63,482 nucleotides of DNA. Source: Actinomycetes bacterium. GTDB taxonomy: Bacteria; Actinomycetota; Acidimicrobiia; Spongiisociales; UBA5794. How positions within the stretch are numbered: position 1 is the first letter of the stretch; each line of letters begins with the position of its first letter. The notes below the pieces were generated by a model. That model saw only the letters and a list, made by a program, of their open reading frames with translations, was not told the origin of the DNA and searched no databases. A program made the translations under genes and the position numbers. The stretch covers positions 1-63,482 of the forward strand of contig JAMBLJ010000218.1 of assembly GCA_023336815.1 (NCBI GenBank), read 5' to 3'. This document shows positions 1-63,482 of the stretch, one piece after another.

Positions 1-1
1 G

Positions 2-78
2 TGGTCGGGCTGGCCGGATTTGAACCGGCGACCCCTGGTCCCCCAGACCAGTGCGCTGCCAGACTGCGCCACAGCCCG
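2..78 (-). tRNA. tRNA-Pro (anticodon GGG)
   Basis: Reverse complement CGGGCTGTGGCGCAGTCTGGCAGCGCACTGGTCTGGGGGACCAGGGGTCGCCGGTTCAAATCCGGCCAGCCCGACCA folds as a cloverleaf: anticodon stem CTGGT/ACCAG, loop CTGGGGG, T-loop GTTCAAATC, encoded CCA. TACCCT -10-like hexamer just upstream. Confidence 0.97.
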
Positions 79-196
79 ATGCCGGGAGGGTACCGCCTGA
101 CAGACCCCTACGACCGTCAGCACTGGTGTTTTCGCGTACCCAGGGTTCCATTGTGCCAAAAGGCCCAATATGGCCCACAGAACGGGTGGGACCGGG

Positions 197-364
197 TCAG
201 TTGAACAGTTCTATACCGAGTTGGATGAAACGGAATATCAGGTAGATACCACCTGCAACCACGAGCAGAATGAATGACCAGGGCCAACCGGGATCCTCCA
301 TCTCGCCGGAATCGTCGACGCCAGTTGATTCGTGCGTTTCATCGGCGTGGTCGCGGTTGGTCAT
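197..364 (-). CDS. 55-aa small membrane protein (acidic N-terminus, one C-terminal TM helix); not in ORF track
   Basis: MTNRDHADETHESTGVDDSGEMEDPGWPWSFILLVVAGGIYLIFRFIQLGIELFN*. Its ATG overlaps the carboxylase stop (ATGA). Confidence 0.75.
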   Translation of the reverse strand: MTNRDHADETHESTGVDDSGEMEDPGWPWSFILLVVAGGIYLIFRFIQLGIELFN

Positions 365-1881
365 ACGGGTGGGACTCCGTGTCTGCGTTCAGAGAACCGG
401 CGATCCTTGTTTGCAGCCATGGCGTATCGACGGATCAGCTCTTCCCTGAGGTCCTCAGGCTCGATGATGGCATCGATCACACCTTCGGCAGCAAGACGGA
501 GAAGGTCGACGTCCTCCTCGTACTCGCGGCGCATCTCATCCACGAACGATGATCGTTCCGGTTCCTCCATCGCCTCGATCCTGTTGAAGTACACAGCGTT
601 GACCGCAGCCTCCGGGCCCATTACGGCGATCTCGGCTGTGGGAAGGGCGATCGTGGCCTCAGGACGCAGCCCTGGTCCAGAGAACGCATAGAGACCGGCA
701 CCGTAGGCCTTACGTACGATGACGGAGATCCTCGGCACTGTCGCTTCAGCCATGGCCGTGAGCATCTTGGCACCGTGTCTGATGATGCCCTGTGCTTCTA
801 CCTCGGTACCGATCATGAAGCCAGGTACATCTGCGAGAAAAAGCAGTGGGATGTTGAATGCATCACACAGCCACATGAATCGGGCTGCCTTGTCGGCGGA
901 GTCGACGAAGAGCACTCCACCAAGATGTGCGGGTTGGGACGCAACGATACCGATCGACCTGCCGTCGAGTCTGGCGAACCCTGTGATCAACTCCTTTGCG
1001 AACAGGTCCTTGATCGGGAAGAACGAACCATCATCGATGAGCGCATCGATGAACGTGTGCATGTCGTATACACCCTTCGGATCCTCCGGAAGCACATCTT
1101 GGATCGCAACATCCGAGTTCGGCAGCTCCGAGCGATACTCGTTCGGCCGTACCCTGTAGTGGTCGGAAACATACGAGAAGTAGTCCTTCGCCCAGGAAAT
1201 CGCCTCCTCATCGGACTGCACAAGGGCGTCACCACAGCCGGACACCTCGCAATGCACCCTGGCACCTCCCATCTCCTCAAGTGTGGTGACCTCACCGATC
1301 ACCATCTGTGCCATACGAGGAGAACCCAGATACATGGAAGCCCGTCCCTCGACCATCACGACGACATCGCAGAAGGAAGGGATATACGCTCCCCCCGCAG
1401 CGGAAGGTCCGAAGAGACAACAGATCTGCGGCACCCGGCCGGAGAGCCGAATCTGGTTGTAGAAGATCTTGCCTGCCCCGCGACGCCCAGGGAACAGCTC
1501 TACTTGATCGGTGATGCGTGCTCCGGCTGAGTCAACGAGATAGAACACGGGCAGCAGCTCGTCGTAGGCGGCTTCGAGGGCCCTGATCATCTTCTCGACC
1601 GTGATCTTGCCCCAGGACCCGGCCTTGACCGTTGGGTCGTTGGCGATGACCATCACAGGTCGGCCATCGATCCTGGCCCTCCCGGTGACGACACCATCGG
1701 CAGCGAGGACGTCGTCGTTGTTGCGGGCGAGGAGTCCATCCTCCACGAATGAACCGGCATCAACGAGCAGCGAGATACGGTCTCTGACGAACAACTTGCC
1801 GAGTTGTTCGAGCTTCTCGTGATAACGCTTGGGTCCTCCACCGAGCGCATGTCTCGTTGCCTTCTGAACCCGCTCGTCCAT
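361..1881 (-). CDS. Acyl-CoA carboxylase carboxyltransferase (beta) subunit, methylcrotonyl/propionyl-CoA carboxylase-like
   Basis: Motifs LVDSAGARI, GPSAAGGAY, FLADVPGFMIG, IIRHGAKM, RKAYGAGLY. TGATG overlap with der. Confidence 0.9.
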   Translation of the reverse strand: MDERVQKATRHALGGGPKRYHEKLEQLGKLFVRDRISLLVDAGSFVEDGLLARNNDDVLAADGVVTGRARIDGRPVMVIANDPTVKAGSWGKITVEKMIRALEAAYDELLPVFYLVDSAGARITDQVELFPGRRGAGKIFYNQIRLSGRVPQICCLFGPSAAGGAYIPSFCDVVVMVEGRASMYLGSPRMAQMVIGEVTTLEEMGGARVHCEVSGCGDALVQSDEEAISWAKDYFSYVSDHYRVRPNEYRSELPNSDVAIQDVLPEDPKGVYDMHTFIDALIDDGSFFPIKDLFAKELITGFARLDGRSIGIVASQPAHLGGVLFVDSADKAARFMWLCDAFNIPLLFLADVPGFMIGTEVEAQGIIRHGAKMLTAMAEATVPRISVIVRKAYGAGLYAFSGPGLRPEATIALPTAEIAVMGPEAAVNAVYFNRIEAMEEPERSSFVDEMRREYEEDVDLLRLAAEGVIDAIIEPEDLREELIRRYAMAANKDRRFSERRHGVPPV

Positions 1882-3188
1882 CAGTGTCTGTTCCTCGTTC
1901 GAATTCTGATCGGGGTACCCGTGAAGTCGAATCGCTCCCGGATCCGGTTCTCTATGAAGCGAATGTAGTCGGTGCCGAGTTCTCCGCCGCGCACGAACAG
2001 TACGAAGGTCGGTGGTTCGGTCTCAGCCTGCACGGCGTACAGGATCTTGGCCCTGCGTCCCTTACGAACCGGCGGGGGGTGCGCTTCCTGAAGATCTCGG
2101 ACGAGTCGGTTTACCTCGGGAGCCGGGACGTGTTTGCGACGATGATCGATGACCGTCTTGATGTATTTCGGGAGTCGGTGTGTTCTCGCTCCGGTCAACG
2201 CCGATATCCGCAGCACGGGTGCCCAGTCAACGAACGCCAGCCGGTCGGCCACGGAGTCTTCTGTGTGAAGTCGTTGCTCATCGGAGAGTTCGTCCCACTT
2301 GTTGAGGATCAGGAGAAGACCGGCACCAGCGTGTTCGATCTCCTCGGCAAGTCGCTGCTCCTGATGGGTTGCACCCCTTTGACCATCGATGACGAACAGC
2401 ACGACATCGGCATTGCGCACCGTATCGTGGGCACGAAGGACCGCGTAGTAGTCGACATCGTCCTTGATCTTTGTCCGACGCTTGATGCCTGCCGTGTCGA
2501 TGACCTCGAAGTACTCGCCATCGATGGTCACGATCTCGTTGATCGGGTCACGGGTGGTGCCTGGAACGTCCGAGACGAGAACCCGTTCCTCGCCGGCAAG
2601 GCGGTTGAGCAGCGTCGACTTGCCAACGTTGGGACGCCCGACGATCGCAAGACTCGCAATGGTGTCTACATTTTCACCCTCGAACTCCGCTGGAAGCGCA
2701 GCCACCAACTGGTCGAGAAAATCTCCCGTGTTACGTCCGTGGAGCGCTGAGATCGGGATCGGGTTCCCAAGTCCGAGGCTCCAGAGATGTGTGAGATCGG
2801 ACTCAACAGCTGGAGAATCCGACTTGTTCGCGACCAGGAGGTGCGGTACTCCGCTGTGCTGCAGGATGCGAGCGACACCGACATCGTCATCGGTGACCTC
2901 AGTGGTGGCGTCGGCCACGAACACGACGAGATCGGCGGCCTTCACAGCGATCTCGGCCTGCTCCCTGATGTCAGCAACGAGTTTTTCCTCGGGTCGTGCC
3001 TCCCAGCCGCCCGTATCCATCACATGGAAACTTGTTCCTGCCCACTCCGCATCGAACTGGCGACGATCGCGAGTTACACCTGCCTCGGGGTTCGTCACAG
3101 CAGCTTTCGAACGTACGATCCGGTTGACGAGTGTGGACTTACCCACGTTCGGTCTACCGAGGATCACAACGATCGGGAGGCGGCTCAT
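1881..3188 (-). CDS. der: Ribosome biogenesis GTPase Der (EngA)
   Basis: Two tandem G-domains (GRPNVGKSTL twice; DTGG/DTAG; NKSD/NKWD) and a C-terminal KH-like domain. Confidence 0.97.
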   Translation of the reverse strand: MSRLPIVVILGRPNVGKSTLVNRIVRSKAAVTNPEAGVTRDRRQFDAEWAGTSFHVMDTGGWEARPEEKLVADIREQAEIAVKAADLVVFVADATTEVTDDDVGVARILQHSGVPHLLVANKSDSPAVESDLTHLWSLGLGNPIPISALHGRNTGDFLDQLVAALPAEFEGENVDTIASLAIVGRPNVGKSTLLNRLAGEERVLVSDVPGTTRDPINEIVTIDGEYFEVIDTAGIKRRTKIKDDVDYYAVLRAHDTVRNADVVLFVIDGQRGATHQEQRLAEEIEHAGAGLLLILNKWDELSDEQRLHTEDSVADRLAFVDWAPVLRISALTGARTHRLPKYIKTVIDHRRKHVPAPEVNRLVRDLQEAHPPPVRKGRRAKILYAVQAETEPPTFVLFVRGGELGTDYIRFIENRIRERFDFTGTPIRIRTRNRH

Positions 3189-4564
3189 CTCATCGCTCCA
3201 AGCAGACCCGCAGCAGTTGCTGGTGCAACTACGACCGGTGCGTTGGCTGCTTGCTGTACTGCTGAAAGGGATACATCGTCGATGAACATGTCCCCAGACA
3301 ACGCAACATCCGGGATCACATATGCACCGGCCGGTTGTCTATCGGCCGCGATGGTCGCAATGATGTCCTCACCGACCATCAATCCTGCAACGGCGGTGTT
3401 GCCACCGAAGAACGAGTTCGGGACCTCGAGAAGGCGTATCGAACGTTCGGCGAGATGCTCCAATCGACTCCTGACCGGTTCGATCACCGCGGCACCGTAG
3501 GAACCTGTCACTATCACCATCGCACCCTCATTGGCGTCGGGGTCTGTTTGTTCGTGTCGCACTGCACGGTAGCCCTCAGCGGGGGCAGCCGGCATCGACC
3601 GCCACTCCCCTGTCACGATCGGGGCTGTCGAAGCAGTCCCATTTTCGAGCCTGTCGAGCTCGTCGTAGAACGCTCTGACCATGCCGATCCCGTTCTCGTG
3701 TTGAGCGAATGCCTCGTAGTGGTGAGCGGGGGGCACATCCATACCCGCCTGGACGTACAGCTCATCAGATGCCTGGAAGATACGTCGCCCGAGTGCATCC
3801 AACGCACGCTCCTGCCAGAAATGGATGATCTCCAGATCGTCTGCGGCCTCGGACGGGGTGTGGACCCGGAGATTTGGCTCGGTGTTGTACTTCGATAGAC
3901 CGAGGGGGACGATCCCGAGAGTTGCGAGATTAGGGAATCGGATGATCGTCTCAGCGAGGGTCCGCTCGAGGACAGCACCGTTGTTGATGTCAGGACACAA
4001 GACGACCTGGCCGTGAACCGTGATGTTGTTGTCGAGCAACGCTTCAAGCCAACGAAGCGATGTGGCGCCCCGTCGGTTGCGAAGCATGTCTGACCGGATA
4101 TCGGGGTCGGTCGCGTGAATCGAGACGTAGAGAGGCCCGAGCTTCTCCTCAACAACCCGCGACAGGTCGAGTTCCGTGAATCGGGTGAGTGTTGTGAAGT
4201 TGCCGTAGAGGAACGACAAGCGGTAGTCATCGTCCTTGAGATACAGCGACTTGCGGAGCCCTGGTGGGAGCTGATAGATGAAGCAGAACTCGCAGTGATT
4301 GTCGCATGTCTGCACCCTGTCGAAGATGGAGGAACCCAACCTCAGCCCGATAGGCGCTCCTTCTGCCTTCTCGACGATGGCATCGAATCGGACGCCGTCA
4401 CGCTCCAGCCAGAACGAGGGATCGACGTCGTCAACCAGCTGTTGGTATTCGATGACATCGGTTGGGATGACACCGTTCACCGCAACGAGCTCGTCGCCGG
4501 CGCGGATGCCAGCTGCTGCTGCAGGTGTTCCAGGAAGCACCTCGAGTACGGTTGGAAGGGTCAT
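3185..4564 (-). CDS. DUF512-family putative radical SAM protein with N-terminal PDZ-like domain
   Basis: CDNHCEFC (CxxxCxxC), LRKSLYLKDDDYRLSFLYGNFTTLT, ENGIGMVR. ATG at 4564 preferred over the track start. Confidence 0.85.
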   Translation of the reverse strand: MTLPTVLEVLPGTPAAAAGIRAGDELVAVNGVIPTDVIEYQQLVDDVDPSFWLERDGVRFDAIVEKAEGAPIGLRLGSSIFDRVQTCDNHCEFCFIYQLPPGLRKSLYLKDDDYRLSFLYGNFTTLTRFTELDLSRVVEEKLGPLYVSIHATDPDIRSDMLRNRRGATSLRWLEALLDNNITVHGQVVLCPDINNGAVLERTLAETIIRFPNLATLGIVPLGLSKYNTEPNLRVHTPSEAADDLEIIHFWQERALDALGRRIFQASDELYVQAGMDVPPAHHYEAFAQHENGIGMVRAFYDELDRLENGTASTAPIVTGEWRSMPAAPAEGYRAVRHEQTDPDANEGAMVIVTGSYGAAVIEPVRSRLEHLAERSIRLLEVPNSFFGGNTAVAGLMVGEDIIATIAADRQPAGAYVIPDVALSGDMFIDDVSLSAVQQAANAPVVVAPATAAGLLGAMR

Positions 4565-4625
4565 GAGGTCGCAAGGGTAACGCTTGCAACTTCTCAGAAG
4601 CAGCACACGACCCTAACCTTGCCCC

Positions 4626-5672
4626 ATGGTCACCAAGGTACTTCTCGCTGAACCACGAGGATTCTGCGCTGGCGTGGAAATGGCGATCAAGGCACTCACG
4701 TGGATGGTGCAGGTTTTCGATGCTCCGGTGTACTGCTACCACGAGATCGTGCACAACGCTGCTGTCGTTCGGGCGTTCGAGGACGCCGGCGTTGTATTCG
4801 TTGATGACATCAACGATGTGCCGGAGGGCCGCCCGGTGATGCTCTCGGCACATGGATCCGCTCCGGATGTGGTCGATGCGGCATCGCGAAGGGCTGCTGT
4901 CATGATTGATGCGGTCTGCCCCCTTGTTACGAAGGTCCATCATGAGGTCCGTCGCATGGCAGACAAGGGATACAACATCATCTATGTGGGTCACGAAGGT
5001 CACGACGAGGCTGTTGGCGCCATCGCCGAGGCCCCGACCGCTGCACAGCTCGTCGACCCCCGTGTCGGACTGCACGACTTCGACCCGAAAGATCCCGAAC
5101 GTGTTGCGCTTCTCGCACAGACCACCCTCGGCCTGTACGAGTGGGAGGGTGTACTCGACGATGCGCTCGAGAGATATCCCGATCTGTGGACCGCTCGGCG
5201 AAGCGACCTGTGTTACGCCACGACGAACCGTCAGTCGGCGATCCAGCGTCTCGCATCGATGTCAGACGTTCTCCTCGTCGTCGGGTCGGAAAATTCGTCC
5301 AATACACAGGCCCTCGTAAGGGTCGGACGGAATGCCGGTCTCCCCACATATCGGGTAGACGGCCCGGCTGCCGTGAATCCCGCCTGGCTCGCGGACGCCG
5401 AGGTCGTCGGTGTCACGGCTGGTGCTTCCGCCCCAGACCAGAGGGTGCAAAGCGTGATTGAGGCTGTCGGGCCAGCCGACGGTGTGGAGATCGTTCAGGT
5501 CACGGAGGAGGACGAGTACTTTCCTTTGCCACCTCAACTCCGCAGATTCATGCAGACACTCCAAGCTCTGGTTGAGGGCGGCTTCGCCTGTCAGAAGCCG
5601 GGCGATCACGGTCCAATCGAGAGAGACAGAGAGTTCACGGCAACAGAAGCGCTGTCGCTGCTCGGTGTCTAG
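4626..5672 (+). CDS. ispH: 4-hydroxy-3-methylbut-2-enyl diphosphate reductase, with C-terminal extension
   Basis: PRGFCAGV, HEIVHN, SAHG, DAVCPLVTKVH, LCYATTNRQ, SSN, GVTAGASAP. Confidence 0.96.
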   Translation: MVTKVLLAEPRGFCAGVEMAIKALTWMVQVFDAPVYCYHEIVHNAAVVRAFEDAGVVFVDDINDVPEGRPVMLSAHGSAPDVVDAASRRAAVMIDAVCPLVTKVHHEVRRMADKGYNIIYVGHEGHDEAVGAIAEAPTAAQLVDPRVGLHDFDPKDPERVALLAQTTLGLYEWEGVLDDALERYPDLWTARRSDLCYATTNRQSAIQRLASMSDVLLVVGSENSSNTQALVRVGRNAGLPTYRVDGPAAVNPAWLADAEVVGVTAGASAPDQRVQSVIEAVGPADGVEIVQVTEEDEYFPLPPQLRRFMQTLQALVEGGFACQKPGDHGPIERDREFTATEALSLLGV

Positions 5673-5866
5673 CATCGGTGCCATTGTTGCCGAGGGTGCT
5701 GTTCCGGCGACGCTCTGCGCAGCAGCAAAGGCTCGTCCAGTAGTCACGCTGGCGGTGCATGTCTTGTCTTCTCGGCATGCTGGCCGTTCATCAACGGTGC
5801 AAGCCAGGAGATCACCGGATCCTCACGTTACCTCGCATCGGGATCCTGTACCTGCAGCGATACCTG

Positions 5867-6526
5867 CTACGTGTGGTCGTCTTCAGATGTGGCGACGAGA
5901 TCCAAGACGCGGTCGACGACGCCGCTGATATCGATATCGCTCGTGTCGATCACCGTCGCATCGTCGGCCGGTCGCAGCGGTGAAGCGGCCCGGGACGAAT
6001 CTGCATCGTCCCGAGCGGCGAGCGCTGACGCGATCTCGCCTATCGAGGTGCCTGTCGATTCGAAGTCCCCTGCTCGGCGGGCGGCTCGCACTTCGGGCCT
6101 TGCCGTCAGGAATATCTTCACGTCAGCAAGAGGGAAGACGACCGTACCGATGTCGCGACCCTCGACGACCGCGCTGCCTCCGTGGTTGTGCACCCATCGA
6201 CGCTGGAGGCCCACGATGTACGCTCGCACAGGTGCGTGAGCCGACACAGCGCTTACATGTGCTGTGACCTCAGATGATCGAACGTGAGCATTGATGGGCA
6301 CGGCGTCGAGGGTGATGCCATTGGATCCGTAGTCGATCGACCGTGCTGTAACTTCCCTAAGGATCGCATCACAATCCGTCACATCGATGCCGGCAGTGAG
6401 TACGGCAACGGTCGCAGCGCGGTATGTCGCACCGGTATCGAGATAGGCCAGACCAAGTTCTCGGGCAACCGCACGCGAAACGGTGCTCTTGCCGACTCCC
6501 CCCGGCCCATCGATGGCTATGACCAC
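5867..6526 (-). CDS. cmk: Cytidylate kinase
   Basis: IAIDGPGGVGKST, YLDTGATYRA, EGRDIGTVVFP, IDTS. Confidence 0.96.
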   Translation of the reverse strand: MVIAIDGPGGVGKSTVSRAVARELGLAYLDTGATYRAATVAVLTAGIDVTDCDAILREVTARSIDYGSNGITLDAVPINAHVRSSEVTAHVSAVSAHAPVRAYIVGLQRRWVHNHGGSAVVEGRDIGTVVFPLADVKIFLTARPEVRAARRAGDFESTGTSIGEIASALAARDDADSSRAASPLRPADDATVIDTSDIDISGVVDRVLDLVATSEDDHT

Positions 6527-7791
6527 AGACCCTCCATGGTTGTATAGAAGTCTGGCCAGGATACGGAAGCGATCTCGGCATCCCTGATAACGACAGGCGC
6601 CGTTGCTTTCGTTGCGGCAACCGCAGCTGCCATCGCGATCCTGTGATCGTGTTGCGTCTCGATGACCCCACCATCCAGGAACCCGGTTCCGACAACGTCG
6701 AAGCCGTCTCTCCTGGGTTCGATCCCTCCCTTGAGCGAACGGATCATGGCGACGACAGAATCGATCCGATCAGATTCCTTGCCCCGCAATTCGGCCGCGT
6801 CCCGTACCGATGTGATCCCATCGGCATAGGCTCCGATCACTGCAACGAGCGGAAGTTCATCGAGGGCGGACGCGACGAGATCACCATCGATGGTGATGCC
6901 GCGTAGTCGACCACCTGTGACCGTGACATCTCCCACGGGGTCGCCCCCTGTTGATCCCGTGACGATCGCTTCGATCGTCGTACCCATCGACTCGAGAATC
7001 TGTAGGAATCCAAGCCGACCAGGGTTGAGCGAGATCCTGCGGGTCGTGACGGTTGCGCTAGGTTCAATGGCAGCGACCGCCCACATGAAGGCCGCAGATG
7101 ATGGATCACCTGGGACCTCATACCGCGCAGGTGGAATCGGGCCAGGAACGATACGGAACTTCGTGTCCGTTTCCCAGACTCCACGACCGATAGCTGCCAG
7201 CCAACGTTCGGTGTGATCTCGAAATCCGCCAGGCGAATCGATGGTGGATGGTCCGGTGGCAGCAAGCGCTGCGAACTCAAAGGCTGTTCGAACCTGCGCG
7301 GACGCGATGGGGATCGTGAAATCTGCAGCGATCACATTGGTCGCTCCACCAACGTCAAGAGGCGGTGTGTCGCTACTGCTTGTTGTAATGACGCCGCCGA
7401 GCGATGTGAGGGGGTCAACGAGTCTTGCCATCGGTCGATGAGACAACGATGCGTCCCCCACGAGCGTTGCATGAATGTTCGATGTCGACAGGACCCCCGA
7501 GAGGAGGCGCATGGTCGTACCAGAGTTGCCACAGTCGATCGCGCTCGTGGGTTCGTCCCAGTCGCGTATCCCTGGGGAACGAACCCGATCATCGACGATC
7601 GAGACTCCAAGAGATCGGAGAGCTGTTGCGGTCCGCTGGATATCGGCGCCAGGACCAAGCCCGGTCACGAGGCTATCTCCCTTGGCCATGGCCGCAAACA
7701 TAAGCGCACGGTGCGAGAGGGATTTATCGCCGGGTACGGCGATGTCAGCGGAGAACACGCCCCCTGGACCCGAGAGGGTGAGATCTGTCAT
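6517..7791 (-). CDS. aroA: 3-phosphoshikimate 1-carboxyvinyltransferase (EPSPS)
   Basis: PGDKSLSHRA, CGNSGTTMRL, RPMARL, SAQV, RDHTER, PGDPSSAAF, LRGKESDRI, DHRIAMA. Confidence 0.95.
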   Translation of the reverse strand: MTDLTLSGPGGVFSADIAVPGDKSLSHRALMFAAMAKGDSLVTGLGPGADIQRTATALRSLGVSIVDDRVRSPGIRDWDEPTSAIDCGNSGTTMRLLSGVLSTSNIHATLVGDASLSHRPMARLVDPLTSLGGVITTSSSDTPPLDVGGATNVIAADFTIPIASAQVRTAFEFAALAATGPSTIDSPGGFRDHTERWLAAIGRGVWETDTKFRIVPGPIPPARYEVPGDPSSAAFMWAVAAIEPSATVTTRRISLNPGRLGFLQILESMGTTIEAIVTGSTGGDPVGDVTVTGGRLRGITIDGDLVASALDELPLVAVIGAYADGITSVRDAAELRGKESDRIDSVVAMIRSLKGGIEPRRDGFDVVGTGFLDGGVIETQHDHRIAMAAAVAATKATAPVVIRDAEIASVSWPDFYTTMEGLWS

Positions 7792-8513
7792 CTGTCAGTC
7801 TCCTTGGCTGCGAGACGGTAGAGCGAACGGATCTCGTCCATCGTCAGCTCTCGAAAGGAGCCGGGGTCGAGGGTACGGTCGACGACTTCGCCGATCGCCG
7901 TTCGCACGAGACGTTCGATGGGAAGGTCGAAACTCTCGAAGAGTCTTCGAATCTCGCGTTTTCTTCCCTCGGTGAGCACGAGCTCGATGATGGTTCGCCC
8001 ACGCGAAGTGTCGAGCACTCTGGCTGACTTCGCCGCGGCCATGCCATCGTCGAGCATCACACCTGAAACCATCTTGTGAAGGATCGAAGGTGCAACGGAG
8101 GCAGGAACCAGGACCTGATAGGTCTTCGGCACCCTATATCGCGGGTGAGTGACGCGCAGTGCAAGATCTCCGTCATTCGTCATGAGCATGAGACCCTCAG
8201 AATGGAGATCGAGACGCCCGACCGGGTTCGTGACTGGCTCGGCAGGTACGATCGTCCGGACGGTCGGTCGGCCCTGAGGGTCGTCCATTGTCGTGATGAC
8301 CCCGGGTGGTTTGTAGAGCAACCAGGTCACGAGCTCGGTATCGAGGGGCAATCGGATACCGTCGATCGCGAGGTCGGTGGTTGCGGGATCGAGGCGATCG
8401 CCGACGTGGACAGCTACTCCGTCGACCGTGACGCGACCTTGTGCGATGAGCACATCGGCCTTTCTCCTGGACGCGTAGCCCGTACGGGCTATGAGCTTGT
8501 TGATCCGCTCGAT
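7788..8513 (-). CDS. rluB: rRNA pseudouridine synthase, RluB/RsuA family (S4 + catalytic domain); probable non-canonical ATC start
   Basis: YKPPGVITT, PVGRLDLHSEGLMLMTNDG, LTEGRKREIRR. The S4 N-terminus ERINKLIARTGYASRRKAD lies upstream of the track's GTG (8453), with no in-frame ATG/GTG/TTG. Confidence 0.88.
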   Translation of the reverse strand: MERINKLIARTGYASRRKADVLIAQGRVTVDGVAVHVGDRLDPATTDLAIDGIRLPLDTELVTWLLYKPPGVITTMDDPQGRPTVRTIVPAEPVTNPVGRLDLHSEGLMLMTNDGDLALRVTHPRYRVPKTYQVLVPASVAPSILHKMVSGVMLDDGMAAAKSARVLDTSRGRTIIELVLTEGRKREIRRLFESFDLPIERLVRTAIGEVVDRTLDPGSFRELTMDEIRSLYRLAAKETDR

Positions 8514-9073
8514 GATGACTCCGGGCGCATGGGCATTTCGAGGGTCTCCATGATCTCGGCTGGAGGAACATGGTCTGCAAGTGGGGGGAGGTCGGCTACC
8601 GAAGCGATGCCCATCTTCTCGAGGAACAGGGGCGTAGTTCCGTACAACACGGCCTGTCCCGGACCCGGCGCTCTGCCGATCTCCTTGACGAGTTCTCTGC
8701 GCTCGAGGGTGCGCACCGCATGATCAGAGTCGACGCCGCGTATCTCAGCGATCTGTCCCCTTGATACGGGTTGGCGATAGGCGACCACCGAAAGGGCTTC
8801 GAGCGCTGCGTTGGACAGTCGCTTCACCCTGTCGGTCGAGGCGTACCGTTCGAGATACGGTAAGGCGTCTTCGTGTGTGTAGAGCCGCCATCCGCCAGCG
8901 ACCTCTTTGAGTACGATCCCGTGACCCCGCGAAAGTGAGTCTCTGAGGTCGTCGATGGCGGTATCGATGGCAGACGTGGGGAGTTCGAGAACCTGTGCGA
9001 GTTCAGCGGTGCTGACGGGTTCTTCGGCAACGAAGAGGATCGCCTCAAGGAGCTGTGCTGTGCTGTCCATCAT
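8489..9073 (-). CDS. scpB: Segregation and condensation protein B
   Basis: LEAILFV, VAGGWRLYT, ALEALSVVAYRQPVSRGQIAEIRGV, LYGTTPLFLE. Confidence 0.95.
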   Translation of the reverse strand: MMDSTAQLLEAILFVAEEPVSTAELAQVLELPTSAIDTAIDDLRDSLSRGHGIVLKEVAGGWRLYTHEDALPYLERYASTDRVKRLSNAALEALSVVAYRQPVSRGQIAEIRGVDSDHAVRTLERRELVKEIGRAPGPGQAVLYGTTPLFLEKMGIASVADLPPLADHVPPAEIMETLEMPMRPESSSSGSTSS

Positions 9074-9846
9074 CCTTGTCCATCCATTCCAACCATCGTA
9101 CGGAATCGTTCCTCGGCTGCGCCCTCATCGTATGCGATCGATATTGCGGAGTTCATCTCTCGTTGCTCAACCTTGACGATGCCCCACCTGGCAAGTTCGA
9201 GCAACGCGAGGAAGTAAGCAACGACCTCGACATCGCGGGTGCAGTGGGCGACAATATCATCGAAGTCTGACGTGACCGTCGCAGCCATCCGACCCTGAAG
9301 GTCGACCATGGCGTCCTGAACCGATGGAAGATCCAAGTCAAGATGGTCGACGTCGGGTTCGGCGTACTGTGTGCTGAACACCCGCTCGGCGATCGCTGCA
9401 AGGCCCTTCACATCCACAGGCACAACCACGTCCGGTACGGGTGCAACGACATGGTCCGGCAGGCCAACGCGTCGCGGCACGAAGCGTGTAGCAGCATCCA
9501 TCCGGTGTCTCAAGACGGCGGCCACATCTTTGAAGGTGAGACACGCCAGAAGCCTTGCGAGAAGTCGATCGCGTTCCTCCGACAGGAGAAGCTCGTCATC
9601 GAGATCGATGGGTTCATCCTCAGGGAGGAGATGGCGGGCTTTGATCTGGATAAGTGTTGCCGCGATGAGAAGAAACTCGCTGGTTCCCTCGATATCGAGT
9701 TCAGTCATGTCATCGATGAACTGGATGTACTCGTTGACTATCCCAACGAGGCTGAGTTCTGTGATCTCAACCTGGTGAGATGTGATGAGCTGGAGGAGGA
9801 GATCGAGAGGGCCCTCGAACACACGTGTCCGTACTTCAAACGTCAT
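9070..9846 (-). CDS. scpA: Segregation and condensation protein A (kleisin)
   Basis: FEGPLDLLLQLI, SEFLLIAATLIQIKARHLLP, FLALLEL. Confidence 0.95.
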   Translation of the reverse strand: MTFEVRTRVFEGPLDLLLQLITSHQVEITELSLVGIVNEYIQFIDDMTELDIEGTSEFLLIAATLIQIKARHLLPEDEPIDLDDELLLSEERDRLLARLLACLTFKDVAAVLRHRMDAATRFVPRRVGLPDHVVAPVPDVVVPVDVKGLAAIAERVFSTQYAEPDVDHLDLDLPSVQDAMVDLQGRMAATVTSDFDDIVAHCTRDVEVVAYFLALLELARWGIVKVEQREMNSAISIAYDEGAAEERFRTMVGMDGQG

Positions 9847-9911
9847 GGCGACCCATGCTATTGCGATTCGGTACGGTGTTGGAGGCTTTCATACGATCCA
9901 GCGCTCATTAC

Positions 9912-10385
9912 CTATGCGTCGTCTGCCGTGGCGAGCATGCGCCAGGCATCCGGATCGATGCCCTCCGGCACCGGTCCTGGGTGATCACGGGTAAAGGCGA
10001 CAGCGAGTTCATCTGCCCCGTTCGCCTCGAGAAGAGAGGCACCGATCGGTCCGTGTTCCGCATAGGTTCTCCACTGTCCCCATATCGGGAGCGATGAGGC
10101 CGACCATATCGTGGCAAGGCTTCGGCCGATCGCCCCGAGATCACATGCTGACTTTCCGACGTCGTGCAGGAGCGCAGCCTGAAGGAGCGTGGGGTCGTAC
10201 TTGATACGGGATGCGACCTCGTGACCATGACGCTGGTCCTCATGACGCTGGCCGAAGAACAAGCGGGCCAGCTTCCCATGCAGCGCATCGTTGATCTGTT
10301 CTTGTTGCGCTGGTGTGAGTGGCCTTGCCGTCACGAAGCCAGCGAAACGACGCGAAAGGTGCCAGGTTTCGCGAAACAGCGTCAC
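9912..10385 (-). CDS. HD-domain protein of unknown function
   Basis: DQRHG...AALLHDVGKS...HGPIGA...HP, the HD metal-binding pattern. GTGA overlap with the upstream gene. Confidence 0.8.
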   Translation of the reverse strand: MTLFRETWHLSRRFAGFVTARPLTPAQQEQINDALHGKLARLFFGQRHEDQRHGHEVASRIKYDPTLLQAALLHDVGKSACDLGAIGRSLATIWSASSLPIWGQWRTYAEHGPIGASLLEANGADELAVAFTRDHPGPVPEGIDPDAWRMLATADDA

Positions 10386-10807
10386 TCGCTCGCTGCCGAC
10401 TTACACGAGACACACTTGACAGAGGTTGGCCGATAGTCGAGCCTGTCGGTCTCGATGTCCTTGCCGCAGGCAGAACATACTCCGAACGTTCCCCCCTCGA
10501 GCTTCATGATCGCTGCATCGATCTCAGACAGTCGTCGCGTGAGCGACTCAACTATCCCGATCGTCTCCGTCCGTTCAGCCGTTGCTGCACCGGCATCGGC
10601 GAACGCATCGCCGAAATCGACCTCACCGGTGAGTTCGCCAGCATCGTTCGCCCCGAGTTCGTGGAGCTGGTGCAGCACGGTTACGCGCTCTTGGTCGAGC
10701 TTGGCCGCGACGTGGTCGCGATCGAATTGTGGCATGTGAATCTCCGGGCTCCGTCTAGCAACGCGTTGTACAACAGGATAGTCGCGGGTTCGATCTGTAG
10801 TGGTCAT
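10382..10807 (-). CDS. TraR/DksA C4-type zinc finger protein
   Basis: Coiled coil followed by GTFGVCSACGKDIETDRLDYRPTSVKCVSC. ATGA overlap with xerD. Confidence 0.9.
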   Translation of the reverse strand: MTTTDRTRDYPVVQRVARRSPEIHMPQFDRDHVAAKLDQERVTVLHQLHELGANDAGELTGEVDFGDAFADAGAATAERTETIGIVESLTRRLSEIDAAIMKLEGGTFGVCSACGKDIETDRLDYRPTSVKCVSCKSAASE

Positions 10808-11706
10808 GCTCCCCGCGGATGGCTGGTGAGTACGATCTCCCTCAGGTGTTCGGGACTTACCCGTGTATAGATCTGTGTCGTCGACAGGCTGGCATGACCC
10901 AGCATCTCCTGGACGCTGCGCAGGTCAGCGCCTCCCTCCACCATGTGTGTGGCTGCGGAATGTCTGAGCACGTGGGGAGACAAGCTCACCGCTGGGATGC
11001 CAGCGGCCACACCATACTTCTTGACGATCCGCCAGATCGTTTGTCTGCTCATCCGGTTCCCGCGGATGGTCACGAACAGGGCGCCGGAGTCCGTTCCGAC
11101 GTTGCGTAGCACGAGCCGATCGGGCAACCAGTCAACGATGGACGCTGAGGCGAACGATCCGATGGGGACGATCCGATCCTTGTTCCCCTTCCCTGTCACA
11201 AACGCTGTGGACGTTTCGAAGTCGACATCATGTTGGTCGAGGTTGACGAGCTCGGTAACACGGCAGCCTGTCGCATACAGGGTTTCCAGGATGGCTCTGT
11301 CCCTCCGTCCCATGACGGTCGTGGTATCCGGTTGTTCGACCAGCTTCGACGCCTCGTCGATAGTCAGTGCCTTGGGCAGAGCCTGCGGGCGTCTTGGCGC
11401 ATCGACACCGGCTGTTGGATCGGTAGTGGAAAATCCTTCGACAAGGAGGAATCGGTGGTAGCTCCTTATCGAGGCGAACTTTCGAGCGATCGATGTCTCG
11501 GCGAGTCCAGCGCTACGGAGCGTCGCGAGGTGATCGCGTACCGTGTCTTGCGACACCTCACCATTACATCGAAGAATGGTCTCCACGTACTGGCGCAGAT
11601 CACGAGTGTATGCCGTGGCAGTGTGCACGGAGAGGCCACGTTCCGCCTGGAGCGAGGTGACGAACTCGTATCCGTGTTCAGGAAGACCGGGTTTGGTTGA
11701 TGGCAT
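10804..11706 (-). CDS. xerD: Chromosomal tyrosine recombinase XerD
   Basis: RDRAILETLYATGCRVTEL, GKGNKDRIVP, SPHVLRHSAATHMVEGGADLRSVQEMLGHASLSTTQIYT. Position after pyrG-NUDIX is the usual actinobacterial context. Confidence 0.93.
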   Translation of the reverse strand: MPSTKPGLPEHGYEFVTSLQAERGLSVHTATAYTRDLRQYVETILRCNGEVSQDTVRDHLATLRSAGLAETSIARKFASIRSYHRFLLVEGFSTTDPTAGVDAPRRPQALPKALTIDEASKLVEQPDTTTVMGRRDRAILETLYATGCRVTELVNLDQHDVDFETSTAFVTGKGNKDRIVPIGSFASASIVDWLPDRLVLRNVGTDSGALFVTIRGNRMSRQTIWRIVKKYGVAAGIPAVSLSPHVLRHSAATHMVEGGADLRSVQEMLGHASLSTTQIYTRVSPEHLREIVLTSHPRGA

Positions 11707-11709
11707 CTG

Positions 11710-13952
<2,243 letters not shown>

Positions 13953-15569
13953 CTACCCATGAGTCCTCCCCATGCTGTCGGCCATGGCGAGCAGCTCCTC
14001 CGCATGTTCTTTGCCCTTTTCGGAAGTGGCGATACCGGCAAGCATGCGAGTGATCTCTTCGATTCGCGAGTCCCCCGCCACGGCATCGATCGATGTGACC
14101 GGCCCCTCTCGCTCAACGCGATAGTGGATGTCCCCGAACGCGGCAACTTGCGGGAGGTGGGTAACACAGATGACCTGGCGTGTTGCTGCGAGACGCTTCA
14201 GCTTCTCACCCATGGCAAGCGCCGTTGATCCGCCGATGCCAGCATCGATCTCGTCGAACGCAACGATGTCAGCGTCAGCGATACCCGCAGCGAGCGTGAT
14301 GGCAAGAACGAGTCGGGATAGTTCCCCACCAGATGCAACGGAGGAGACTGGCCCCGGTGTGAGGGACGCATCGGAGGCGAACAGAATGCGGAAATGTTCG
14401 CCGCCAGTTGCTGTCGGTTCCCTTTCTGAGACGTCAATCTGTACAACGGGATCGGTGAATCCCAGGTCTTTCAGATGCTCGATCGCTTTGCGTGAAATGG
14501 TGTTCGCATGTTCGCGCCGGGCGTTCGTGAGCTTCCCCGAAGAGTCCGCGAGTACGCCGGCCGCCTCGGTGTGTCGTGCACCGATATTGGATGCTGAGGA
14601 GATGTGCTGTTCGATCTCGTGTACCCGTCTTTCGGCGGTCTTTGCGAAACCTTCGATGTCAGACACAGAGTCTCCGTATTTTCGTTTGAGACCGTTGAGT
14701 ACCGACAGACGGACTTCGGCGGTCTCGAGAGCGTGCGGGTCGGTGTCGAGATCATCCGCGTAGCGCGTAAGTTCTCCAGCAGCCTCATCCAGGATCGAGG
14801 TCGCACGGCGCAGGTATTCTGCGATACCTTCGAGGTTGTTGTCGATACGCCCCCCACGCTCGAGAGCCGAAAGCGCATCACCGAGCGTCCCCCGTGCACC
14901 CTCGTCGCCCAGAGATGTGAATGCCTGCGCGAGCTCCGACGAAAGTTCCTCTGTGTTCCGGAGCCGACCAAGAACGTTGCGCAGTATCTCCTCGTCGCCT
15001 GTTGAGAACCCGGCCTCTTCGATTTCGGTGATCTGGAATAGCAACATATCCCGCTCGCGTTCGAGTCCGCGCTGATCTGACCCAAGGGCATCCATTTCAT
15101 CTTCGATCGCGCGGAGATCGCGATACGCCACTGTGAACGTGGCCCTGGTCGCGACCTGCGTTTCCGTCAGAAGCCCATCGACGACCGTTCTGATCTTGTC
15201 GCTCGACGTGAGGGCATGCTGATCGTGTTGTGACACGATCGTCACGAGCGGGCCGATTCGCGTGGCAAGTTCACCTGCGGAGATCGGCGTGCCACCGAGG
15301 TACGCCCGCGATCGTGTTCGGCTGACCGTCCTCCGGATGACCAACTCGTCGTCGTCAGTCGTGACGAGGCGGGCAGTGACCTCACCTTCGTCATTGTGGG
15401 GTCCGATCACGTCTTTGGAAGCGTTGTCGCCTCGAATCAATCTGAGCGCACCAAGCATGAGCGTCTTGCCGGTTCCCGTCTCGCCGGTGATCACCGTGAG
15501 ACCGGGAGATGGGCGTACCGCCGCGTCGCCGATGAGGCCGATATTGCGGGCGTGGATCTCGTCAAGCAT
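13953..15569 (-). CDS. recN: DNA repair protein RecN
   Basis: ITGETGTGKT Walker A, coiled coil, VASGGELSR signature, FDEIDAGIGG, CVTHLPQVAA. Confidence 0.95.
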   Translation of the reverse strand: MLDEIHARNIGLIGDAAVRPSPGLTVITGETGTGKTLMLGALRLIRGDNASKDVIGPHNDEGEVTARLVTTDDDELVIRRTVSRTRSRAYLGGTPISAGELATRIGPLVTIVSQHDQHALTSSDKIRTVVDGLLTETQVATRATFTVAYRDLRAIEDEMDALGSDQRGLERERDMLLFQITEIEEAGFSTGDEEILRNVLGRLRNTEELSSELAQAFTSLGDEGARGTLGDALSALERGGRIDNNLEGIAEYLRRATSILDEAAGELTRYADDLDTDPHALETAEVRLSVLNGLKRKYGDSVSDIEGFAKTAERRVHEIEQHISSASNIGARHTEAAGVLADSSGKLTNARREHANTISRKAIEHLKDLGFTDPVVQIDVSEREPTATGGEHFRILFASDASLTPGPVSSVASGGELSRLVLAITLAAGIADADIVAFDEIDAGIGGSTALAMGEKLKRLAATRQVICVTHLPQVAAFGDIHYRVEREGPVTSIDAVAGDSRIEEITRMLAGIATSEKGKEHAEELLAMADSMGRTHG

Positions 15570-16344
15570 GGTCGAGACCGAACTGATCCCTCACGGCTTC
15601 CGGGAACGGGTGACGCCCAAGGCTGAGGAACCCGATCGTTGCTGGCCCACGGTGAATACGTACCTCGGCGCCGGGCTGGACGATGCACAGCTCGCGACCA
15701 TCGACGTTGATTCTGGCCGGACGGCTGACCTGCACCGACAGTGTCACGACGGCATCCGGCGCAAGGACGATCGGCCTCGTGAGCAGACTGTGCGGCGCAA
15801 CCGGTGTCAGGATCAGGGCGTCGAGCGATGGATCGACAACCGGTCCGCCCGCAGACAGCGAATAGGCTGTAGACCCGAGTGGGGTGGCAACGATCATTCC
15901 GTCGGTCCGATACGAAGCGAGGTCCTTGTTGTTGACACGGACGGCAACCTCGATGATCCGCTGGCTGATGACCTTCTCGAGGACGACGTCATTGATGGCG
16001 AGTCCTGTATGCCCTGCTGAATCCACGGCGAGCGTGTTGTGTTGCTCGATCGAGAACCTATCGGCAGCGATCGCCGCGGCGAGATCATCGATCTCGCCTT
16101 CTTCGAACTCAGCGAGGTAACCCACTCGTCCGACGTTGACTCCACAGACAGGGATGTGCAGATCAAGCGCCGTTGCTGCCGCGGCTAGAACGGTACCGTC
16201 GCCTCCGATCGCGACCACGACATCCGGATCGGCCGTGGTTTCGCCGGCAGCGATCCCTGCACGGCCGAGCGCCGCGATGAGTCTGCTGGCTATCGCCTCG
16301 GCTTGAGGTTTGTCGTTCCTCACAACGATACGTACACGATTCAC
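15562..16344 (-). CDS. nadK: NAD kinase
   Basis: IGGDGTVL, GVNVGRVGYL, AINDVV, DGMIVATPLGSTAYSLSAGGP, DG. Confidence 0.95.
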   Translation of the reverse strand: MNRVRIVVRNDKPQAEAIASRLIAALGRAGIAAGETTADPDVVVAIGGDGTVLAAAATALDLHIPVCGVNVGRVGYLAEFEEGEIDDLAAAIAADRFSIEQHNTLAVDSAGHTGLAINDVVLEKVISQRIIEVAVRVNNKDLASYRTDGMIVATPLGSTAYSLSAGGPVVDPSLDALILTPVAPHSLLTRPIVLAPDAVVTLSVQVSRPARINVDGRELCIVQPGAEVRIHRGPATIGFLSLGRHPFPEAVRDQFGLDHA

Positions 16345-17129
16345 GTGTCGATTCCTTCGATCAATGACTGGATCTGTCCGTCGTCAACGGTACTCGAAGC
16401 ACGGCTGAACCACGCGATGTACTCGATGTTGCCAGCCGCACCCCTAATCGGTGAAACGATGAGTCCCTGACAACCAAGACCACGTTGTGCGTAGCACCCG
16501 ATCACATCGACAACGACATCGTATCGGACGCCGCTGTCACGAACGATGCCACCCTTTCCAACACGATGCCTTCCTGCCTCGAACTGCGGCTTGATGAGCA
16601 GCAACCAGTCGGCATTCTCTTCTCCCATGGCATCGAGCGCTGAAGCGACAGTCCTGAGGGAGATAAACGATAGATCGGCTACGACCACTTCGAAGGGGCC
16701 ACCGACGAAATCGGGTTCAGCATCACGAATATTCAGCCGTTCGATGACAGCAACCCGTTCGTCGCTGCGGATCTTCCAGTGGAGTTGCCCGTGCCCTACA
16801 TCGAGGGCGACAACCGACATTGCTCCTCTTTGGAGAAGGCAGTCGGTGAAACCACCGGTAGATGCTCCGACATCGAGGCATCGTTTGCTCTGCACGTCGA
16901 TCGTGAACGCATCGATGGCTGCATCGAGTTTTCTTCCTGCTCTGCTGACGAAAGGTTGGGGTGGTCGGACAAGGCGAACTGTGTCTTGGGGCGAGACCAT
17001 CGTGGATGGCTTCGGTGATGCGTTCGCCTCGACCCGAACTAGCCCTGCATCGATCGCTTGCTTCGCTTCGGTGCGGCTCGAGACAAGACGCCGTCGGACG
17101 AGTTCAGTATCGAGTCTGCGTCTGGTCAG
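16341..17129 (-). CDS. tlyA: TlyA family rRNA 2'-O-methyltransferase; probable CTG start
   Basis: S4-like RRRLDTELVRRRLVSSRTEAKQAI, FVSRAGRKL, DVGASTGGFTDCLLQRGA, DVGHGQL, DLSFISL, IKPQFEAGR, GNIEY. Confidence 0.93.
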   Translation of the reverse strand: MTRRRLDTELVRRRLVSSRTEAKQAIDAGLVRVEANASPKPSTMVSPQDTVRLVRPPQPFVSRAGRKLDAAIDAFTIDVQSKRCLDVGASTGGFTDCLLQRGAMSVVALDVGHGQLHWKIRSDERVAVIERLNIRDAEPDFVGGPFEVVVADLSFISLRTVASALDAMGEENADWLLLIKPQFEAGRHRVGKGGIVRDSGVRYDVVVDVIGCYAQRGLGCQGLIVSPIRGAAGNIEYIAWFSRASSTVDDGQIQSLIEGIDT

Positions 17130-17302
17130 GATTCGTCTCCCTCGGTCACGCGAGGAGGTGTGCCGGTTGCCGCGAGATCGTCGCTGAGATTGTCGGCGAG
17201 CTGCTCTGCGATCTCGGGGGCAGATGCCGGATCTGCTGAGGCCAGGTCTTCTGCTAGCTCGTCGTTTGTTGGGACGTGAGGATCTGTGATGTGATCTGTC
17301 AT
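17126..17302 (-). CDS. 58-aa acidic small protein between HAD-IIA and tlyA; not in ORF track
   Basis: MTDHITDPHVPTNDELAEDLASADPASAPEIAEQLADNLSDDLAATGTPPRVTEGDES*. Fills the gap exactly, and its stop overlaps the tlyA CTG (CTGA). Confidence 0.75.
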   Translation of the reverse strand: MTDHITDPHVPTNDELAEDLASADPASAPEIAEQLADNLSDDLAATGTPPRVTEGDES

Positions 17303-17323
17303 GTGACCATTATCGCGGATTCC

Positions 17324-18124
17324 TCACGGAACCTCGGCCATGAGGCCAGGAACGTCAGTGATACTCGCGCATCGATGGTCCGGCATGAACCGATCGGGAA
17401 CGGTGGAGCCAGACGCTGTGATACCCGTGTGGACGAGAATCGATCTCCAGCCGACCCTTGTGGCCATCGCGATGTCAGTTTCCGGTCGGTCTCCCACGAC
17501 CCAGGCGACCTCCCCCCGGATCCGCTGTGTGATGAGATCGATCATGGGGTCAAACGGTTTGCCGCACGCGATGGGTTCGACCCCGCTCGCTGTGGCGATC
17601 GCTGCGACGATCGATCCTGCGCCAGGCACGGGTCCCTCCATCGTGGGGAACGTCGCATCGGTGTTGGTTGCCACGAACGTCGATCCATTGCGGATCATCG
17701 TGGATGCCTTTGCCAACGTCTCGTAGTTGATGTCGCGGTCGAGCCCGACCACCACAGCGTCAGGCGTTCCAGTCGTGACGACCTTGACGCCAACCTCCAC
17801 CAGTGCCTCGCACAGGGCACGCTCGCCTACAACGAATGCTGAGCGATGACCACGTGTGGTCCATGTAGCGGCAGCCATGGCCGATGTCACGATCGCCGCG
17901 TCATGGGATCGAAAGCCCGTCCGATCCGCGATGTGATTGGCGACCGCTGCCACATCCCTCGTTGAATTGTTCGTGGCGAACACCAGGTACCAGCCATCGC
18001 GCTCGAGAGACTCCATTGCTTCGGCTGCGCCAGGAACGCCTGCTGACCCGACATAGACCACTCCGTCGAGATCGAACACGACGGTTCCCTTGTGGTCGCG
18101 TTGCAACGTACTATCCGTCCTCAT
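17324..18124 (-). CDS. HAD-IIA (NagD-like) phosphatase
   Basis: VFDLDGVVY, ATNNS, ATNTD, CGKP, VGDRPETDI. Exact start uncertain (about 18091-18124). Confidence 0.92.
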   Translation of the reverse strand: MRTDSTLQRDHKGTVVFDLDGVVYVGSAGVPGAAEAMESLERDGWYLVFATNNSTRDVAAVANHIADRTGFRSHDAAIVTSAMAAATWTTRGHRSAFVVGERALCEALVEVGVKVVTTGTPDAVVVGLDRDINYETLAKASTMIRNGSTFVATNTDATFPTMEGPVPGAGSIVAAIATASGVEPIACGKPFDPMIDLITQRIRGEVAWVVGDRPETDIAMATRVGWRSILVHTGITASGSTVPDRFMPDHRCASITDVPGLMAEVP

Positions 18125-18125
18125 C

Positions 18126-19205
18126 GTGTTGTATCCATTCCAGCCACTTGTGTTCTCGGAAGAAGCTATCGGTCGTTTCGGCGAGCCGACCCGGTTGTCT
18201 TCAGATCGCTCACCGGGTGACGGTAACCCGGTATCGGTGCGAGTTCTGCACGAGGCCGAGACGCCGGGTTCGTATCGCAGAGGTGAGAACCGCACCCGGT
18301 CGTTTCTTGACCGCGAAATCATGATTCTCCTCGATACATCGTATGCGATCTACTCGATCACCCGCCCGAACCGACCAGACATGCACGGCATCGTCGGAGT
18401 TCTCGATCTTGAACATGCAACCGTGTATCCACATGAGGACGTCATCCCATCGGCCGTTGCAACCCGCAGGGCGGACATAGAACGTGCAGGGGGTTTTCTC
18501 GAGCCGGTTATCGTCACGACGGATCTTTCCCATCTCGTCTCCATGGCAGCCGGTGACGTGTACCAACGTCGAGTTCGATATGACGATGAGGTGCATGCTC
18601 TCTCGATCATCACATCGGATCCCACGTCGCTCCCCCAAGAGGCGACGACCGATGGCCTGGTGGTCCTCGACGGTCATCACCGTATCGCAGCGGCCCGACA
18701 GCACGCCGACCTCACGTCTACGTCTCCCTGGGTCCTTGCAATGGTGGTCGATGCACGATCGCCTGGTCTGTTCGTCGAACCCCAGCATCGCGTTCTCTCG
18801 GGCCCACCGGTCGATCTGATGGCCATGCCGGGTGCCACGAACATCGCTGTGTTCAGACGAGGAGATGTTGTGCCTCCTGGCAGCGTTGCGATCATCAGCG
18901 ACACCGTCTCGGTCGTGATCAGATCGACTCGAGAGCCATCGCCAGAGGAAGGGCGGATCAGCGCTCTGACCCTCGATCGCGAGATTCTCGAACCGCTTCA
19001 GCAGCGTGTCGAGGGTTACGCCACGCGCGAGAGTGATGCGTTCGAACAGCTCGATAGCGGGGCAAATGCCGTCGCGATCATGGGTGACCTCTTGATCTCC
19101 GACGTGATGACCACCGCTCGCCGAGGTGTGATCCTCCCGGAGAAGACCACGTGTTTCAACCCGAAGGTCGCCGTGGGACTCGTCGGGAGTCTTCTCCGTG
19201 CCTAG
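18126..19205 (+). CDS. DUF1015-family protein (ParB/Srx-like fold)
   Basis: YPFQPLVF N-terminus, VYPHEDV, LDGHHRIAAA, C-terminal LPEKTTCFNPKVAVGL. Start uncertain. Confidence 0.75.
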   Translation: MLYPFQPLVFSEEAIGRFGEPTRLSSDRSPGDGNPVSVRVLHEAETPGSYRRGENRTRSFLDREIMILLDTSYAIYSITRPNRPDMHGIVGVLDLEHATVYPHEDVIPSAVATRRADIERAGGFLEPVIVTTDLSHLVSMAAGDVYQRRVRYDDEVHALSIITSDPTSLPQEATTDGLVVLDGHHRIAAARQHADLTSTSPWVLAMVVDARSPGLFVEPQHRVLSGPPVDLMAMPGATNIAVFRRGDVVPPGSVAIISDTVSVVIRSTREPSPEEGRISALTLDREILEPLQQRVEGYATRESDAFEQLDSGANAVAIMGDLLISDVMTTARRGVILPEKTTCFNPKVAVGLVGSLLRA

Positions 19206-20557
19206 GAATGAACTCGCGATGAGAACGCTTCGATAACTGACGCAAGATACGCTGTCGTCTGTTTGACGGACTCCACCGAAACGCGTTCGTTCATGCCATG
19301 GAACATGGCGAGCATCTCGGGGAATGTCACAGAATCATCGAATAGGCCAACGCCATAGGCGGGAATTCCCCTGGCGCGAAAGAACCGAGCGTCAGTTGTT
19401 ACCGGGGTGAGCGTGGGAGCGAGCAAGCGTGAACCGGTATGGATCTCGGCTGCGTCGGCCATGGCTTCCCACAGCGGACCCTCGGGTAACGTGCCATTCG
19501 CGTGCATCTCGAGGACTGGTTCGAAATCGAGGGCAGCGTATGCGTCGGGTCCGAGCACCTTTCGGAGGTGATCTGAGATGTCCGAAGCATCTTGGCCTGG
19601 CAACATCCGAACATCGATGTTCCCTGCGGACTCTGCTGGGATGACGTTCGCCTTGGTGCCCCCTGAAATCGTGTTCGGTGAGAACGTCAGATGCGTGCAA
19701 GCGTGGATCCACCGAGCGAGCGTTTGGTCGTCCTCGGCGATGAGCTCGATCGCATCATCGATGCGCTGAGCGTCGGTGAGCATGTCGCGGATCTTTTCGC
19801 TCACAGGTAGATGCGGGACGAACCGTGTCCACTCATCGGTGATCAAGGTTGGTTGCGGGGCCGTTCCGATGCGGGCGAACGCACTGGCGAGATCGATGAC
19901 GGCGTTCGAACGACCATATGGCTGTGACCCGTGACCCGCAATTCCGTGCGCTCTGACCTTTCGCCATCCTGGGCCCTTCTCGGCGACGGTGACCGGAATC
20001 GATCGCCCAAGGACGCCGTGGAGCGGGGGTCCGGCCACTTCGGTGAGGACCGCATCGCATGCGATGACGTCCCAGTGGTTCTCGACGATATGACTGGCGC
20101 CGTAGACGCTGCCTGCTTCCTCGTCGGCGACACAGGCGAGCACAAGGTCTCCGGTTGGTGCAGGCAGATCTCCGACCTGAAATGCCTTGAACACGGCGAC
20201 CATCGCCGCTGTGACGTTGAGCATGTCGACCGTTCCTCTCCCCCATACGAAACCATCTGCGATATCGGCAGCGAACGGATCGTGGACCCAACCAGCGGGG
20301 TCGGCTGGAACAACATCGAGGTGAGGGATCAGCAAGAGGCGTGGAGCCGTTGGATCGGAACCCGGAATCCGATATATCACAGATGCTCGTCCTGGGAGTG
20401 GTTCGATAACGGTTCCCTCGTCATCGAGGTACTTCTGGACGGACCGCACCGAGACGATCTCGTTACCCGAAGACGGGTCGCCGGTGTTGACACACTCGTT
20501 GCGTATGAACGTGCGAAGAAGGGTCACAGCCTCGTCGCCGTATTGCGGATCGAGCAT
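19202..20557 (-). CDS. M20/M25/M40 metallo-hydrolase
   Basis: PHLDVVP, WGRGTVDM, ADEEAG, TE, AEKG, GHGS, TDARFFR, FHGMNER. Confidence 0.92.
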   Translation of the reverse strand: MLDPQYGDEAVTLLRTFIRNECVNTGDPSSGNEIVSVRSVQKYLDDEGTVIEPLPGRASVIYRIPGSDPTAPRLLLIPHLDVVPADPAGWVHDPFAADIADGFVWGRGTVDMLNVTAAMVAVFKAFQVGDLPAPTGDLVLACVADEEAGSVYGASHIVENHWDVIACDAVLTEVAGPPLHGVLGRSIPVTVAEKGPGWRKVRAHGIAGHGSQPYGRSNAVIDLASAFARIGTAPQPTLITDEWTRFVPHLPVSEKIRDMLTDAQRIDDAIELIAEDDQTLARWIHACTHLTFSPNTISGGTKANVIPAESAGNIDVRMLPGQDASDISDHLRKVLGPDAYAALDFEPVLEMHANGTLPEGPLWEAMADAAEIHTGSRLLAPTLTPVTTDARFFRARGIPAYGVGLFDDSVTFPEMLAMFHGMNERVSVESVKQTTAYLASVIEAFSSRVHS

Positions 20558-20560
20558 CGA

Positions 20561-21040
20561 TCAGTCCTTGTTGTCGTGGTGGTGCATGATAATCGAGCGT
20601 GCCGCGAAGCCATGAGACTCGAAGAAGTTCTTTGCAGCACGCTGACCCGGTCCGACGGGCGCATCGAAATACGCCAATCCGAGATCGCGAAACGCAGCGA
20701 GCTGCGTTTCGAGCATCTGGTGGCCGACGCCCACGCCACGTGCTTCGGGATCTGTGTAGATGAGAGACATGGTCCCGATCTGCTCCCCGTCTGCCCGGCC
20801 GAGCATCGGTGAGATGGTCGAGGCAAGGAATCCGACGACAACGCTGTCGATCTCACCGACGAGCAGCCACTTGTTGTCGTGCTCGAGGAGATGGAAGAGT
20901 TCGAGTTCGAATCGTTCATCGAGTCCATCCGTCAAAGCCCAGACGGGTTTCCTAACGATCTGTTCGGACTCCATCGAACGATACAGCGTGACGAGATGCG
21001 GGATGTCATGGTTGGTAGCTGATCGTACGGAGATATGCAT
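20561..21040 (-). CDS. GNAT N-acetyltransferase
   Basis: IYTDPEARGVGVG acetyl-CoA motif, AAKNFFESHGF. Confidence 0.88.
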   Translation of the reverse strand: MHISVRSATNHDIPHLVTLYRSMESEQIVRKPVWALTDGLDERFELELFHLLEHDNKWLLVGEIDSVVVGFLASTISPMLGRADGEQIGTMSLIYTDPEARGVGVGHQMLETQLAAFRDLGLAYFDAPVGPGQRAAKNFFESHGFAARSIIMHHHDNKD

Positions 21041-21185
21041 AGTGCGTGAGCGTACCCCAGACCAGGGGACGGGAGCTCACCGGAGCAGCATGTCCATCCA
21101 CCGACGATCGGAATCGGTGAGGCCGTGTGACTGCGGCTCGAGAGATGTTGCCTGGCGACGATCCCTCAATCGTGTGTGCGGTCGT

Positions 21186-21902
21186 TCAACGAAAGAGTCG
21201 GTGCCACATCCTGGTGACACCCCACCGTGTCACGAGTGCCATAGCTTCAACAGCGATCATCGAACTCATCTTCGACTCGCCGTAGAGACGGTCCTTGAAC
21301 GTGATGGGTACTTCCGCAATCTCAAGACCGGCTTCCTCAGTTCTCCATGCCATCTCGACCTGAAATCCGTACCCCGATGCCTTGCAGGTTGCAGGATCGA
21401 TCTTGCGTAGCGTGGTATCGCGAAATGCTCGGAATCCTGCGGTTGCATCTCGGACATCCAATCCGAGCATGAGTGACGCGTAGGCGTTTCCGCCTCGCGA
21501 GACCAGTTCTCTGTACCACGGCCAACCGATCGTGCCTCCACCATCGACGTAGCGTGATCCGATGGCGAGGTCGGCGCCCTGCTCGATCGCTCTGGCGAGG
21601 CGAGGAAGGTCGGCGGGGTCGTGTGAAAAGTCCGCGTCCATCTCACACAGGATCTCCGCGCCCATCTCGAGGCCGCGCTCAAAGCCGGCAGCGTATGCGG
21701 GTCCGAGTCCCTGCTTTGAAGGCCTGTGGAGCACATGGACACCCGGATCCGATATTGCGATCTCGTCTGCGATCTTTCCTGTGCCGTCGGGTGAGGCATC
21801 ATCGACGATGAGGATGTCGTATCCGTGACTTCGCACCGCCTCGACGATGAGGCGAATGTTCTCAAGTTCGTTGTATGTCGGGACGATGACCAACACGTTC
21901 AT
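21186..21902 (-). CDS. Polyprenol-monophosphomannose synthase (GT2, Ppm1-like)
   Basis: VIVPTYNELENI, VDDASPDGTG, GLGPAY, EMDADFSHDP, DATAGFRAF, GYGFQVE, VPITF. Confidence 0.92.
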   Translation of the reverse strand: MNVLVIVPTYNELENIRLIVEAVRSHGYDILIVDDASPDGTGKIADEIAISDPGVHVLHRPSKQGLGPAYAAGFERGLEMGAEILCEMDADFSHDPADLPRLARAIEQGADLAIGSRYVDGGGTIGWPWYRELVSRGGNAYASLMLGLDVRDATAGFRAFRDTTLRKIDPATCKASGYGFQVEMAWRTEEAGLEIAEVPITFKDRLYGESKMSSMIAVEAMALVTRWGVTRMWHRLFR

Positions 21903-21962
21903 TCCGAAGGTATCCATTGATGATACTTCGGAACATCCGGCGTCTGTCTTGAGGTTTCTGGG

Positions 21963-22346
21963 TCAGGAAGCGCAGTCCAGACAGATCTTCTTCCGCTTGT
22001 TCGCGAGCTGACTCTCACGCTTCACGAGAAAGCAACTCGAGCACACGAACTCGCCAGATGTCGCTTCGTCGATGCTGTTATTCTGCATCGCGATCTCGGC
22101 TCGTCGGATTGCCCGCATCTCCGCTGCTTCATCGATGACGAGGGTTTCATCCGTCTCGTCATCCGTGAGCATCTCGAGCTCCTCAGCTTCGAGCTCGTCG
22201 AGAGCTGCCACTGGTGTCTCTTCGGTGGCGGTGTCTTTCGACTCGTCGTCAGTGTCGGTGTCCTCGGAAGGGTCTTCGACGCCTTCATCGATGTCCGCGC
22301 TTGTGTCTTGTTCGCCTTCGCTGTCTTCAATGATTTCGGTAGCCAT
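21963..22346 (-). CDS. DUF4193-like protein: acidic disordered N-terminus plus C-terminal C4 zinc ribbon
   Basis: EFVCSSCFLVKRESQL...ICLDCA. SD GAGAGG upstream. Confidence 0.8.
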   Translation of the reverse strand: MATEIIEDSEGEQDTSADIDEGVEDPSEDTDTDDESKDTATEETPVAALDELEAEELEMLTDDETDETLVIDEAAEMRAIRRAEIAMQNNSIDEATSGEFVCSSCFLVKRESQLANKRKKICLDCAS

Positions 22347-22409
22347 TCGCCTCTCGGTTCTCCATGACGGCGCGGAGCATACTCAGTTTGTGGGCCAGTT
22401 CAATCTCCT

Positions 22410-23303
22410 TCACGCGACGAAGTCGATGGCGGAGGGTATCGTCGAGATCTCAACGGAGCCGAATCCGAGTGCCTCACCGTCAGCTTCAACCGGCCACGAC
22501 CCTGGAACAGAGACCGAGATCGTGTCACCGAGGAATCGACGCACGCCGGAATGCGTCAGATGTGAGCCTCTCACAACCCTTGGCATAATGGTGAATGCTT
22601 GGCGTTTTCGTCCGGTGAAGACCTGCACATCGAGCACGTTGTCGTTGGTCGATGCCTTCGGTGCGACGTTCATACCTCCACCGAAGAACTGCCCGTTGGC
22701 TATCACAACGTTGATCGCCTCTCCGTGGAAGTTGTGTCTCCCGACGTCGACGTCGACATCTCCACTCCCGAAGCTGGCGAGCGCGAGCCAGAAGCCTGCG
22801 GTGTACCGAAGCGAACCCAGTGTGCTGGGAAGCCTGCCAGCCAGATCGGCAGAGGCTGCGGCGACTCCGAGGTTGGCTGCGTTGAGGAACAGATGTGTGC
22901 CGAAAGCTCCAGATATCGTGCCGAGATCGACGGGGTAGAGATCGGGATCGATGAGTCGGTCGAACGCCTTCTCGATGTTGCGACTATGGCCGAACGTGCG
23001 GATGAAGTCGCTCCCGGAGCCGGCCGCTACGATGGCGATCGCAAACCGATCCGACGTTGCCTGGATCTGACCGCCGAATGCATTGACGATGTGGTGTGCG
23101 GTCCCGTCGCCTCCAACCGAGAGGAATCGGCGCGTCCCCGAATGCGCGGCCTCGGACACAGTTGTCGCTAGGTGAGCTGGTGAGGAGCTGACCACAACCG
23201 TTGCTGCGATGCCACGTGAGCGCAGACATTCCTCGACGGTGTGCTTCGTGAGTTGGTGCCGCCCAGCGGTCGGGTTGATGAGAGCGAGCCAGCGGTCATT
23301 CAT
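22410..23303 (-). CDS. Diacylglycerol/lipid kinase family (YegS/BmrU-like)
   Basis: INPTAG, VGGDGTAH, GSGSDF, NGQFFGGGM, ADGE. Confidence 0.9.
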   Translation of the reverse strand: MNDRWLALINPTAGRHQLTKHTVEECLRSRGIAATVVVSSSPAHLATTVSEAAHSGTRRFLSVGGDGTAHHIVNAFGGQIQATSDRFAIAIVAAGSGSDFIRTFGHSRNIEKAFDRLIDPDLYPVDLGTISGAFGTHLFLNAANLGVAAASADLAGRLPSTLGSLRYTAGFWLALASFGSGDVDVDVGRHNFHGEAINVVIANGQFFGGGMNVAPKASTNDNVLDVQVFTGRKRQAFTIMPRVVRGSHLTHSGVRRFLGDTISVSVPGSWPVEADGEALGFGSVEISTIPSAIDFVA

Positions 23304-25825
23304 CGAGAGAGATCCACCGCCACGATGCCACGATCCAGGAGCGCTATCGCCGATCCAGCGACCATGCGATAGTCGGGGAACCCTTCGCGGATCTGACGCA
23401 GTAGGTCGAGAAGCTGTCGTGTGGAACGAACGAAGTCTCCCGCTCTCACATCCTCGGAATCGAAGATGTTGTCGAGGTCCAGCCCGCTCGCCCAGCCGTG
23501 GATGGTGTCGACCAACCCCACATCGGGAGGACGGGTGGGCGTGAGACCTACCGACTCCTCCAGTTCGGCCAACGACTCCCAGGATGCGAGAATCTCGTCT
23601 ATGGGTTCAGAGGAAAAAGCTGTGTGCGGCATCTGGGGCGCATCTCCTCCACGTGTCTCGTAGGTGAAGATGGACACGATCGCGGCGAACTCAGGTGGAT
23701 CGAGTCCATCGAGGTGGCCACCGATGAGCGATTCGGCGAGAAGGAGGTCGAGTTCGTTGTACAGCCGTCTCAGCTTCTCGCCTCGACCGGTGAGAGCCCA
23801 TCCGTTGGTGTACCGCTTCGTGTTGAGCACCGATCGCAGCCGATCGAATTCGGCGGCGATATCGTTGCGACCCGTTCTGGTGATACGACGTTCGAGACGA
23901 CGGATATCGCGCTCCGCCCGGTGCGCTCGCTCGACCCATCTGAGGTGATCGTCGATGTCCGTGCATCCAGCAGGGCCCCCATCCGATACTGGTATGAAAA
24001 GCGGCACAGCCTTATCTTCGGGAATGAACGTCTCGAGGTGATCTGCTACCTCTCTCCGGTAGGTGGGATCGGAAGCCCGGATGGGTTGGGGAAGGCCGAT
24101 GGTGCCGAGAAGCATGGTGTCTTTGGGTAGATCTCGTGCCTTGACCGTGCGTTTCCGTCCCCTCGCATCGCCGATCACGAGCGACGGTTGGCTGCCGCCC
24201 CACGATCGTCCAAGGAGAACTCCTGTCCAACCGCCAACGTCGAGGACGACACCTGGATCAAGGAGCTTCGTATCGATGCTTCTCGTGCGCCCAGGTGCCA
24301 GATGTTGCGAGAGGTCGAAGACGTCTCCCTTGTCGCAGGCTGCAGCTTCCCTGAAGGTCGCGAGGTCGGCTCGTACACCTGCGAGGTTCGTCTCAAGCGT
24401 GTCGATCCTGTATGTGTCTGCGAAGTTAGCGAACGATGCGGAGAGGAGCCTGTGGGCGGTAACGTCGTCGTAGCGTGCGATGAGATTCACCGACATGTTG
24501 TAGCTCGGGGAAAACGACGACCGGAGCGGGTTCGAACCCGCTGCGGCTATCCCGCTGACTCGATCGAACGGCACGTAACTGCTGTAGAGCACGACGGCGG
24601 TTCCATCGGTGTCGATGCCCCGTCTCCCGGCGCGTCCGGTGAGTTGTGTGTAGTCGCTGGGTCGGAGGAGTTCGTGCGTGTCACCGTTGAACTTCGAAAG
24701 GGATTCGAGCACGACTGTCTTCGCTGGCATATTGATACCAAGCGCGAGGGTCTCGGTTGCGGCAACGACCTGTACAAGACCGTCGAGAAACAGTTCCTCG
24801 ACGGTCTCCTTGAACGCGGGAATGAGGCCGGCGTGATGGGACGCAACTCCTCGTTCGAGCCACGATCGCCAGCGTTCGAACCCGAGGACCGTGAGATCGT
24901 CGTCGCCGAGGTGGGCAACGTGACGGTCGATGACCGCCCTGATGCGTCTTCGATCGTCTGCTGTTGTCAGCGCTAGATGGGACGAAGCGATCTGTTGAGC
25001 TGTTGCATCACAACCCTTGCGTGAGAAGACGAAATAGATGACTGGAAGCAGACCTTCCCCGTACAGGTACTCGACCACCTGGGTTCGCCTGGGGGTAGAG
25101 AACCGGCGGAAACGACCTTTCGAGCGGCCGATGAGTTTGGACACGGCGGGATTCGTTCTCCCGTTTTTGGCGAACACAGGGAGCATGTCCGCTGCACCGT
25201 TGGCATGTCGGTCGCGCCACATGTACATCGACGTCAGTGGCACGGGTCGTTCTGTCTCGATGACAAGATCGGTTTCACCTCGCCGTGACGTGACCCAATC
25301 AGTGAACTCCTCCGGATTCGCGATCGTTGCGGAGAGACACACGATCGGCACGGAAGAGTCAAGGTGAATGATGACTTCCTCCCAGATGGACCCTCGGCTG
25401 CGATCGGCGAGGTAGTGGACCTCGTCGAGGATCACGATTCCGAGATCTGTGAGCGCAGGAGAGTTCTCATAGATCATGTTGCGAAGGACCTCAGTTGTCA
25501 TCACGACGATCGATGCATCTCCGTTGATGACGTTGTCACCTGTCAGCAATCCGACCGCACTCTGTCCGTATGCGTCGGTGAGGTCAGCGAACTTCTGGTT
25601 CGAGAGCGCCTTGATCGGGGTGGTATAGAAGGATCGTTTGCCTACCGCGAAATTCATAGCGATCGCACCTTCGGCGATGAGGGTCTTGCCAGCACCCGTG
25701 GGTGCGGTAACGACAACAGACTTACCCGAGGCGACCGCGTCGAGGGCATCTGTTTGAAATCGATCTGGCCGGAACGACAGCGATGCAACGTACGCCTCGA
25801 CGTGTTGGCGTGCGTCTGCTGTCAT
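23300..25825 (-). CDS. helY: Ski2-like DEAD/DEAH RNA helicase HelY
   Basis: APTGAGKT, PIKALSNQK, DEVH, LSATI, FSRKGCD, HHAG, ATETLALGINMPA, TGRAGRRG, C-terminal DSHCT-like region. Confidence 0.93.
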   Translation of the reverse strand: MTADARQHVEAYVASLSFRPDRFQTDALDAVASGKSVVVTAPTGAGKTLIAEGAIAMNFAVGKRSFYTTPIKALSNQKFADLTDAYGQSAVGLLTGDNVINGDASIVVMTTEVLRNMIYENSPALTDLGIVILDEVHYLADRSRGSIWEEVIIHLDSSVPIVCLSATIANPEEFTDWVTSRRGETDLVIETERPVPLTSMYMWRDRHANGAADMLPVFAKNGRTNPAVSKLIGRSKGRFRRFSTPRRTQVVEYLYGEGLLPVIYFVFSRKGCDATAQQIASSHLALTTADDRRRIRAVIDRHVAHLGDDDLTVLGFERWRSWLERGVASHHAGLIPAFKETVEELFLDGLVQVVAATETLALGINMPAKTVVLESLSKFNGDTHELLRPSDYTQLTGRAGRRGIDTDGTAVVLYSSYVPFDRVSGIAAAGSNPLRSSFSPSYNMSVNLIARYDDVTAHRLLSASFANFADTYRIDTLETNLAGVRADLATFREAAACDKGDVFDLSQHLAPGRTRSIDTKLLDPGVVLDVGGWTGVLLGRSWGGSQPSLVIGDARGRKRTVKARDLPKDTMLLGTIGLPQPIRASDPTYRREVADHLETFIPEDKAVPLFIPVSDGGPAGCTDIDDHLRWVERAHRAERDIRRLERRITRTGRNDIAAEFDRLRSVLNTKRYTNGWALTGRGEKLRRLYNELDLLLAESLIGGHLDGLDPPEFAAIVSIFTYETRGGDAPQMPHTAFSSEPIDEILASWESLAELEESVGLTPTRPPDVGLVDTIHGWASGLDLDNIFDSEDVRAGDFVRSTRQLLDLLRQIREGFPDYRMVAGSAIALLDRGIVAVDLSR

Positions 25826-26535
25826 TTCCTGAGGATGAATCGAATGGCGAGGATCGTGAGCTCGAAGAGAACGTAGAGCGGCACCGAAAGCAACATCAAG
25901 GTCATCGGGTCGCCAGATGGAGTGATGATGGCAGCGGAGATCAGGATGATCATCAGTGCCCAGCGACGGTTCGTTCGTAGCTTCTCGCTGGTGATGGCTC
26001 CAACGGCTGCGGCAGCAAAGAGGAACACCGGAAACTCGAAGGCTATGCCGAACGCCAGGATGAACCGTGTCGCGAACTTGAGGTAGAACTCGGCGCTGAT
26101 GAGGGGATGGAGGGCATCGCCACCGAAATCGAGAAGGAACGCGAGTCCTCGTCCGAGCGCGACATACCCAACGAGCACACCCGAGATGAACAGGGCGACG
26201 AACACCGCGGTGATGGGATACGCCCAGCGCTTCTCTTTCGGTGACATCGCCGGAGCTGCGAAGCGCCAGATCTGATAGAGCACGACAGGAGATGCCAGAA
26301 GCACGCCACCGAAAATACTGACCCGCATGACCGTCGAGAACGCTTCGGTCACGCGAAAGAATGCAAGCGGCTGGTCCGGAACAGCCTGCTTATACGGCTC
26401 TGTGATGATGGCCAGGAGTTCTTCGTTGAACAGGAAGGCGAGTGCCGTACCGATCCCAACGGCGATGAGTGACTTCACGAGCCGATCTCGGAACTCCTGG
26501 AGGTGCGCCATCATCGGCATCGTCGAACTCGTCAC
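25822..26535 (-). CDS. tatC: Twin-arginine translocase TatC
   Basis: MAHLQEFRDRL, YQIWRFAAP, FGIAFEFP, AIITPSGDP, LYVLFE. Confidence 0.96.
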   Translation of the reverse strand: MTSSTMPMMAHLQEFRDRLVKSLIAVGIGTALAFLFNEELLAIITEPYKQAVPDQPLAFFRVTEAFSTVMRVSIFGGVLLASPVVLYQIWRFAAPAMSPKEKRWAYPITAVFVALFISGVLVGYVALGRGLAFLLDFGGDALHPLISAEFYLKFATRFILAFGIAFEFPVFLFAAAAVGAITSEKLRTNRRWALMIILISAAIITPSGDPMTLMLLSVPLYVLFELTILAIRFILRK

Positions 26536-27047
26536 GAAGACGTCTCCCCCAGCTGTTCTTCGCCTTCTTCTTCACTGATAGCTGAAGGCTGTCGACTGTC
26601 AGTTTCTTCTGCTTCTTCTTCCTGTCTGTCATCTGTCGTCTGCTGTCTGCCGTCTTCTTCTGCTTCTTCCTGTCTGTCATCTGTCGTCTGCTGTCTGCCG
26701 TCTTCTTCTGCTTCTTCCTGTCTGCCGTCTGCTGTCTGCTGTCCGCTGTCTTCTGCTTCTTCCCCCACTTCCTCTCCCGGAAGTGTCACGGCCATTCCCG
26801 TGACGGTGGAGCCAACGTTCTTGATCTCGTTCATCGTGAGGTCGTATTCGGCCTTGAGGGTTTGGAGGGGCGCCGAGATGTCGCTGTACTCGCTATCCAT
26901 TGCGTTGGTGAGCGTCCTTGTGGCTGAGCGGGCCTGGGCGAGGAGTTCGCCTGCCTTCTTGGCGAGCTCGGGAAGACGCTTTGGTCCGAAGACCACGAGC
27001 GCAACTATCGCGATGACGATCAATTCGCCTGAACCAAGGCTTCCCAT
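26532..27047 (-). CDS. TatA/TatB family translocase subunit with repetitive acidic C-terminal tail
   Basis: MGSLGSGELIVIAIVALVVFGPKRLPELAKKAG. ATG 27047 lies 7 nt after TACCAT. Confidence 0.92.
   Translation of the reverse strand: MGSLGSGELIVIAIVALVVFGPKRLPELAKKAGELLAQARSATRTLTNAMDSEYSDISAPLQTLKAEYDLTMNEIKNVGSTVTGMAVTLPGEEVGEEAEDSGQQTADGRQEEAEEDGRQQTTDDRQEEAEEDGRQQTTDDRQEEEAEETDSRQPSAISEEEGEEQLGETSS
26575..26762. repeat. Heptamer-built tandem repeat: 48-nt unit x about 2.3 exact copies plus degenerate flanks
   Basis: Period 48 checked at 26621/26669/26717. Each unit contains ctgtcat-ctgtcgt-ctgctgt-ctgccgt. Further heptamer runs at 26575 (ctgatag-ctgaagg-ctgtcga-ctgtcag) and 26722 (ctgccgt-ctgctgt-ctgctgt-ccgctgt). 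Confidence 0.93.
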
Positions 27048-27082
27048 GGACCCGATGGTAGGACGCTTCTGGCCATGAAAGT

Positions 27083-27114
27083 GAAGGTGCCGCCGCGAGA
27101 GCGGCGGCACCTTC
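27083..27114. terminator. Perfect 14-bp hairpin, probable intrinsic terminator of the zinc-finger gene
   Basis: gaaggtgccgccgc-gaga-gcggcggcaccttc. Followed on the minus strand by a weak U tract (ACTTTC). Confidence 0.8.
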
Positions 27115-27138
27115 GGGCCCCTCACATGTGACCTGGGT

Positions 27139-27438
27139 TCATCCCCCCGATGCCACCAACCGCCCGAACCAGTCATCCTGATCGAGCATGGCCACAAAGC
27201 GGCCGATCTCAGACTCAGTTATCGGCAACGTATCGAGCACGACCTCGTACGCAACTCCCGTTGCGAGAAGGATGCTGACGACGCGATGTGACGCAGGACG
27301 TTGCTGGGTCGTTGTACATGTTGGACATGAAAAGCGGTACGTCCCCTCGTCACCCGCCCCGGTGAGTTCGAGGCTGATGTCCTTCGTGGAGAGTTCCACG
27401 TCGCCGCATCGTGAACACGTTGTCCTGATGGTTGTCAT
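27139..27438 (-). CDS. Uncharacterised 99-aa protein with two CxxC motifs (putative zinc finger)
   Basis: TTCSRCGDV...YRFSCPTC...VVSILLATGV. SD GGAG upstream. Confidence 0.85.
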   Translation of the reverse strand: MTTIRTTCSRCGDVELSTKDISLELTGAGDEGTYRFSCPTCTTTQQRPASHRVVSILLATGVAYEVVLDTLPITESEIGRFVAMLDQDDWFGRLVASGG

Positions 27439-27516
27439 CCAGCTGCTCCAATAGTGCCGTCTACCTCAATGACATCGGCACATGACCGCCGGGGTAAAGG
27501 ACTATTCGTGGCGTAG

Positions 27517-28455
27517 TCACTTCGTCAGCGTGTACCTGGCCACGATCCGAGAGCGGAGATTCTCGAGCACAGCGATGACTTCGTCACCCTGTATGTCGGT
27601 GACCGTTTCTCCGAGTTGGAGAAGCAATCTGGCAGCGACCAAAGGGTCGGAGACACCCATCGTGACGCGGATAGCATCGTCGTCGAGGGGCTCGACGTCG
27701 ACCGGGTAGTACTCGGCAACCCATCGAGCAGAAGGCGCCAGAGTGAAGCGAACATGCTGATCGTCTTCGGAAGGTCGATAGTCGATGGTCGTCTGGAGGG
27801 GCACCTCAGGAATTACGTATACTTCATCGAGGACGATGAGTGTGTCGATCCGGTCTATCCGGAAAACTCTCGAGCCTTCAGCGAGTCGACAGAAGCCTGA
27901 CAGGTACCAGTTGCCGAGGTTGAAGAAGACGCTCCATCCTTCGATGTCACGTTCAGTCCGCTCGTTTGTAGCGATGCCGACGTATCCGATCCGCACGACG
28001 TTCCTCGATGCGACCGCATCCTTGAGGGTTCCGACATACGCCGGCGTCGGAACTTCGAATCGTACGGTTTCACCCTCGGGAGGGACGACAACCGAGGCGA
28101 GCTTTTCCACGGCAGAGTGAAGAGCGGGTGAGGCCTGATCCGATTGGATCAGCGTCATACCTGAGGCGAGCAGTCCGAGTGCCTCCGCCGGGGTGAGACG
28201 AAGGGGTCGTGAGAAGTAGTCAGCTGCGTCGACATACACCTCATCGTCGAAAACGTCGACGTCGATCAGGTCGCCCGGCCCGTAGCCTGGCAGCCCTGTC
28301 GTGAAAACGAGATGCATGTCCTTGACGAGTTCTGTGGTGTCTTTGTATCCGAACCGATCAACGAGATCGTCTGTGTCGGCACCATCGTGAGAGATGATCC
28401 ACGGGAGCACTGCAAGAATCCTCGTCAATCGCTGTGCTGTCCGGTCAGACGTCAT
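27517..28455 (-). CDS. pafC: WYL-domain transcriptional regulator PafC
   Basis: wHTH RLTRILAVLPWI, LPGYGPGDLID, RPLRLTPAEA, GNWYLSGFC, RVFRIDRI. Confidence 0.93.
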   Translation of the reverse strand: MTSDRTAQRLTRILAVLPWIISHDGADTDDLVDRFGYKDTTELVKDMHLVFTTGLPGYGPGDLIDVDVFDDEVYVDAADYFSRPLRLTPAEALGLLASGMTLIQSDQASPALHSAVEKLASVVVPPEGETVRFEVPTPAYVGTLKDAVASRNVVRIGYVGIATNERTERDIEGWSVFFNLGNWYLSGFCRLAEGSRVFRIDRIDTLIVLDEVYVIPEVPLQTTIDYRPSEDDQHVRFTLAPSARWVAEYYPVDVEPLDDDAIRVTMGVSDPLVAARLLLQLGETVTDIQGDEVIAVLENLRSRIVARYTLTK

Positions 28456-29375
28456 GTCGGGGCCTCTACGAAGGCCACCAGCGCACGGCGGAGTTCGTCG
28501 GGGGCCTCGATGACCGCTTTGTCGTCGAAACCGAGCACCCAGCCAATGAGGCTGCGATCCGCGGAGTAGGGCACCTCGAGCAGAACGCTCGCCTGTGTCC
28601 GATCGACCTCAGTAGCTCCTGGCATCTGTCGTTTGGCGATCGATGCGACGTCGGTATCGAATCGAACGCTCGCCAGCATGTCCGTTGTCCCTTCGCTCGG
28701 GAGCTCGGCGAGTGAGGACTTAAGATCGAATTCTGGAGCACGTGTGAAGGTCCCAACGGCTTCATCGATGGCGATCAGTCCCATCCGATCCACCCTGAAG
28801 GCCTTCACAGGCTCAGGAGCGCCCCGTTCGGGCCCGATGAGATACCAGCGACCGCGTCTGTGGATGAGACCGTATGGCTCGATCTGACGTCGTCTGTTCC
28901 TGTAGTCGAACCTGGCGATCTTTTTGTCGGTTATCGCTCCGTAGAGGGCCCCGAGTTGGTCCAGATCGTGGCCAAGATCAGCGTACACTGTGCCCGACTC
29001 GGTGGTCCGTGCAGCACCGCCAAGTTTAAATATCGCTCCGAGTTCAGTCCTCTGACCACCGAATCGAACGGCCTGCGAGGCGAGAAGCAGCGCCGAACGT
29101 TCCTCGTCTGTGAGACCGGGATCGTCGAGGCCGTAGTCGTCCGAGGGCACAACGTACCCGAGTTCGACCTCCCAAAGATCAGTGTGCCGAAGCTCGAGTG
29201 GAACTCCCAAAGTTCTGAGAAGATCCTTGTCGCGCTCGAAGGTTCTTCGGAATGCTTCGTCCGTTGGCTGTTCGTAACCCTTGACCGTATGTCTGATCTC
29301 ATCCGCGGTCACGGGACGTCCGACGGTGAGAAGGAACGCAAGCAGGTTGAGGATCCGTTCGACGACTTTCTGCAT
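28452..29375 (-). CDS. pafB: WYL-domain transcriptional regulator PafB
   Basis: VERILNLLAFLL, AFRRTFERDKDLLRTLGVP, EPYGL, GRWYLIG, FRVDRM. Confidence 0.93.
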   Translation of the reverse strand: MQKVVERILNLLAFLLTVGRPVTADEIRHTVKGYEQPTDEAFRRTFERDKDLLRTLGVPLELRHTDLWEVELGYVVPSDDYGLDDPGLTDEERSALLLASQAVRFGGQRTELGAIFKLGGAARTTESGTVYADLGHDLDQLGALYGAITDKKIARFDYRNRRRQIEPYGLIHRRGRWYLIGPERGAPEPVKAFRVDRMGLIAIDEAVGTFTRAPEFDLKSSLAELPSEGTTDMLASVRFDTDVASIAKRQMPGATEVDRTQASVLLEVPYSADRSLIGWVLGFDDKAVIEAPDELRRALVAFVEAPT

Positions 29376-29388
29376 CAGCAGCAGCGTA
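29376..29388 (-). promoter_or_regulatory. Leaderless-type -10 (TACGCT, 7 nt before pafB ATG)
   Basis: Minus strand TACGCT-GCTGCTG-ATG. Confidence 0.6.
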
Positions 29389-29421
29389 TCTGTTCACGCG
29401 ACGCTGTGGAAGTGTGTTGCT

Positions 29422-30777
29422 CTAGAGAGATTCGATGAGCCGTTCGACGCGTTCGTCGTACGCCTTGAATGGATCCTTACAGAGCACAGTCCGTTGTGCT
29501 TGGTCGTTGAGCTTCAGATGCACCCAGTCGACGGTGAAGTCACGGCGTTTCGCCTTTGCTGCCTTGATGAACTCGCCCCGCAATCGGGCCCGTGTCGTGG
29601 CAGGTGGGTCGATCATGGCTCGTGTCACGTCTTCATCTGTGACGATCCTGTCGACGAGGCCCGCCGCTTCGAGTTTGTAGAACAGACCCCGGTCGCGGTT
29701 CACGTCGTGGTAGTTCAGATCCATGAGTGCAAGTTTCGGGGATGAAAGCGGAAGGTCATGGCGGGCTCGGTACCGGTCTATCAGCTGATATTTTGCGACC
29801 CAATCGACCTCACGATGGAGCGTCAGCGGGTCCTTCTCCAGGCCGGTCAGTAGATGCTCCCACATCGACACAGCACGTTCTACCTCAGGCGAGACACCAG
29901 CAGAACGTGTATATCGCATCACGCGTTCGAGGTACTCCCACTGGATGTCGAGTGCAGATAGTTCTCGCCCGTTCGCGAGACGCACCTTTCTCCTGCACGT
30001 GATGTCATGACTGATCTCACGGATTGCCCTGATCGGGTTTTCAAGTGTCAGATCACGAAACACGACTTCGTCTTCGAGCATCTGTAGCAGTGCAACCGTT
30101 GAACCCATTTTCGTGTAGGTGACGTACTCTGACATGTTCGAGTCACCCACGATGACGTGAAGCCGGCGGTACCGTTCAGCATCCGCGTGCGGCTCGTCCC
30201 GAGTGTTGATTATCGGTCGGCTGCGCGTCGTAGCGCTCGAGCTTCCCTCCCAGATGTGTTCGGCCCGTTGCGCAAGCGAATAGACGGTTCCCCTTGCCGT
30301 CTGGAGGAGCTTTCCGGCTCCTGCCCAGATCTGCCGTGACACGAAGAACGGCACCAGGGTGTCGATCGTCCGTTGAAAATCTGTATGGCGGTGGATGAGA
30401 TAGTTCTCGTGGCAACCGTAGGAGTTGCCAGCCGAATCCGTGTTGTTTCGGTAGAGGTAGATCTCACCCCTGATGCCTTCTTCCACGAGCCTGCGTTCCG
30501 CCGATTCGACGAGACCCTCGAGTATCCGTTCGCCTGCACGATCATGAGCAACGACGTCGTACAGGCTGTCGCATTCCGGTGTCGCGTACTCCGGATGGCT
30601 GCCTACGTCGAGGTAGAGACGCGCCCCGTTCTCCAGAAAGACGTTCGACGAGCGGCCCCAACTGACGACCCTGCGGAAGAGATATCGTGCTACTTCGTCC
30701 GGCGACAGCCGGCGCTGACCGCGAAGCACACAGGTCACGCCGTACTCGTTCTCGATACCGAAGATCCGTCTTTGCAC
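29422..30777 (-). CDS. pafA: Pup-protein ligase PafA
   Basis: [72 protein letters not shown]. Confidence 0.97.
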
Positions 30778-30789
30778 GGTGTCAGCGTA
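30778..30789 (-). promoter_or_regulatory. Leaderless-type -10 (TACGCT, 6 nt before pafA GTG)
   Basis: Minus strand TACGCT-GACACC-GTG. Confidence 0.6.
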
Positions 30790-30819
30790 CCTCAGATGTC
30801 CGCTAGCGCGAGGCTGACC

Positions 30820-31503
30820 TTATCGATCGCGTGCGGCGCTGACCTCATCCACCGACAATCGGCGGAAGGTGCGCCGACCGGCTGAGCGATCCAGAAGTCC
30901 CGTTTCCCAGGCCTCATCGGGAATCTGTCTCTCGGCAGCTTGCTCGATGGCGCCACAGATCAGGTCAAGAGCATCGTCAACCCCGAGCGTGGGAGCTATC
31001 GATTCAGCGAGCTGTTCCTGAATCGCTTCTTCGCCGGCACCGAGCACCACGAGAATGTGAGCATCACGAAGTGTCCCATCGAACTGGATCCGGAAAAGTT
31101 GGTCGGCCTTGACGTCCGCTCCCAGTTGCGCAACGACAATGTCGACTTCGTACGGTTTTACCTCGTGCGAGAAGATCTGGCCGAGTGTCTGAGAGTACGC
31201 GTTTGCAAGGCCTTTCGCCGTGACGTCAGCGCGCGCATATGAGTAACCCTTGAGATCCGCATAACGAACGCCAGCTACCCGTAGTGTCTCGAACTCGTTG
31301 AAACGCCCGACACCAGCAAAGGCCATACGATCGTATACCTCGCCGATCTTGCGCAGCGCTGGCGAGCTGTTCTCGCCGACCATGAGGATGCCCTCTTCGA
31401 GTGTCACCGCAACTATGGGACGCCCTCTCCCGACGCCCTTTCGTGCGAAGTCAGCCCGATCCTTGACGAGCTGCTCCGGCGGAACATAGAACGGTGCGCT
31501 CAT
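30820..31503 (-). CDS. prcA: 20S proteasome alpha subunit
   Basis: PFYVPPEQLVKDRADFARKG, AFAGVGRFNEFE, KPYEVDI, RRTFRRL. Confidence 0.96.
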   Translation of the reverse strand: MSAPFYVPPEQLVKDRADFARKGVGRGRPIVAVTLEEGILMVGENSSPALRKIGEVYDRMAFAGVGRFNEFETLRVAGVRYADLKGYSYARADVTAKGLANAYSQTLGQIFSHEVKPYEVDIVVAQLGADVKADQLFRIQFDGTLRDAHILVVLGAGEEAIQEQLAESIAPTLGVDDALDLICGAIEQAAERQIPDEAWETGLLDRSAGRRTFRRLSVDEVSAARDR

Positions 31504-32297
31504 GGCCGTGCCTCAATTACCTGTGCCGTGATCGTCGCGAGCGTTGCGTCATCTACTTCCTCGACCCCGGTATCTGTTACGAGCACGATGCTGGGGTAGA
31601 TCCCGCGTTTGATATCGGGTCCACCGGTTGCCGAGTCTTCCTCAGCAGCCGAGATAAGAGCTTCGATGGCGACTGACAAGGCTTGTTCGCGGGTGAGACT
31701 CGGCTTCCATGATCCTTTCAGGAAACTTCGTGCTTCTCCCCCACCCGATCCCGTTGTGGCGTAGTTGAGCTCGTCGTATCGACCGCCGACAACATCGAAC
31801 GAGAAAAGGCGGCCGACGTCGTTGGTCTCGTCATAGCCGCAGAAGAGCGGGATGACCACAAGACCTTGAAATGCAAGAGCCAGATTCCCGCGGACCATCC
31901 GGGCGAGGTAGTTCGCTTTGCCTTCAAGGCTGAGTCGTGTGCCCTCGATCTTCTCGTAGTGTTCGAGTTCGGTCTGGAAGAGCTTGATCAGTTCTAACGC
32001 CATTCCAGCGGTACCCGAGATCGCCACTGCAGAATGATCATCTGCTGGATACACCTTGCGGATACGCCGGTGAGCGATGATATTTCCTGCTGTTGCACGG
32101 CGGTCGCCAGCCATCAACACGCCATCTGCCCAGGTCAGGGAGAGCACGGTTGTCGCCTCAGGTACGGGTGACCCGTCCACCGGTCCAGCATCCCATGTTG
32201 GTAGGAGGTTCCTTCGTTCAAGAATCGAAAGGAACGATGCGTCCGACACGTGTTCACCGATGCGAAGAGGCCCGATTGGTTCGGATCGGTCGATCAC
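31500..32297 (-). CDS. prcB: 20S proteasome beta subunit (with propeptide)
   Basis: [48 protein letters not shown]. Confidence 0.96.
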
Positions 32298-32479
32298 TGG
32301 CCGCCCTTCTGGACGTAGTTCTTCACGAACTCTTCGGCGTTCTCTTCGAGAACCGAATCGATCTCATCGAGGAGATCGTCGATCTTGTCTGTCACCTCAT
32401 CGCCACGTGCAGTTGTAGTGTCCTGAGCCGTTTTCTCTGGCTCGGTCTTTTTCCGGGTCGATCGTTCTCTTTCAGTCAT
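32294..32479 (-). CDS. pup: Prokaryotic ubiquitin-like protein Pup (GGQ type)
   Basis: [28 protein letters not shown]. Confidence 0.97.
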
Positions 32480-33953
32480 CGTCGCCTCCCAGTTTCTTGA
32501 TCAATGTTGCTGCGTCAGGGCTAGCGTCAAGCAGATCCTCGACGAGGTCCCTCGTTCCCCGTAGTGGGTCAAGCATAGGAACACGGATCAGTGTCGTAGC
32601 CCCGGTGTCGAGGACGAGCGAATCCCAGTTCGCCGAAACGACCGAGTCACGGTACCTTCGCAACGTCTCTCCCCTGAACCAAGCTCGCGTTTCAGGGGGT
32701 GGGTGAGCAACGGCGTTCGCAACTTCGTGATCGGTGAACAGGGTGCGCATCCGACCGGATGCTACGAGCTTGTGGTAGAGACCGCGATCGATGTTGACAT
32801 CGTGATATTGCAAGTCGAGAAGTTTCAGCTTCGCATCGGTCCAGTCCAGACCATCCCGCTCTCGATACGCCTCAAGTATGCCAAGTTTCGCTGCCCAATC
32901 CAGCCGATCGGCGACAGACCGCCACCCTCTCGCGACGTCTTGCAGCAGGTCTCTCCATTCGTTGAGCACCTGCTTGTAGACGGGTGAGATATCGGCCGTG
33001 GCTGCATACCTCTCTGCCATTTCGTAGAAGGTCCACTGGAGTTCGAGGGCAGTTGCCCTGGTGCCGTCGCGCAGTTCGAGCGGCTGATCGAAAGTGAGGT
33101 CTCTGCTTACGGTTGTCACATCCTGAACGGGAGTGGCGAGGCGGATCGGATCGTCGAGAGCGCCCTCTTCGAGGGCCATCAGGATGAGGGAGGTGGATCC
33201 AAGCTTGACGAAGGTCTGAATCTCGGACATCGTGGCGTCTCCAAAGATCACGTGGAGTCGCCGATACAGTGCTGGATCCGCGTGGGGTTCGTCCCGCGTG
33301 TTTATGATCGGGCGCTTGAGTGTCGTCTCGAGTCCGATCTCCTCCTCGAAGAAGTCCCCACGCTGAGTGATCTGGAAGCCGATCGATGGGTGACCGTGTT
33401 CGGCGCCGACCTTGCCCGAGCCGGTGAGGATCTGGCGGGACACGAGGAACGATGTGAGATGGTGGACGATATCGCCGAAATTGACGGCGCGGTCGACGAG
33501 ATAGTTCTCGTGGGCACCGTATGAGTTCCCTTTGCCGTCGCTGTTGTTCTTGTGGAGGACGAGCCTTTGATTGGCGGGGAGATGCCTCGCGGCCGATGAT
33601 GCCGCCGACCGCATGACGGCCTCACCGGCCTTGTCATAGAGAGCCGCTGAGAGTGGATCGATGCATTCGGGTGACGAGTACTCGGGGTGGGCGTGATCGA
33701 CGTACAGTCGTGCTCCGTTGTCGAGGACCGCGTTGACGAGACCTGAGTCTGTTTCGTCGATGGGTACCTCGCCGAGTGTGAATCCTCGTGCATCGCGTCC
33801 TGGACTTTCATCATCATAAGACCACGAAATCCTGTCCGCTCCGTCGCCGTAGCCATTGACGACCAGAGCAGAGGCGGTCACGGGATTGAACGCGGGGTCG
33901 TTCAGGATGGTGACCCCGTACTCAACCTCGGTTCCGATGACTCGTTTATGCAT
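32472..33953 (-). CDS. dop: Pup deamidase/depupylase Dop
   Basis: [75 protein letters not shown]. Confidence 0.97.
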
Positions 33954-33959
33954 GGATGA

Positions 33960-35672
33960 TCAGAGGTATTGGCCGGGTGAGACGGCCTCGATGGCTCGTT
34001 GGTCGCCATCACCCTCGATGAGCGTGCGGACGTAGACGATACGCTCCCCCTTCTTCCCAGAAATCCGGGCCCAGTCGTCGGGGTTCGTCGTATTGGGGAG
34101 GTCCTCGTGCTCGCGGAATTCCTGGCGCACGGCAGCGGTCAGATCATCGAGTTTGAGACCTGATGCCTCTCCGGCGATCTCCCGCTTGATCGCATCCTTC
34201 TTCGCTCGGCGAACGATGTTCTCGATCATCGCACCCGATGCGAAGTCCTTGAAGTAGAGCTCTTCTCGATCACCGTTCGCGTACGTGACCTCGAGGAATC
34301 GGTTCCGCGTCCCTTCCGCATACATCGCGTCCACGGCCCGTTCGATCGCGGCCTGTCGCATCCGTTCAGTGTCCCCGTGGTCAGCCACTTCATCGGGGTT
34401 GTACGGAAGGCTCGATGTCAGGTAGATGTCGAAGATCTTCGTCGCAGCTTCCCTTGAGGGACGCTCGATCTTGATCTTGACATCGAGACGACCCGGTCGC
34501 AGGATCGCAGGGTCTATGAGATCCTCTCGGTTCGACGCACCGATAACGATCACGTTCTTGAGTGACTCCACGCCGTCGAGTTCGCTGAGGAGCTGTGGAA
34601 CTATGGTTGACTCCACGTCAGAAGACACGCCGGTTCCTCTCGTCCTGAACAGAGAGTCCATCTCATCGAAGAAGACGATGACCGGTACACCCTCATCAGA
34701 CTTTTCCTTGGCTCGCTGGAAGATCAAGCGTATCTGGCGCTCGGTCTCGCCTACGTACTTGTTCAGCAGCTCGGGTCCCTTGATGTTGAGGAAGTACGAG
34801 CGTGTGTCGTCTCCGTTAGATCGGTCCCCCACCGCCTTGGCAAGCGAATTGGCAACTGCCTTGGCGATGAGCGTCTTTCCGCAACCTGGCGGACCGTAGA
34901 GGAGGACACCCTTTGGTGCTGCGAGGTCATAGGCGGCGAACCTCTCCCGGTGAAGGTATGGCAACTCGACGGCGTCCTGGATGATCTCGATCTGCTCGGC
35001 AAGCCCCCCGATGTCGTCGTAGGTGATGTTGGGGACCTCTTCAAGAACGAGCTCCTCGACTTCGGGACGATCGAGCTTCTCGAGTACCAGACCGGTCTTC
35101 GTTTCGAGCCGTACATGGTCGCCAGCGCGTAGGTACACGTCCTGTGCCGGCGCTCCGAGGGTTACAACGCGTTCCTCGTCGCCGCGCGTCAGCACAACGA
35201 TCCGGTCGTCATCGATGCACTCCTTGACGGTCGCTATCTCGCCTGTCAGTTCGAATGCTCGTACATCAACCACGTTGAAAGCTTCGTTGAGTATGACCTC
35301 TTGACCCCTGAGCAGTTCCTTGATCTCGACTGACGGTTCGACAGCGACGCGAAGCTTTCGTCCGGAGGATGTGACGTCGACCGTTCCGTCGACGTTCACC
35401 TGAAGGACTGTTCCAAACGGGTTGGGTGGTGCGGTGAGCTTTTCAACTTCATCGCGTAGGAGTGCGAGCTGCTCGCGGGTCTCGCTGAGCGCTGTGCCTA
35501 ACTTCTCGTTCTGAGAGGTCGCCTGTGACAACTGGTTGCGGACATCGATCAGACGCTCCTCGAGAAGACGGACGCGTCGCGGAGCGTCGTGCAAACGACG
35601 GCGCAGGACAGCGATCTCTTCTTCAAGCTCACGTATCGTCGCGGCTTGTTCTCCCGGTTGGCTGTCGGACAT
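33960..35672 (-). CDS. arc: Proteasomal AAA ATPase ARC/Mpa
   Basis: N-terminal coiled coil, [36 protein letters not shown]-terminal GQYL. SD GGAGG before ATG 35672. Confidence 0.97.
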
Positions 35673-35820
35673 CACTACCTCCGATTGTTCCCATCGGCAT
35701 GTTCCGGCCTCCACACGAGTCTAGAACGCATATCTGTGTTTCATCGCGTTCCGCACAATGGTGCAACTGGGTCCGAATGGCCACTACGCTTGCCGGAATG
35801 TTGCCGACCAAGGAACGAAG

Positions 35821-36066
35821 ATGAAGGTCTGGATCGATCAAGATCTCTGCACTGGTGACGGACTCTGCGAGGAAATCGCACCCGACGTGTTCGTGCTACT
35901 CGACGATGGGCTCGCGTACGTTCGTGAGGGCGAAAAGATCTTCGCAGCATCGGAAGGCAACACAGAAGGTGCCAAGGGAATGGCCGAATTCCCCGACGAC
36001 CAGATGGATCTCGTAGTCGAGTCGGCCGAGGAATGTCCCGGCGAGTGCATCTACATCGAGCCCTAG
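35821..36066 (+). CDS. Single-cluster ferredoxin (CxxDxxC...CP)
   Basis: MKVWIDQDLCTGDGLCEEIAPDVF...AEECPGECI. SD AAGGA. Confidence 0.93.
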   Translation: MKVWIDQDLCTGDGLCEEIAPDVFVLLDDGLAYVREGEKIFAASEGNTEGAKGMAEFPDDQMDLVVESAEECPGECIYIEP

Positions 36067-36893
36067 TCGGTTCCGTTCGATGCTCCCGCGGGATGCTTCC
36101 CGCCGTCCTTCAGCCGTTTCCGAGCAACGGTGATGAATCCGGTGTGTCCGATCATTCGATGGTCGGGTCGAACCGATCTACCCTCGATCGTCCACGTACG
36201 CATCATGATCTCGAACGTTGAGATTTCGGTGAACGTCCGCGCATCGTCGAGAGCCTCTCTGTACGTCTGAACCTGCGGAATGGTTGGCAGGTACGTTGCG
36301 ATCGTGCCACCGCCAGCGAGAGCTCTTCTGGCGGGTTCGATGGCATGCCAGGGTTCGGGTAGATCAAGAACGATTCGGTCGGGTCGCACTTCATCGATCA
36401 CGGGCTCGACGTCGCCAACCCGTAGATCGATGTTGTCAGGAACAGAACCGTGGAAGGAACTGATCATCCGCCTGGCGTGTTTTGCGTGATCGTCTCTTCG
36501 CTCCACGCTCACCACTCGCCCGCCACCACCCACGGCACGCGACAGAGCAAGGGTGAGGGCTCCGGATCCGGTCCCCGCCTCGACGACGCGGCATCCGGGG
36601 GCGATGTCAGCCCACGTGAGGAGCGGTCCCGTGTCCTTGGGGTACATCACCGCAGCGCCGCGCTTCATTCGCAGCACGTAATCAGCAAGGCGAGGGCGCA
36701 GCGCAACGAGTGGTGTACCCCTGTTCGTCGTTATCAAGGAACCTTCGGGTGTACCGATGATGTCATCGTGCTCGATAGTGCCCTTGTCCATCTGGAACTG
36801 CACTCCGCCTGCGAGGGAGACGAGGTGCTGGCGTCCTTTCCGATCGGTCAGAAGACACACCTCCCCGTCCAGAAAGTCTGAGCCAGTCGGCAT
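36063..36893 (-). CDS. trmI: tRNA (adenine-N1)-methyltransferase TrmI
   Basis: LRPRLADYV, VMYPKD, EAGTGSGALT, LDLPEPW, RPDHRMIGHTGF. Confidence 0.95.
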   Translation of the reverse strand: MPTGSDFLDGEVCLLTDRKGRQHLVSLAGGVQFQMDKGTIEHDDIIGTPEGSLITTNRGTPLVALRPRLADYVLRMKRGAAVMYPKDTGPLLTWADIAPGCRVVEAGTGSGALTLALSRAVGGGGRVVSVERRDDHAKHARRMISSFHGSVPDNIDLRVGDVEPVIDEVRPDRIVLDLPEPWHAIEPARRALAGGGTIATYLPTIPQVQTYREALDDARTFTEISTFEIMMRTWTIEGRSVRPDHRMIGHTGFITVARKRLKDGGKHPAGASNGTD

Positions 36894-36994
36894 CAGGTGA
36901 TTGAGGGCAGGAGAGCAGCCATGAACGTGAGCACCATCATGGCGACCACAACCCAGATGACGATCTTTATGAACCGATCGTTCTTGCGAGTCAC
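36893..36994 (-). CDS. 33-aa single-TM small protein; not in ORF track
   Basis: MTRKNDRFIKIVIWVVVAMMVLTFMAALLPSIT*. SD GAGG, GTG start, TGATG overlap with the trmI ATG. Confidence 0.75.
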   Translation of the reverse strand: MTRKNDRFIKIVIWVVVAMMVLTFMAALLPSIT

Positions 36995-37278
36995 TATGTC
37001 CTCACGATCGCTTCGCTCACAGCGGCATTACCGCGCAACACTCGTATGCGTACAGTTGAACCGGAGTCCACGACGTGTGTGTAGATAGGTGACCGCTTCC
37101 GCCGTTGGCTGCGTTTCATGTAGACACCCAGACCCATCATGCCGAGTCCAAGTGCAGTCTGCGTGACGGTATGCGAGCTACCTGCGGTTGTTGTGTACCA
37201 CCCAAGACGAACAAGTGGATGGAACCGGATACGGCGGCGATACAGCAGTCGTGTTGTGTTTTGTGCGGGGCGCGTCAC
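36994..37278 (-). CDS. Hypothetical basic membrane-associated protein (94 aa)
   Basis: GTGA overlap with the upstream stop. Central hydrophobic segment TALGLGMMGLGVYM flanked by Arg-rich stretches. Confidence 0.65.
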   Translation of the reverse strand: MTRPAQNTTRLLYRRRIRFHPLVRLGWYTTTAGSSHTVTQTALGLGMMGLGVYMKRSQRRKRSPIYTHVVDSGSTVRIRVLRGNAAVSEAIVRT

Positions 37279-37472
37279 TGCGTGTACACCTCGACGCGAA
37301 TCCGATTGTGTCGTGCGCGCCAAATCGAGAAAGCAACCAATCCAACAACAACAACACCTGCGACGACGCTAACGAGTAGGGCGTTAGATCGCGCTTCTTG
37401 TTCGACGTCGGTCACAACACCTTCTATTTCACGGAGCTTCGCTTCGAGGTCGGCCTTTTGGACGGTTGTCAT
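37275..37472 (-). CDS. Hypothetical 65-aa tail-anchored membrane protein
   Basis: Helical N-terminus KADLEAKLREIEG, TM helix, basic tail. ATGA overlap. Confidence 0.8.
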   Translation of the reverse strand: MTTVQKADLEAKLREIEGVVTDVEQEARSNALLVSVVAGVVVVGLVAFSIWRARHNRIRVEVYTQ

Positions 37473-37810
37473 ACTTCACCTCGGTCAGTTTGTGGGCTCT
37501 CGATGTCGTGGACGCTGCGATCTGGTGCGAACTTGACGAGGACGGTCATGAAGCCAGCCAGGAGGATAGCGAAAACGACATAGGAGAGAGCCTCCCAGTA
37601 CGGACTGTCGGGGAGTACATCGTACAGAGCACGCAGACCAGCGACAGACAACAAGACAACGGCAGCTGCCCAAATCGCTGCGGCACCGAGGGAGAACCCT
37701 GCGAAATGGCCGAGCTTCTTCGCTGGCTCAACGGTCTCTTGCAGCAGGTACGACTTCGAGAGTTCGTAGAACTCCTTTATGAGTGCCGGAATGTCCTGAA
37801 TGTCGGCCAT
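37469..37810 (-). CDS. Two-TM membrane protein, phage-holin-like/YqjE-like architecture
   Basis: SYLLQETVEPAKKLG amphipathic segment followed by two TM helices. SD GAGG. Confidence 0.7.
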   Translation of the reverse strand: MADIQDIPALIKEFYELSKSYLLQETVEPAKKLGHFAGFSLGAAAIWAAAVVLLSVAGLRALYDVLPDSPYWEALSYVVFAILLAGFMTVLVKFAPDRSVHDIESPQTDRGEV

Positions 37811-37905
37811 GTTCCTCGTTTCTTTCTCAGCACAGGCTAACCGAACACGAGAATGATGCGTACAGCCCACGGATTCTTGACCAGGTACGACTACGATAGT
37901 TTTTC

Positions 37906-39177
37906 GTGGATATTGATCAGGGTAGACCGATGGCAGATCGCTGCGCCTATCGAGCGAAGCGGAATCTGAAACCGATCGTGGGGGGCCAAGCGGTCTCTCT
38001 GTTCGGCGATTACGTCGCGTTCTTTGTCCTTCCGTACTACATGCTTTCTCTCACCGGTCAAGCCGTTGATCTCGGTCTGACGGCGGCAGCTGAAACCCTT
38101 CCGATGTTGTTGTTCGGTCTGGCAGCTGGTGTCTTCCTTGATCGACGGCGCCGCCTCGGGCGTACGCTGATCGGTGTCGACTTTCTGCGGGCAGCCTTGT
38201 TCGGGATTCTGGCTCTTGTTTCCGGAGCATCCTGGATCACACCCACCTTCATATTCGGGATCGCGTTCTTGATCGGGTCGATGGCCGTCGTCTTCGATTC
38301 CGGGCTTCAGAGCTACATGACCCAGTCACTGGACGAAGACGATCTACTGGCCGCGAATGCCCAACTTGGACTAGCGAGGACGATCACCCTCAGCGTTGGT
38401 CCTCTGGTTGGTGGTTTGATCGTCGCATTCGCTGGGGGGTTTACCCTCGCGTTCGGGATCAACGCAGCGACGTTCCTGGTCTCTGCCCTCTTTCTCGCCG
38501 CTGTTCGGCCTGTTCGTGCTGTTCCGCACCGGACTCAGGAGCGATTTCGCATAGCGATCACGAGCGGTGTCAAGATCCTATTCGCTGAACCGCGGTTGCG
38601 GTGGGCGACCCTGGGCGGCACAGCAACGAACCTCGTGTTCCAGCCGCTGGAGGCGTTGCTCGTATTGTTCGTCGCCACCGAGATCCTCGATCTTGACACC
38701 ATGGAGCAAGGACTTACGGAGAGTGGCCTGCTCATCGGGTTGTTCTTTGCGCTTCAGGCAGCGATCGGGTCGATCGGGGTCGGGTTCGCAGGTCGTGTCG
38801 CACAGCGCGTCCCACTGGGAACCATGTACGTGGCAGGACTCGTGATGCTGGGTGGTGGATTCCTGGTGGTTGCCGTACTCGGATCCTGGATCGCCGTCAT
38901 CCCTGCGGGGATCGCGATTACTGGTGTGACCTGGGTGAACGTTGCCCTTGTAACCCTCCGCCAGAAACTCGCGCCGCCCGAACACATGGGTCGTGTCATC
39001 GCGGCGTCTCGGACGCTTGCATGGGCTGGTCTCCCAATAGGAGCGGCCCTCGGGGGGATCATCGCTGGTCAGGTCGGAGTCGTGGCGGTGTATATAGGCG
39101 GGTCGATCGGTGTACTCGCGGTCGCGGCGTTCCTCACCCGCACCGCTCTCTTCAGAGATCCAGTGATGGGCAAGTAG
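37906..39177 (+). CDS. MFS transporter (EntS/H+ antiporter-like)
   Basis: About 12 hydrophobic segments, GVFLDRRRR motif-A-like, MGRV. Start GTG 37906 or ATG 37930. Confidence 0.9.
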   Translation: MDIDQGRPMADRCAYRAKRNLKPIVGGQAVSLFGDYVAFFVLPYYMLSLTGQAVDLGLTAAAETLPMLLFGLAAGVFLDRRRRLGRTLIGVDFLRAALFGILALVSGASWITPTFIFGIAFLIGSMAVVFDSGLQSYMTQSLDEDDLLAANAQLGLARTITLSVGPLVGGLIVAFAGGFTLAFGINAATFLVSALFLAAVRPVRAVPHRTQERFRIAITSGVKILFAEPRLRWATLGGTATNLVFQPLEALLVLFVATEILDLDTMEQGLTESGLLIGLFFALQAAIGSIGVGFAGRVAQRVPLGTMYVAGLVMLGGGFLVVAVLGSWIAVIPAGIAITGVTWVNVALVTLRQKLAPPEHMGRVIAASRTLAWAGLPIGAALGGIIAGQVGVVAVYIGGSIGVLAVAAFLTRTALFRDPVMGK

Positions 39178-39191
39178 CTACCAACTGCCGT

Positions 39192-39323
39192 TCAGAACTT
39201 CATCCTGCTGGACTTCTTGGTCTTCTTCGAGCCGCGGCGCGAGCTCACGGCCCAGCCGAGGACGAATCCGAACATCACGGCGATCAGGATCCACAGGACG
39301 ATCTGGCTTGCTACGTAGGTCAT
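39192..39323 (-). CDS. 43-aa single-TM protein following OmpA-domain gene (ArfB-like position)
   Basis: [50 protein letters not shown]; starts 1 nt after the OmpA stop. Confidence 0.8.
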
Positions 39324-39324
39324 C

Positions 39325-40509
39325 TCATTCCTCCAGGAGAGCTGTGAACTGGATCCTGCGGTTGCGTGCACGTCCAGCATTCGTTTCGTTGTCGGCTATC
39401 GGTTGTGTTTCACCGAACCCGATGACATCGAATCTCTCGGGATCAGCCCCGCCGACTACGAGGTAGTCGAACACGGCGTTGGCCCGTTGTTCAGATAGCA
39501 GCTGATTCTCGATGTCGTCTCCACGTGAGTCGGTGTGACCGGCGATCTCCACCCGGATCTCTTCGACCAGGGAAAGGGCTGCTGAGATCTCATCGAGCAA
39601 TATCTTCCCCGTGTCTGTGAGGTCGAAGCTCTTCACCTCGAACTCAACAACCTTGCCTTCGATGAGCTCATCCAGGTCGACCTGGAGTTCCTCCACCTCT
39701 TCGACTGTCGGCCCGACGTCGAGGAGTCGAATCGCCGGGTTCACATCGAATCCAAGTGTCCCTGCTGTCTCCCTCGTCAGTTCGTTGAGTTCGTCCCTAA
39801 CGGTCTTGTCCTCGGTCTCGCCTGAGACCGTGAGAATGCGGGAGTTCGGATCCACGATCACGCGACCCTCCGGCAAGATAGCTGCTATCCGCTGCACCAG
39901 AGATAACGAAGTCCCGAGCCATGCTGACTCATCTTCGAGTCCTTCGACGGTGCTCAGGTTATCGGTCTGGATGCCACCGGCGAAAGAAGTGTTCAGGGTC
40001 TCTTCGACGAATGCGAGCTTGTCGGCGGTCGATACCGACCCGGCGATCGTGGCGGCGTTTGCAGTCCAGGTGATATCGAAAGCGTCGCCCGTCACCTCGA
40101 TGGCCGCGAGTTCACCTGTCGAGACGGGCCACAAGGTGCCTGCAACATCGGACACGCCAAGGACGGCGTTGACGGCTGCGAACGCTCCATCCTCCGTTTG
40201 TTCAGTTGTGTAGTTGCCGGAGAGCACAACTGAGGTACCAGCAGCATCGGCGGCTACGTCGGGGTATCCGGCGGCGTTGAGCGCCCGCACGGACCTGGAT
40301 TCGATGTCCGCCTCGATGGTTGCAGTGCCGAAGTTAACGGAAGCGATAGCGAGGATGATGAACCCGACGAGAAACGTCAACACGAAACCTACGGAGGACA
40401 TAGGGCTGTCATCGCCGGCATCTTCTCCGAATCGTGGAGCCGCGCTCGGTCGACCGGACGTGTACTTCGATACGTCGCTGACGCTCCTTCCCTTGGATCT
40501 TGTGATCAT
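39325..40509 (-). CDS. Membrane-anchored BON + OmpA-like peptidoglycan-binding protein (ArfA/Rv0899-like architecture)
   Basis: N-terminal TM, BON-like segment, C-terminal IAGHTDSRG...LSEQRANAV...[31 protein letters not shown] before ATG 40509. Confidence 0.88.
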
Positions 40510-40594
40510 GTGTTCCTCGCAACGTGGCTTGGGATATCTCGTATGTGTGGTATCCGACGTTGAGGACCCGGTGTTAGGTTCCCGAGTCCTGCCG

Positions 40595-41353
40595 TCATGA
40601 CGCTTCCTCGAGGGCTTCTTCGGTCCCATCACCATCGTCAGGGTCAGCTCCGACCACCGCGGCGAGTTCCGTGGAACGCGCCGCACCGTGCTCGAGCATC
40701 CCGATCACTGCTGTCTGGAGAGATCGCACTCGTTCGATGAGTTCCGTATGTTCTGCTTCGAGGGCTGCACGGATATCGGAACTCTCGCGCTGCGCAGCAG
40801 CTATCCGGATCGCTGCCTCGTGTCGTGCGGCATCGATGGTCTCCTGGGAGCGTCGATCGGCCTCTTCGACTGCACGGCGTCCACGCTTCGCACTGTCGGC
40901 CTCGAGTTGCGCCGCTTCGGAGCGAGCACGTTCCTCGATAGCGGCCGCTTCGCGGGTTGCTGAGTCGAGTCGTTCCCTTGCCTGCAGCAGGATTGCTGAA
41001 CTCTCCTCTTGAGCCCGGCGTGCCGTTTCCTTGGGCTCCGAAGTGAGGTCGTCAGCCTGTTCGCGCGCCTCGATGATTATCTGACGGGCACGCTCCTGCG
41101 CCTCGTCGATGAGCTTCTGTTTCGTTTCGGCTGCAGCGAGGAAGGCTGCTTCGACGTTCCCTTCGGCGTGCTGGGGTGATTGAATACGGCGCTCAAGAGC
41201 GTTCGCTCGCACACCCTCCTTGCGCGCTTCGTCTTCGAGGTCTCCGACAAGTTCGGAGATCTCCTCGAGGAATGCGGTGACATCATCCGCGTCGAAGCCG
41301 CGGCGCGATCTGGAGAATTCCTTTGCACGTATCCGTTTCGCGAGTGTTTGCAT
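40595..41353 (-). CDS. DivIVA/Wag31 family protein
   Basis: EFSRSRRGFDADDVTAFLEEI DivIVA domain plus long coiled coils (AAAETKQKLIDEAQERA). Confidence 0.88.
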   Translation of the reverse strand: MQTLAKRIRAKEFSRSRRGFDADDVTAFLEEISELVGDLEDEARKEGVRANALERRIQSPQHAEGNVEAAFLAAAETKQKLIDEAQERARQIIIEAREQADDLTSEPKETARRAQEESSAILLQARERLDSATREAAAIEERARSEAAQLEADSAKRGRRAVEEADRRSQETIDAARHEAAIRIAAAQRESSDIRAALEAEHTELIERVRSLQTAVIGMLEHGAARSTELAAVVGADPDDGDGTEEALEEAS

Positions 41354-41523
41354 GGGCGACCTTTCCTCGGGTCGCCTTCCTACCTCACCATCGTCACAGC
41401 CTGTGCCCACCGTACGATGAACACTGACCGTGGTCAAGCCCTGACAGGTATTGTCGGCATGTTCCGATACATACACAACCCATTTGACGATGGCATGCTT
41501 CAAAATCTCTGTACCGTGCGCAC

Positions 41524-42207
41524 ATGCTGTTGTCCCTCTACGCCCGCATCGGCGAGTCAGATTGCGAGTCGATAGCGTCGGGCGTTCTCGCTCAGCCGGT
41601 CAACACACTGTCGAGCCTCGCCTACTCGATCGTCGGGATCGTTATCGTCGGATGGGCGTTTCGTGCGAACGGACAAGAGCGGCTCGTGCGGATCGTGTTC
41701 GGTGTGTTGATGGTGGCTACCGGTGCAGGAAGCGTCATGTTCCACGGCCCACAGGGCCAGGGAAGCCAGTTCTTCCACGACGTCACGTTCCTTCTGGCAC
41801 TTCTGTTCTTCGCTGTGCTGAATACCTCCACGGCACTCTCGTGGGCACAATCCCGCCGCTGGGCAGCGTTCGGAGCCGCGGCGATCGTGATCTCTGGTGG
41901 TCTCCTCCTTTCTTCCGGTGCCACGAACGCTGTGATGGTGGCGCTCGTCGTGAGTGTGATCGGATCAGATGTTGCCCTGCATCGGATATCCCCACGAGGC
42001 GGTTGGTGGTACACAACGAGCCTTGTTGCTATGACGGCTGCTATCGCGATGTTCCTGCTTGGACGAAGCGGAGGACCCATCTGCGACCCGGAGTCGATCT
42101 TCCAGGGTCACGCTCTGTGGCATGTACTCGGTGCGGTCGCGCTCGGTACGTACTTCGTGGCGACAACCCGATCCAGGCTTGAGACAACCATGGAGGAGTC
42201 CAGTTGA
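41524..42207 (+). CDS. CREST-superfamily (alkaline ceramidase-like) membrane hydrolase
   Basis: CE...QPVNTLSSLAY, GSVMFHG (SxxxH), HD, GHALWH (HxxxH), about 7 TM segments. Confidence 0.8.
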   Translation: MLLSLYARIGESDCESIASGVLAQPVNTLSSLAYSIVGIVIVGWAFRANGQERLVRIVFGVLMVATGAGSVMFHGPQGQGSQFFHDVTFLLALLFFAVLNTSTALSWAQSRRWAAFGAAAIVISGGLLLSSGATNAVMVALVVSVIGSDVALHRISPRGGWWYTTSLVAMTAAIAMFLLGRSGGPICDPESIFQGHALWHVLGAVALGTYFVATTRSRLETTMEESS

Positions 42208-43148
42208 TACTGCCAACGTATGACGATGTGATCGATGCGGCGAATCGGATCTCGCGACATGTACACCACACTCCCGTGTTCACCAGCGCGTACTTCGATA
42301 GGCGTGTTGGCGCGTCCGTTCACTTCAAGGCCGAGAATCTGCAGAAGGTCGGTGCCTTCAAGGCACGCGGAGCTATGAATGCCGTGCTATCGCTTACAGA
42401 CGAGGACGCATCACGTGGCGTCGTTACTCATTCTTCGGGAAATCACGGACAGGCCCTCGCAAACGCAGCCCGCGTACGTGGTATCGCAGCAACGATCGTC
42501 ATGCCCCACCATGCTCCTGCGGTGAAGGTCGCAGCGGTTCGTGGTTACGGGGCAACGATCGTGTTCTGTGATCAGGCCGAACGTGAGGCAATCTTGACTG
42601 AGGTGCAGGCTGAGAGCGGAGCAACACTTGTGCACCCGTTCGACGACGCAGCAGTGATCGCAGGACAAGGAACTGCTTCACTTGAGTTCGTAGCACAGGT
42701 TCCCGATCTCGACGTCATCGTGGCACCCATCGGTGGTGGAGGTCTGCTCTCAGGCGCATCGATCGTTGGAGACTACGCGGGTGTCGATGTGGTCGGCGCC
42801 GAGCCTGACGTCGTCGATGACTCGTATCGATCGTTGCGTGATGGCGTGCGGCATCCAGCCACGGGCGCCTCGAGTATCGGCGATGGTCTTCTCACAGGTA
42901 TCGGAGAGCTGACGTTCGCCGTGCTCCACGCAGCGTCGCGCACGGTTGTAACCGTGAGCGACGAGGAGATGCTCGATGCGATGGGGACCGTCGCCAGTCG
43001 CATGAAGCTCGTTATCGAACCATCATCAGGCGCCGCGGTTGCCGCGATACTCAAGTACAGCGACGCTTTCCACGCCAAACGCGTCGGTGTGATCCTTTCG
43101 GGCGGAAACGTCCAACTCTCTGTGCTTGGCGGTCTCCCCGCCACCTAA
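42204..43148 (+). CDS. PLP-dependent serine/threonine dehydratase / serine racemase-like
   Basis: FKAENLQKVGAFKARGA, HSSGNHG, AGQGT, PIGGGGLLSG, EPSSG, SGGN. TTGA overlap. Confidence 0.92.
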   Translation: MILPTYDDVIDAANRISRHVHHTPVFTSAYFDRRVGASVHFKAENLQKVGAFKARGAMNAVLSLTDEDASRGVVTHSSGNHGQALANAARVRGIAATIVMPHHAPAVKVAAVRGYGATIVFCDQAEREAILTEVQAESGATLVHPFDDAAVIAGQGTASLEFVAQVPDLDVIVAPIGGGGLLSGASIVGDYAGVDVVGAEPDVVDDSYRSLRDGVRHPATGASSIGDGLLTGIGELTFAVLHAASRTVVTVSDEEMLDAMGTVASRMKLVIEPSSGAAVAAILKYSDAFHAKRVGVILSGGNVQLSVLGGLPAT

Positions 43149-43175
43149 CACCAGTCCGCGTCCGACGGGCTCCGC

Positions 43176-43922
43176 TCAGACGATCGTCGACAGGTTGGTG
43201 AGGGCCGATGCGAGGGAATTCCGCGCCTCGACCAGGTTTCGTGAGGACCTGACTTCACGTTCCCGTGCATCCATAAGCACATCTTGGGACGGTGACGCAG
43301 CCTCTGTTGTTCGATACGCGAATCGCGACTCCGCTCGTGCATCGAGCGAGTCCCTCACGCCTCGAAGGGCCGCGGTGGTTTCGCTTGCTGCCGCTGCAGT
43401 GCGCGTGTCCGGCGCGGCAGCTTCGAGTGAGTAGAGGGCATCTGTCGCAGCTGCCATCCTCGGGCTCAGACTCGCCCAGGTGTCGGCTCGTGATGTTCCT
43501 GCGGATGCTCCGACCGCATCGGTCCCATCGAACTTCGCATTTCCTCGCCAGACTGCCATATCTTCACCCATGGCGTCGTACAGCCAGCGCGCCTCTGCGT
43601 ACCCCTTGTGTGCATCGTCCTTCCACGTTGTTCTTGCGGCTGGGACGACCACTGCCTTCTTCGACCCACGGGAGGCGAAGACGGCAACCAGTATGAGCAG
43701 CCCGAGTCCTACAAGTATGAGCAGCCACCATGGCGTTGTGGATTCGCCGTCGTCAGGGATGGTTGTATCTGAAGGTGCGTCCGTTGCAGGTGGTGCCTCC
43801 GTTGCAGGTGGTGCCTCCGTTACGGGTGGTGCGATCGTCGATCCGCCATCAGGTGGATTCGTCCCCGAACATGCGGCAAGAACAGTGGTTGCCAGCAATG
43901 CGATGATAATGACCCGCTTCAT
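43176..43922 (-). CDS. Hypothetical lipoprotein with Pro/Thr linker, TM helix and cytoplasmic helical domain
   Basis: Lipobox LAAC at residue 18, PPATEA repeats, TM PWWLLILVGLGLLILVAVFA, basic stop-transfer SRGSKK. Confidence 0.8.
   Translation of the reverse strand: MKRVIIIALLATTVLAACSGTNPPDGGSTIAPPVTEAPPATEAPPATDAPSDTTIPDDGESTTPWWLLILVGLGLLILVAVFASRGSKKAVVVPAARTTWKDDAHKGYAEARWLYDAMGEDMAVWRGNAKFDGTDAVGASAGTSRADTWASLSPRMAAATDALYSLEAAAPDTRTAAAASETTAALRGVRDSLDARAESRFAYRTTEAASPSQDVLMDAREREVRSSRNLVEARNSLASALTNLSTIV
43774..43832. repeat. 18-nt tandem repeat x about 3.3 encoding PP(A/V)T(E/D)A
   Basis: ggtgcgtccgttgcaggt ggtgcctccgttgcaggt ggtgcctccgttacgggt ggtgc. Confidence 0.9.
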
Positions 43923-44014
43923 ACGTCCCTCTCGTCGGTCGGGTAGAGATTAGGTGTCTTTCCGTGACACTCACACCGTGTCGGGATCGAGATCAGGCCA
44001 TCGATGTCGCCGTT

Positions 44015-45208
44015 CTAGAGCTGACCCGGCGACCAGTCAGCCAGCTTGAATACCTTTGCCGTAGCTGTCGCATCTGCAAGAACATGTTCAGGGACCGAGG
44101 TCACCGTTGCATCTACAGCGTTTCGCGATGCCGCTGTCGCCACGGGTCGACCCTCCGACAGATCACAAACTTCCTGGGCGCGTGCGGATAACTCTGCCGT
44201 GCCGATGGTTCGGGCAAGATCGATGATGGTCTCTTTCGGGAGGCCAACGAGCGGTCTCAGGATGGGTGTGGTCGCCGCTTGTGAGACCGCCACGAGATGT
44301 GGGAGTGTCTGGGAAGACACCTGACCGAGTGCGTCTCCGGTCACGAGAGCTGAGATCCCCTCACGCTCGGCTACCTCGCTTGCGGCTTTCGCCATCATGA
44401 CCTTCAGCGTGACCTGGCGCATACGAGGTTCGACATGTTCGAAGAGGGCGTCTTTGACAGGCTGGAACTCGACGAGATGCACCGTTGGCGCCATACCGTG
44501 GCCCCAGGCATCCGTCAGCTCGCTTGCGACAGCTAGTGCATGGTCAGACTGAGCGCAATTCAGCGAGAAGTGTACGAAATCGATCGTGCATCCCCGCGAC
44601 ATGAGCATCCAGGCCGCAACCACGGAATCGAATCCACCAGAAATCAGACACAACACACGCTCCTGTGATCCAATGGGGAGTCCGCCGTGCCCCTTTGTGT
44701 GCTCGAGCACAATGAAGGCTCGTTCATCAAGAACGGTGACATTGACAGTTTCCTGCGGATTCGTGAGGTCGACATGGCCACCCTTGGCGACCAAGAGTGC
44801 GCCAATCTGGCGAGCGAGGTCTACAGATGTCCAGTCGTGTGTGCCTCTCCGTTTTACACGAGCCGCAAAGGTCCGACCGGTGACGCGCTCGGCGCTGTGG
44901 GCGGCGGCGAGTGTGGCCAGCTCATCCATAGACGAGAAGGTCTGCTCGATGACGACATCGACAGCTGCTATCCCGAACACCGACAGTGCTGCGTTCGCAA
45001 CGTTCGAGATGTCTGCTGTATCCGGCGAGAGACCGAAACGATGGGTACCGAGACGCTCGATCCGCCCGTCGTAACCAGCCGTTGCGAGGGCCTTCGTGAG
45101 GTTGGAGCGCACCTTCTTGATGAGGTGCTGCTGGGTGCGACGTGACTTGAGGAAGACATCGCCGCTGAGGGTCACGTGGAGTGTGGGCGGGGCGCCGGGG
45201 AGAACCAT
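44015..45208 (-). CDS. thiI: tRNA 4-thiouridine synthase ThiI (no rhodanese domain)
   Basis: THUMP (TFAARVKRRG), GGLPIGSQ, PP-loop LISGGFDS, LVTGDALGQVSSQTL, LRPL, QEVC. Confidence 0.93.
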   Translation of the reverse strand: MVLPGAPPTLHVTLSGDVFLKSRRTQQHLIKKVRSNLTKALATAGYDGRIERLGTHRFGLSPDTADISNVANAALSVFGIAAVDVVIEQTFSSMDELATLAAAHSAERVTGRTFAARVKRRGTHDWTSVDLARQIGALLVAKGGHVDLTNPQETVNVTVLDERAFIVLEHTKGHGGLPIGSQERVLCLISGGFDSVVAAWMLMSRGCTIDFVHFSLNCAQSDHALAVASELTDAWGHGMAPTVHLVEFQPVKDALFEHVEPRMRQVTLKVMMAKAASEVAEREGISALVTGDALGQVSSQTLPHLVAVSQAATTPILRPLVGLPKETIIDLARTIGTAELSARAQEVCDLSEGRPVATAASRNAVDATVTSVPEHVLADATATAKVFKLADWSPGQL

Positions 45209-45240
45209 AACGCGAGGATAGGGCTGCCGGTCCCCCATCG

Positions 45241-46824
45241 CTACGAATCGTCCGAGGTAAAGCGCTGAGCGGGGAAGTAGTCGACGAGTACGGTCACGTC
45301 AGTCTTGAGCGCAGTCTCCAGGTCAGATTCGAGTTCAGAAACCGATGGTACGTCGCCCTCACCGGACAAGACAACGGTGATGACATCGGTGCTGACCTCG
45401 AGCTTTTCTATGTTGAGGCCCGATTCGGATATCCACTCCTCTGTCGTCTCCTGTGCCGTTGATTGTCGGCCCGCGCTTGCGATGATTCCCTCGGAGGCGA
45501 ACACAAGAGGAAGAAGGATCACCATGGCCCCGAGCGTCACCGTCGAGATAACCGTTCGCATCTTCACACGGTTCAGCTTGAACTGTTCAATAGGTACTAG
45601 TCCGGTCACAACGAATACGGCCGACGCCATCAGGATAATCGACACGAGGTTCGTCAAGAAGAGCAGAAATGCACCACTGGCATCGCTATAGGCGCCTGCG
45701 TGCAAGGTGATGCCGACCACACCAAGGGGTGGTACGAGTGCAACGGCGATCGCGACACCCGTGATCGAGGACGATACGCGTTTGTCCACTGTTGCGTAGG
45801 CTCCCGCCGCACCTGCCGCGACGGCGATCAGCATGTCAACGAGCGTGGGTGATATGCGCGACTGGATCTGGGAATTGGCAGACAACGAAACGATCTGTGG
45901 TGTCCAGGCTGCGACGATCCACGCCACGCCGATCGAAACACCGACACCACCAGCGATCGTGGCGAACGATGTGGTGACACGACGCATCCATCCATTGACG
46001 ATGCCGGCGCTCACTCCCATGATCGGTGTCATGAGCGGAGCCACGAGCATCGCACCGATCACGACAGCAGTCGAATCGGCGATCACACCAAGCGTCGCGA
46101 TCGCCGTGGACAGGACCAATAGGACCCAGAACCCAACCTGTTTCTGGGTGGAATCCGGTGGCTCGAAATAGAGGCTATCGACGACGTTGTCCCGCATCTC
46201 ATCGCCGAGGTCGCGCTGGTCGAGCCAGGTCCTTATGTACCCACCTACTTCGAGTGGGTCGACCGTCTCTTCGTCAGCGTGCATGATGCCAAAGGACATG
46301 ATGATGGCTCCGACGATGATGGCCGCGCCTGCTGCGGCGAAGATGAGGCCTGCTATCACAGATTCAGGAAGGGCAACGACGACTATCCCGGCGACGATGA
46401 ACAGCAACCCGCGAACGAAGTCGAACCTCCATGTGTCGCGCGTGCTACGGCGACGCACAGCCGACCAAGCAACCGCAAGTCCCCGCGCCACGGCAATGGC
46501 ACCGATGATGATTGTGATGACGCGCAATGTCTTGTCGGTCGTAGCGACCAGCGCCACCCCGCTCACGATGTACAGGATACCGAGGCTGGCTCCGAGCCAT
46601 CGGCGGGGTTTGGTCGTCATGGCAAGGTGGATATCGCTGGCGCCCGTTCCGATGAGGACCAGTGCCACGGTAAGTCCGAGGAGAAACTTCGAGGCGTTCG
46701 GTATCGCAAGAGCTACCAAACCAGCGGCAAGGTACAGAGCCCCGCGCAATGTGGTGTGATTGAAGTAATCGCCAATATCGTGCGAATCGTCGTGTGACGT
46801 CACCTCTGGTTCATCCATCGTCAT
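45241..46824 (-). CDS. DUF389/TIGR00341 membrane protein with N-terminal HdeD/DUF308-like extension
   Basis: LSTAIATLGVIADSTAVVIGAMLVAPLMTPI, SRISPTL, GVAIAVALVPP, LLFLTN. ATG 46824 lies 7 nt after TAGATT. Confidence 0.88.
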   Translation of the reverse strand: MTMDEPEVTSHDDSHDIGDYFNHTTLRGALYLAAGLVALAIPNASKFLLGLTVALVLIGTGASDIHLAMTTKPRRWLGASLGILYIVSGVALVATTDKTLRVITIIIGAIAVARGLAVAWSAVRRRSTRDTWRFDFVRGLLFIVAGIVVVALPESVIAGLIFAAAGAAIIVGAIIMSFGIMHADEETVDPLEVGGYIRTWLDQRDLGDEMRDNVVDSLYFEPPDSTQKQVGFWVLLVLSTAIATLGVIADSTAVVIGAMLVAPLMTPIMGVSAGIVNGWMRRVTTSFATIAGGVGVSIGVAWIVAAWTPQIVSLSANSQIQSRISPTLVDMLIAVAAGAAGAYATVDKRVSSSITGVAIAVALVPPLGVVGITLHAGAYSDASGAFLLFLTNLVSIILMASAVFVVTGLVPIEQFKLNRVKMRTVISTVTLGAMVILLPLVFASEGIIASAGRQSTAQETTEEWISESGLNIEKLEVSTDVITVVLSGEGDVPSVSELESDLETALKTDVTVLVDYFPAQRFTSDDS

Positions 46825-46863
46825 GGGTGGCAATCTAGTAGGTGGCGCACCACTCCGATGGAC

Positions 46864-48057
46864 TCACACGAAGCGGATGAACCTGCGCTTGCCAACCTGG
46901 ACAACGTTGCCAAGGAGGTCGGAGCGCGGAACGCTCTCATCCGTAAGCCGAACACCATCGATCTTGACAGCGCCCTGTGCGATCAGGCGCCGTGCCTCGG
47001 CATTCGATGAGGTGAGCTGTGCATCGCGTAGGACCCCTGGGAGCCACACAGGGTCACCATCGACGAGACCTATCTCCGCGATATCGTCAGGATTCGACTT
47101 GTTCTTGAAGACGGTATCGAAGGCCGCTTCTGCACCGATCGCAGCGTCCCGATCGTGATACTTGGTCACCACGGCTCTCGCGAGACGACGTTTCGCGTCA
47201 CCTGGGTGGAGCACTCCCTTGTCCACCTGCGACGTGATGTCCTCCACTTGATCTGGCGTCAGACCAGCGGCGAGCCGGAACCATTGTCTCATCAACTCAT
47301 CGGGTATCGACATGGTCTTGCCGAACATGTCGGAGGCGGAATCTCGCACCGAGATGTAGTTGCCGAGAGACTGTGACATCTTGTGGACACCATCGGTCCC
47401 AATGAGCAGTGGCACCGTCGCGATGGATTGACCTCGATGACCGGCCTTTTGCTGGAGATCCCTACCCATGAGGAGATTCAACAACTGGTCGTTGCCACCG
47501 AGTTCGACGTCAGCGTTGACCGCAACCGAGTCAGAGCCCTGGAGAAGCGGGTACATGAATTCGATGAGCGAGATCGGTTCGTTCGCTTTCCATCGACTCG
47601 AAAAATCCTCGCGATCCATGAGCCGGGATACGGTCACCTGAGCCGTCATCTCGAGCACATCAGCCATATCCATGGCACCAAGCCACTCTGAGTTTCGCCG
47701 AATCTCGATCCGATCCGGGAGAAGAAGGGACGTGATCGTGGGGAGCACGGATGCTATGTGATCGTTGACCTCATCATCCGTGAGTCTGCGCCGTGTGGCA
47801 CTCTTCCCACTTGGATCGCCAACCTGGGCCGTGAAGTCACCGAGAATCAGGACCGCCGTATGACCCATCTCCTGGAATCTGCGAAGAAGGTCGAACGCTA
47901 CAGCCCAGCCAAGCGTCACATCGGGTGCGGTCGGATCCACACCGAGCTTGACTCTCAGTGGGTTACCTCGCTCGAGTTGCTCGAGGAGGGCACCTTCGGG
48001 GAGGGTCACATCGACTGTGCGGGTGATGTATGCGAACTGTTCTCGTGGGGACTTCAT
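46864..48057 (-). CDS. tyrS: Tyrosyl-tRNA synthetase (atypical TLGW/KMSQS motifs, C-terminal S4)
   Basis: KLGVDPTAPD, GDFTAQVGDPSGKSATR, EFMYPLLQGSDS, ELGGNDQLLNL, KMSQSLGNYI, VGKRRF. Confidence 0.95.
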   Translation of the reverse strand: MKSPREQFAYITRTVDVTLPEGALLEQLERGNPLRVKLGVDPTAPDVTLGWAVAFDLLRRFQEMGHTAVLILGDFTAQVGDPSGKSATRRRLTDDEVNDHIASVLPTITSLLLPDRIEIRRNSEWLGAMDMADVLEMTAQVTVSRLMDREDFSSRWKANEPISLIEFMYPLLQGSDSVAVNADVELGGNDQLLNLLMGRDLQQKAGHRGQSIATVPLLIGTDGVHKMSQSLGNYISVRDSASDMFGKTMSIPDELMRQWFRLAAGLTPDQVEDITSQVDKGVLHPGDAKRRLARAVVTKYHDRDAAIGAEAAFDTVFKNKSNPDDIAEIGLVDGDPVWLPGVLRDAQLTSSNAEARRLIAQGAVKIDGVRLTDESVPRSDLLGNVVQVGKRRFIRFV

Positions 48058-48095
48058 CGTTGGGGCAGGGTACACCGACTCTCTCGATGACACCG

Positions 48096-48662
48096 CTAAG
48101 GAGCGCTGTGGTCCGTTGGAATCCGAAAGCGCCACGGCCGGTCCTTCGCCTTCGAGATTCCGATCCTCACAGTGGTTTCCACGGGGTTCAGGGGTTTCGG
48201 TGACAGTGTCAGGTTGATCGGTCCATCGTTCAGGAGCGACCCGGACATCGTACCGTCGACCCCGAGAGCCTGACAGAGTTTGCCAGGGCCGTCAGCGAGG
48301 TGGTCTGTGCGTTTGCGTCTGGCGATCACGGTATTGAGTCCCCGTGTCACGGTGCCTCCTCGCAGCAGCACAGCGGAGGCGGAACCTTCCTGTCCCGTGA
48401 CCACGTTCATGCACCAGTGGATTCCGTACGAGCGATAGACGTAGACGGCTCCCGCATCCTCGAACATTGGTTCGTTGCGATCGGTTCGTGACCGGTAGGC
48501 ATGGCTCGCCGGATCTGTCGAGCCCCCGTACGCTTCCACCTCATCGAGGACCACCGCTACCAGGATGCCATCGAACGTAGTCGATAACGTTGATCCGAGA
48601 AGGCGCGGGGCAACGATCTGGGGAGCCTGGCGGAGTACACGAGCGAACTCGGCCTTGTTCAG
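48096..48662 (-). CDS. mpg: 3-methyladenine DNA glycosylase (AAG/MPG); CTG start
   Basis: VAPRLLG, EVEAY, YVYRSYGIHWCMNVV, AVLLRG, GPGKLCQALG, RIGISKA, PWRF. Confidence 0.93.
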   Translation of the reverse strand: MNKAEFARVLRQAPQIVAPRLLGSTLSTTFDGILVAVVLDEVEAYGGSTDPASHAYRSRTDRNEPMFEDAGAVYVYRSYGIHWCMNVVTGQEGSASAVLLRGGTVTRGLNTVIARRKRTDHLADGPGKLCQALGVDGTMSGSLLNDGPINLTLSPKPLNPVETTVRIGISKAKDRPWRFRIPTDHSAP

Positions 48663-51058
48663 ACCTCACCTCGAAGGACGGCTCCGGTTGCGTCTGTGAC
48701 TTCTGCCGCGATCGTGCGGCGGATCAGACCTGCTTCGTCATCAGTCAAGGTGCGATCGGGTGCACGGAGGCGGAAGTTGATCGCATACGAAACGTGACCT
48801 TCGTCGACCGATTCGCCTGTGAACACGTCAAAGAGGGCGATGTGCTCGAGCAGTTCCCCTGCCCCTCGCCGCGCAGCGGCAAGGATCGACCCTGCACTGA
48901 CCGTGGGCGGAGCAGCAAAGGCCATGTCGAACACCACGGGAGGAAACACGCTCGGCGTTACGAGCTGCCAGGCACCTCTGTCCGTCAGGAAGGGCTCGAG
49001 ATCGAGTTCCCCGATCACCACTCGTCCCGAGAGCCCGAAGGAGTCGGCGACTGTGGGATGGATCTCACCGACTGTGCCGACGTTCGCATCACCGATCATC
49101 ACTGCTGCGCATCGGCCAGGATGGAACCCCGTTCTCGCCGAAGGTGCAAACGTCACATCTGGTACGTCCAGTGCGTCTGCGAGAAGCTGGACCAGGCCGG
49201 TCCCGTCGTGGATATCGCGGCGGCGCGCTGGTGTATGCCACGAACCTTCGAGCATGCCAGCGAACACGAAACCAAGCCGATCCGGTTGGTCAGGGAGTTT
49301 GCCGGATCCAGTAAGAAACACCTTTCCGATCTCGAACAGGGAGGCTGATGGGAGGCGCCGCGCAAGATTGGCGGACGCACCCTTGAGAAGCCCTGGCACC
49401 AGAGACGTTCGCATGACGCCTTCGGTGTCGTTGAGTGGGTTCACCACACGGATCGCACGATCTTCACCCTCGAGAGCTTCAGGATCGAGCATCTCGAGAT
49501 CGGATGCTCCGATGAACGAGAAGGTCAACGATTCGAAGATTCCAGCTCCAACGAGGGTTTCCCTCACCCTCCGAACCCGCTGCTCGCGGTACGGCAATCC
49601 CCCACCTGGACCGGAGGGAACGGTTTCAGGGATACTCGCGAATCCGTGGAGTCGCGCGATTTCTTCGACGAGATCCACTGGCTTGCGGACATCAGGCCTG
49701 CGGGTGGGGACCGTTACGGTGAGCGGATCGATCCCTTCCACAGAGAAGGTAAGTCGTTCGAGAAGACCGGCCGTGGCATCGCGATCAAGCGCGATGCCGA
49801 GCACACGGGATGTCTCGGACAGCGGATAGACGACCGTCCATGGCTGGATGTGTCCTGGGTCAACGTCGATTGGCATGGGGGCTGGGCGGCCTCCGGCTGT
49901 GATCTCGAGAAGCTGAGCGACGCGGTCGGCGCCGAGCAAGCAGAAGGATGGATCGGCTCCACGCTCAAAACGTGCAGATGCCTCGGATCTGAGACCGAGA
50001 CGTTTCGACGTCATGAGGATGTTTGGTGGACTCCAGTAGGCAGCCTCGATGAAAATCGCGGTCGTTGTCTCGTTGACTTCCGTCGATGCTCCGCCCATCA
50101 CACCACCGATAGCAACAGGGGTGGTGCCGTCGGTCACGACGATGTCTCTCGCATCGAGAGTGCGTTCCTGGTCATCGAGGGTGACGATGGTTTCACCTTC
50201 GCTCGCCATACGAACCTGGATCGTGTCTCCCAGCCGCTCTACGTCGAAGGCGTGGGTCGGGTGGCCGAACTCGATCATGGCATAGTTCGATGCATCGACC
50301 ACGTTCGAGATGGATCGCACCCCAGCCTGACGGAGGCGCCAGCGAAGCCAGTGAGGTGATGGTCGAACGGTGATACCACGGACCTCGCGTCCGGCAAATC
50401 GTGGGCACATCTCGGGGACGTCGATCGTGACGCTGAGGTCGGAAGGCTCGCCCGATTCTGTGACCGCGATGTTGGTGTCGCGTAGCGGAACCTGGAAGAG
50501 CGCTGCCAGATCTCTCGAGAGTCCGTACACAGAAAGGCAATCGGGTCTGTTCGGAGTGACGTTCACGTCGAACAGAACATCCGGGAACCCGACAACATCA
50601 GCGAAGGGTTCCCCGATGTGTTGGGCCGCCTTTGGATAGTCATCGTTGAGCACCATGATTCCGTCGGCTTCATCTCCGAGGTCGAGTTCGGTTTCCGAGC
50701 AGATCATCCCGTTCGATGGAATACCCCGGATGTCGCGTCGGGTGATGGTGAAGTCTCCACCGAGGACCGCACCTGGAACGGCGACGGGTACGATGGCACC
50801 GGCTTCGAAATTCCATGCACCGCAGATGATGTCCAGCACTTCGGTTCCGACATCGACTTTCGTCAAACGCACCTTGTCCGCATTGGGGTGCGCAGCAACT
50901 TCCAGAACACGACCCACCACAACGTCCGTGAAGGTGGGTTCAAGAACGGACCATGCTTCGATCTCGTGACCGAGGCTTTCGAAGGCTTCGACGAGTTCCT
51001 CAGGATCATCCATCGGGATCTCGACGAACTCCTCGAGCCACGACCGCGTGAGCTTCAT
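48659..51058 (-). CDS. pheT: Phenylalanyl-tRNA synthetase beta subunit
   Basis: HPNADK, CGAWN, SNGMICSETEL, TPNRPDC, HAFD, RFERG, DLVEEIAR, MRTSL, FDVF, TLTD. Confidence 0.97.
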   Translation of the reverse strand: MKLTRSWLEEFVEIPMDDPEELVEAFESLGHEIEAWSVLEPTFTDVVVGRVLEVAAHPNADKVRLTKVDVGTEVLDIICGAWNFEAGAIVPVAVPGAVLGGDFTITRRDIRGIPSNGMICSETELDLGDEADGIMVLNDDYPKAAQHIGEPFADVVGFPDVLFDVNVTPNRPDCLSVYGLSRDLAALFQVPLRDTNIAVTESGEPSDLSVTIDVPEMCPRFAGREVRGITVRPSPHWLRWRLRQAGVRSISNVVDASNYAMIEFGHPTHAFDVERLGDTIQVRMASEGETIVTLDDQERTLDARDIVVTDGTTPVAIGGVMGGASTEVNETTTAIFIEAAYWSPPNILMTSKRLGLRSEASARFERGADPSFCLLGADRVAQLLEITAGGRPAPMPIDVDPGHIQPWTVVYPLSETSRVLGIALDRDATAGLLERLTFSVEGIDPLTVTVPTRRPDVRKPVDLVEEIARLHGFASIPETVPSGPGGGLPYREQRVRRVRETLVGAGIFESLTFSFIGASDLEMLDPEALEGEDRAIRVVNPLNDTEGVMRTSLVPGLLKGASANLARRLPSASLFEIGKVFLTGSGKLPDQPDRLGFVFAGMLEGSWHTPARRRDIHDGTGLVQLLADALDVPDVTFAPSARTGFHPGRCAAVMIGDANVGTVGEIHPTVADSFGLSGRVVIGELDLEPFLTDRGAWQLVTPSVFPPVVFDMAFAAPPTVSAGSILAAARRGAGELLEHIALFDVFTGESVDEGHVSYAINFRLRAPDRTLTDDEAGLIRRTIAAEVTDATGAVLRGEV

Positions 51059-52056
51059 CGGTACTGCTCCAGGATCCTCTGATCGGGATCGATCAGCGCC
51101 CGGAGGTCCGTGATGCCATGTCTCACCATTGCCATCCGTTCAGCACCCATACCGAACGCGAATCCGGTGACCTTGTCGGGGTCGTAGCCGACGTGTTCGA
51201 AGACCGCCGGGTTGACCATGCCACAGCCAAGGAGCTCGATCCAGCGGCCCTTGGTGTAGGCGTGCATCTCCGCCGACGGTTCCGTGAACGGGAAGTAGTG
51301 AGGGATGAACTTGACCTCGGTGTCCTTCCCGAAGAACTGGCGTGTGAACTCCGCCAGTGTGCCCTTAAGGTCGGCGAACGTGATGGAATCGTCCACAGCG
51401 AGGCCTTCGATCTGGTGAAACACGGGAGAGTGTGTTGCATCAACGGCGTCAGCGCGAAACACCTTTCCAGGGACGACGATGAATACAGGGGGATCGTGCT
51501 GCTCCATGTATCTCGCCTGCATCGGCGACGTGTGCGTCCGGAGCAGGATCTCTTCCTCCTGTTCGCCGTAGTCGAGGTACAGCGTGTCTGACTCGAGCCG
51601 CGACGGGTGTGTCTCGTGAAAGTTCAACGCAGTGAAGTTGTAGAAGTCGGTCTCCGCTTCCGGGCCGCGGGCAACCGTGTAGCCAAGACCAACGAAGATG
51701 TCGACGATCTCGTCCATCGTTTGGGTGATGACATGCGTGGAACCCAGCGGGGGTCGTCTCCCCGGCAAGGTGACGTCGGCTCGATCCGTCTGGAGTCGTT
51801 CGTCTTCTTCCGCAAGGGCAAGAACAGCACGTCTGTCGGCGATCAATCGGGTCAGCTCCTGTGCCACGTCGTTGATCGCTCGCCCGGTCTCTCTTCGTTC
51901 CTGGGCGTCTGTGATTCCACCGAGGCCACGTCGTGCATCCGCGATCCCAGATCCACGGCCGATGGTTTCCGCTTCTATGGCTTCGAGCTCGACGAGTGAC
52001 CCGGCGGAGGCGATAGCGGGAGGTACGGATTGGAGGAGGTTCGTGAGATCGGTCAT
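51055..52056 (-). CDS. pheS: Phenylalanyl-tRNA synthetase alpha subunit
   Basis: DVTLPG, NFTALN, LRTHTSPMQAR, DATHSPVFHQIEG, FPFTEPSAE, ELLGCGMV, GFAFGMGAER. Confidence 0.97.
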   Translation of the reverse strand: MTDLTNLLQSVPPAIASAGSLVELEAIEAETIGRGSGIADARRGLGGITDAQERRETGRAINDVAQELTRLIADRRAVLALAEEDERLQTDRADVTLPGRRPPLGSTHVITQTMDEIVDIFVGLGYTVARGPEAETDFYNFTALNFHETHPSRLESDTLYLDYGEQEEEILLRTHTSPMQARYMEQHDPPVFIVVPGKVFRADAVDATHSPVFHQIEGLAVDDSITFADLKGTLAEFTRQFFGKDTEVKFIPHYFPFTEPSAEMHAYTKGRWIELLGCGMVNPAVFEHVGYDPDKVTGFAFGMGAERMAMVRHGITDLRALIDPDQRILEQYR

Positions 52057-52084
52057 TGAACGTGGCAGGTTAGTGAGTGCGAGA

Positions 52085-52831
52085 TCATGACAGTTGGTGG
52101 ACGAGGATTCCAGCGGCGATCGCTGCGTTGAGCGACTCGACGCCACCGGGCATCTCGATCGAAACGGGTGTCGCATCCGGCCCGAGCGCCCACTCGGGAA
52201 GTCCATGTGCCTCGGATCCGATCAAGAGAGCAACGGGATCTGTCGACCGCGCGGGCGTGTCACCGTCGTCGACGATGCTGGCAAGGATTGTAAGACCTGC
52301 CTCGCGGATCGGGCCGAGGCCCTGTGGGAGCGGAATCAATCGGGTGTACACGTGTGCACCGGTCGCCGCACGGATCGTCTTCGGAGCCCACGGATCAGCT
52401 GTAGCTCCCGCATAGGCGACATCCCAGCCAAAGGCGGCAGACGTTCGGATCATGGTTCCAACGTTCCCAGGATCAGCTATGTCGACGAGCACGAGCGTGT
52501 TGGACCGTTGCAAGGTCGCCGCCATGGGTATGTCGATGAGTGCCACGGGACCCGGCGTCGTGACCGTGCCGCCGGCAGCGTGGACGACATGTTCCGACGC
52601 AAGGGTCAACGGTATCTGTCTGCGTGAACAGATATCGATCGTTGTTCGGTCGGACTGATGTGCGATCACCGACACCGGTGTGACACCGTTGTCGACGAAA
52701 ACTGAGAAGACCGTCGGGCCCTCGATGATCGTTCGGTTCTTCTGTCGCCGGTTACGTGATCGGTGGAGTTCCTTGAATTCCTTGACGACCCTGTTCCCGG
52801 TCGACGTAACGACGGAGGTGTTGATGCTCAT
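52085..52831 (-). CDS. TrmH/SpoU family RNA methyltransferase
   Basis: IIEG, DPGNVGTMIRT, IRAATG, LLIGSEAHGL, ESLNAAIAA. Confidence 0.92.
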   Translation of the reverse strand: MSINTSVVTSTGNRVVKEFKELHRSRNRRQKNRTIIEGPTVFSVFVDNGVTPVSVIAHQSDRTTIDICSRRQIPLTLASEHVVHAAGGTVTTPGPVALIDIPMAATLQRSNTLVLVDIADPGNVGTMIRTSAAFGWDVAYAGATADPWAPKTIRAATGAHVYTRLIPLPQGLGPIREAGLTILASIVDDGDTPARSTDPVALLIGSEAHGLPEWALGPDATPVSIEMPGGVESLNAAIAAGILVHQLS

Positions 52832-52846
52832 GCGACTCTGAACGTT

Positions 52847-52872
52847 ACGGGGAGCCCCTCAGGGCTCCCCGT
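52847..52872. terminator. Perfect 11-bp hairpin downstream of rplT
   Basis: acggggagccc-ctca-gggctccccgt. No strong U tail. Confidence 0.75.
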
Positions 52873-52895
52873 CGGATTCGCATGCACGGTGTGTG

Positions 52896-53255
52896 TCAGC
52901 TGTCGACGGAAGCTGACGCGACCTCAACGAGTGCGCTGAACGCATCCGGATCGTTCACTGCCATTTCCGCGAGCATCTTGCGGTCAACCTCGATGTCGGC
53001 GGCTTTGAGACCCGCCATGAACTGTGAATACGTCGTTCCATTCAGACGAGCCGCAGCGTTGATCCTCTGGATCCAGAGTCGGCGAAACTGACCCTTGCGC
53101 GCACGACGATGATCGTACGAGTCCTGCATTGCATGCATTACCTGCTCACGCGCGGTGCGGTAGCGGCGGCTTCTGGCTCCGGTATACCCGGAGGCCCTGT
53201 CCAATACTTTCTTGCGCTTCTTCCGCGCGTTCACAGATCGTTTGACACGAGCCAT
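52896..53255 (-). CDS. rplT: 50S ribosomal protein L20
   Basis: MARVKRSV...[21 protein letters not shown]-like...DRKMLAEMA. Confidence 0.98.
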
Positions 53256-53265
53256 GGGGGGCCTC

Positions 53266-53460
53266 CTAGCTGTTCAGCATGCGGTCGATGCGCTTGGCAT
53301 CACCGCCGCTGAGGGTTCCGGTACCTTTGTTGCGGCGCCAACGGGCCGCAGATTTCTTGTTGCGGTTGTGTCCGCGCCAGGCCTTTCGGTGCCTGATCTT
53401 GCCGCTGCCCGAACGCTTGAAACGCTTGGCAGCACCTTTGTGCGTTTTCATTTTCGGCAC
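53266..53460 (-). CDS. rpmI: 50S ribosomal protein L35
   Basis: [21 protein letters not shown]. Confidence 0.97.
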
Positions 53461-53495
53461 GATAATCTCCTGTCATCCAGACGCGAGGCCTCTGG

Positions 53496-54041
53496 CTACT
53501 CGTCGTCCGTTTCAGTTTCCTTCTCGGCGGAAAGACCTCTGATCGGCGCCAGGACCATCGTCATGTTTCGTCCTTCGAGACGAGGCATGGTTTCGATCTC
53601 GGCATAGTCCTCGACATCTTCGAAAAGACGCTGGAGAATGCCCCGGCCGAGCTCGGGATGAGCAACTTCACGTCCGCGGAATCGCATCGTGCACTTGATC
53701 TTGTCGCCTTGTCGGAGGAATTTGACAACCCTCTTCCGCTTCACCTCGTAATCGCTCGCACCGATCTTCGGGCGAAACTGGACTTCCTTGATGACGGTGC
53801 GAGTCTGATTCTTCCGGGCTTCACGTGCTTTGACGGACTGGTCGTACTTGTACTTGCCGTAGTCCATCATCCGCACAACGGGTGGCCTTGCTTCGGGAGC
53901 GACCTCAACGAGATCGAGTCCGAGTTGGGCTGCGAGCCATCGAGCTTCGTCGATGTCCTTCTCGCCAATCTGGCCGCCGTCTGGTGCGATGAGACGCACT
54001 CGCTTGACGCGAATTCTGTCGTTCACCCGTGGCTCCGCGAT
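53496..54041 (-). CDS. infC: Translation initiation factor IF-3; ATC start
   Basis: AGGAGGT-ACTCCC-ATC GCG GAG CCA CGG GTG AAC. NDRIR, LDLVEVAP, MDYGKY, KEVQFRP, MRFRGRE, EGRNMTM. Confidence 0.96.
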   Translation of the reverse strand: MAEPRVNDRIRVKRVRLIAPDGGQIGEKDIDEARWLAAQLGLDLVEVAPEARPPVVRMMDYGKYKYDQSVKAREARKNQTRTVIKEVQFRPKIGASDYEVKRKRVVKFLRQGDKIKCTMRFRGREVAHPELGRGILQRLFEDVEDYAEIETMPRLEGRNMTMVLAPIRGLSAEKETETDDE

Positions 54042-54049
54042 GGGAGTAC

Positions 54050-54185
54050 CTCCTGATCCGTGGTCTTCCAGCCGGGGAGGTCGCCTACAGAGAACAAAAG
54101 ACAGCGCGACGAACGCTGCCGGAAGTTCGACCTATCGCACCTGAGACGGTGGAAAGGTGGGAAGCAGGCGCCTCCTCTTGCGTCG
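54050..54185 (-). promoter_or_regulatory. infC-rpmI-rplT leader resembling the L20 leader, with internal terminator hairpin
   Basis: Minus strand GAGGCGCCTGC (54174-54164) pairs with GTAGGCGACCTC (54088-54077). Hairpin GGCAGCG...CGCTGTC is followed by TTTTGTTCT. The 5' part resembles the remembered Firmicutes L20 leader. Confidence 0.7.
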
Positions 54186-54221
54186 TTTGTTGATCTTAGG
54201 ATACAGCGGAACCCGTAGTTA

Positions 54222-54716
54222 CTACGTGGAATCCGCCGTGGGTGACGGGGGCGGAGTGATATCGCGAAGGATCAAAGCGGCACGAACGGCGGCTTCGGCT
54301 GCTTCGCGGCCCTTGTTGTGTCGGCCCGGCCCTGAACGAGCGAGAGCATCTGCGAGCTTCCGCGTTGTGAGTATGCCAAAGGACACGGGCACACCGGTGT
54401 CAAGTTGGACACGCATCAGTCCCTCAGATGCTCGATGTGCAACGTGCTCGTAGTGGTCCGTATCACCTTCGATCACGGCACCGAGACACACGACAGCATC
54501 GTACCCGGACGTGGCGAGCGCCTGAGCGATCAGTGGCAATTCGAATGCACCTGGCGCATCGATGATCTCGAGGTGTTGTGCTCCCACTTCCTTGAGATAC
54601 GTGACCGCGCCGGTCTTGAGTCCATCCGTGACAGGAGCGTTGAATGCCGCTGTCACGACACCAATGCGAAGTCCATCGGCACGTATCTCCCCAGAGGGGG
54701 CGTTATCGATCCGCAC
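54222..54716 (-). CDS. ribH: 6,7-dimethyl-8-ribityllumazine synthase
   Basis: AAFNAPVTDGL, PGAFELP, LGAVIEGDTDHYE, PVSFGILT, NKGREAA. Confidence 0.95.
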   Translation of the reverse strand: MRIDNAPSGEIRADGLRIGVVTAAFNAPVTDGLKTGAVTYLKEVGAQHLEIIDAPGAFELPLIAQALATSGYDAVVCLGAVIEGDTDHYEHVAHRASEGLMRVQLDTGVPVSFGILTTRKLADALARSGPGRHNKGREAAEAAVRAALILRDITPPPSPTADST

Positions 54717-55923
54717 GTTCGGACTCTCCCACGATATGTCCCATCCGTTCAGCCTTCGTTCGCAGATAGTCCTGATTCTCATCCGTGGCGCCAACCCATA
54801 TCGCATCGCGGTCGACGACATTGACGCCGTAGCGTTTGAGCTGGTCGATCTTGTCTGGGTTGTTCGTGAGAAGACGCACCGACTCGATACCCAGGTCATG
54901 AAGGATCTGAGCGTCTACGCCGTAGTGTCTCGCATCGTCAACGTGGCCGATCTGGCGATTCGCGTCAACCGTGTCAAGCCCTTGCTCCTGGAGGTTGTAC
55001 GCCGAGATCTTGTCAAGAATCCCAATCCCGCGACCTTCGTGTGCTGCGTTGTAGACGATAACCCCTGCACCGGCGTTCGCTATGAGTCGCATGGCTTCGT
55101 GCAGCTGGGAACCGCAATCACAGCGTAGCGACCCGAAGACGTCGCCGGTGAGGCACACCGAGTGAACTCTGGTCAATACGTTCTGTGCGCCAGCGAGATC
55201 GCCCATGGTGAGGGCGATGTGAGGGCTGGCGTCTGTGGCTGCCTCGTATCCGATCAGCGTGAAATCACCGTAGCGGGTGGGCAAGGATGCTTGAGACGTC
55301 CGGTTCACGAGAACTTCGGTCTTCCAGCGGTAGGCAACGAGATCGTCAATCGAGATCATGACAATCTCGTGTTCTCGTGCGAACGCTGCAAGCGCGTCAC
55401 CACGCATCATCGTCCCGTCGTCGTTGACGATCTCACACAATACGCCCGCTGGCTGGAGTCCTGAGAGCCTCGCGAGATCGACCGCCGCCTCGGTGTGGCC
55501 TCGCCTCGCGAGTACTCCCCCTGGTTCGTAGCGGAGGGGGAAGATATGGCCGGGACGTGAGAAGTCGGATGGGCGCGAGTCTCTATCGACGACCGCGCGG
55601 ATCGTGCGAGATCGGTCTGCTGCCGATATTCCCGTCGTCGTACCTTTGGTGTAGTCGATCGATACGGTGAAGGCCGTCTTGTGTGCCTCCGTATTGTCCA
55701 TGACCATGAGCGGTAGCTTGAGCTCATCGAGTCGTTCCCCCGTCGTCGGCAGACAGATGAGCCCGGATGTGTAGCGAACCATGAATGCAATCTGTTTCGG
55801 TGTCACCTTCTCCGCGGCGATGATCAGATCTCCCTCGTTCTCCCTTTTCTCATCGTCGACGACGAGAATGAACTCGCCCCGTCGCATCGCAGCGAGGGCA
55901 TCGGAGATCGCTGCAAGGGTCAT
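54703..55923 (-). CDS. ribBA: Bifunctional DHBP synthase / GTP cyclohydrolase II
   Basis: RENEGD, FTVSID, RPGHIFPL, RRGHTEA, CEI, CLTGDVFGSLRCDC, EGRGIG, LLTNNP, NQDYLRTK. Confidence 0.96.
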   Translation of the reverse strand: MTLAAISDALAAMRRGEFILVVDDEKRENEGDLIIAAEKVTPKQIAFMVRYTSGLICLPTTGERLDELKLPLMVMDNTEAHKTAFTVSIDYTKGTTTGISAADRSRTIRAVVDRDSRPSDFSRPGHIFPLRYEPGGVLARRGHTEAAVDLARLSGLQPAGVLCEIVNDDGTMMRGDALAAFAREHEIVMISIDDLVAYRWKTEVLVNRTSQASLPTRYGDFTLIGYEAATDASPHIALTMGDLAGAQNVLTRVHSVCLTGDVFGSLRCDCGSQLHEAMRLIANAGAGVIVYNAAHEGRGIGILDKISAYNLQEQGLDTVDANRQIGHVDDARHYGVDAQILHDLGIESVRLLTNNPDKIDQLKRYGVNVVDRDAIWVGATDENQDYLRTKAERMGHIVGESERADR

Positions 55924-56528
55924 GTACTGGTTCCGATCATCCGTTCGACGTACTTCGCGATCACATCGACCTCGATGTTGACCGGAGAGTCGACTTCCTT
56001 GCTCCCGAACACGGTTGCCGAGAGCGTGTGTGGTATCAGCACAACCTCGAACCAGGCAGGGTCAGCATCCCTGTCGCACACAGCCGTGACTGTGAGGCTG
56101 GTCCCATCCACAGTGATCGACCCCTTTTCGACGATGTAGCGCCCTAGCGTCGATGGATGTTTGACCCGTATCCGTGTCGCCCCACCTTCCCCTTCCAGAG
56201 ATGCAATGACACCCACACCGTCGACATGTCCCTGGACGATGTGACCATCGAACCGACCATCCGCTCTCATGGGACGTTCAAGGTTGACATCGTTCCCGCG
56301 AACCAGGTTGCCGAGCGCACTGCGGCCCAGCGACTCATCAACGATCTGGACAGAGAAGGAGGTGCTGCTGTGCAAAACGACGGTCAGACAGACACCATCA
56401 ACGGCAACTGAGTCGCCATCTTGTATATCAGCGGCAGTCCTCTTGCCACGGATAGTCAGTTGCCTTCCACCGTCAATGGGAAGGACGTCTTCGACTCTCC
56501 CGACTTCGGAAACGATTCCAGTGAACAT
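55920..56528 (-). CDS. ribE: Riboflavin synthase (alpha chain)
   Basis: MFTGIV, GDSVAVDGVCLT, VNLERP, GHIVQGHVD, KGSITVDGTSLT, NIEVDVIAKY. Confidence 0.96.
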   Translation of the reverse strand: MFTGIVSEVGRVEDVLPIDGGRQLTIRGKRTAADIQDGDSVAVDGVCLTVVLHSSTSFSVQIVDESLGRSALGNLVRGNDVNLERPMRADGRFDGHIVQGHVDGVGVIASLEGEGGATRIRVKHPSTLGRYIVEKGSITVDGTSLTVTAVCDRDADPAWFEVVLIPHTLSATVFGSKEVDSPVNIEVDVIAKYVERMIGTST

Positions 56529-57574
56529 CAGGATGGATCTCCAATCTGTGCGGTGATCTTGATATCGGGACCGATGCGTTCGACAGATTGAAATACGATC
56601 GTTCTGGCATCGTCGATCGAATCGAAGGAGCCTGCAAACGGGGCTAATCCAGCGCCTGCGGCAAGGCTGGCACCGATGTACACGATCAGGACGTCAACGA
56701 GGCCGGCATCGACCAGGGTTCGAGCGATCGTTGCGCCTCCCTCAACGAGAACAGACGTTATGTCCTGATCTGCCAATGATCGGAGTGAAGCGGCCATGTC
56801 CGTTGAGCTGCCTGAGTGGGACTCGACGATGATCGGATCCCTGGCGAGAACACGCGCTCCGGTTGGAAGGTCCTTGTGACCCTTGAAGACGATAGGTCGG
56901 GGTTGATGGCGATCGTATCCATCCAGTCTGACGGTGAGCAGCGGATCGTCCTCACGGATGGTACCTGCACCGACGGCGACCGCGTCATTGCGTGACCGAA
57001 GGACGTGGGCGTCCTCTCTTGCCTCCGGTGACGTGATCCACTGCGAGGAACCGTCGCGTGCCGCGATCTGTCCATCCAGCGTCATCGCGATCTTCAGCGT
57101 GACGAGAGGGAGGCCGGTGCGTCGGTGGTGGTAGTAGCTCGGGTCGTTCGCTTCGACGATCGATGCAAGTCCACTGTCGATGACCTCGACACCAGCGGAA
57201 CGGAGGCGTGCGATGCCCCTGCCACTCACCTTGGTGTCGGGATCTCTCGCTCCGACGATCACTCGGCGAATCCCACTGTCGATGATCGCATCCGTGCAGG
57301 GCGGGGTTCTGCCTTGATGGTTGCATGGCTCGAGCGTGACGACCATCGTGTCGCCTGCGACGCTGCCGAGCGATGCCAGTGCCACGCGTTCTGCGTGTGG
57401 ATGTCCTGGGCCGATGTGGACGCCGACGGCACGCACCACACCAGCAGGTGAGACGATGACGGCGCCGACACGTGGGTTCGGATGCGGGTGCGTTCCGGAT
57501 GTGGCATCCAGCGCAGCACGCATCACGTCATCCACGGCGACACCATCGACTGGATTGTCGACAGCGCGACGCAT
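56528..57574 (-). CDS. ribD: Bifunctional pyrimidine deaminase/reductase
   Basis: PNPRVGAV, HAE, EPCNHQGRTPPC, DP, KIAMTLDG, WIT, DDPLLTVR, VLVEGG. Confidence 0.95.
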   Translation of the reverse strand: MRRAVDNPVDGVAVDDVMRAALDATSGTHPHPNPRVGAVIVSPAGVVRAVGVHIGPGHPHAERVALASLGSVAGDTMVVTLEPCNHQGRTPPCTDAIIDSGIRRVIVGARDPDTKVSGRGIARLRSAGVEVIDSGLASIVEANDPSYYHHRRTGLPLVTLKIAMTLDGQIAARDGSSQWITSPEAREDAHVLRSRNDAVAVGAGTIREDDPLLTVRLDGYDRHQPRPIVFKGHKDLPTGARVLARDPIIVESHSGSSTDMAASLRSLADQDITSVLVEGGATIARTLVDAGLVDVLIVYIGASLAAGAGLAPFAGSFDSIDDARTIVFQSVERIGPDIKITAQIGDPS

Positions 57575-57580
57575 AAGCGT

Positions 57581-57696
57581 CCCCTTTCTTCCATCCGGAC
57601 TTTCACCGTCGGCTCCGGAGTTCCACCGGATCGGCCCCAGCTGGGGTTCGCGGACTTTCACCGCCGGTCGGGAATTGCACCCTGCCCTGAAAGAGG
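57581..57696 (-). ncRNA. FMN riboswitch (RFN element)
   Basis: CAGGGCAGGGTGCAATTCCCGACCGGCGGT...AGTCCGCGA...GATCCGGTG..ACTCCGGAGCCGACGGT..AGTCCGGATGGAAGAA. P1 (CCTCTTTC/GAAAGGGG) includes the ribD SD. Confidence 0.97.
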
Positions 57697-57792
57697 TATG
57701 TAGTGAGAAACTTAGTACGAGGGTGGGCATAGCCCGAAACGGGAACGACTTGGAACATGACCTACGAACGAATCGGGGTTACGCTAGCGCAG

Positions 57793-59508
57793 ATGCAAAC
57801 GCGGAAGATACTTGACCCAGTCCGATCGCTGTTTCGCAAAGAGAAACTCAAGGCCGACGCCGTCGCGGGTGTGGTCCTTGGAGTTGAGAGCGTTCCGGAT
57901 GGGCTAGCTGGCGGGTTGCTGGCTGGGGTGAATCCAGTCTTCGGTCTGTACGCCTACATGGTGGGAACCTTTACCGGTGGCATCTTCACGAGTTCTTCCT
58001 TCATGGCCGTCCAGGCGACCGGTGCTATGGCGATCGTCGTCGCCGATATCAATATCTCAGGCATGGGAGACGACCCTGACAGGATTCTGTTCACCCTGTC
58101 GATCGTCACGGGCCTCGTCATGCTCGCTGCTGGACTACTCAAACTCGGCTCGATCCTCAGGTTCGTATCCAATGCCGTCATGATCGGGTTCATAAACGCT
58201 GTTGGTGTCAACATCATCCTCGGCCAGCTCGATAACTTCACCGGGTACGAAAGTCAAGGTGCGAACCGGGTGCTACGGGCCATGGACACGCTCTTCAACC
58301 TCGGTCAGGCTCACTTCGGCACCATCGCCATAGGCGTTTCGACGATCGTGTTGATCGTCCTCCTCGAACGGACCAAACTCAAGGCTCTCGGGATGGTCGT
58401 CGCGATCGTGGCGACGTCAGCGGCTGTAGTCCTCCTCGGGATGGAGGTAGCTCAGTTGCTCGACATTGCCGACATACCTCGATCCCTTCCTCGACCGGTC
58501 CTTCCCGTTCTTGGAGCAGTTCCGGCGCTGCTCATCCCAGCGTTCTCTCTCGCGTTTATCGGCTTGGTCCAGGGTGCAGGGATCTCGGCGAACTTCCCGA
58601 ACCCCGACGGCACGTACCCTGTAGCCTCGAAAGACTTCATCGGCCAGGGTGCGGCGAACATCGCTGTAGGCGTGTTCCAGGGCATGCCCGTCGGTGGGTC
58701 GATGTCCGCGTCTTCACTCGTGAAATCTGCGGGGGCGAAGTCACGGCTCGCCCTTCTCATCGCTGGTGTGGTGATGGCCATCGTCATCCTCGTGTTCGGA
58801 TCGGCCGTTGGCTACATCGCCATGCCTGCCCTCGCGGGGTTGCTCATGACGGTCGGGTACCGGACGGTCAAACCGGCTGATATCAAGGCGGTCTGGAAGA
58901 CCGGATCCATGCAGGCCACTGTCATGCTCGTGACGTTCAGTCTCACGATGCTGATAGCCCTGCAGTACGCGGTCCTTGTGGGTGTTGGTATTTCGATGAT
59001 CTTGTACATCATCAACCAATCGAATCAGGTTACGGTCAAGCGGTGGTTGTACGACGAGTCCGGTCGACATCGCGAGGTTGATCCGCCCGCCACCGTTTCC
59101 GCCCACGAGGTCATCGTTATCCAACCGTACGGAAGTCTCTTTTTTGCGGCGGCCCCGGTGTTCGAAGAGGCGCTCCCCAATGTTGGAAGGGACTCGTCGG
59201 GATCCGTCGTCATCCTGCGTCTACGCGGTCGATCCGATCTCGGTTCGACATTCATGGATGTGCTCGGTCGATACGCGGAGGAGTTGAACGCGGCCGGGAG
59301 CAAGCTCGTCATCATCTCTGCGGATGAATCCATCCATCAACAGCTCGCTGCCACACGGGTCACAGCAGTCGTTGGTACGGAGAACATCTACACGTCGGAC
59401 GAGTGGGTGGGTGCCACGCTCAAGCGTGCATACGACGATGCGTCGGTCTGGGTCGAAGCGAATGAGCACCCGGAACACGAGCGTTCTCCTGACGATCGGG
59501 ATACGTAG
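57793..59508 (+). CDS. SulP/SLC26 anion transporter with STAS domain
   Basis: DAVAGVVLG, PVFGLY, GFINAVG, GQGAANI, GMPVGGSMSAS, GSLFFAAA STAS. ATG 57793 lies 7 nt after TACGCT. Confidence 0.92.
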   Translation: MQTRKILDPVRSLFRKEKLKADAVAGVVLGVESVPDGLAGGLLAGVNPVFGLYAYMVGTFTGGIFTSSSFMAVQATGAMAIVVADINISGMGDDPDRILFTLSIVTGLVMLAAGLLKLGSILRFVSNAVMIGFINAVGVNIILGQLDNFTGYESQGANRVLRAMDTLFNLGQAHFGTIAIGVSTIVLIVLLERTKLKALGMVVAIVATSAAVVLLGMEVAQLLDIADIPRSLPRPVLPVLGAVPALLIPAFSLAFIGLVQGAGISANFPNPDGTYPVASKDFIGQGAANIAVGVFQGMPVGGSMSASSLVKSAGAKSRLALLIAGVVMAIVILVFGSAVGYIAMPALAGLLMTVGYRTVKPADIKAVWKTGSMQATVMLVTFSLTMLIALQYAVLVGVGISMILYIINQSNQVTVKRWLYDESGRHREVDPPATVSAHEVIVIQPYGSLFFAAAPVFEEALPNVGRDSSGSVVILRLRGRSDLGSTFMDVLGRYAEELNAAGSKLVIISADESIHQQLAATRVTAVVGTENIYTSDEWVGATLKRAYDDASVWVEANEHPEHERSPDDRDT

Positions 59509-59540
59509 ACCGCCTGCGTTGGGATCATTCGCTCGGACCG

Positions 59541-60473
59541 TCAGCCGATGTGTTCCTCGAGTTCTCCATTGTGGGTCGTCTGTGTTGGTGCGTCGGCACC
59601 CGCACGCCATGTCCATTTGTCACCCGATGGCGAACATGCGACTTCGATGTCAACGGATGTGCCCGCTTCGATCTGTCGCGGTCGATCAAGGGGGAGGAAT
59701 CCTTGCTCCCAGCTGGGGACGATGTTCGGGGGGACGTTGCTCAAGGAGTTGCCCGGACCGAGCGTGGCAGTGAACCACACCCCGATTCCATGAACGGTCG
59801 CGTTCTTGGTCACTCTCGACGTACCGACGCCAGAAATTGTCGGTTGCGACTCGTTCAGGTCGGTAGTGAACAGTGTGACGGGTTCGCTGACCAGATCGGA
59901 GCGGCTCATCTCGACGGAATGGAGGTTGTTCTGGGCGACGCGTTCGAGCGGCGAGAAGTCAAGATCACGCAGCGGAAGATCCCAGCGCTCGATGCTCTCA
60001 TACTCCGCGGGTACACAGATGAGGCTTGCCGTCACGTCGAGGGACATCGGCACGATCACCGCACCCGGCACAAGGAGCCGCTCCTTCGCATCGCTAACCC
60101 AGGCAACTATCCCCTCATCAAGCCCGGCGTTACCGATCGTTTCCGAGATGAGTACATCGGCGCGTTGGGGTACATCGATGTCGAGTGAAGACCCTTCCAG
60201 GAATGTGATCGTTGCAGCGAACCCGTTCCTGTCGCTGATCTCTCTGGCGATGTGGATGATGGGTTCACGCTCAATGGCGTACACCTGCGAGGCTCCGGCC
60301 TGTGCCGCGAACATCGAAAGTATCCCGGTCCCTGAACCGATATCGACGACGATATCGCCAGGTTGGACCGCCGATGCGATGGCATCGTGGAAGGCGGAGA
60401 TTCTGAGCTCATCCGTGAGCATCGAGTGATGGAAATCGAAGCTGTCAATCGGTCGTACTCCGTACCCGTCCAT
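59541..60473 (-). CDS. Protein arginine N-methyltransferase (PRMT)-like SAM-dependent methyltransferase
   Basis: HHSMLTDELR, VVDIGSGTGILS, VYAIE, ADVLISETIGNAGLDE (double-E), RLLVPGAVIVP, HGIGVWF, PSW loop. Confidence 0.85.
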   Translation of the reverse strand: MDGYGVRPIDSFDFHHSMLTDELRISAFHDAIASAVQPGDIVVDIGSGTGILSMFAAQAGASQVYAIEREPIIHIAREISDRNGFAATITFLEGSSLDIDVPQRADVLISETIGNAGLDEGIVAWVSDAKERLLVPGAVIVPMSLDVTASLICVPAEYESIERWDLPLRDLDFSPLERVAQNNLHSVEMSRSDLVSEPVTLFTTDLNESQPTISGVGTSRVTKNATVHGIGVWFTATLGPGNSLSNVPPNIVPSWEQGFLPLDRPRQIEAGTSVDIEVACSPSGDKWTWRAGADAPTQTTHNGELEEHIG

Positions 60474-60607
60474 CCTGGTTCCCCACGCTCTGTATCGCCT
60501 CGACCGACGATCGCATCGATGCCTACGGCCCCGGCGACGTTACCAGCGTCTTGCAACCAGTGTGCTCGGCGTCATCGACCTGGTGTGGATCGTGGCCGTG
60601 AGCCTGG

Positions 60608-61534
60608 TCAGGTTCGTCGGTCGACCTGGTAGTTGGTGCCCGCTGTGCGCTTTGCGACTTCCTTCATCTCAGAGGCAACAGATGAAGCCTCCCACTCGCT
60701 TGCGAGTGGCTTGTTCTCGGTGGTAGCTACACCCATCGACAGGGAGCAGATCGGAAAGGCATGACGTTCACCGCGGCGATCGGTGACTTCGATGTACCCC
60801 TGAAGAGCATCGGCGGTGTCGTAGTGCTCGAGAATCCCATCGTCAAAGGTCACGACGACCTCGTCACAGAACGGCTTCATGTTGTCGGCACGTACGATCG
60901 CTATAAAGTCGTCCCCACCAACATGGCCTATGAACGCATCCGCTTCGCCCACGGCGTGGGCCGCAGCGAGGAGGATCCTTGCGGTGAACTTGATCACAGT
61001 ATCGCCACGCATGAACCCGTAGTGGTCGTTGAACGCCTTGAAGTTATCGAGATCAGCGTGGACCAGGGCGAATTGTTGCCCTGATGACACACGATCCTCG
61101 AGTTCGCTCGTGATCCGAAAGTTGCCTGGCAAACCGGTGAGCGGTGACAGATCGCGCATCTGCTGCGAGCGACGCAGAACGGTGCGTACGCGCGCGATCA
61201 ACTCTTCGAGGTCGAAGGGTTTAGTGATGTAGTCGTCCGCCCCCAGGTCGAGTCCCTTGACCCTGTCCTCTGCGAGTGACCGTGCTGTCAATACGATGAC
61301 CGGTACGTTGGCCGTTGGTGGGTCACTTCGCATGCGTCGGAGGACGGTGAGGCCATCGATTTCAGGCATCATGACGTCGAGCAACATGAGGTCCGGTGGC
61401 GCTGCCGCGGCCTTCTCAAGCGCCTCTTTCCCACCGCCCGCGAGTTCCACCTCGAACCCATCGAGTTCGAGATTGAGTCTCACGAACTGGAGAATATCCG
61501 GGTCGTCATCGACGACGAGGATGCGTTCCTTCAT
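60608..61534 (-). CDS. Response regulator (REC) - GGDEF-family protein, GGDDF variant
   Basis: ILVVDDD, LLDVMMP, LTA, KPF; then LTGLPGN, DLDNFKAFNDHYG, GD, HVGGDDF, SMGV. Confidence 0.92.
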   Translation of the reverse strand: MKERILVVDDDPDILQFVRLNLELDGFEVELAGGGKEALEKAAAAPPDLMLLDVMMPEIDGLTVLRRMRSDPPTANVPVIVLTARSLAEDRVKGLDLGADDYITKPFDLEELIARVRTVLRRSQQMRDLSPLTGLPGNFRITSELEDRVSSGQQFALVHADLDNFKAFNDHYGFMRGDTVIKFTARILLAAAHAVGEADAFIGHVGGDDFIAIVRADNMKPFCDEVVVTFDDGILEHYDTADALQGYIEVTDRRGERHAFPICSLSMGVATTENKPLASEWEASSVASEMKEVAKRTAGTNYQVDRRT

Positions 61535-62202
61535 CTATTTCCCATACCCACGATCGACTTCATTTCCACGATGGCGTTCACCGGATCGTCAGCGTTAAAC
61601 ACGGAGCTTCCAGCCACGAAGACGTTGGCACCGGCCGAGCTCGCTCGACCGATCGTCTGGAGGTCGATGCCGCCATCGACCTGTATATCGGTCGAAAGTG
61701 CTCGAGAATCAACGGATTCTCTGAGAGCCTCGATCTTGGTGAGAACCTGGTCCATGAACCGTTGCCCACCGAAACCGGGTTGCACGCTCATGACCACCAC
61801 GATGGAACATCGGTCAAGGTACGGAACGATCGCTTCGATTGGTGTGTTCGGTGACAACGCCAGCCCGAAATCAATGCCAAGCCTGTCTGCCTCCTCAGCA
61901 ACGGGTACGGGATCGGGTATCGCCTCGATATGTGCTGTGACCCCATTTGCTCCCGCCACCGCAATGGACTCGATGTACCGCAAAGGATCGGTGATCATCA
62001 GATGACAATCGAGGTACAGATCCGTCGCAGCCCGCAGCGAGGCGATCACGGGGGTACCCAGCGAGATGTTCGGCACGAAGTGGCCATCCATCACATCGAC
62101 ATGGAGGGAGTCGATCTCAGGCGTGATCAGGTCGATCTCTCTCGAAAGGTGAGCGAAATCAGCGGCGAGGATGGATGGCGAGATGCGGATGTCGTTGTTC
62201 AT
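61531..62202 (-). CDS. rpe: Ribulose-phosphate 3-epimerase
   Basis: SPSILAADF, HVDVMDGHFVPN, DCHLMI, MSVQPGFGGQ, QVDGG, VAGS. Confidence 0.97.
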   Translation of the reverse strand: MNNDIRISPSILAADFAHLSREIDLITPEIDSLHVDVMDGHFVPNISLGTPVIASLRAATDLYLDCHLMITDPLRYIESIAVAGANGVTAHIEAIPDPVPVAEEADRLGIDFGLALSPNTPIEAIVPYLDRCSIVVVMSVQPGFGGQRFMDQVLTKIEALRESVDSRALSTDIQVDGGIDLQTIGRASSAGANVFVAGSSVFNADDPVNAIVEMKSIVGMGNR

Positions 62203-62251
62203 TGCCAGCGATTGTATAGGGTTGGCGTCACGCATCGTGGAAGGGAACCGA

Positions 62252-63058
62252 ATGGACGCGTATCGTGTCGCCGAGGGAACGGGCCTGGATCTGAGGACGA
62301 TCGACCCGGGTGAGAAGACAGCATTCGCCGACCTCAAGAAGTCATCGAGTCTGAACGTCCTTGCATCCTATCGCCGACGACTTGCAGATCTGCAACGGCT
62401 GTTGTGGGCCGACGGGAGTAGGAGCCTCTTGTTCGTTCTCCAGGCAATGGACACGGGGGGCAAGGATGGCACTATCCGCAAGGTGTTCACCGGTGTGAAC
62501 CCCCAGGGTGTCGATGTTCGTGGTTTCGGTGTACCAAGCGAACGCGAACTCGATCATGATTATCTGTGGCGTGTCCATACTCAGGCCCCACCACGCGGCC
62601 GGATCGGAATATTCAATCGATCTCACTACGAGGATGTGCTCGTGGTCCGCGTGCTCGATCTTGTGCCTGAGGAGCAATGGCGACGTCGCTACGGACACAT
62701 CCGCGACTTCGAGAGGATGCTCATCGATGAGGGGACGGTCATCGTCAAGGTGATGTTGCACATCTCGAAAGAAGAGCAAGCTCGTCGACTACGGTCTCGC
62801 CTCGACGATCCCGCAAAGAGCTACAAGTTCAATCCGAGTGATCTGGACTCACGAAGTCGCTGGGACGAGTACATGGCCGCATACGAGGAAGCGATCTCGG
62901 AAACGACGACGGTCGACGCCCCGTGGTTCGTTGTGCCGTCAGATCGCAAGTGGTATCGCAACCTCGTTATCTCCAAGATCCTCATCGAAACGCTCGAAGG
63001 TCTCGATCTCACCTATCCGGAACCGGAGCATGATCTGTCTGCCATCGTCATCGAGTGA
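62252..63058 (+). CDS. ppk2: Polyphosphate kinase 2 family (class III-like polyP:nucleotide phosphotransferase)
   Basis: QAMDTGGKDG Walker A, FNRSHYEDVLVVRV, LHISKEEQ, PWFVVPSDRKWYRN. Confidence 0.92.
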   Translation: MDAYRVAEGTGLDLRTIDPGEKTAFADLKKSSSLNVLASYRRRLADLQRLLWADGSRSLLFVLQAMDTGGKDGTIRKVFTGVNPQGVDVRGFGVPSERELDHDYLWRVHTQAPPRGRIGIFNRSHYEDVLVVRVLDLVPEEQWRRRYGHIRDFERMLIDEGTVIVKVMLHISKEEQARRLRSRLDDPAKSYKFNPSDLDSRSRWDEYMAAYEEAISETTTVDAPWFVVPSDRKWYRNLVISKILIETLEGLDLTYPEPEHDLSAIVIE

Positions 63059-63076
63059 GCGACCGCCAATCCACAG

Positions 63077-63482
63077 TCAGGCATCGAAGACGGCGATGAA
63101 CATCCCGTCAGTCCTGGTGAGATGAGGCGTGAACAGAACACCATCTCCCCAGGGCTCCGCTATCGAATGTTCGGGTGCGTGGAATCCCATGTTGGCGACG
63201 ACATCGATCGTTTCCTCGGGAAATACGGTGCACACGCTGTATACGAGGCGTCCTCCCTGTCGGAGGAGACCTACGGCCTGCTGGAGCATTGATCGCTGCA
63301 TTTTGCCGTAGCGGTCGGGTGCGTCTGGGTCCATCCGATACCGGATCTCGGGCCTCCTTCGCAGTGTGCCGAGGCCAGTGCAGGGAGCGTCGAGGAGAAC
63401 GCGATCGAAAGACGAGGATCGAAAGGGCGGTTTGGCGGCATCGGCCACCAGCCACGTGATTCTCGAGATATCCTTGGAGCGA
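63077..63482 (-). CDS. rsmB: RsmB/Sun-family RNA m5C methyltransferase, 3' part (continues beyond window)
   Basis: VLLDAPCTGLGTLRRRPE, LVYSVCT, TDGMFIA. Confidence 0.9.
   Translation of the reverse strand, partial: RSKDISRITWLVADAAKPPFRSSSFDRVLLDAPCTGLGTLRRRPEIRYRMDPDAPDRYGKMQRSMLQQAVGLLRQGGRLVYSVCTVFPEETIDVVANMGFHAPEHSIAEPWGDGVLFTPHLTRTDGMFIAVFDA

Follow-up and report, generated by a model that had tools for sequence, protein, structure and literature searches.

A probable AUC start codon, conserved among relatives, for an RluB-like pseudouridine synthase gene of an uncultured Acidimicrobiia bacterium

The window analysed here is a 63,482-nucleotide stretch of DNA from an uncultured marine-sediment Acidimicrobiia bacterium, represented by a fragmented metagenome-assembled genome of 299 contigs. 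Its minus strand carries scpA (9070-9846), scpB (8489-9073), an RluB-like pseudouridine synthase gene (7788-8513) and an EPSP-synthase-like gene (6517-7791), and a cmk-like gene is found on the same strand of the window. The scpB gene (Pfam SMC_ScpB, 2.1e-51; TIGR00281) ends with the stop codon TAG at 8491-8489 and therefore overlaps the RluB-like gene by 25 nt when the latter is started at ATC 8513, an overlap proposed in the sequence-only reading and borne out here. Read from this ATC, the RluB-like gene comprises 241 codons plus a stop codon.

The encoded protein contains an S4 RNA-binding domain (8385-8510, minus strand; Pfam PF01479, profile positions 1-44) and a pseudouridine synthase catalytic domain with the GRLD motif (7935-8324, minus strand; PF00849, PseudoU_synth_2), in which the residues G100, R101, L102 and D103 are invariant. 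The top NCBIfam match was the RluB equivalog with 143.6 bits, below its cut-off of 290, while the subfamily model TIGR00093 was passed with 140.7 bits against a cut-off of 109.3. We therefore use the name RluB-like, which is meant at the family level only (RsuA/RluB/RluE/RluF). Judged by its domain content, with an N-terminal S4 domain and a catalytic domain bearing the conserved Asp of GRLD, the gene is a member of this family. As in E. coli, where RluB has the same two domains and the GRLD motif, the gene comes after scpA-scpB; unlike E. coli RluB, the 23S rRNA pseudouridine 2605 synthase, the protein is assigned by its score to the family and not to a single target.

The minus-strand text around the beginning of the gene reads GGAG (8522-8519), TC, ATC (8516-8514), ATC (8513-8511), GAG CGG ATC AAC AAG. 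The nearest upstream in-frame stop is TGA at 8726-8724, and no ATG, GTG or TTG occurs in the frame from this stop down to GTG 8453-8451, which lies inside the S4 domain. The sequence-only reading had described the same text and frame, placing the stop at about 8725 and recognising the S4 N-terminus, and both descriptions hold: position 1 of the Pfam S4 profile falls on the residue directly after the ATC pair, and position 3 of the RluB equivalog profile falls on residue 2 counted from ATC 8513. The candidate start codon is the second ATC of the pair, with the first (8514-8516), which aligns with canonical starts of relatives, as a possible alternative. The Shine-Dalgarno-like GGAG (8519-8522, minus strand) stands 5 nt before ATC 8513 and doubles as Pro-Glu codons of scpB. 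The last eight codons and the stop of scpB (8489-8515, minus strand) encode the tail SSSGSTSS. Folding of the region 8460-8570 on the minus strand gave z = -0.25, with no sign of occlusion or of a frameshift stimulator. Additionally, an initiator-like tRNA with a GAU anticodon was sought in the genome and none was found; its tRNA-Ile(GAU) is an ordinary elongator, and its initiator tRNA is likewise ordinary, with a CAU anticodon and three G:C pairs.

The RluB-like gene is present in all 30 relatives of the same order that were compared, and the start region could be read in 29 of them. Among the genomes counted is an unpublished one, G021; its copy of the gene starts with a canonical ATG, and no claim depends on this genome by itself. 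The arrangement NNC ATC GAR CGN is kept in 17 of the 29 relatives, comprising all nine same-genus genomes and eight others, so that the ATC proposed in the sequence-only reading is seen to persist across the closest genomes and beyond. With this genome included, 18 of 30 loci show the arrangement and lack a usable canonical start. The full pair, ATC ATC GAR CGN, occurs in the nine same-genus genomes and in four others, and in further relatives the first codon is replaced by ACC (two genomes, one of them G016), GCC or TCC (one each). ATC 8513 is the only near-cognate codon on offer in loci with ACC, GCC, TCC or GAC before ATC. In the ATC-type relatives, any upstream ATG, GTG or TTG sits 125 codons away, within scpB, and in G009 an in-frame stop lies 8 codons ahead of the ATC pair, which leaves the ATC codons as the sole remaining start candidates there. 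The first downstream canonical codon is codon 22 in five ATC-type loci and ranges over codons 23-66 in the others, and GTG 8453 is thus not a conserved start. A GGAG or GGAGG with preserved spacing precedes the ATC in nearly all ATC-type loci (GGAC in G007); since the same bases encode a conserved Pro-Glu pair of ScpB, their conservation is no proof of a Shine-Dalgarno role.

A canonical ATG, GTG or TTG stands one codon upstream in 11 more distant relatives, in seven of them as an NTGA overlap with the scpB stop, and ATC 8516 aligns with this canonical codon in six relatives, G012 among them. Among the 80 listed loci of other phyla, a broad panel used as an outgroup only, the start is canonical almost everywhere and often lies at the codon equivalent to ATC 8513, which aligns with the ATG, GTG or TTG of Bacillus and of other phyla. 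Within this listed panel, NNC ATC GAR was seen further in only two Acidimicrobiia metagenome-assembled genomes. One relative of the order, G028, reads GAC GTA at the start position and lacks any near-cognate codon, its frame being closed by a stop 3 codons earlier; this suggests that another initiation route may exist in the family.

The 18 ATC-type loci also permit a comparison with ordinary coding constraint. Codon 2 (ATC) is identical in all 18, although the lineages are not independent, while codons 3-21 each vary synonymously, with 1283 synonymous against 549 non-synonymous pairwise codon differences. Another conserved Ile codon, taken for comparison, is ATA in 5, ATC in 12 and ATT in 1 of the same loci. 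These figures indicate that the ATC is conserved past ordinary coding constraint. ATC is the preferred Ile codon and stands as plain codon 2 in, for example, G012, so its conservation is in part ordinary coding constraint.

A tree of this one gene places G014, G016 and the genus in a clade whose members all have the ATC, with an SH-aLRT support of 100%. The tree is poorly resolved at depth, and the number of ATG-to-ATC changes is therefore bracketed at 1 to 5. Furthermore, contigs from four public runs of four studies, of which two represent diverged strains, keep ATC ATC at 8511-8516 without a variant, which answers the question of the base call at 8511-8513; where a source is on record, the run is a sediment metagenome, in one case a marine one. 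An arrangement found in 17 of 29 relatives and in the contigs of four studies is neither chance nor error.

The aligned loci suggest how the start may have arisen. In G012 the text is GGAGGG ATG ATC GAG, with the scpB TGA contained in ATGA, and in the relatives with canonical starts scpB ends at this NTGA, while in ATC-type loci it ends 13-25 nt further on. In the ancestor, a canonical NTG start would have overlapped the stop codon of scpB by 4 nt (NTGA), its ATG occupying the position now held by ATC 8514-8516. A single G-to-C substitution (ATGA to ATCA) would have removed both the ATG of the RluB-like gene and the TGA of scpB, and one substitution accounts in this way for both the lost start and the longer scpB. 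The change of TGA to TCA would have extended scpB by 4 to 9 codons among the loci, in this genome by the eight residues of the Ser-rich tail SSSGSTSS. Initiation would then have fallen to the pre-existing ATC, 5 nt after GGAG(G), and the first codon would have drifted afterwards (ACC, GCC, TCC, GAC) while the ATC behind GGAG(G) stayed fixed.

The invariant ATC, its agreement with the start position of homologues and the lack of a canonical start together argue strongly for the ATC start that the sequence-only reading had put forward. We assign a probability of roughly 0.8 to the reading that the RluB-like gene is translated from AUC 8513-8511, possibly from the AUC one codon upstream. The AUC would be read as fMet by the ordinary initiator tRNA. 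Ribosomes may reach it by Shine-Dalgarno-guided de novo initiation, by re-initiation of ribosomes that finish scpB 22-25 nt downstream, or by both routes. The weak codon would keep output low, at a level that may suffice for a catalytic rRNA-modifying enzyme, and would make this output sensitive to initiation fidelity through the known action of IF3. Initiation at AUC itself, coupling to scpB, low expression and sensitivity to IF3 are what we infer. In published work, the output from AUC in E. coli reporters is about 1-2% of that from AUG (bioRxiv 10.1101/063800), which weighs against this start; non-canonical starts are repressed by IF3 in E. coli and Streptomyces (PMC5472188), re-initiation is lowered by IF3 overexpression (PMC2268962), and coupling is documented for starts that precede the stop by 38-50 nt (PMC12548453). 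The same organism has ATC starts on infC and infA, according to comparative evidence.

Three other readings of the region were weighed against the AUC start. Translation from GTG 8453 would yield a protein without the first half of S4 and would make the upstream conservation incidental. This codon is the first canonical one and is picked by mechanical ORF calling, but its varying position among the ATC-type loci speaks against it, the 20 codons ahead of it encode the S4 N-terminus and show purifying selection in this frame, and no Shine-Dalgarno-like sequence was noted before it. A start there would cost about 20 S4 residues; we reject it and regard it as very improbable. Even less credible is a ScpB-RluB fusion made by programmed -1 frameshifting in the overlap. 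In its favour are the long open stretch upstream in the frame of the RluB-like gene and the 25-nt overlap with scpB, yet a slippery heptamer of the X XXY YYZ type is neither present nor conserved (the relatives read GAGCCACCATCG, GAGGATCCATCG and similar), a stimulating RNA structure is not significant (z = -0.25), the two genes are separate in all 80 listed loci of other phyla, and the rluB-frame stop 8 codons upstream in G009 leaves little space for a frameshift.

The remaining reading, in which the ATC would come from faulty sequencing or assembly or the gene would be a decaying pseudogene, draws on the fragmented state of the genome and has the smallest likelihood of the three. The ATC state recurs in 17 relatives and, among the listed loci, in two further Acidimicrobiia genomes, the contigs of four independent studies carry no variant, and the frame is intact with GRLD present and synonymous change in strong excess. 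This reading is already refuted by the relatives, the contigs and the intact frame.

Among the established conserved non-canonical starts are those of E. coli infC and pcnB, the former being of the AUU/AUC/AUA type and subject to autoregulation by IF3. Like infC, the RluB-like gene is translation-related and has a probable near-cognate AUH start that is conserved in its lineage and follows a putative Shine-Dalgarno sequence, and its AUC would be expected to face IF3 discrimination. It differs from infC in that the putative Shine-Dalgarno sequence is no more than GGAG(G) and is placed within the upstream gene, which the start overlaps by 25 nt; moreover, it does not encode the codon-sensing factor, so that no autoregulatory loop is implied. 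In Deinococcus, the ATC start of dnaA and the CTG start of rpsL were proven by N-terminal proteomics (PMC2830850). These cases resemble the present one in having a housekeeping N-terminus upstream of any ATG, GTG or TTG and a lineage-conserved ATC or CTG that is mis-called by gene finders; they are known from peptides, whereas the ATC of the RluB-like gene is known from comparison. In S. aureus, non-canonical starts of cvfC1 and ccpN were detected by ribosome profiling (PMC13009471).

Among actinobacteria, Streptomyces has an ATC start on infC and a GTC start on sigR, the latter shown genetically to be repressed by IF3 (PMC5472188). Like the RluB-like gene, sigR comes from an actinobacterium and belongs to a gene pair in which one member has a non-canonical start; sigR is translationally coupled to rsrA, and its weak codon sets protein stoichiometry and is sensitive to IF3 (PMC5472188). 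Unlike the RluB-like gene, sigR is the upstream member of its pair, its codon is GTC, and its regulatory effect was shown by genetics. With regard to coupling, the co-directional scpB-rluB pair, overlapping by 25 nt here and by NTGA in seven relatives (ATGA, GTGA or TTGA), resembles the NTGA termination-reinitiation pairs (PMC6728339). In the coat/lysis pair of phage fr the starts lie at -38 and -50 nt (PMC12548453), and the present start, 25 nt upstream of the stop, is within range. The candidate restart codon is AUC, unlike the AUG, GUG or UUG of known termination-reinitiation.

In a genome-wide survey of 2838 crude gene calls we looked for signs of coding ahead of the most-upstream canonical codon; this gave 70 candidates off contig edges that were then compared with Pfam domain boundaries. 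At about 0.18 nat per codon, the codon model discriminated weakly, and short extensions escape it. In 11 genes the domain begins before any canonical start, and infC, whose extension is too short to be detected by the survey, is the twelfth. The infC start is an ATC (54039-54041, minus strand) 7 nt after AGGAGG, and ATC, ATT or ATA stands behind a GGAGG-type Shine-Dalgarno sequence in all 28 loci found. The tlyA gene has a CTG start (17127-17129, minus strand) in a CTGA overlap with a 58-codon ORF, with position 1 of the S4 profile at residue 4, and 23 of 30 loci carry CTG-A at this codon in the alignment. Both starts in the window had been named in the sequence-only reading and are well supported by these comparisons.

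The other translation-related cases are infA and pth. The infA gene starts with ATC, 6 nt after GGAG in three genera, the remaining relatives having ATG, GTG or TTG at exactly this position, and four genomes have a TAG stop 4 codons ahead of it. The pth gene begins with a CTG that overlaps the L25 gene as CTGA, an arrangement shared by six genera. Outside translation, mpg has a CTG start (48660-48662, minus strand) in a CTGA overlap with the pheT stop, kept mainly within the genus, and priA has a CTG in a CTGA overlap with coaBC that is widespread among relatives. Further cases are a DsbA-like gene (ATC/ATT), SnoaL-like and GT4 genes (both ATT), an MFS gene (CTG) and an LpxA-like gene (CTG), for which conservation cannot be judged since it has no orthologues in relatives. 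Five candidate extensions were rejected, three with an in-frame TGA (selenocysteine-like) and two with an in-frame TAG. The 118 CTGA junctions counted were for the most part TGATG overlaps with a normal ATG.

The sequence-only reading went further and proposed an IF3-sensed set of rRNA-modification genes. Extended to infA and pth, this would make rluB, tlyA and infC members of a regulon de-repressed together when IF3 is limiting or fidelity drops, which we consider possible but unlikely. In its favour, of the roughly 12 genes whose non-canonical start is supported, five serve translation (infC, infA, rluB, tlyA, pth). Within the survey, translation-related genes made up 4 of the 11 supported cases but none of the 29 candidates with Pfam hits and normal starts, a suggestive functional enrichment (Fisher p about 0.004) that is indicative only, given small numbers and a detection biased to conserved genes with N-terminal domains. 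Four of the five translation-related cases are kept by several genera or throughout the order. In depth of conservation, infC has its start in every locus found, the start of tlyA extends over the order and that of rluB over several families, and those of pth and infA are shared by six and three genera. Repression by IF3 is known for non-canonical starts of both E. coli and Streptomyces (PMC5472188, PMC2268962), and the report that 30S subunits with assembly defects escape IF3 proofreading (PMC6868393) would provide a feedback logic for such a gene set.

Against a common set, nine other ribosome-maturation genes, ksgA, rsmH, rsmG, rsmE, rbfA, rimM, ybeY, truB and an RluD-like gene, have plausible canonical ATG or GTG starts, so that the start is canonical in 9 of the 11 rRNA-modification or maturation genes checked and the feature is not common to the class. 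Seven supported cases lie outside translation (mpg, priA, DsbA-like, SnoaL-like, GT4, MFS and LpxA-like), and the odd starts arose at differing tree depths, not together. A bulk scan for a Shine-Dalgarno 5-mer 4-10 nt before ATC, ATT, ATA or CTG upstream of first canonical starts gave 2.1-3.5% against 3.1% overall, with no excess and at low power. Furthermore, tlyA and pth share the CTGA overlap with priA and mpg, and coupling rather than function may explain their CTG starts. Taken together, the data hint weakly at an IF3-sensed set of rRNA-modification genes: the share of translation-related cases speaks for it, and the canonical maturation genes and the unrelated cases speak against it. A wider form, in which IF3 and IF1 (AUC), TlyA and Pth (CUG in CUGA) and the RluB-like enzyme (AUC) would form a fidelity-sensing homeostatic circuit broader than infC autoregulation, is similarly doubtful. 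We hold with equal reserve that synthesis of these proteins might rise when IF3 or IF1 is limiting or when immature 30S subunits escape IF3. If the circuit were true, the AUC of infA would be a bacterial counterpart of eukaryotic eIF1 autoregulation.

As judged from the aligned sequences, the ATC of the RluB-like gene adds another conserved example to the established non-canonical starts, with an unusually clear origin in an NTGA overlap. For annotation, standard gene callers would place the start at GTG 8453 and drop half of the S4 domain, and in the same lineage they would also shorten infA, tlyA, pth, priA and mpg, so that database entries lose RNA-binding or other N-terminal residues. For evolution, the case suggests that a 4-nt start/stop overlap can lose both signals by one substitution and yet go on working over long periods with a near-cognate codon. 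Should initiation fidelity turn out to regulate the weak starts of IF1, IF3, TlyA, Pth and the RluB-like enzyme jointly, the infC paradigm would be extended to a small regulon.

In the relative G028, the rluB start region (locus L013, contig C9) reads TGA GGA CGA GAC GTA GAA CGG, with a stop three codons upstream of the start place. No canonical start codon, and no near-cognate one, precedes the S4 domain of this gene, and initiation at GTA is one possibility. In the genome under study, a 6-bp hairpin (GCCCGU ACGGGC; window 8476-8491, minus strand) was observed starting at the scpB stop codon and lying within rluB codons 9-14. When the region around this hairpin was folded as a whole, it did no better than shuffled sequences.

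In-frame stop codons were also identified in other genes of this genome. Three TGA codons look like selenocysteine codons, and these are located in a SelD-like AIR-synthase-family protein (C149:6636, L034; SHGAG-TGA-ACKLGP), a formate-dehydrogenase-like molybdopterin enzyme (C57:4482, L037; NRT-TGA-HAPSVAGL) and an AhpC/TSA_2 protein (C84:7200, L048; RHFG-TGA-LTCRE). Additionally, the reading frames of a BaxI_1 gene (C85:12076, L040) and a DUF1801 gene (C130:851, L082) are broken by in-frame TAG codons, which may represent nonsense alleles, pseudogenes or assembly errors.

CTG codons embedded in CTGA stop/start overlaps were observed for pth, priA and tlyA. The peptidyl-tRNA hydrolase gene pth (C36:11349, plus strand; L051, L129) lacks a canonical start, and its CTG and the L25/Ctc stop codon share the overlap CTGA. 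This overlap is kept in six genera; an ATG or GTG is found close to LVVGLRNPG in the other relatives. For priA, the CTG start overlaps coaBC in the same manner (C201:4085, minus strand; L041, L338), an arrangement seen again in many relatives across the order. The tlyA CTG overlaps the TGA of a preceding 58-codon acidic ORF (window 17130-17303, minus strand), for which no Pfam match was found, and this overlap is conserved as CTGA throughout the order. Another CTG start is possible in the gene for a 4Fe-4S ferredoxin-type subunit (LRYGFVIDQTTCIGCHAC; C134:2109, minus strand), in which AGGAGGAG is positioned 5 nt before the CTG and the first canonical codon is found five codons downstream of it.

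The infA gene, encoding IF1 (C145:9299-9301, minus strand; L059, L101), carries an ATC at its apparent start, with AGGAG located 6 nt before it and a TAG stop four codons upstream. Numbered from this ATC, residues 4-73 match positions 1-69 of the TIGR00008 profile. The codon is conserved in the genus and in two genomes outside it, G014 and G016, and the remaining relatives exhibit ATG, GTG or TTG at the aligned position. We know of no description of a bacterial infA with an AUC start; here, ATC appears to be the translation start of infA.

What the first reader, a model, noticed from the sequence alone, without database searches (positions are those of the whole stretch)
47368..47916. TyrRS with both class I signature motifs altered: HIGH to TLGW and KMSKS to KMSQS
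Seen: DPTAPDVTLGWAV (codons ACG CTT GGC TGG at 47916-47905) and HKMSQSLGN (47382-47368). Established: bacterial TyrRS normally has H(L/I)GH and KMSKS or KFGKT, with both His and the second Lys stabilising the ATP transition state. Human TyrRS lacks the second Lys (KMSSS) and uses K+ instead. The rest of the enzyme (Tyr pocket YPLLQGSD, GGNDQ, S4) is intact, and it is the only tyrS in the window. Inference: a lineage-specific, compensated active site, possibly cation-dependent or insensitive to TyrRS inhibitors.
Basis: partly seen in the sequence, partly recalled or inferred. Interest (0 to 1): 0.6.

Follow-up and report, generated by a model that had tools for sequence, protein, structure and literature searches.

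The report
TyrRS with Trp/Gln active-site variant
This is the genome's only tyrosine-charging enzyme, and it replaces three "textbook-essential" ATP-handling residues (His, His, Lys) with Thr, Trp and Gln. The variant is strictly conserved across much of the class Acidimicrobiia and arose a second time, independently, in Chloroflexota.

Summary
**Observation:** confirmed. The minus-strand gene (46864..48057, 397 aa) encodes a Thermus/TyrZ-type bacterial TyrRS. It reads TLGW (47916-47905) where HIGH is expected and KMSQS (47382-47368) where KMSKS is expected.

**Not an error or a decaying copy:**
- It is the only tyrS in a 94%-complete assembly. The one other PF00579 gene is a canonical TrpRS.
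- dN/dS is about 0.1-0.2.
- Thr and Gln are encoded by all of their synonymous codons across 71 loci.
- All 121 nearest homologues share the motifs.

**Distribution:** [T/H]xGW + KMSQS is the sole TyrRS in 11 of 12 sampled families of the window's order, and in 3 further families of the class.

**New here:**
- HIGH-4 His→Trp and KMSKS-4 Lys→Gln are strictly coupled: 308 sequences have W+Q and none has W+K.
- The same T/W/Q trio arose independently in Chloroflexota. An AU test rejects a single origin (p 8e-5).
- No other residue is diagnostic of the variant.
- Other lineages pair Tyr with Gln, or Arg with Ser. Human TyrRS is HVAY + KMSSS.

**Not tested:** cation dependence and inhibitor insensitivity.

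"KMSQS" occurs in none of the papers searched. The scan had already noted this same motif pair in another genome (e1-4793514).

The parts
46864..48057 (-). tyrS coding sequence (397 aa + stop). The open frame extends upstream to GTG 48135 (423 aa).
   Evidence: ORF list and translation. TIGR00234 tyrS scores 322 bits against a cut-off of 113.8. PF00579 scores 221 bits. Homologues are 397 aa. AF2 model pLDDT is 92.5, with TM 0.90 to T. thermophilus TyrRS 9sdf/1h3e.
47905..47916 (-). HIGH-equivalent motif T-L-G-W (residues 48-51 of the 397-aa protein; 74-77 of the ORF).
   Evidence: Aligned to HLGH/HIGH of 96 canonical type-2 TyrRS. Thr is encoded by ACG/ACC/ACA/ACT across 71 loci.
47368..47382 (-). 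KMSKS-equivalent loop K-M-S-Q-S (residues 226-230; 252-256 of the ORF). The second Lys is replaced by Gln.
   Evidence: Gln is CAG in 44 and CAA in 27 of 71 loci. K226 and M227 are invariant in alignment A1.
47785..47820 (-). GDPSGKSATRRR: the Tyr alpha-amino-binding Asp plus the mobile loop carrying the retained basic residues (equivalents of B. stearothermophilus Asp78, Lys82, Arg86).
   Evidence: Sequence. D81 and R89 are invariant in A1. pLDDT dips to 62 here, as expected for a mobile loop. The residue equivalence comes from established knowledge of the B. stearothermophilus enzyme.
47530..47553 (-). Tyrosine pocket YPLLQGSD (equivalents of Tyr169, Gln173, Asp176).
   Evidence: Sequence. 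Y169, Q173 and D176 are invariant in A1.
47485..47499 (-). GGNDQ ribose-binding strand.
   Evidence: Sequence. Q191 is invariant, and G187, G188 and D190 are nearly invariant in A1.
46867..47088 (-). C-terminal S4-like domain, which binds the long variable arm of tRNA-Tyr.
   Evidence: PF01479 scores 23.8 bits, above its cut-off. PF22421 scores 22.6, below its cut-off of 27. The model superposes on full-length T. thermophilus TyrRS bound to tRNA.

Best explanation
This is the organism's single, working housekeeping tyrosyl-tRNA synthetase. It is of the bacterial type-2 (Thermus/TyrZ-like) form with an S4-like C-terminal domain, and it charges an ordinary long-arm tRNA-Tyr(GUA). It uses an alternative, evolutionarily stable version of the class I ATP site. 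HIGH-1 His becomes Thr, HIGH-4 His becomes Trp, and the second Lys of KMSKS becomes Gln.

Shown:
- Sole copy, under purifying selection, clade-wide conservation, intact fold and intact tyrosine pocket.
- Strict Trp/Gln coupling.
- Independent recurrence of the same trio in a second phylum.
- Independent recurrence of analogous pairs (Tyr/Gln, Arg/Ser) elsewhere.

Inferred:
- The HIGH-4 and KMSKS-4 side chains act as one unit when the KMSKS loop closes over ATP.
- The Trp indole N-H can stand in for the His N-H that bonds the ribose ring oxygen, and its larger ring fills the space of the Lys chain.
- The Gln amide gives an uncharged hydrogen bond to phosphate or to the indole.
- The lost positive charge and the lost first His are covered by retained groups: the Thr of DPT, K226, the K/R mobile loop and Mg2+. 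A bound monovalent cation, as in human TyrRS, is also possible (my estimate about 35%).
- With W/Q in place, the first His becomes dispensable. Thr is the majority state there but rare on a His/Lys background.
For: - **Identity:** TIGR00234 322 bits, PF00579 and S4. The nearest solved structures are type-2 TyrRS 6bqy, 6byq and 1h3e. AF2 pLDDT is 92.5, with TM 0.90 to 9sdf/1h3e.
- **Sole copy:** G000 (94% complete) has only this gene plus a canonical TrpRS. Every relative has one tyrS-level hit, including assemblies of 1-9 contigs.
- **tRNA:** tRNA-Tyr GTA, 83 nt.
- **Selection:** dN/dS is 0.09-0.21. Synonymous turnover is seen at the Thr and Gln codons.
- **Distribution:** 121/121 nearest homologues. 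All 38 genome-contig hits at 54% identity or more. 11 of 12 families of the order plus f15, f16 and f20.
- **Coupling:** among 488 non-redundant sequences, W+Q occurs 308 times and W+K never. Among the 150 representatives, H/K 119, W/Q 14, Y/Q 2, R/S-or-T 5. In 5 of 6 independent losses of the Lys, HIGH-4 also lost His, and never the reverse.
- **Diagnostic columns:** only V73, W77 and Q255 are diagnostic. Only T, W and Q are shared by the two independent clades.
- **Second origin:** the Chloroflexota clade is nested at 99% support inside HLGH/KMSKS proteins. The AU test rejects one W/Q clade (dlnL 176, p 8e-5).
- **Precedents:** human TyrRS is HVAY + KMSSS (PMC7613620, PMC2813244) and yeast is KMSAS (PMC1934993). 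HIGH and KMSKS are energetically coupled in LeuRS (PMC10450160). A non-canonical HIGH is tolerated in IleRS2 (PMC10485003).
Against: - No activity, structure or ligand data exist for any W/Q enzyme. I could not read model coordinates, so Trp-Gln contact is not shown.
- The independent-pairs sign test reaches only p = 0.0625, its ceiling with 5 informative pairs.
- The AU test group was named after seeing the tree, on a quick LG+G4 tree.
- HLGF coexists with KMSKS in 7 families, so a non-His HIGH-4 does not by itself force loss of the Lys.
- G000 and nearly all carriers are MAGs. No hit came from a record named as a cultured strain.
- Sole-copy status in the Chloroflexota clade could not be checked.
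Confidence: 0.85

Rival explanations
1. The W/Q(+T) site was selected mainly as a defence. Reshaping the ribose/phosphate pocket excludes a natural adenylate-mimicking or ribose-pocket TyrRS inhibitor made by neighbouring microbes, as the GXHH motif of IleRS2 excludes mupirocin. The enzyme still charges tRNA, so this rivals the 'neutral or compensated drift' reading of why the variant exists, not the reading of what the gene is.
For: IleRS2 precedent: swapping HIGH positions raises the mupirocin Ki by up to 1000-fold at little catalytic cost (PMC10485003). Convergent fixation of the identical trio in two soil and sediment phyla is what directional selection would produce. Solved S. aureus TyrRS-inhibitor complexes (1jii, 1jil) show that natural-product TyrRS inhibitors exist.
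Against: No inhibitor, producer cluster or second sensitive copy is linked to these genes. The variant is the sole copy over a very wide and old clade, not a patchy or mobile resistance paralogue. I could not retrieve which residues contact SB-219383.
Confidence: 0.1
2. A catalytically dead or repurposed TyrRS-like paralogue. The real tyrS would be missing only because the assembly is incomplete.
For: Three transition-state residues are gone. Established knowledge and PMC10485003 put the loss from mutating the first His alone at about 1000-fold. G000 is a 299-contig MAG at 94% completeness.
Against: More than 90 genomes of the class were searched, and each W/Q carrier shows one tyrS-level hit only, including assemblies of 1-9 contigs at 95-99% completeness. 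The tyrosine pocket, first Lys, mobile loop and S4 domain are intact. dN/dS is 0.1-0.2. The equivalog HMM score is three times its cut-off.
Confidence: 0.03
3. Sequencing or assembly error, or a private mutation of this MAG.
For: None beyond the a priori oddity of the motifs.
Against: The same residues are found in 308 non-redundant sequences from many independent projects, with synonymous codon variation at those residues.
Confidence: 0.01

Closest known systems
Thermus thermophilus TyrRS (PDB 1h3e, 9sdf) and other type-2 (TyrZ-like) bacterial TyrRS (6bqy, 6byq)
   Same: Same architecture and orthology: Rossmann domain, helical domain and S4-like C-terminal domain. Identity is 38-44%, E 2e-81 to 3e-88, and TM is 0.90. 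The same tyrosine pocket, DPT Thr, mobile K/R loop, GGxDQ and first Lys of KMSKS are present.
   Different: The solved enzymes read HLGH + KMSKS (alignments). This one reads TLGW + KMSQS, so both HIGH histidines and the second lysine are missing.
Human cytoplasmic TyrRS (49-HVAY-52, 222-KMSSS-226) and yeast TyrRS (KMSAS)
   Same: An aromatic residue at HIGH-4 together with loss of the second KMSKS lysine (PMC7613620, PMC2813244, PMC1934993). From memory, not retrieved here: Austin and First (2002) showed that K+ functionally replaces that lysine in the human enzyme.
   Different: Archaeal/eukaryal-type architecture without an S4 domain. The window protein scores only 65.7 bits against a 220-bit cut-off on that model, NF006330. 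Human TyrRS keeps the first His, has Tyr/Ser rather than Trp/Gln, and has Ala at the Gly position.
IleRS2 with non-canonical G/AXHH signature (mupirocin hyper-resistance)
   Same: A housekeeping class I synthetase with a naturally altered HIGH motif that is widespread, arose more than once and has little catalytic cost (PMC10485003).
   Different: A different enzyme and a different kind of change: positions 1 and 3 are swapped and both His are retained. KMSKS is untouched, and the link to an antibiotic is demonstrated there but not here.
B. stearothermophilus TrpRS 'TIGN' and type-1 TyrRS with HIGN/HVGN
   Same: First His→Thr and/or last His→Asn are tolerated in class Ic enzymes. HVGN/HIGN type-1 TyrRS are the sole tyrS in Acidimicrobiia families f9, f13, f18 and f27. 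The TrpRS TIGN motif is from memory.
   Different: Those enzymes keep the second lysine (KFGKS/KMSKS) and have a small polar residue at position 4, not Trp.

Membership tests
Bacterial tyrosyl-tRNA synthetase (TIGR00234 tyrS; class Ic), type-2/Thermus-TyrZ form | Whole-protein match to the curated equivalog model above its cut-off | tested here: met
   322.3 bits against a cut-off of 113.8, covering 22-403 of 406 profile positions.
Bacterial tyrosyl-tRNA synthetase (TIGR00234 tyrS; class Ic), type-2/Thermus-TyrZ form | Rossmann catalytic domain plus C-terminal S4-like tRNA-binding domain, with the TyrRS fold | tested here: met
   PF00579 221 bits and PF01479 23.8 bits. AF2 pLDDT 92.5. Foldseek TM 0.90 to 9sdf/1h3e over the full length.
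Bacterial tyrosyl-tRNA synthetase (TIGR00234 tyrS; class Ic), type-2/Thermus-TyrZ form | Tyrosine-binding residues (equivalents of Asp78, Tyr169, Gln173, Asp176) | tested here: met
   D81, Y169, Q173 and D176 are invariant in the 50-sequence alignment A1, which includes this protein.
Bacterial tyrosyl-tRNA synthetase (TIGR00234 tyrS; class Ic), type-2/Thermus-TyrZ form | Class I HIGH signature (H-x-G-H) | tested here: not met
   T-L-G-W: only the Gly and the hydrophobic second position are kept. This is a signature of the class, not a condition of orthology. Accepted TyrRS also deviate (human HVAY, P. falciparum HIAQ; PMC7613620).
Bacterial tyrosyl-tRNA synthetase (TIGR00234 tyrS; class Ic), type-2/Thermus-TyrZ form | Class I KMSKS signature with the second lysine | tested here: not met
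   K-M-S-Q-S: K, M, S and S are kept and the second Lys is Gln. Human KMSSS and yeast KMSAS are accepted members that also lack it.
Bacterial tyrosyl-tRNA synthetase (TIGR00234 tyrS; class Ic), type-2/Thermus-TyrZ form | Housekeeping role: the only tyrS in the genome, with a cognate bacterial long-arm tRNA-Tyr | tested here: met
   Two PF00579 hits in G000, of which the other is TrpRS. An 83-nt tRNA-Tyr(GTA) lies on contig C78. Limit: the MAG is 94% complete.
Bacterial tyrosyl-tRNA synthetase (TIGR00234 tyrS; class Ic), type-2/Thermus-TyrZ form | Tyr-dependent ATP-PPi exchange and tRNA-Tyr aminoacylation | not testable with these tools
   Needs purified protein.
K+-assisted TyrRS of the human type (second lysine functionally replaced by a monovalent cation) | Second KMSKS lysine absent and a non-His (aromatic) residue at HIGH-4 | tested here: met
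   KMSQS and TLGW here, against KMSSS and HVAY in human (PMC7613620).
K+-assisted TyrRS of the human type (second lysine functionally replaced by a monovalent cation) | Archaeal/eukaryal-type TyrRS architecture | tested here: not met
   NF006330 scores 65.7 bits against a cut-off of 220. A bacterial S4 domain is present.
K+-assisted TyrRS of the human type (second lysine functionally replaced by a monovalent cation) | Activity depends on K+ | not testable with these tools
   Needs kinetics with and without K+.
Inactive or repurposed aaRS-like paralogue | Coexists with a canonical synthetase of the same specificity, and evolves under relaxed or altered constraint | tested here: not met
   No second tyrS in G000 or in relatives. 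dN/dS is 0.09-0.21.

The most novel reading that the evidence does not exclude
T-x-G-W + K-M-S-Q-S is a distinct, self-sufficient catalytic solution for class I adenylate formation. A Trp/Gln pair replaces the His/Lys pair, and the first His becomes dispensable. It was reached convergently in two phyla because it confers a specific advantage. That advantage could be reliance on an abundant monovalent cation in place of the lysine, or exclusion of natural adenylate-mimic inhibitors.
Probability: 0.3. Interest if true: 0.75.

Novelty: new variant of a known kind. Interest (0 to 1): 0.58.

Why it matters
HIGH and KMSKS define class I synthetases, and TyrRS is the enzyme on which their transition-state roles were worked out. 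A natural, sole-copy TyrRS that lacks both histidines and the second lysine shows that these side chains can be replaced. It is fixed across a large part of Acidimicrobiia and was reinvented in Chloroflexota. It also points to a specific His/Lys to Trp/Gln exchange that a double-mutant cycle can test directly.

The variant offers a bacterial counterpart to the human KMSSS/K+ case. It is a second example, after IleRS2 GXHH, of a remodelled class I signature in a housekeeping enzyme.

In practice, motif-based checks would wrongly flag these genes as defective.

Tried and rejected
- **Read error or private mutation:** rejected.
- **Decaying paralogue with a canonical tyrS elsewhere:** rejected for G000 and for relatives.
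- **A compensating new basic residue elsewhere in the protein:** none found. Only V73, W77 and Q255 are clade-diagnostic. Only T, W and Q are shared by the two independent clades, with T67 and L105 weakly shared.
- **First-His loss coupled to loss of the Lys:** not supported by independent contrasts. TLGH + KMSKS exists in scattered lineages.
- **Single origin of W/Q followed by transfer between phyla:** rejected by the AU test. P0136 is 51% identical to a canonical neighbour but only 42% to the window protein.
- **Organism names from the listing of cluster members:** none returned.
- **Sole-copy check in a 2.78-Mb Chloroflexota contig:** the record is not held.
- **Papers:** Yaremchuk 2002 (PMC126118) and Qiu 2001 (PMC2374228) are not held. 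So ATP and inhibitor contacts of HIGH-4 and KMSKS-4 rest on memory of the Fersht/First literature.
- **Literature terms:** "KMSQS" gave 0 papers. "Acidimicrobiia" together with "aminoacyl-tRNA synthetase" gave 0.
- **Model coordinates:** not exposed, so the Trp-Gln distance could not be measured.

Full report
**1. What is there.**
The minus strand of 46864-48135 holds one open frame. Database homologues are 397 aa and cover 94% of the 423-aa frame. The likely start is therefore ATG 48057.

The protein matches the curated tyrS equivalog TIGR00234 at 322 bits against a cut-off of 113.8. It also carries PF00579 plus an S4 domain. Its nearest solved relatives are type-2 bacterial TyrRS from A. baumannii, H. 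pylori and T. thermophilus. All of these read HLGH and KMSKS in the printed alignments.

An AlphaFold2 model built on 50 sequences has pLDDT 92.5. It superposes on tRNA-bound T. thermophilus TyrRS with TM 0.90. In alignment A1 these residues are invariant and present here:
- the tyrosine-pocket residues D81, Y169, Q173 and D176;
- the mobile-loop Arg R89;
- Q191 of GGxDQ;
- K226 and M227 of the KMSKS loop.

**2. Is it the working enzyme?**
The window lies in a 3.0-Mb, 299-contig assembly rated 94% complete. Closest homologues carry Acidimicrobiia MAG labels. A six-frame search for PF00579 finds two genes. One is this gene. The other, on contig C164, is a canonical TrpRS with HLGN and KMSKS. 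ARAGORN finds one tRNA-Tyr(GTA) of 83 nt, the bacterial long-arm type.

Against same-genus and same-family orthologues, dN/dS is 0.09-0.21, with dS saturated. Across 71 genomic loci carrying the variant, the codon counts are:
- Thr: ACG 31, ACC 23, ACA 9, ACT 4.
- Gln: CAG 44, CAA 27.

So the residues, not the codons, are what is being kept. A decaying paralogue, a private mutation and a read error are all excluded.

**3. How far it goes.**
All 121 nearest proteins (69-97% identity) read T[L/F]GW + KMSQS. All 38 genome-contig hits at 54% identity or more read [T/H][L/F]GW + KMSQS. Hits at 49% or less, from Planctomycetota and others, are canonical.

I tabulated the single tyrS of 94 Acidimicrobiia genomes by family code.

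| State | Families |
|---|---|
| [T/H]xGW + KMSQS | 11 of 12 sampled families in the window's order, plus f15, f16 and f20 elsewhere in the class |
| Type-1 TyrRS, HIGN | f9 (the twelfth family of the order) |
| HLGF/HVGF + KMSKS | seven families |
| HLGH/HIGH + KMSKS | three families |
| Type-1 enzymes (HVGH/HVGN + KFGKS/T) | f13, f18, f24, f27 |

The state of family f4 (HIGW/HLGW + KMSQS) rests on the unpublished genomes G027 and G038. L022, from G038, is one row in the trees. No other claim depends on them.

**4. The coupled pair.**
Among 150 representatives of 50%-identity clusters nearest the query, the HIGH-4 / KMSKS-4 pairs were:

| HIGH-4 / KMSKS-4 | Count |
|---|---|
| H/K | 119 |
| W/Q | 14 |
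| Y/Q | 2 |
| R/S or R/T | 5 |
| F/K | 2 |
| N/K, R/K, H/Q, H/D | 1 each |
| W/H (a truncated 278-aa protein) | 1 |

Over all 488 non-redundant sequences gathered, W+Q occurs 308 times (277 with Thr and 31 with His at HIGH-1). W+K never occurs.

On a 143-row tree there are 6 independent contrasts in which the Lys was lost. In about 5 of these, HIGH-4 lost His as well, and never the opposite. The sign test gives p = 0.0625, the ceiling for that number of contrasts. The first-His change shows no such coupling. TLGH + KMSKS turns up in scattered lineages.

A comparison of 22 W/Q rows with 96 canonical rows finds only three diagnostic columns:
- V73 (otherwise L/I);
- W77;
- Q255.

No new Lys or Arg appears elsewhere.

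**5. A second, independent origin.**
One W/Q representative, P0136, is 51% identical to a canonical HLGH/KMSKS protein and 42% identical to the window protein. Its motif flanks differ from the window's. Of its 120 nearest homologues, 117 read T[L/M]GW or HLGW + KMSQS and 2 read TLGH + KMSKS. Those that carry names are labelled mostly Chloroflexota/Dehalococcoidia.

In a 74-row IQ-TREE tree this clade is nested inside canonical proteins. Support is 99% SH-aLRT at each of three successive nodes. Forcing all 25 W/Q rows into one clade costs 176 log-likelihood units (AU p = 8e-5). Three caveats apply:
- it was a quick search under LG+G4;
- the group was named after the tree was seen;
- the motif columns were left in the alignment, which biases towards union, not against it.

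The only residues shared by both W/Q clades and rare in canonical enzymes are T48, W51 and Q229 in 397-aa numbering. Y/Q (P0142, 99% with a canonical sister) and R/S (P0178, P0271) arose separately again.

**6. Mechanism.**
The established picture comes from Fersht and First on the B. stearothermophilus enzyme, recalled rather than retrieved here:
- Thr40 and His45 (HIGH-1) bind the gamma-phosphate in the transition state.
- His48 (HIGH-4) bonds the ribose ring oxygen.
- Lys82, Arg86, Lys230 and Lys233 (the second KMSKS lysine) hold the pyrophosphate.

PMC10485003 states that mutating the first His costs about 1000-fold in several class I enzymes. PMC10450160 shows large coupling energy between HIGH and KMSKS in LeuRS.

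Here the Thr40, Lys82, Arg86 and Lys230 equivalents are kept, and the other three are replaced. My inference is that HIGH-4 and KMSKS-4 meet when the loop closes. The R/S pairs look like a relocated positive charge, which argues for that proximity.

In the W/Q pair, the indole N-H can sit where the His N-H sat. The larger ring takes the room of the lysine chain, and the Gln amide offers a neutral hydrogen bond. The missing charge could come from Mg2+ and the retained basic residues, or from a monovalent cation as in human TyrRS. Human TyrRS is HVAY + KMSSS, which also pairs an aromatic residue with a lost lysine (PMC7613620, PMC2813244).

None of this is shown. I could not read model coordinates.

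**7. Comparison and novelty.**
By orthology, fold, pocket and role, this is a bacterial type-2 TyrRS. It fails only the literal class I signature strings, as accepted TyrRS from human, yeast and Plasmodium also do. It works like a TyrRS. Its loss of the lysine resembles the human enzyme, but it is not of the archaeal/eukaryal type (NF006330 scores 65.7 against a cut-off of 220).

The closest conceptual precedent is the G/AXHH signature of IleRS2, which is linked to mupirocin resistance (PMC10485003). No link to an antibiotic is shown here.

"KMSQS" occurs in none of the 8.4 million texts searched, so I found no description of the variant. It is, however, common in metagenomes.

**8. Verdict.**
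The "lineage-specific compensated active site" reading is supported in its evolutionary sense, but the variant is not confined to one lineage. The cation and inhibitor ideas remain open. I rate it a new variant of a known kind, of real interest to synthetase enzymologists, and directly testable.

Noticed in passing
Proteins P0229, P0234, P0169 (representative library; not in the window): Type-2 TyrRS fused to an N-terminal B3/4 domain of the PheRS-editing type (PF03483, E 5e-23 to 3e-17). Two of them also have altered motifs: P0229 has HIGR + KMSSS and P0234 has HLGY + KMSQS. This matches an earlier scan note on a B3/4-TyrRS fusion (e1-3031013).
   Followed up: partly
Protein P0227 (731 aa; representative library): Prephenate dehydratase + ACT domain fused to the N-terminus of a TyrRS that reads TLGH + RMGQT. 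An aromatic-amino-acid pathway enzyme is joined to a motif-altered TyrRS.
   Followed up: no
G011:C1:47165-48320, G036:C51:8665-9806, G037:C1:1569679-1570811, G030:C6:210021-211152: In four relatives the sole tyrS matches the model as two adjacent pieces in different frames. These look like frameshifts. G011, G037 and G030 are assemblies of few contigs, so indel errors are likely, but real breaks were not excluded.
   Followed up: no
Acidimicrobiia families f14, f19, f22, f23, f26, f29, f30 (loci L033, L137, L049, L041, L039, L142, L055): The sole TyrRS reads HLGF/HVGF + KMSKS. A Phe, which cannot hydrogen-bond, sits at HIGH-4 while the lysine is kept. This group lies beside the W/Q clade within a well-supported 45-row clade (99% local support) and may represent an intermediate or alternative state.
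   Followed up: partly
Family f9 of the window's own order (L003, L036, L046, L050): This one family has a type-1 TyrRS (HIGN + KFAKS/KFSKS/KISKS) instead of the W/Q type-2 enzyme. That implies a gene replacement within the order.
   Followed up: no
window 48058-48135: The tyrS open frame extends 26 codons upstream of the conserved ATG, to a GTG at 48135 that would overlap the end of the upstream glycosylase ORF (its listed coordinates end at 48096). No clear Shine-Dalgarno sequence precedes ATG 48057, so the true start is unverified.
   Followed up: no

Follow-up and report, generated by a model that had tools for sequence, protein, structure and literature searches.

The 63,482-nt stretch of actinobacterial DNA analyzed here (the window) carries on its minus strand a gene for a new member of a known, biochemically uncharacterized bacterial family that is related to the protein arginine methyltransferases (PRMTs). 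In the clade to which this methylase belongs, the gene is coupled to a second gene, which encodes a small membrane protein with an arginine-rich tail and which is absent from the window. Taken whole, the best explanation, to which we assign a probability of about 0.7, is that the protein is a PRMT-family peptidyl-arginine methylase, that the tail of the partner protein is the substrate in the clade, and that the target in this genome is encoded elsewhere or is different.

Table 1. Positions of the methylase gene, its sequence motifs and domains, and the adjoining features of the window. A1 is an alignment of 32 homologues with 41–56% identity.
Feature	Residues	Position	Strand	Remarks
PRMT-family methyltransferase coding sequence		59541..60473	−	ATG start, 310 aa
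N-terminal helix HHSMLTDELR	15–24	60402..60431	−	M18, L19, D21, R24 invariant in A1
Motif I VVDIGSGTGIL, GxGxG SAM-binding loop	42–52	60318..60350	−	G46, G48, G50 invariant
Double-E loop SETIGNAGLDEGI	110–122	60108..60146	−	E111 and E120, aligned to the glutamates of PRMT6 SEWMG...E
PRMT β-barrel and helix-turn-helix dimerization arm	156–285	59619..60008	−	PRMT_C, AF2, Foldseek
THW-loop equivalent P253-S254-W255	253–255	59709..59717	−	aligned to PRMT6 THW
134-nt spacer from the REC-GGDEF-like gene to the methylase		60474..60607	−	contains TGGTAACGT at 60537–60545
REC and divergent GGDEF-like gene, motif GGDDF		60608..61534	−	Pfam Response_reg 111.8 bits, GGDEF 47.8 bits
Convergent SulP-STAS anion transporter		57757..59508	+	Pfam Sulfate_transp 185.9 bits, STAS also present

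The open reading frame recognized in a preliminary description of this DNA stands with the length, strand, and ATG start given in Table 1. The annotated ATG is supported as the start because an N-terminal pattern, M-x-G-Y-D/G followed by FDFHHSML, is conserved among the homologues in A1. The composition of the gene is native, with a GC content of 0.589 compared to 0.593 for the window and a third-position GC content (GC3) that is also like that of its neighbors. A foreign origin or contamination was considered and is ruled out by this composition and by the surroundings of the gene, which are ordinary bacterial housekeeping genes (rsmB, rpe, and ribD). The encoded protein is strongly acidic, with a pI of 4.41 (family median 4.67) and a net charge of about −26.

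The resemblance of this protein to PRMTs is far above chance. In a phmmer search of the PDB, PRMT6 is the top match (E 1.3e-27, residues 12–285), followed by PRMT2, Hmt1, PRMT3, and PRMT1. Profile and structure searches had been proposed as a check on the assignment. The Pfam PRMT_C profile (PF22528) matches at 36.9 bits, above its gathering cut-off of 27, and the AlphaFold2 (AF2) model (pLDDT 91.9, pTM 0.88) retrieves full-length PRMT cores with the β-barrel and arm from the PDB in Foldseek. PRMT6 is found there at E 4e-29, and PRMT6, PRMT3, and Hmt1 give TM-scores of 0.75–0.81 (PRMT3 2fyt, 0.81 with an rmsd of 3.0 Å; Hmt1, 0.80), with alignments of approximately 305–320 columns each. The protein is indeed a stand-alone PRMT homologue, as had been claimed: the Rossmann domain, the dimerization arm, the β-barrel, the double-E loop, and the SAM-binding residues are all in place, and neither the profile search nor the AF2 model reveals the additional substrate domains whose absence had been noted. 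These comparisons show directly that the protein is homologous to PRMTs, that it shares their fold, and that its catalytic residues are conserved.

Every motif quoted in the preliminary description occurs in the protein, and their order matches that of PRMT6 over the aligned region. In the AF2 model, residues 1–7 are disordered and the first helices span residues 8–19 and 22–35. By alignment, M18, D21, and R24 are the equivalents of PRMT1 M48, D51, and R54, the last of which we take to be the position that binds the SAM carboxylate. Motif I lies within VVDIGSGTGILS (residues 42–53), and GxGxG is present in 80 of 80 related loci. The acidic post-I residue, E68 of VYAIE (64–68), is at least 90% conserved in A1. 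Further along are ADVLISE (105–111), RLLVPGAVIVP (132–142), HGIGVWF (228–234), and IVPSWEQG (251–258), while the two helices of the dimerization arm are modeled at residues 155–165 and 174–181. The nine-residue spacing of Glu111 and Glu120 is as first reported, since SETIGNAGLDE corresponds to residues 110–120. Both glutamates are kept in 78 of the 80 aligned related loci, and in A1 they are invariant, as are H228, W233, S254, and W255 in addition to M18, D21, R24, and the three glycines.

Compared to the type I cores (PRMT6, PRMT1/Hmt1, PRMT3, and PRMT2), the protein has the same order of N-terminal helices, Rossmann domain, dimerization arm, and β-barrel. It also shares with them the GxGxG loop, the post-I Glu, the double-E pair, the Met at the M48 position, the αY/αZ Asp and Arg, the HG..WF motif, and the Trp of the THW loop, at 24–27% identity over about 310 columns. 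However, the active site departs from that of canonical PRMTs. In the THW loop, Ser takes the place of His beside the retained Trp; SETIG stands where canonical PRMTs have SEWMG, with loss of the Trp and Met; and there is no αX helix or YFxxY motif ahead of the first helix in either the sequence or the AF2 model. Only seven residues precede that helix, and the N-terminal family pattern holds a single Tyr. A canonical xHW is found at the THW-loop position in a Nitrospirales clade of the family. Other differences from the type I enzymes are the lack of N-terminal accessory domains, the bacterial host, and the pairing of orthologues with a membrane-protein gene.

The family is large. The view that PRMTs are essentially eukaryotic, from which the preliminary description started, does not agree with its spread: at least 452 GTDB species genomes from the Actinomycetota, Chloroflexota, Nitrospirota, Acidobacteriota, Myxococcota, Planctomycetota, and Latescibacterota contain relatives, and these form 1100 protein clusters at 50% identity (E ≤ 1e-30). 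Many members are named “protein arginine N-methyltransferase 1” (PRMT1) by JGI, and two homologues are named “50S ribosomal protein L11 methyltransferase” by NCBI, whose pipeline thus mis-names the family as PrmA. Peptide methylases of the PRMT type that radiated within bacteria were moreover described by Aravind et al. (2011), as summarized in PMC3417536. In the literature searched, which comprised openly accessible papers, we found neither an experimentally characterized bacterial PRMT nor biochemical data on any bacterial member of the family.

The radiation of Aravind et al., as far as that summary describes it, resembles the present family in consisting of bacterial methylases with the PRMT fold for which peptides were proposed as substrates (PMC3417536), and relatives of the window methylase are likewise found in lasso-peptide-type clusters. 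One of these, L080, belongs to a lasso-peptide cluster that is complete; it no longer has E111, E120, or the Trp, and it accompanies a precursor whose core contains no Arg. On at least one occasion, then, the PRMT fold was turned to another use in the family, which counts against the best explanation given above. The long forms carry a C-terminal extension, the PqqD/RRE nature of which is suggestive: Pfam PqqD/RRE matches are below threshold (12–14 bits), a PDB profile matches PqqD 3g2b at E 0.02, and AF2 predicts a three-helix bundle without a β-wing. The window methylase ends about 25 residues past the barrel and has no such extension, and its surroundings are free of genes for an Asn-synthase, B1/B2, or an ABC exporter. 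Unlike the group of Aravind et al., the window gene and its clade lie outside secondary-metabolite operons, and the partner in the clade is a protein of a different kind.

This partner is a protein of about 130 residues with a cytoplasmic N-terminal tail of RG and poly-Arg sequence, a single transmembrane helix, and a SHOCT domain; an example of a tail peptide from an orthologue's partner is MPRMGGRGRGRARRRRRRVRRRR. The partner gene lies 3′ of the methylase gene in every close relative examined for which downstream sequence is available, in most cases at a distance of 17–35 nt. Among 80 genome loci it is directly downstream in 13, including all six closest relatives, and upstream in a 14th. 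Further gene contexts have it directly downstream (P0002, P0008, P0010, and P0012) or 1.1 kb downstream (P0024). The linkage is also seen in the reverse direction, as four of four independently chosen partner homologues are preceded by a PRMT_C gene, either 18–20 nt upstream or with a 17-nt overlap. In a neighbor-joining tree, the window methylase nests in a clade whose every other member is partner-linked. Phylogeny and gene neighborhoods had been suggested as a check, and the gene conserved beside the methylase is this partner and not the REC-GGDEF gene. In the literature searched, again openly accessible papers, there is no description of a poly-Arg/transmembrane/SHOCT partner of a PRMT-like methylase and nothing relevant on PRMTs with SHOCT domains or with lasso peptides.

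The window methylase is the sole member of its clade without an adjacent partner. The partner gene was sought across the whole 63-kb window with a regular expression, with tblastn, and with a profile run by hmmsearch against all six translated frames, and none of these found it. A candidate relic of the partner in the spacer, at 60565–60633, was rejected because its scores are not significant (tblastn E 0.4–2.4, hmmsearch 3.5 bits). The place that the partner occupies in relatives is taken here by the SulP gene, with 32 nt between its end and the stop of the methylase gene; several other loci (L004/L088, L010, L013, L019, L090, and L097) also have a SulP-STAS gene at a distance of up to about 5 kb from the methylase. 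It follows from the absence of the partner that the target of the enzyme in this genome is encoded elsewhere or is different, and the window copy is for the same reason less informative.

The tail of the partner is most likely the physiological substrate in the clade, as judged from the gene linkage and from the strong negative charge of the enzyme, which fits a basic substrate. Gene linkage shows that the two are functionally coupled, but the tail might serve as an anchor or a regulator of the enzyme instead of as its substrate. A further step, which we regard as possible though doubtful, is that the clade represents the first bacterial writer–substrate pair for arginine methylation, in which a PRMT-fold enzyme acts on the cytoplasmic RG/poly-Arg tail of a single-pass SHOCT protein translated together with it and from which the window enzyme has been uncoupled to serve other targets.

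Two other identities have been given to this protein or its relatives, and both run against the profile scores. A PrmA-type methyltransferase of ribosomal protein L11 (Lys or N-terminal) is indicated by the two NCBI names, by a shared class I Rossmann SAM-binding domain, and by a Pfam PrmA match of 34.2 bits (cut-off 22). However, that match covers residues 31–113 only, which belong to the generic Rossmann portion (profile positions 154–235 of 296), and the NCBIfam prmA equivalog models score 27–33 bits compared to cut-offs of 183–269. PrmA has an N-terminal L11-binding domain, methylates Lys and α-amino groups, and possesses neither a β-barrel nor a double-E loop, while the present protein has a PRMT barrel in its C-terminal half and a double-E guanidinium clamp. 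The separation from PrmA drawn in the preliminary description is therefore sound, and a PrmA identity is effectively refuted. The same description had suggested a PRMT5-like, type II enzyme that forms symmetric dimethylarginine (SDMA) and is a signaling partner of the upstream REC-GGDEF gene, which we consider very improbable. The Ser-Trp at the THW-equivalent position recalls the FSW of PRMT5, and the barrel matches PRMT5_C weakly (18 bits, cut-off 30.3); some relatives' barrels pass that threshold (e.g., P0097 with 47 bits). Nevertheless, this resemblance is far below that to type I enzymes, which give the best sequence and fold matches, and the PRMT5 catalytic-domain profile reaches 11.9 bits, short of its cut-off of 22.9. 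There is no TIM-barrel or MEP50-binding domain, since nothing precedes the catalytic core. The position that is M48 in PRMT1 and Phe in PRMT5 is an invariant Met (M18), which is type I-like, although sequence cannot fix the product as MMA, ADMA, or SDMA. In PRMT1, H293S alone leaves the MMA and ADMA output unchanged (PMC8619983). A Ser for His exchange does not by itself switch the product type, and a PRMT5-like assignment is unsupported. As for the signaling link, the two genes are co-directional with the 134-nt gap (60474–60607) that had been reported, and a scan of this spacer found no minus-strand terminator-like site and no σ70-like promoter. The extended −10 element TGGTAACGT put forward for the methylase is present, one base from the position first given, but is not statistically notable, because the motif occurs once in the spacer and at least once in 15 of 100 shuffled versions. 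All-against-all clustering of the open reading frames in the window and 80 related loci grouped no REC-GGDEF gene of any locus with the copy in the window, and such a gene adjoins the methylase in none of the 80, nor does it in 13 further contexts. In the window copy, the GGDEF profile is covered only at positions 5–92 of 161. Its start and the rpe stop share a 4-nt overlap, which links the gene to rpe instead of the methylase.

The remaining alternatives bear on the substrate and on the fate of the window copy. The enzyme might be a small-molecule guanidino N-methyltransferase that acts on free L-arginine or a metabolite and not on protein. It would in this respect resemble SznE/StzE, a bacterial arginine-guanidino methyltransferase of the streptozotocin pathway (PMC11705231), or BlsL of the blasticidin S pathway, which has low similarity to PRMTs (PMC5572114). 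SznE/StzE carries out SAM-dependent Nω-methylation of the guanidino group, but on free L-arginine and inside a biosynthetic gene cluster (PMC11705231). The lack of a substrate-recruiting domain and of a partner gene in the window would fit such a role. However, no biosynthetic genes flank the methylase in the window or in the clade, where the neighbors are ribD, SulP, rpe, PPK2, sulfatase, and SHOCT genes, and the orthologues show tight linkage to a protein rich in Arg. The full barrel and dimerization arm are also kept. In PRMTs, the barrel and arm form the peptide-binding groove. Overall, this role is unlikely. Less probable still is that the window enzyme was orphaned when the partner was lost from the locus, so that it has no substrate of its own and either no longer works or is itself being lost. 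Its isolated position in the clade and its fairly long branch, with a best identity to another sequence of at most 57% among 5.8 billion sequences, are in keeping with decay. On the other hand, the reading frame is full-length, all family-invariant residues are kept, the codon composition is like that of the neighbors, and an identical protein with the same SulP neighbor is present in an independent assembly; a contig of the same type is also found in run SRR15671255. In addition, the partner could sit elsewhere in the genome, and Microthrixaceae and Nitrospirales clades keep the enzyme without an adjacent partner.

Under the preferred reading, that of a PRMT-family peptidyl-arginine methylase, the protein is probably active, with its activity, its specificity for arginine, and the methylation state of its product being what we infer. 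It would be a cytoplasmic, probably dimeric, SAM-dependent, minimal type I-like PRMT core. The GxGxG loop would hold SAM together with R24 and E68, the guanidinium of the substrate would be clamped by E111 and E120, and arginines of a peptide or protein would receive methyl groups on the ω-nitrogen. In the clade, the enzyme would methylate the RG/poly-Arg tail of the partner; in the window, where the SulP gene occupies the position of the partner, it would act on the elsewhere-encoded or different target.

Arginine methylation is central in eukaryotes, and its bacterial side is almost unexplored. Methyl-arginine in bacteria has been reported by proteomics. The present gene shows that a full PRMT core with its catalytic residues occurs as a native gene in an actinobacterium, probably an Acidimicrobiia-like one to judge by the taxa of the closest relatives of the protein. 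If the tail of the partner is indeed methylated, the modification would tune how the tail, through its charge, binds to anionic lipids, to nucleic acids, or to the acidic enzyme. Because orthologues are consistently paired with a membrane protein that has a poly-Arg tail, an enzyme and a tail peptide could together offer a route to bacterial protein-arginine methylation, and this could shed light on the prokaryotic origin of the eukaryotic PRMTs.

The window protein is homologous to eukaryotic protein-arginine methyltransferases (PRMTs), and the family motifs assigned to it in the preliminary description are all found at their claimed residues. Its best phmmer match, over residues 12–285, is mouse and human PRMT6 (E 1.3e-27), followed by PRMT2, yeast Hmt1, PRMT3, PRMT1, PRMT8, and CARM1. 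In the PRMT6 alignment, the two glutamates of the double-E loop align with E111 and E120, and T-H-W aligns with P-S-W (253–255). The Pfam PRMT barrel domain (PF22528) scores 36.9 against a gathering score of 27. An AlphaFold2 model built on an alignment of 32 homologues (pLDDT 91.9, pTM 0.88) contains two N-terminal helices, a Rossmann domain, a helix-turn-helix arm (155–165, 174–181), and a beta-barrel. Its top Foldseek matches in the PDB are PRMT cores only, including PRMT6 (E 4e-29, TM 0.77), PRMT3 (2fyt, TM 0.81, rmsd 3.0 Å), and Hmt1 (TM 0.80), each aligned over ~305–320 columns at 24–27% identity. A missing barrel or clustering with PrmA had been named as the check on this homology; the barrel is present and no PrmA clustering is seen, so the claim stands.

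The family is broad. A word-indexed search returned 354 relatives, the best only 57% identical to the window protein, and JGI names many of them “protein arginine N-methyltransferase 1”. In an exhaustive phmmer search, 11,318 of 1.84 billion cluster representatives matched at E≤1e-3, and 1,100 did so at E≤1e-30. Because the 150th among the matches listed scores 169 bits, compared to at most 100 bits for solved eukaryotic PRMTs, the E≤1e-30 matches appear closer to the window protein than any solved eukaryotic PRMT. Across GTDB, with each species represented by one genome, a pattern scan yielded at least 452 confirmed loci, in MAGs of Acidimicrobiia/Microthrixaceae, Chloroflexota, Nitrospirales, Acidobacteriota, Myxococcota, Planctomycetia, and Latescibacterota. 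Given this spread and the existing JGI name, the view of PRMTs as essentially eukaryotic was overstated. The window gene is a further member of a known family, of which no biochemically characterised bacterial barrel-containing PRMT was found in the literature searched. The gene is real and its homology is as described, while its novelty and signalling interpretation were overstated.

The genes rsmB, rpe, a REC-GGDEF-like gene, and the methylase are co-directional, and the reported 134-nt gap between the last two is correct. The ATG of the REC-GGDEF-like gene and the rpe stop overlap by 4 nt (61531–61534), which implies translational coupling with rpe. The extended -10 proposed for the methylase is a match expected by chance, and neither a promoter-like site nor a minus-strand terminator-like one was detected in the gap. 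The mechanical rpe and PPK2 ORFs overlap head-to-head by ~165 nt; their true starts probably lie further in, near MNNDIRISPS and MDAYRVAEG, respectively, and probably leave a short divergent promoter region between them. SulP-STAS, PPK2, and sulfatase genes are looser recurrent neighbours in relatives (near the methylase in L088, L090, and L097) and also occur in or near the window, which suggests that the window is a rearranged version of the relatives’ neighbourhood.

Coordinates of features in the window and in genome loci of relatives (L-handles)
Feature	Position	Strand	Remarks
Methylase	59541..60473	-	ATG start, 310 aa
SulP-STAS gene			convergent with methylase; stop 32 nt downstream of methylase stop
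Proposed extended -10 TGGTAACGT	60537-60545		true position
Response-regulator/GGDEF-like gene	60608-61534	-	GGDDF motif
rpe	61531-62337	-	mechanical ORF
PPK2	62171-63058	+	mechanical ORF
rsmB		-
Partner gene	L001:2029-2433
Partner gene	L002:2902-3318
Partner gene	L003:3313-3735
Partner gene	L004:8184-8582
Partner gene	L005:5212-5610
Partner gene	L085:2248-2766
Partner gene	L088:6967-7377
Partner gene	L090:4001-4396
Partner gene	L092:4001-4408
Partner gene	L096:4001-4438
PLDc_N + SHOCT gene	L001:506-883
DeaD/DbpA helicase	L098:8482-10200
Lasso-type cluster	L080:2319-8578
B1 (PqqD)	L080:2319-2606
B2	L080:2578-3024
Asn-synthase cyclase	L080:3021-4976
Precursor	L080:5028-5192
Methylase	L080:5260-6399
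P-loop kinase-like ORF	L080
NTP_transf_5	L080

In the 32 homologues (41–56% identity), M18, L19, D21, R24, G46, G48, G50, E111, E120, H228, W233, S254, and W255 are invariant, and both double-E glutamates are kept in 78 of 80 related loci. These conserved residues have counterparts in M48, D51, R54, motif I, E144, E153, and the THW Trp of PRMT1 (motif definitions from PMC8619983). Compared to type I PRMTs, the window protein’s clade has Ser in place of the THW His, and the protein itself has SETIG instead of SEWMG. It also lacks the alpha-X helix with YFxxY, since only seven disordered residues precede its first helix. The Nitrospirales clade (L042–L078), with the canonical x-H-W loop and E-E at 119/120, is nearer the eukaryotic THW signature than the Ser-bearing Acidimicrobiia and Chloroflexi clades; no adjacent poly-Arg partner was found in its loci.

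Some relatives depart further from this pattern. A conserved C-terminal extension of ~65 aa (..G.....f.L...DG.rt..eIa..l...fP..F...eeA..fV) is present in ~80 of 269 retrieved proteins; these longer members (365–405 aa, ~30% of those retrieved) include P0097, P0106, P0113, P0123, and P0127. Its profile matches PqqD best in the PDB (3g2b, E 0.02, plus two more PqqD entries), scores a sub-threshold 12–14 bits with Pfam PqqD, and is modelled by AlphaFold2 as a three-helix bundle (m372716bf5885, residues 330–380), which hints at an RRE-like module that would bind peptides. In one Chloroflexi-type contig, a helicase with an RG/NG-rich linker (GRVSNGRGRSNNGSGRARNGNGNGSGNGRSSNGNGRG) follows the long-form methylase P0106, a single case that recalls eukaryotic PRMT substrates; this arrangement is not conserved in L007, L008, or L012. 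Deep-branching PRMT-like genes lie in lasso-peptide-type clusters at L044, L053, L065, L074, L079, and L080. L080 carries the full set of cluster genes; its methylase no longer has E111, E120, or the loop Trp and thus probably uses a different methyl acceptor, and the precursor core beside it (GNPSGMFGDGQSGMFMSTVCL) has no Arg. The PRMT fold alone is therefore no guarantee of arginine specificity, which in the window protein is supported by the intact double-E loop.

A small partner gene (~130 aa) accompanies the methylase in 14 of the 80 best loci, directly downstream on the same strand in 13 and upstream in one. The gap is 15–35 nt in most loci, or the two genes overlap by 17 nt. All six closest relatives are among these loci, which come from Actinomycetota, Chloroflexota, and Acidobacteriota. 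The partner is directly downstream in the closest metagenomic relatives (P0002, P0008, P0010, P0012) and 1.1 kb downstream in P0024. Its N-terminus (e.g. MPRMGGRGRGRARRRRRRVRRRR) carries RG/RGG motifs and 10–20 arginines, followed by a single transmembrane helix (ILLVGGLVAFGAYK), a conserved acidic segment, and a SHOCT domain (PF09851, 37 bits); its mean column identity of 66% exceeds that of the enzyme. In a reverse search, four of four independently chosen partner homologues lay beside a PRMT_C gene, 18–20 nt downstream or overlapping by 17 nt. In Acidimicrobiia-type contigs (L081, L088, L092, and L001), the surroundings of the cassette repeatedly contain another small membrane protein (PLDc_N + SHOCT, ~125 aa) and a DUF1269 protein, and sulfatase and FGE-sulfatase/EgtB-like genes often lie upstream. 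The positive-inside rule predicts a cytoplasmic location for the partner’s Arg-rich tail. Since the tail would then be accessible to a very acidic enzyme (pI 4.4 in the window protein), this linkage makes it the clade’s leading substrate candidate, although it could instead be an anchor or regulator.

The window protein is most probably (about 0.7) a dimeric, SAM-dependent peptidyl-arginine N-methyltransferase that is catalytically active, at a locus lacking the gene for its dedicated substrate. In a neighbour-joining tree it nests in a clade whose other members all have the partner, and no poly-Arg SHOCT gene was found anywhere in the 63-kb window. The enzyme may have been orphaned or be decaying, which is quite improbable; the gene has native composition (GC 0.589 compared to 0.593 for the window, GC3 0.69 as in its neighbours). 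It is unlikely, to a somewhat lesser degree, that free arginine or a small guanidine is methylated instead.

The PRMT5-like partner of REC-GGDEF proposed earlier is very unlikely. Its xSW loop had prompted the comparison; in sequence and in fold, type I enzymes come nearest, and product type is not readable from sequence. The PRMT5 catalytic-domain model scores 11.9 bits against a threshold of 22.9, the TIM-barrel domain is lacking, and Met rather than Phe occupies the product-specificity position. H293S by itself does not alter MMA/ADMA formation in PRMT1, and SDMA appears only when M48F is added (PMC8619983). When ORFs of the best 80 genome loci and the window region were clustered, the window REC-GGDEF had no cluster mate, so the signalling link is without comparative support. 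In its product, GGDDF replaces GG(D/E)EF, the RxxD I-site is missing, and the Pfam GGDEF profile matches the first half only; a weak Cas10 palm match was also seen. A PrmA identity is scarcely credible: the Pfam PrmA match is confined to the Rossmann part, and NCBIfam prmA models give 27–33 bits against cut-offs of 183–269. As NCBIfam also has no model for the family, the NCBI name “50S ribosomal protein L11 methyltransferase” given to relatives, including P0016 and P0075, is a systematic mis-annotation that stems from this partial PrmA match. No description of the cassette was found in the literature searched. The window copy is without its partner, and the finding of greatest interest lies in its orthologues, where methylase and poly-Arg SHOCT gene form a conserved cassette.
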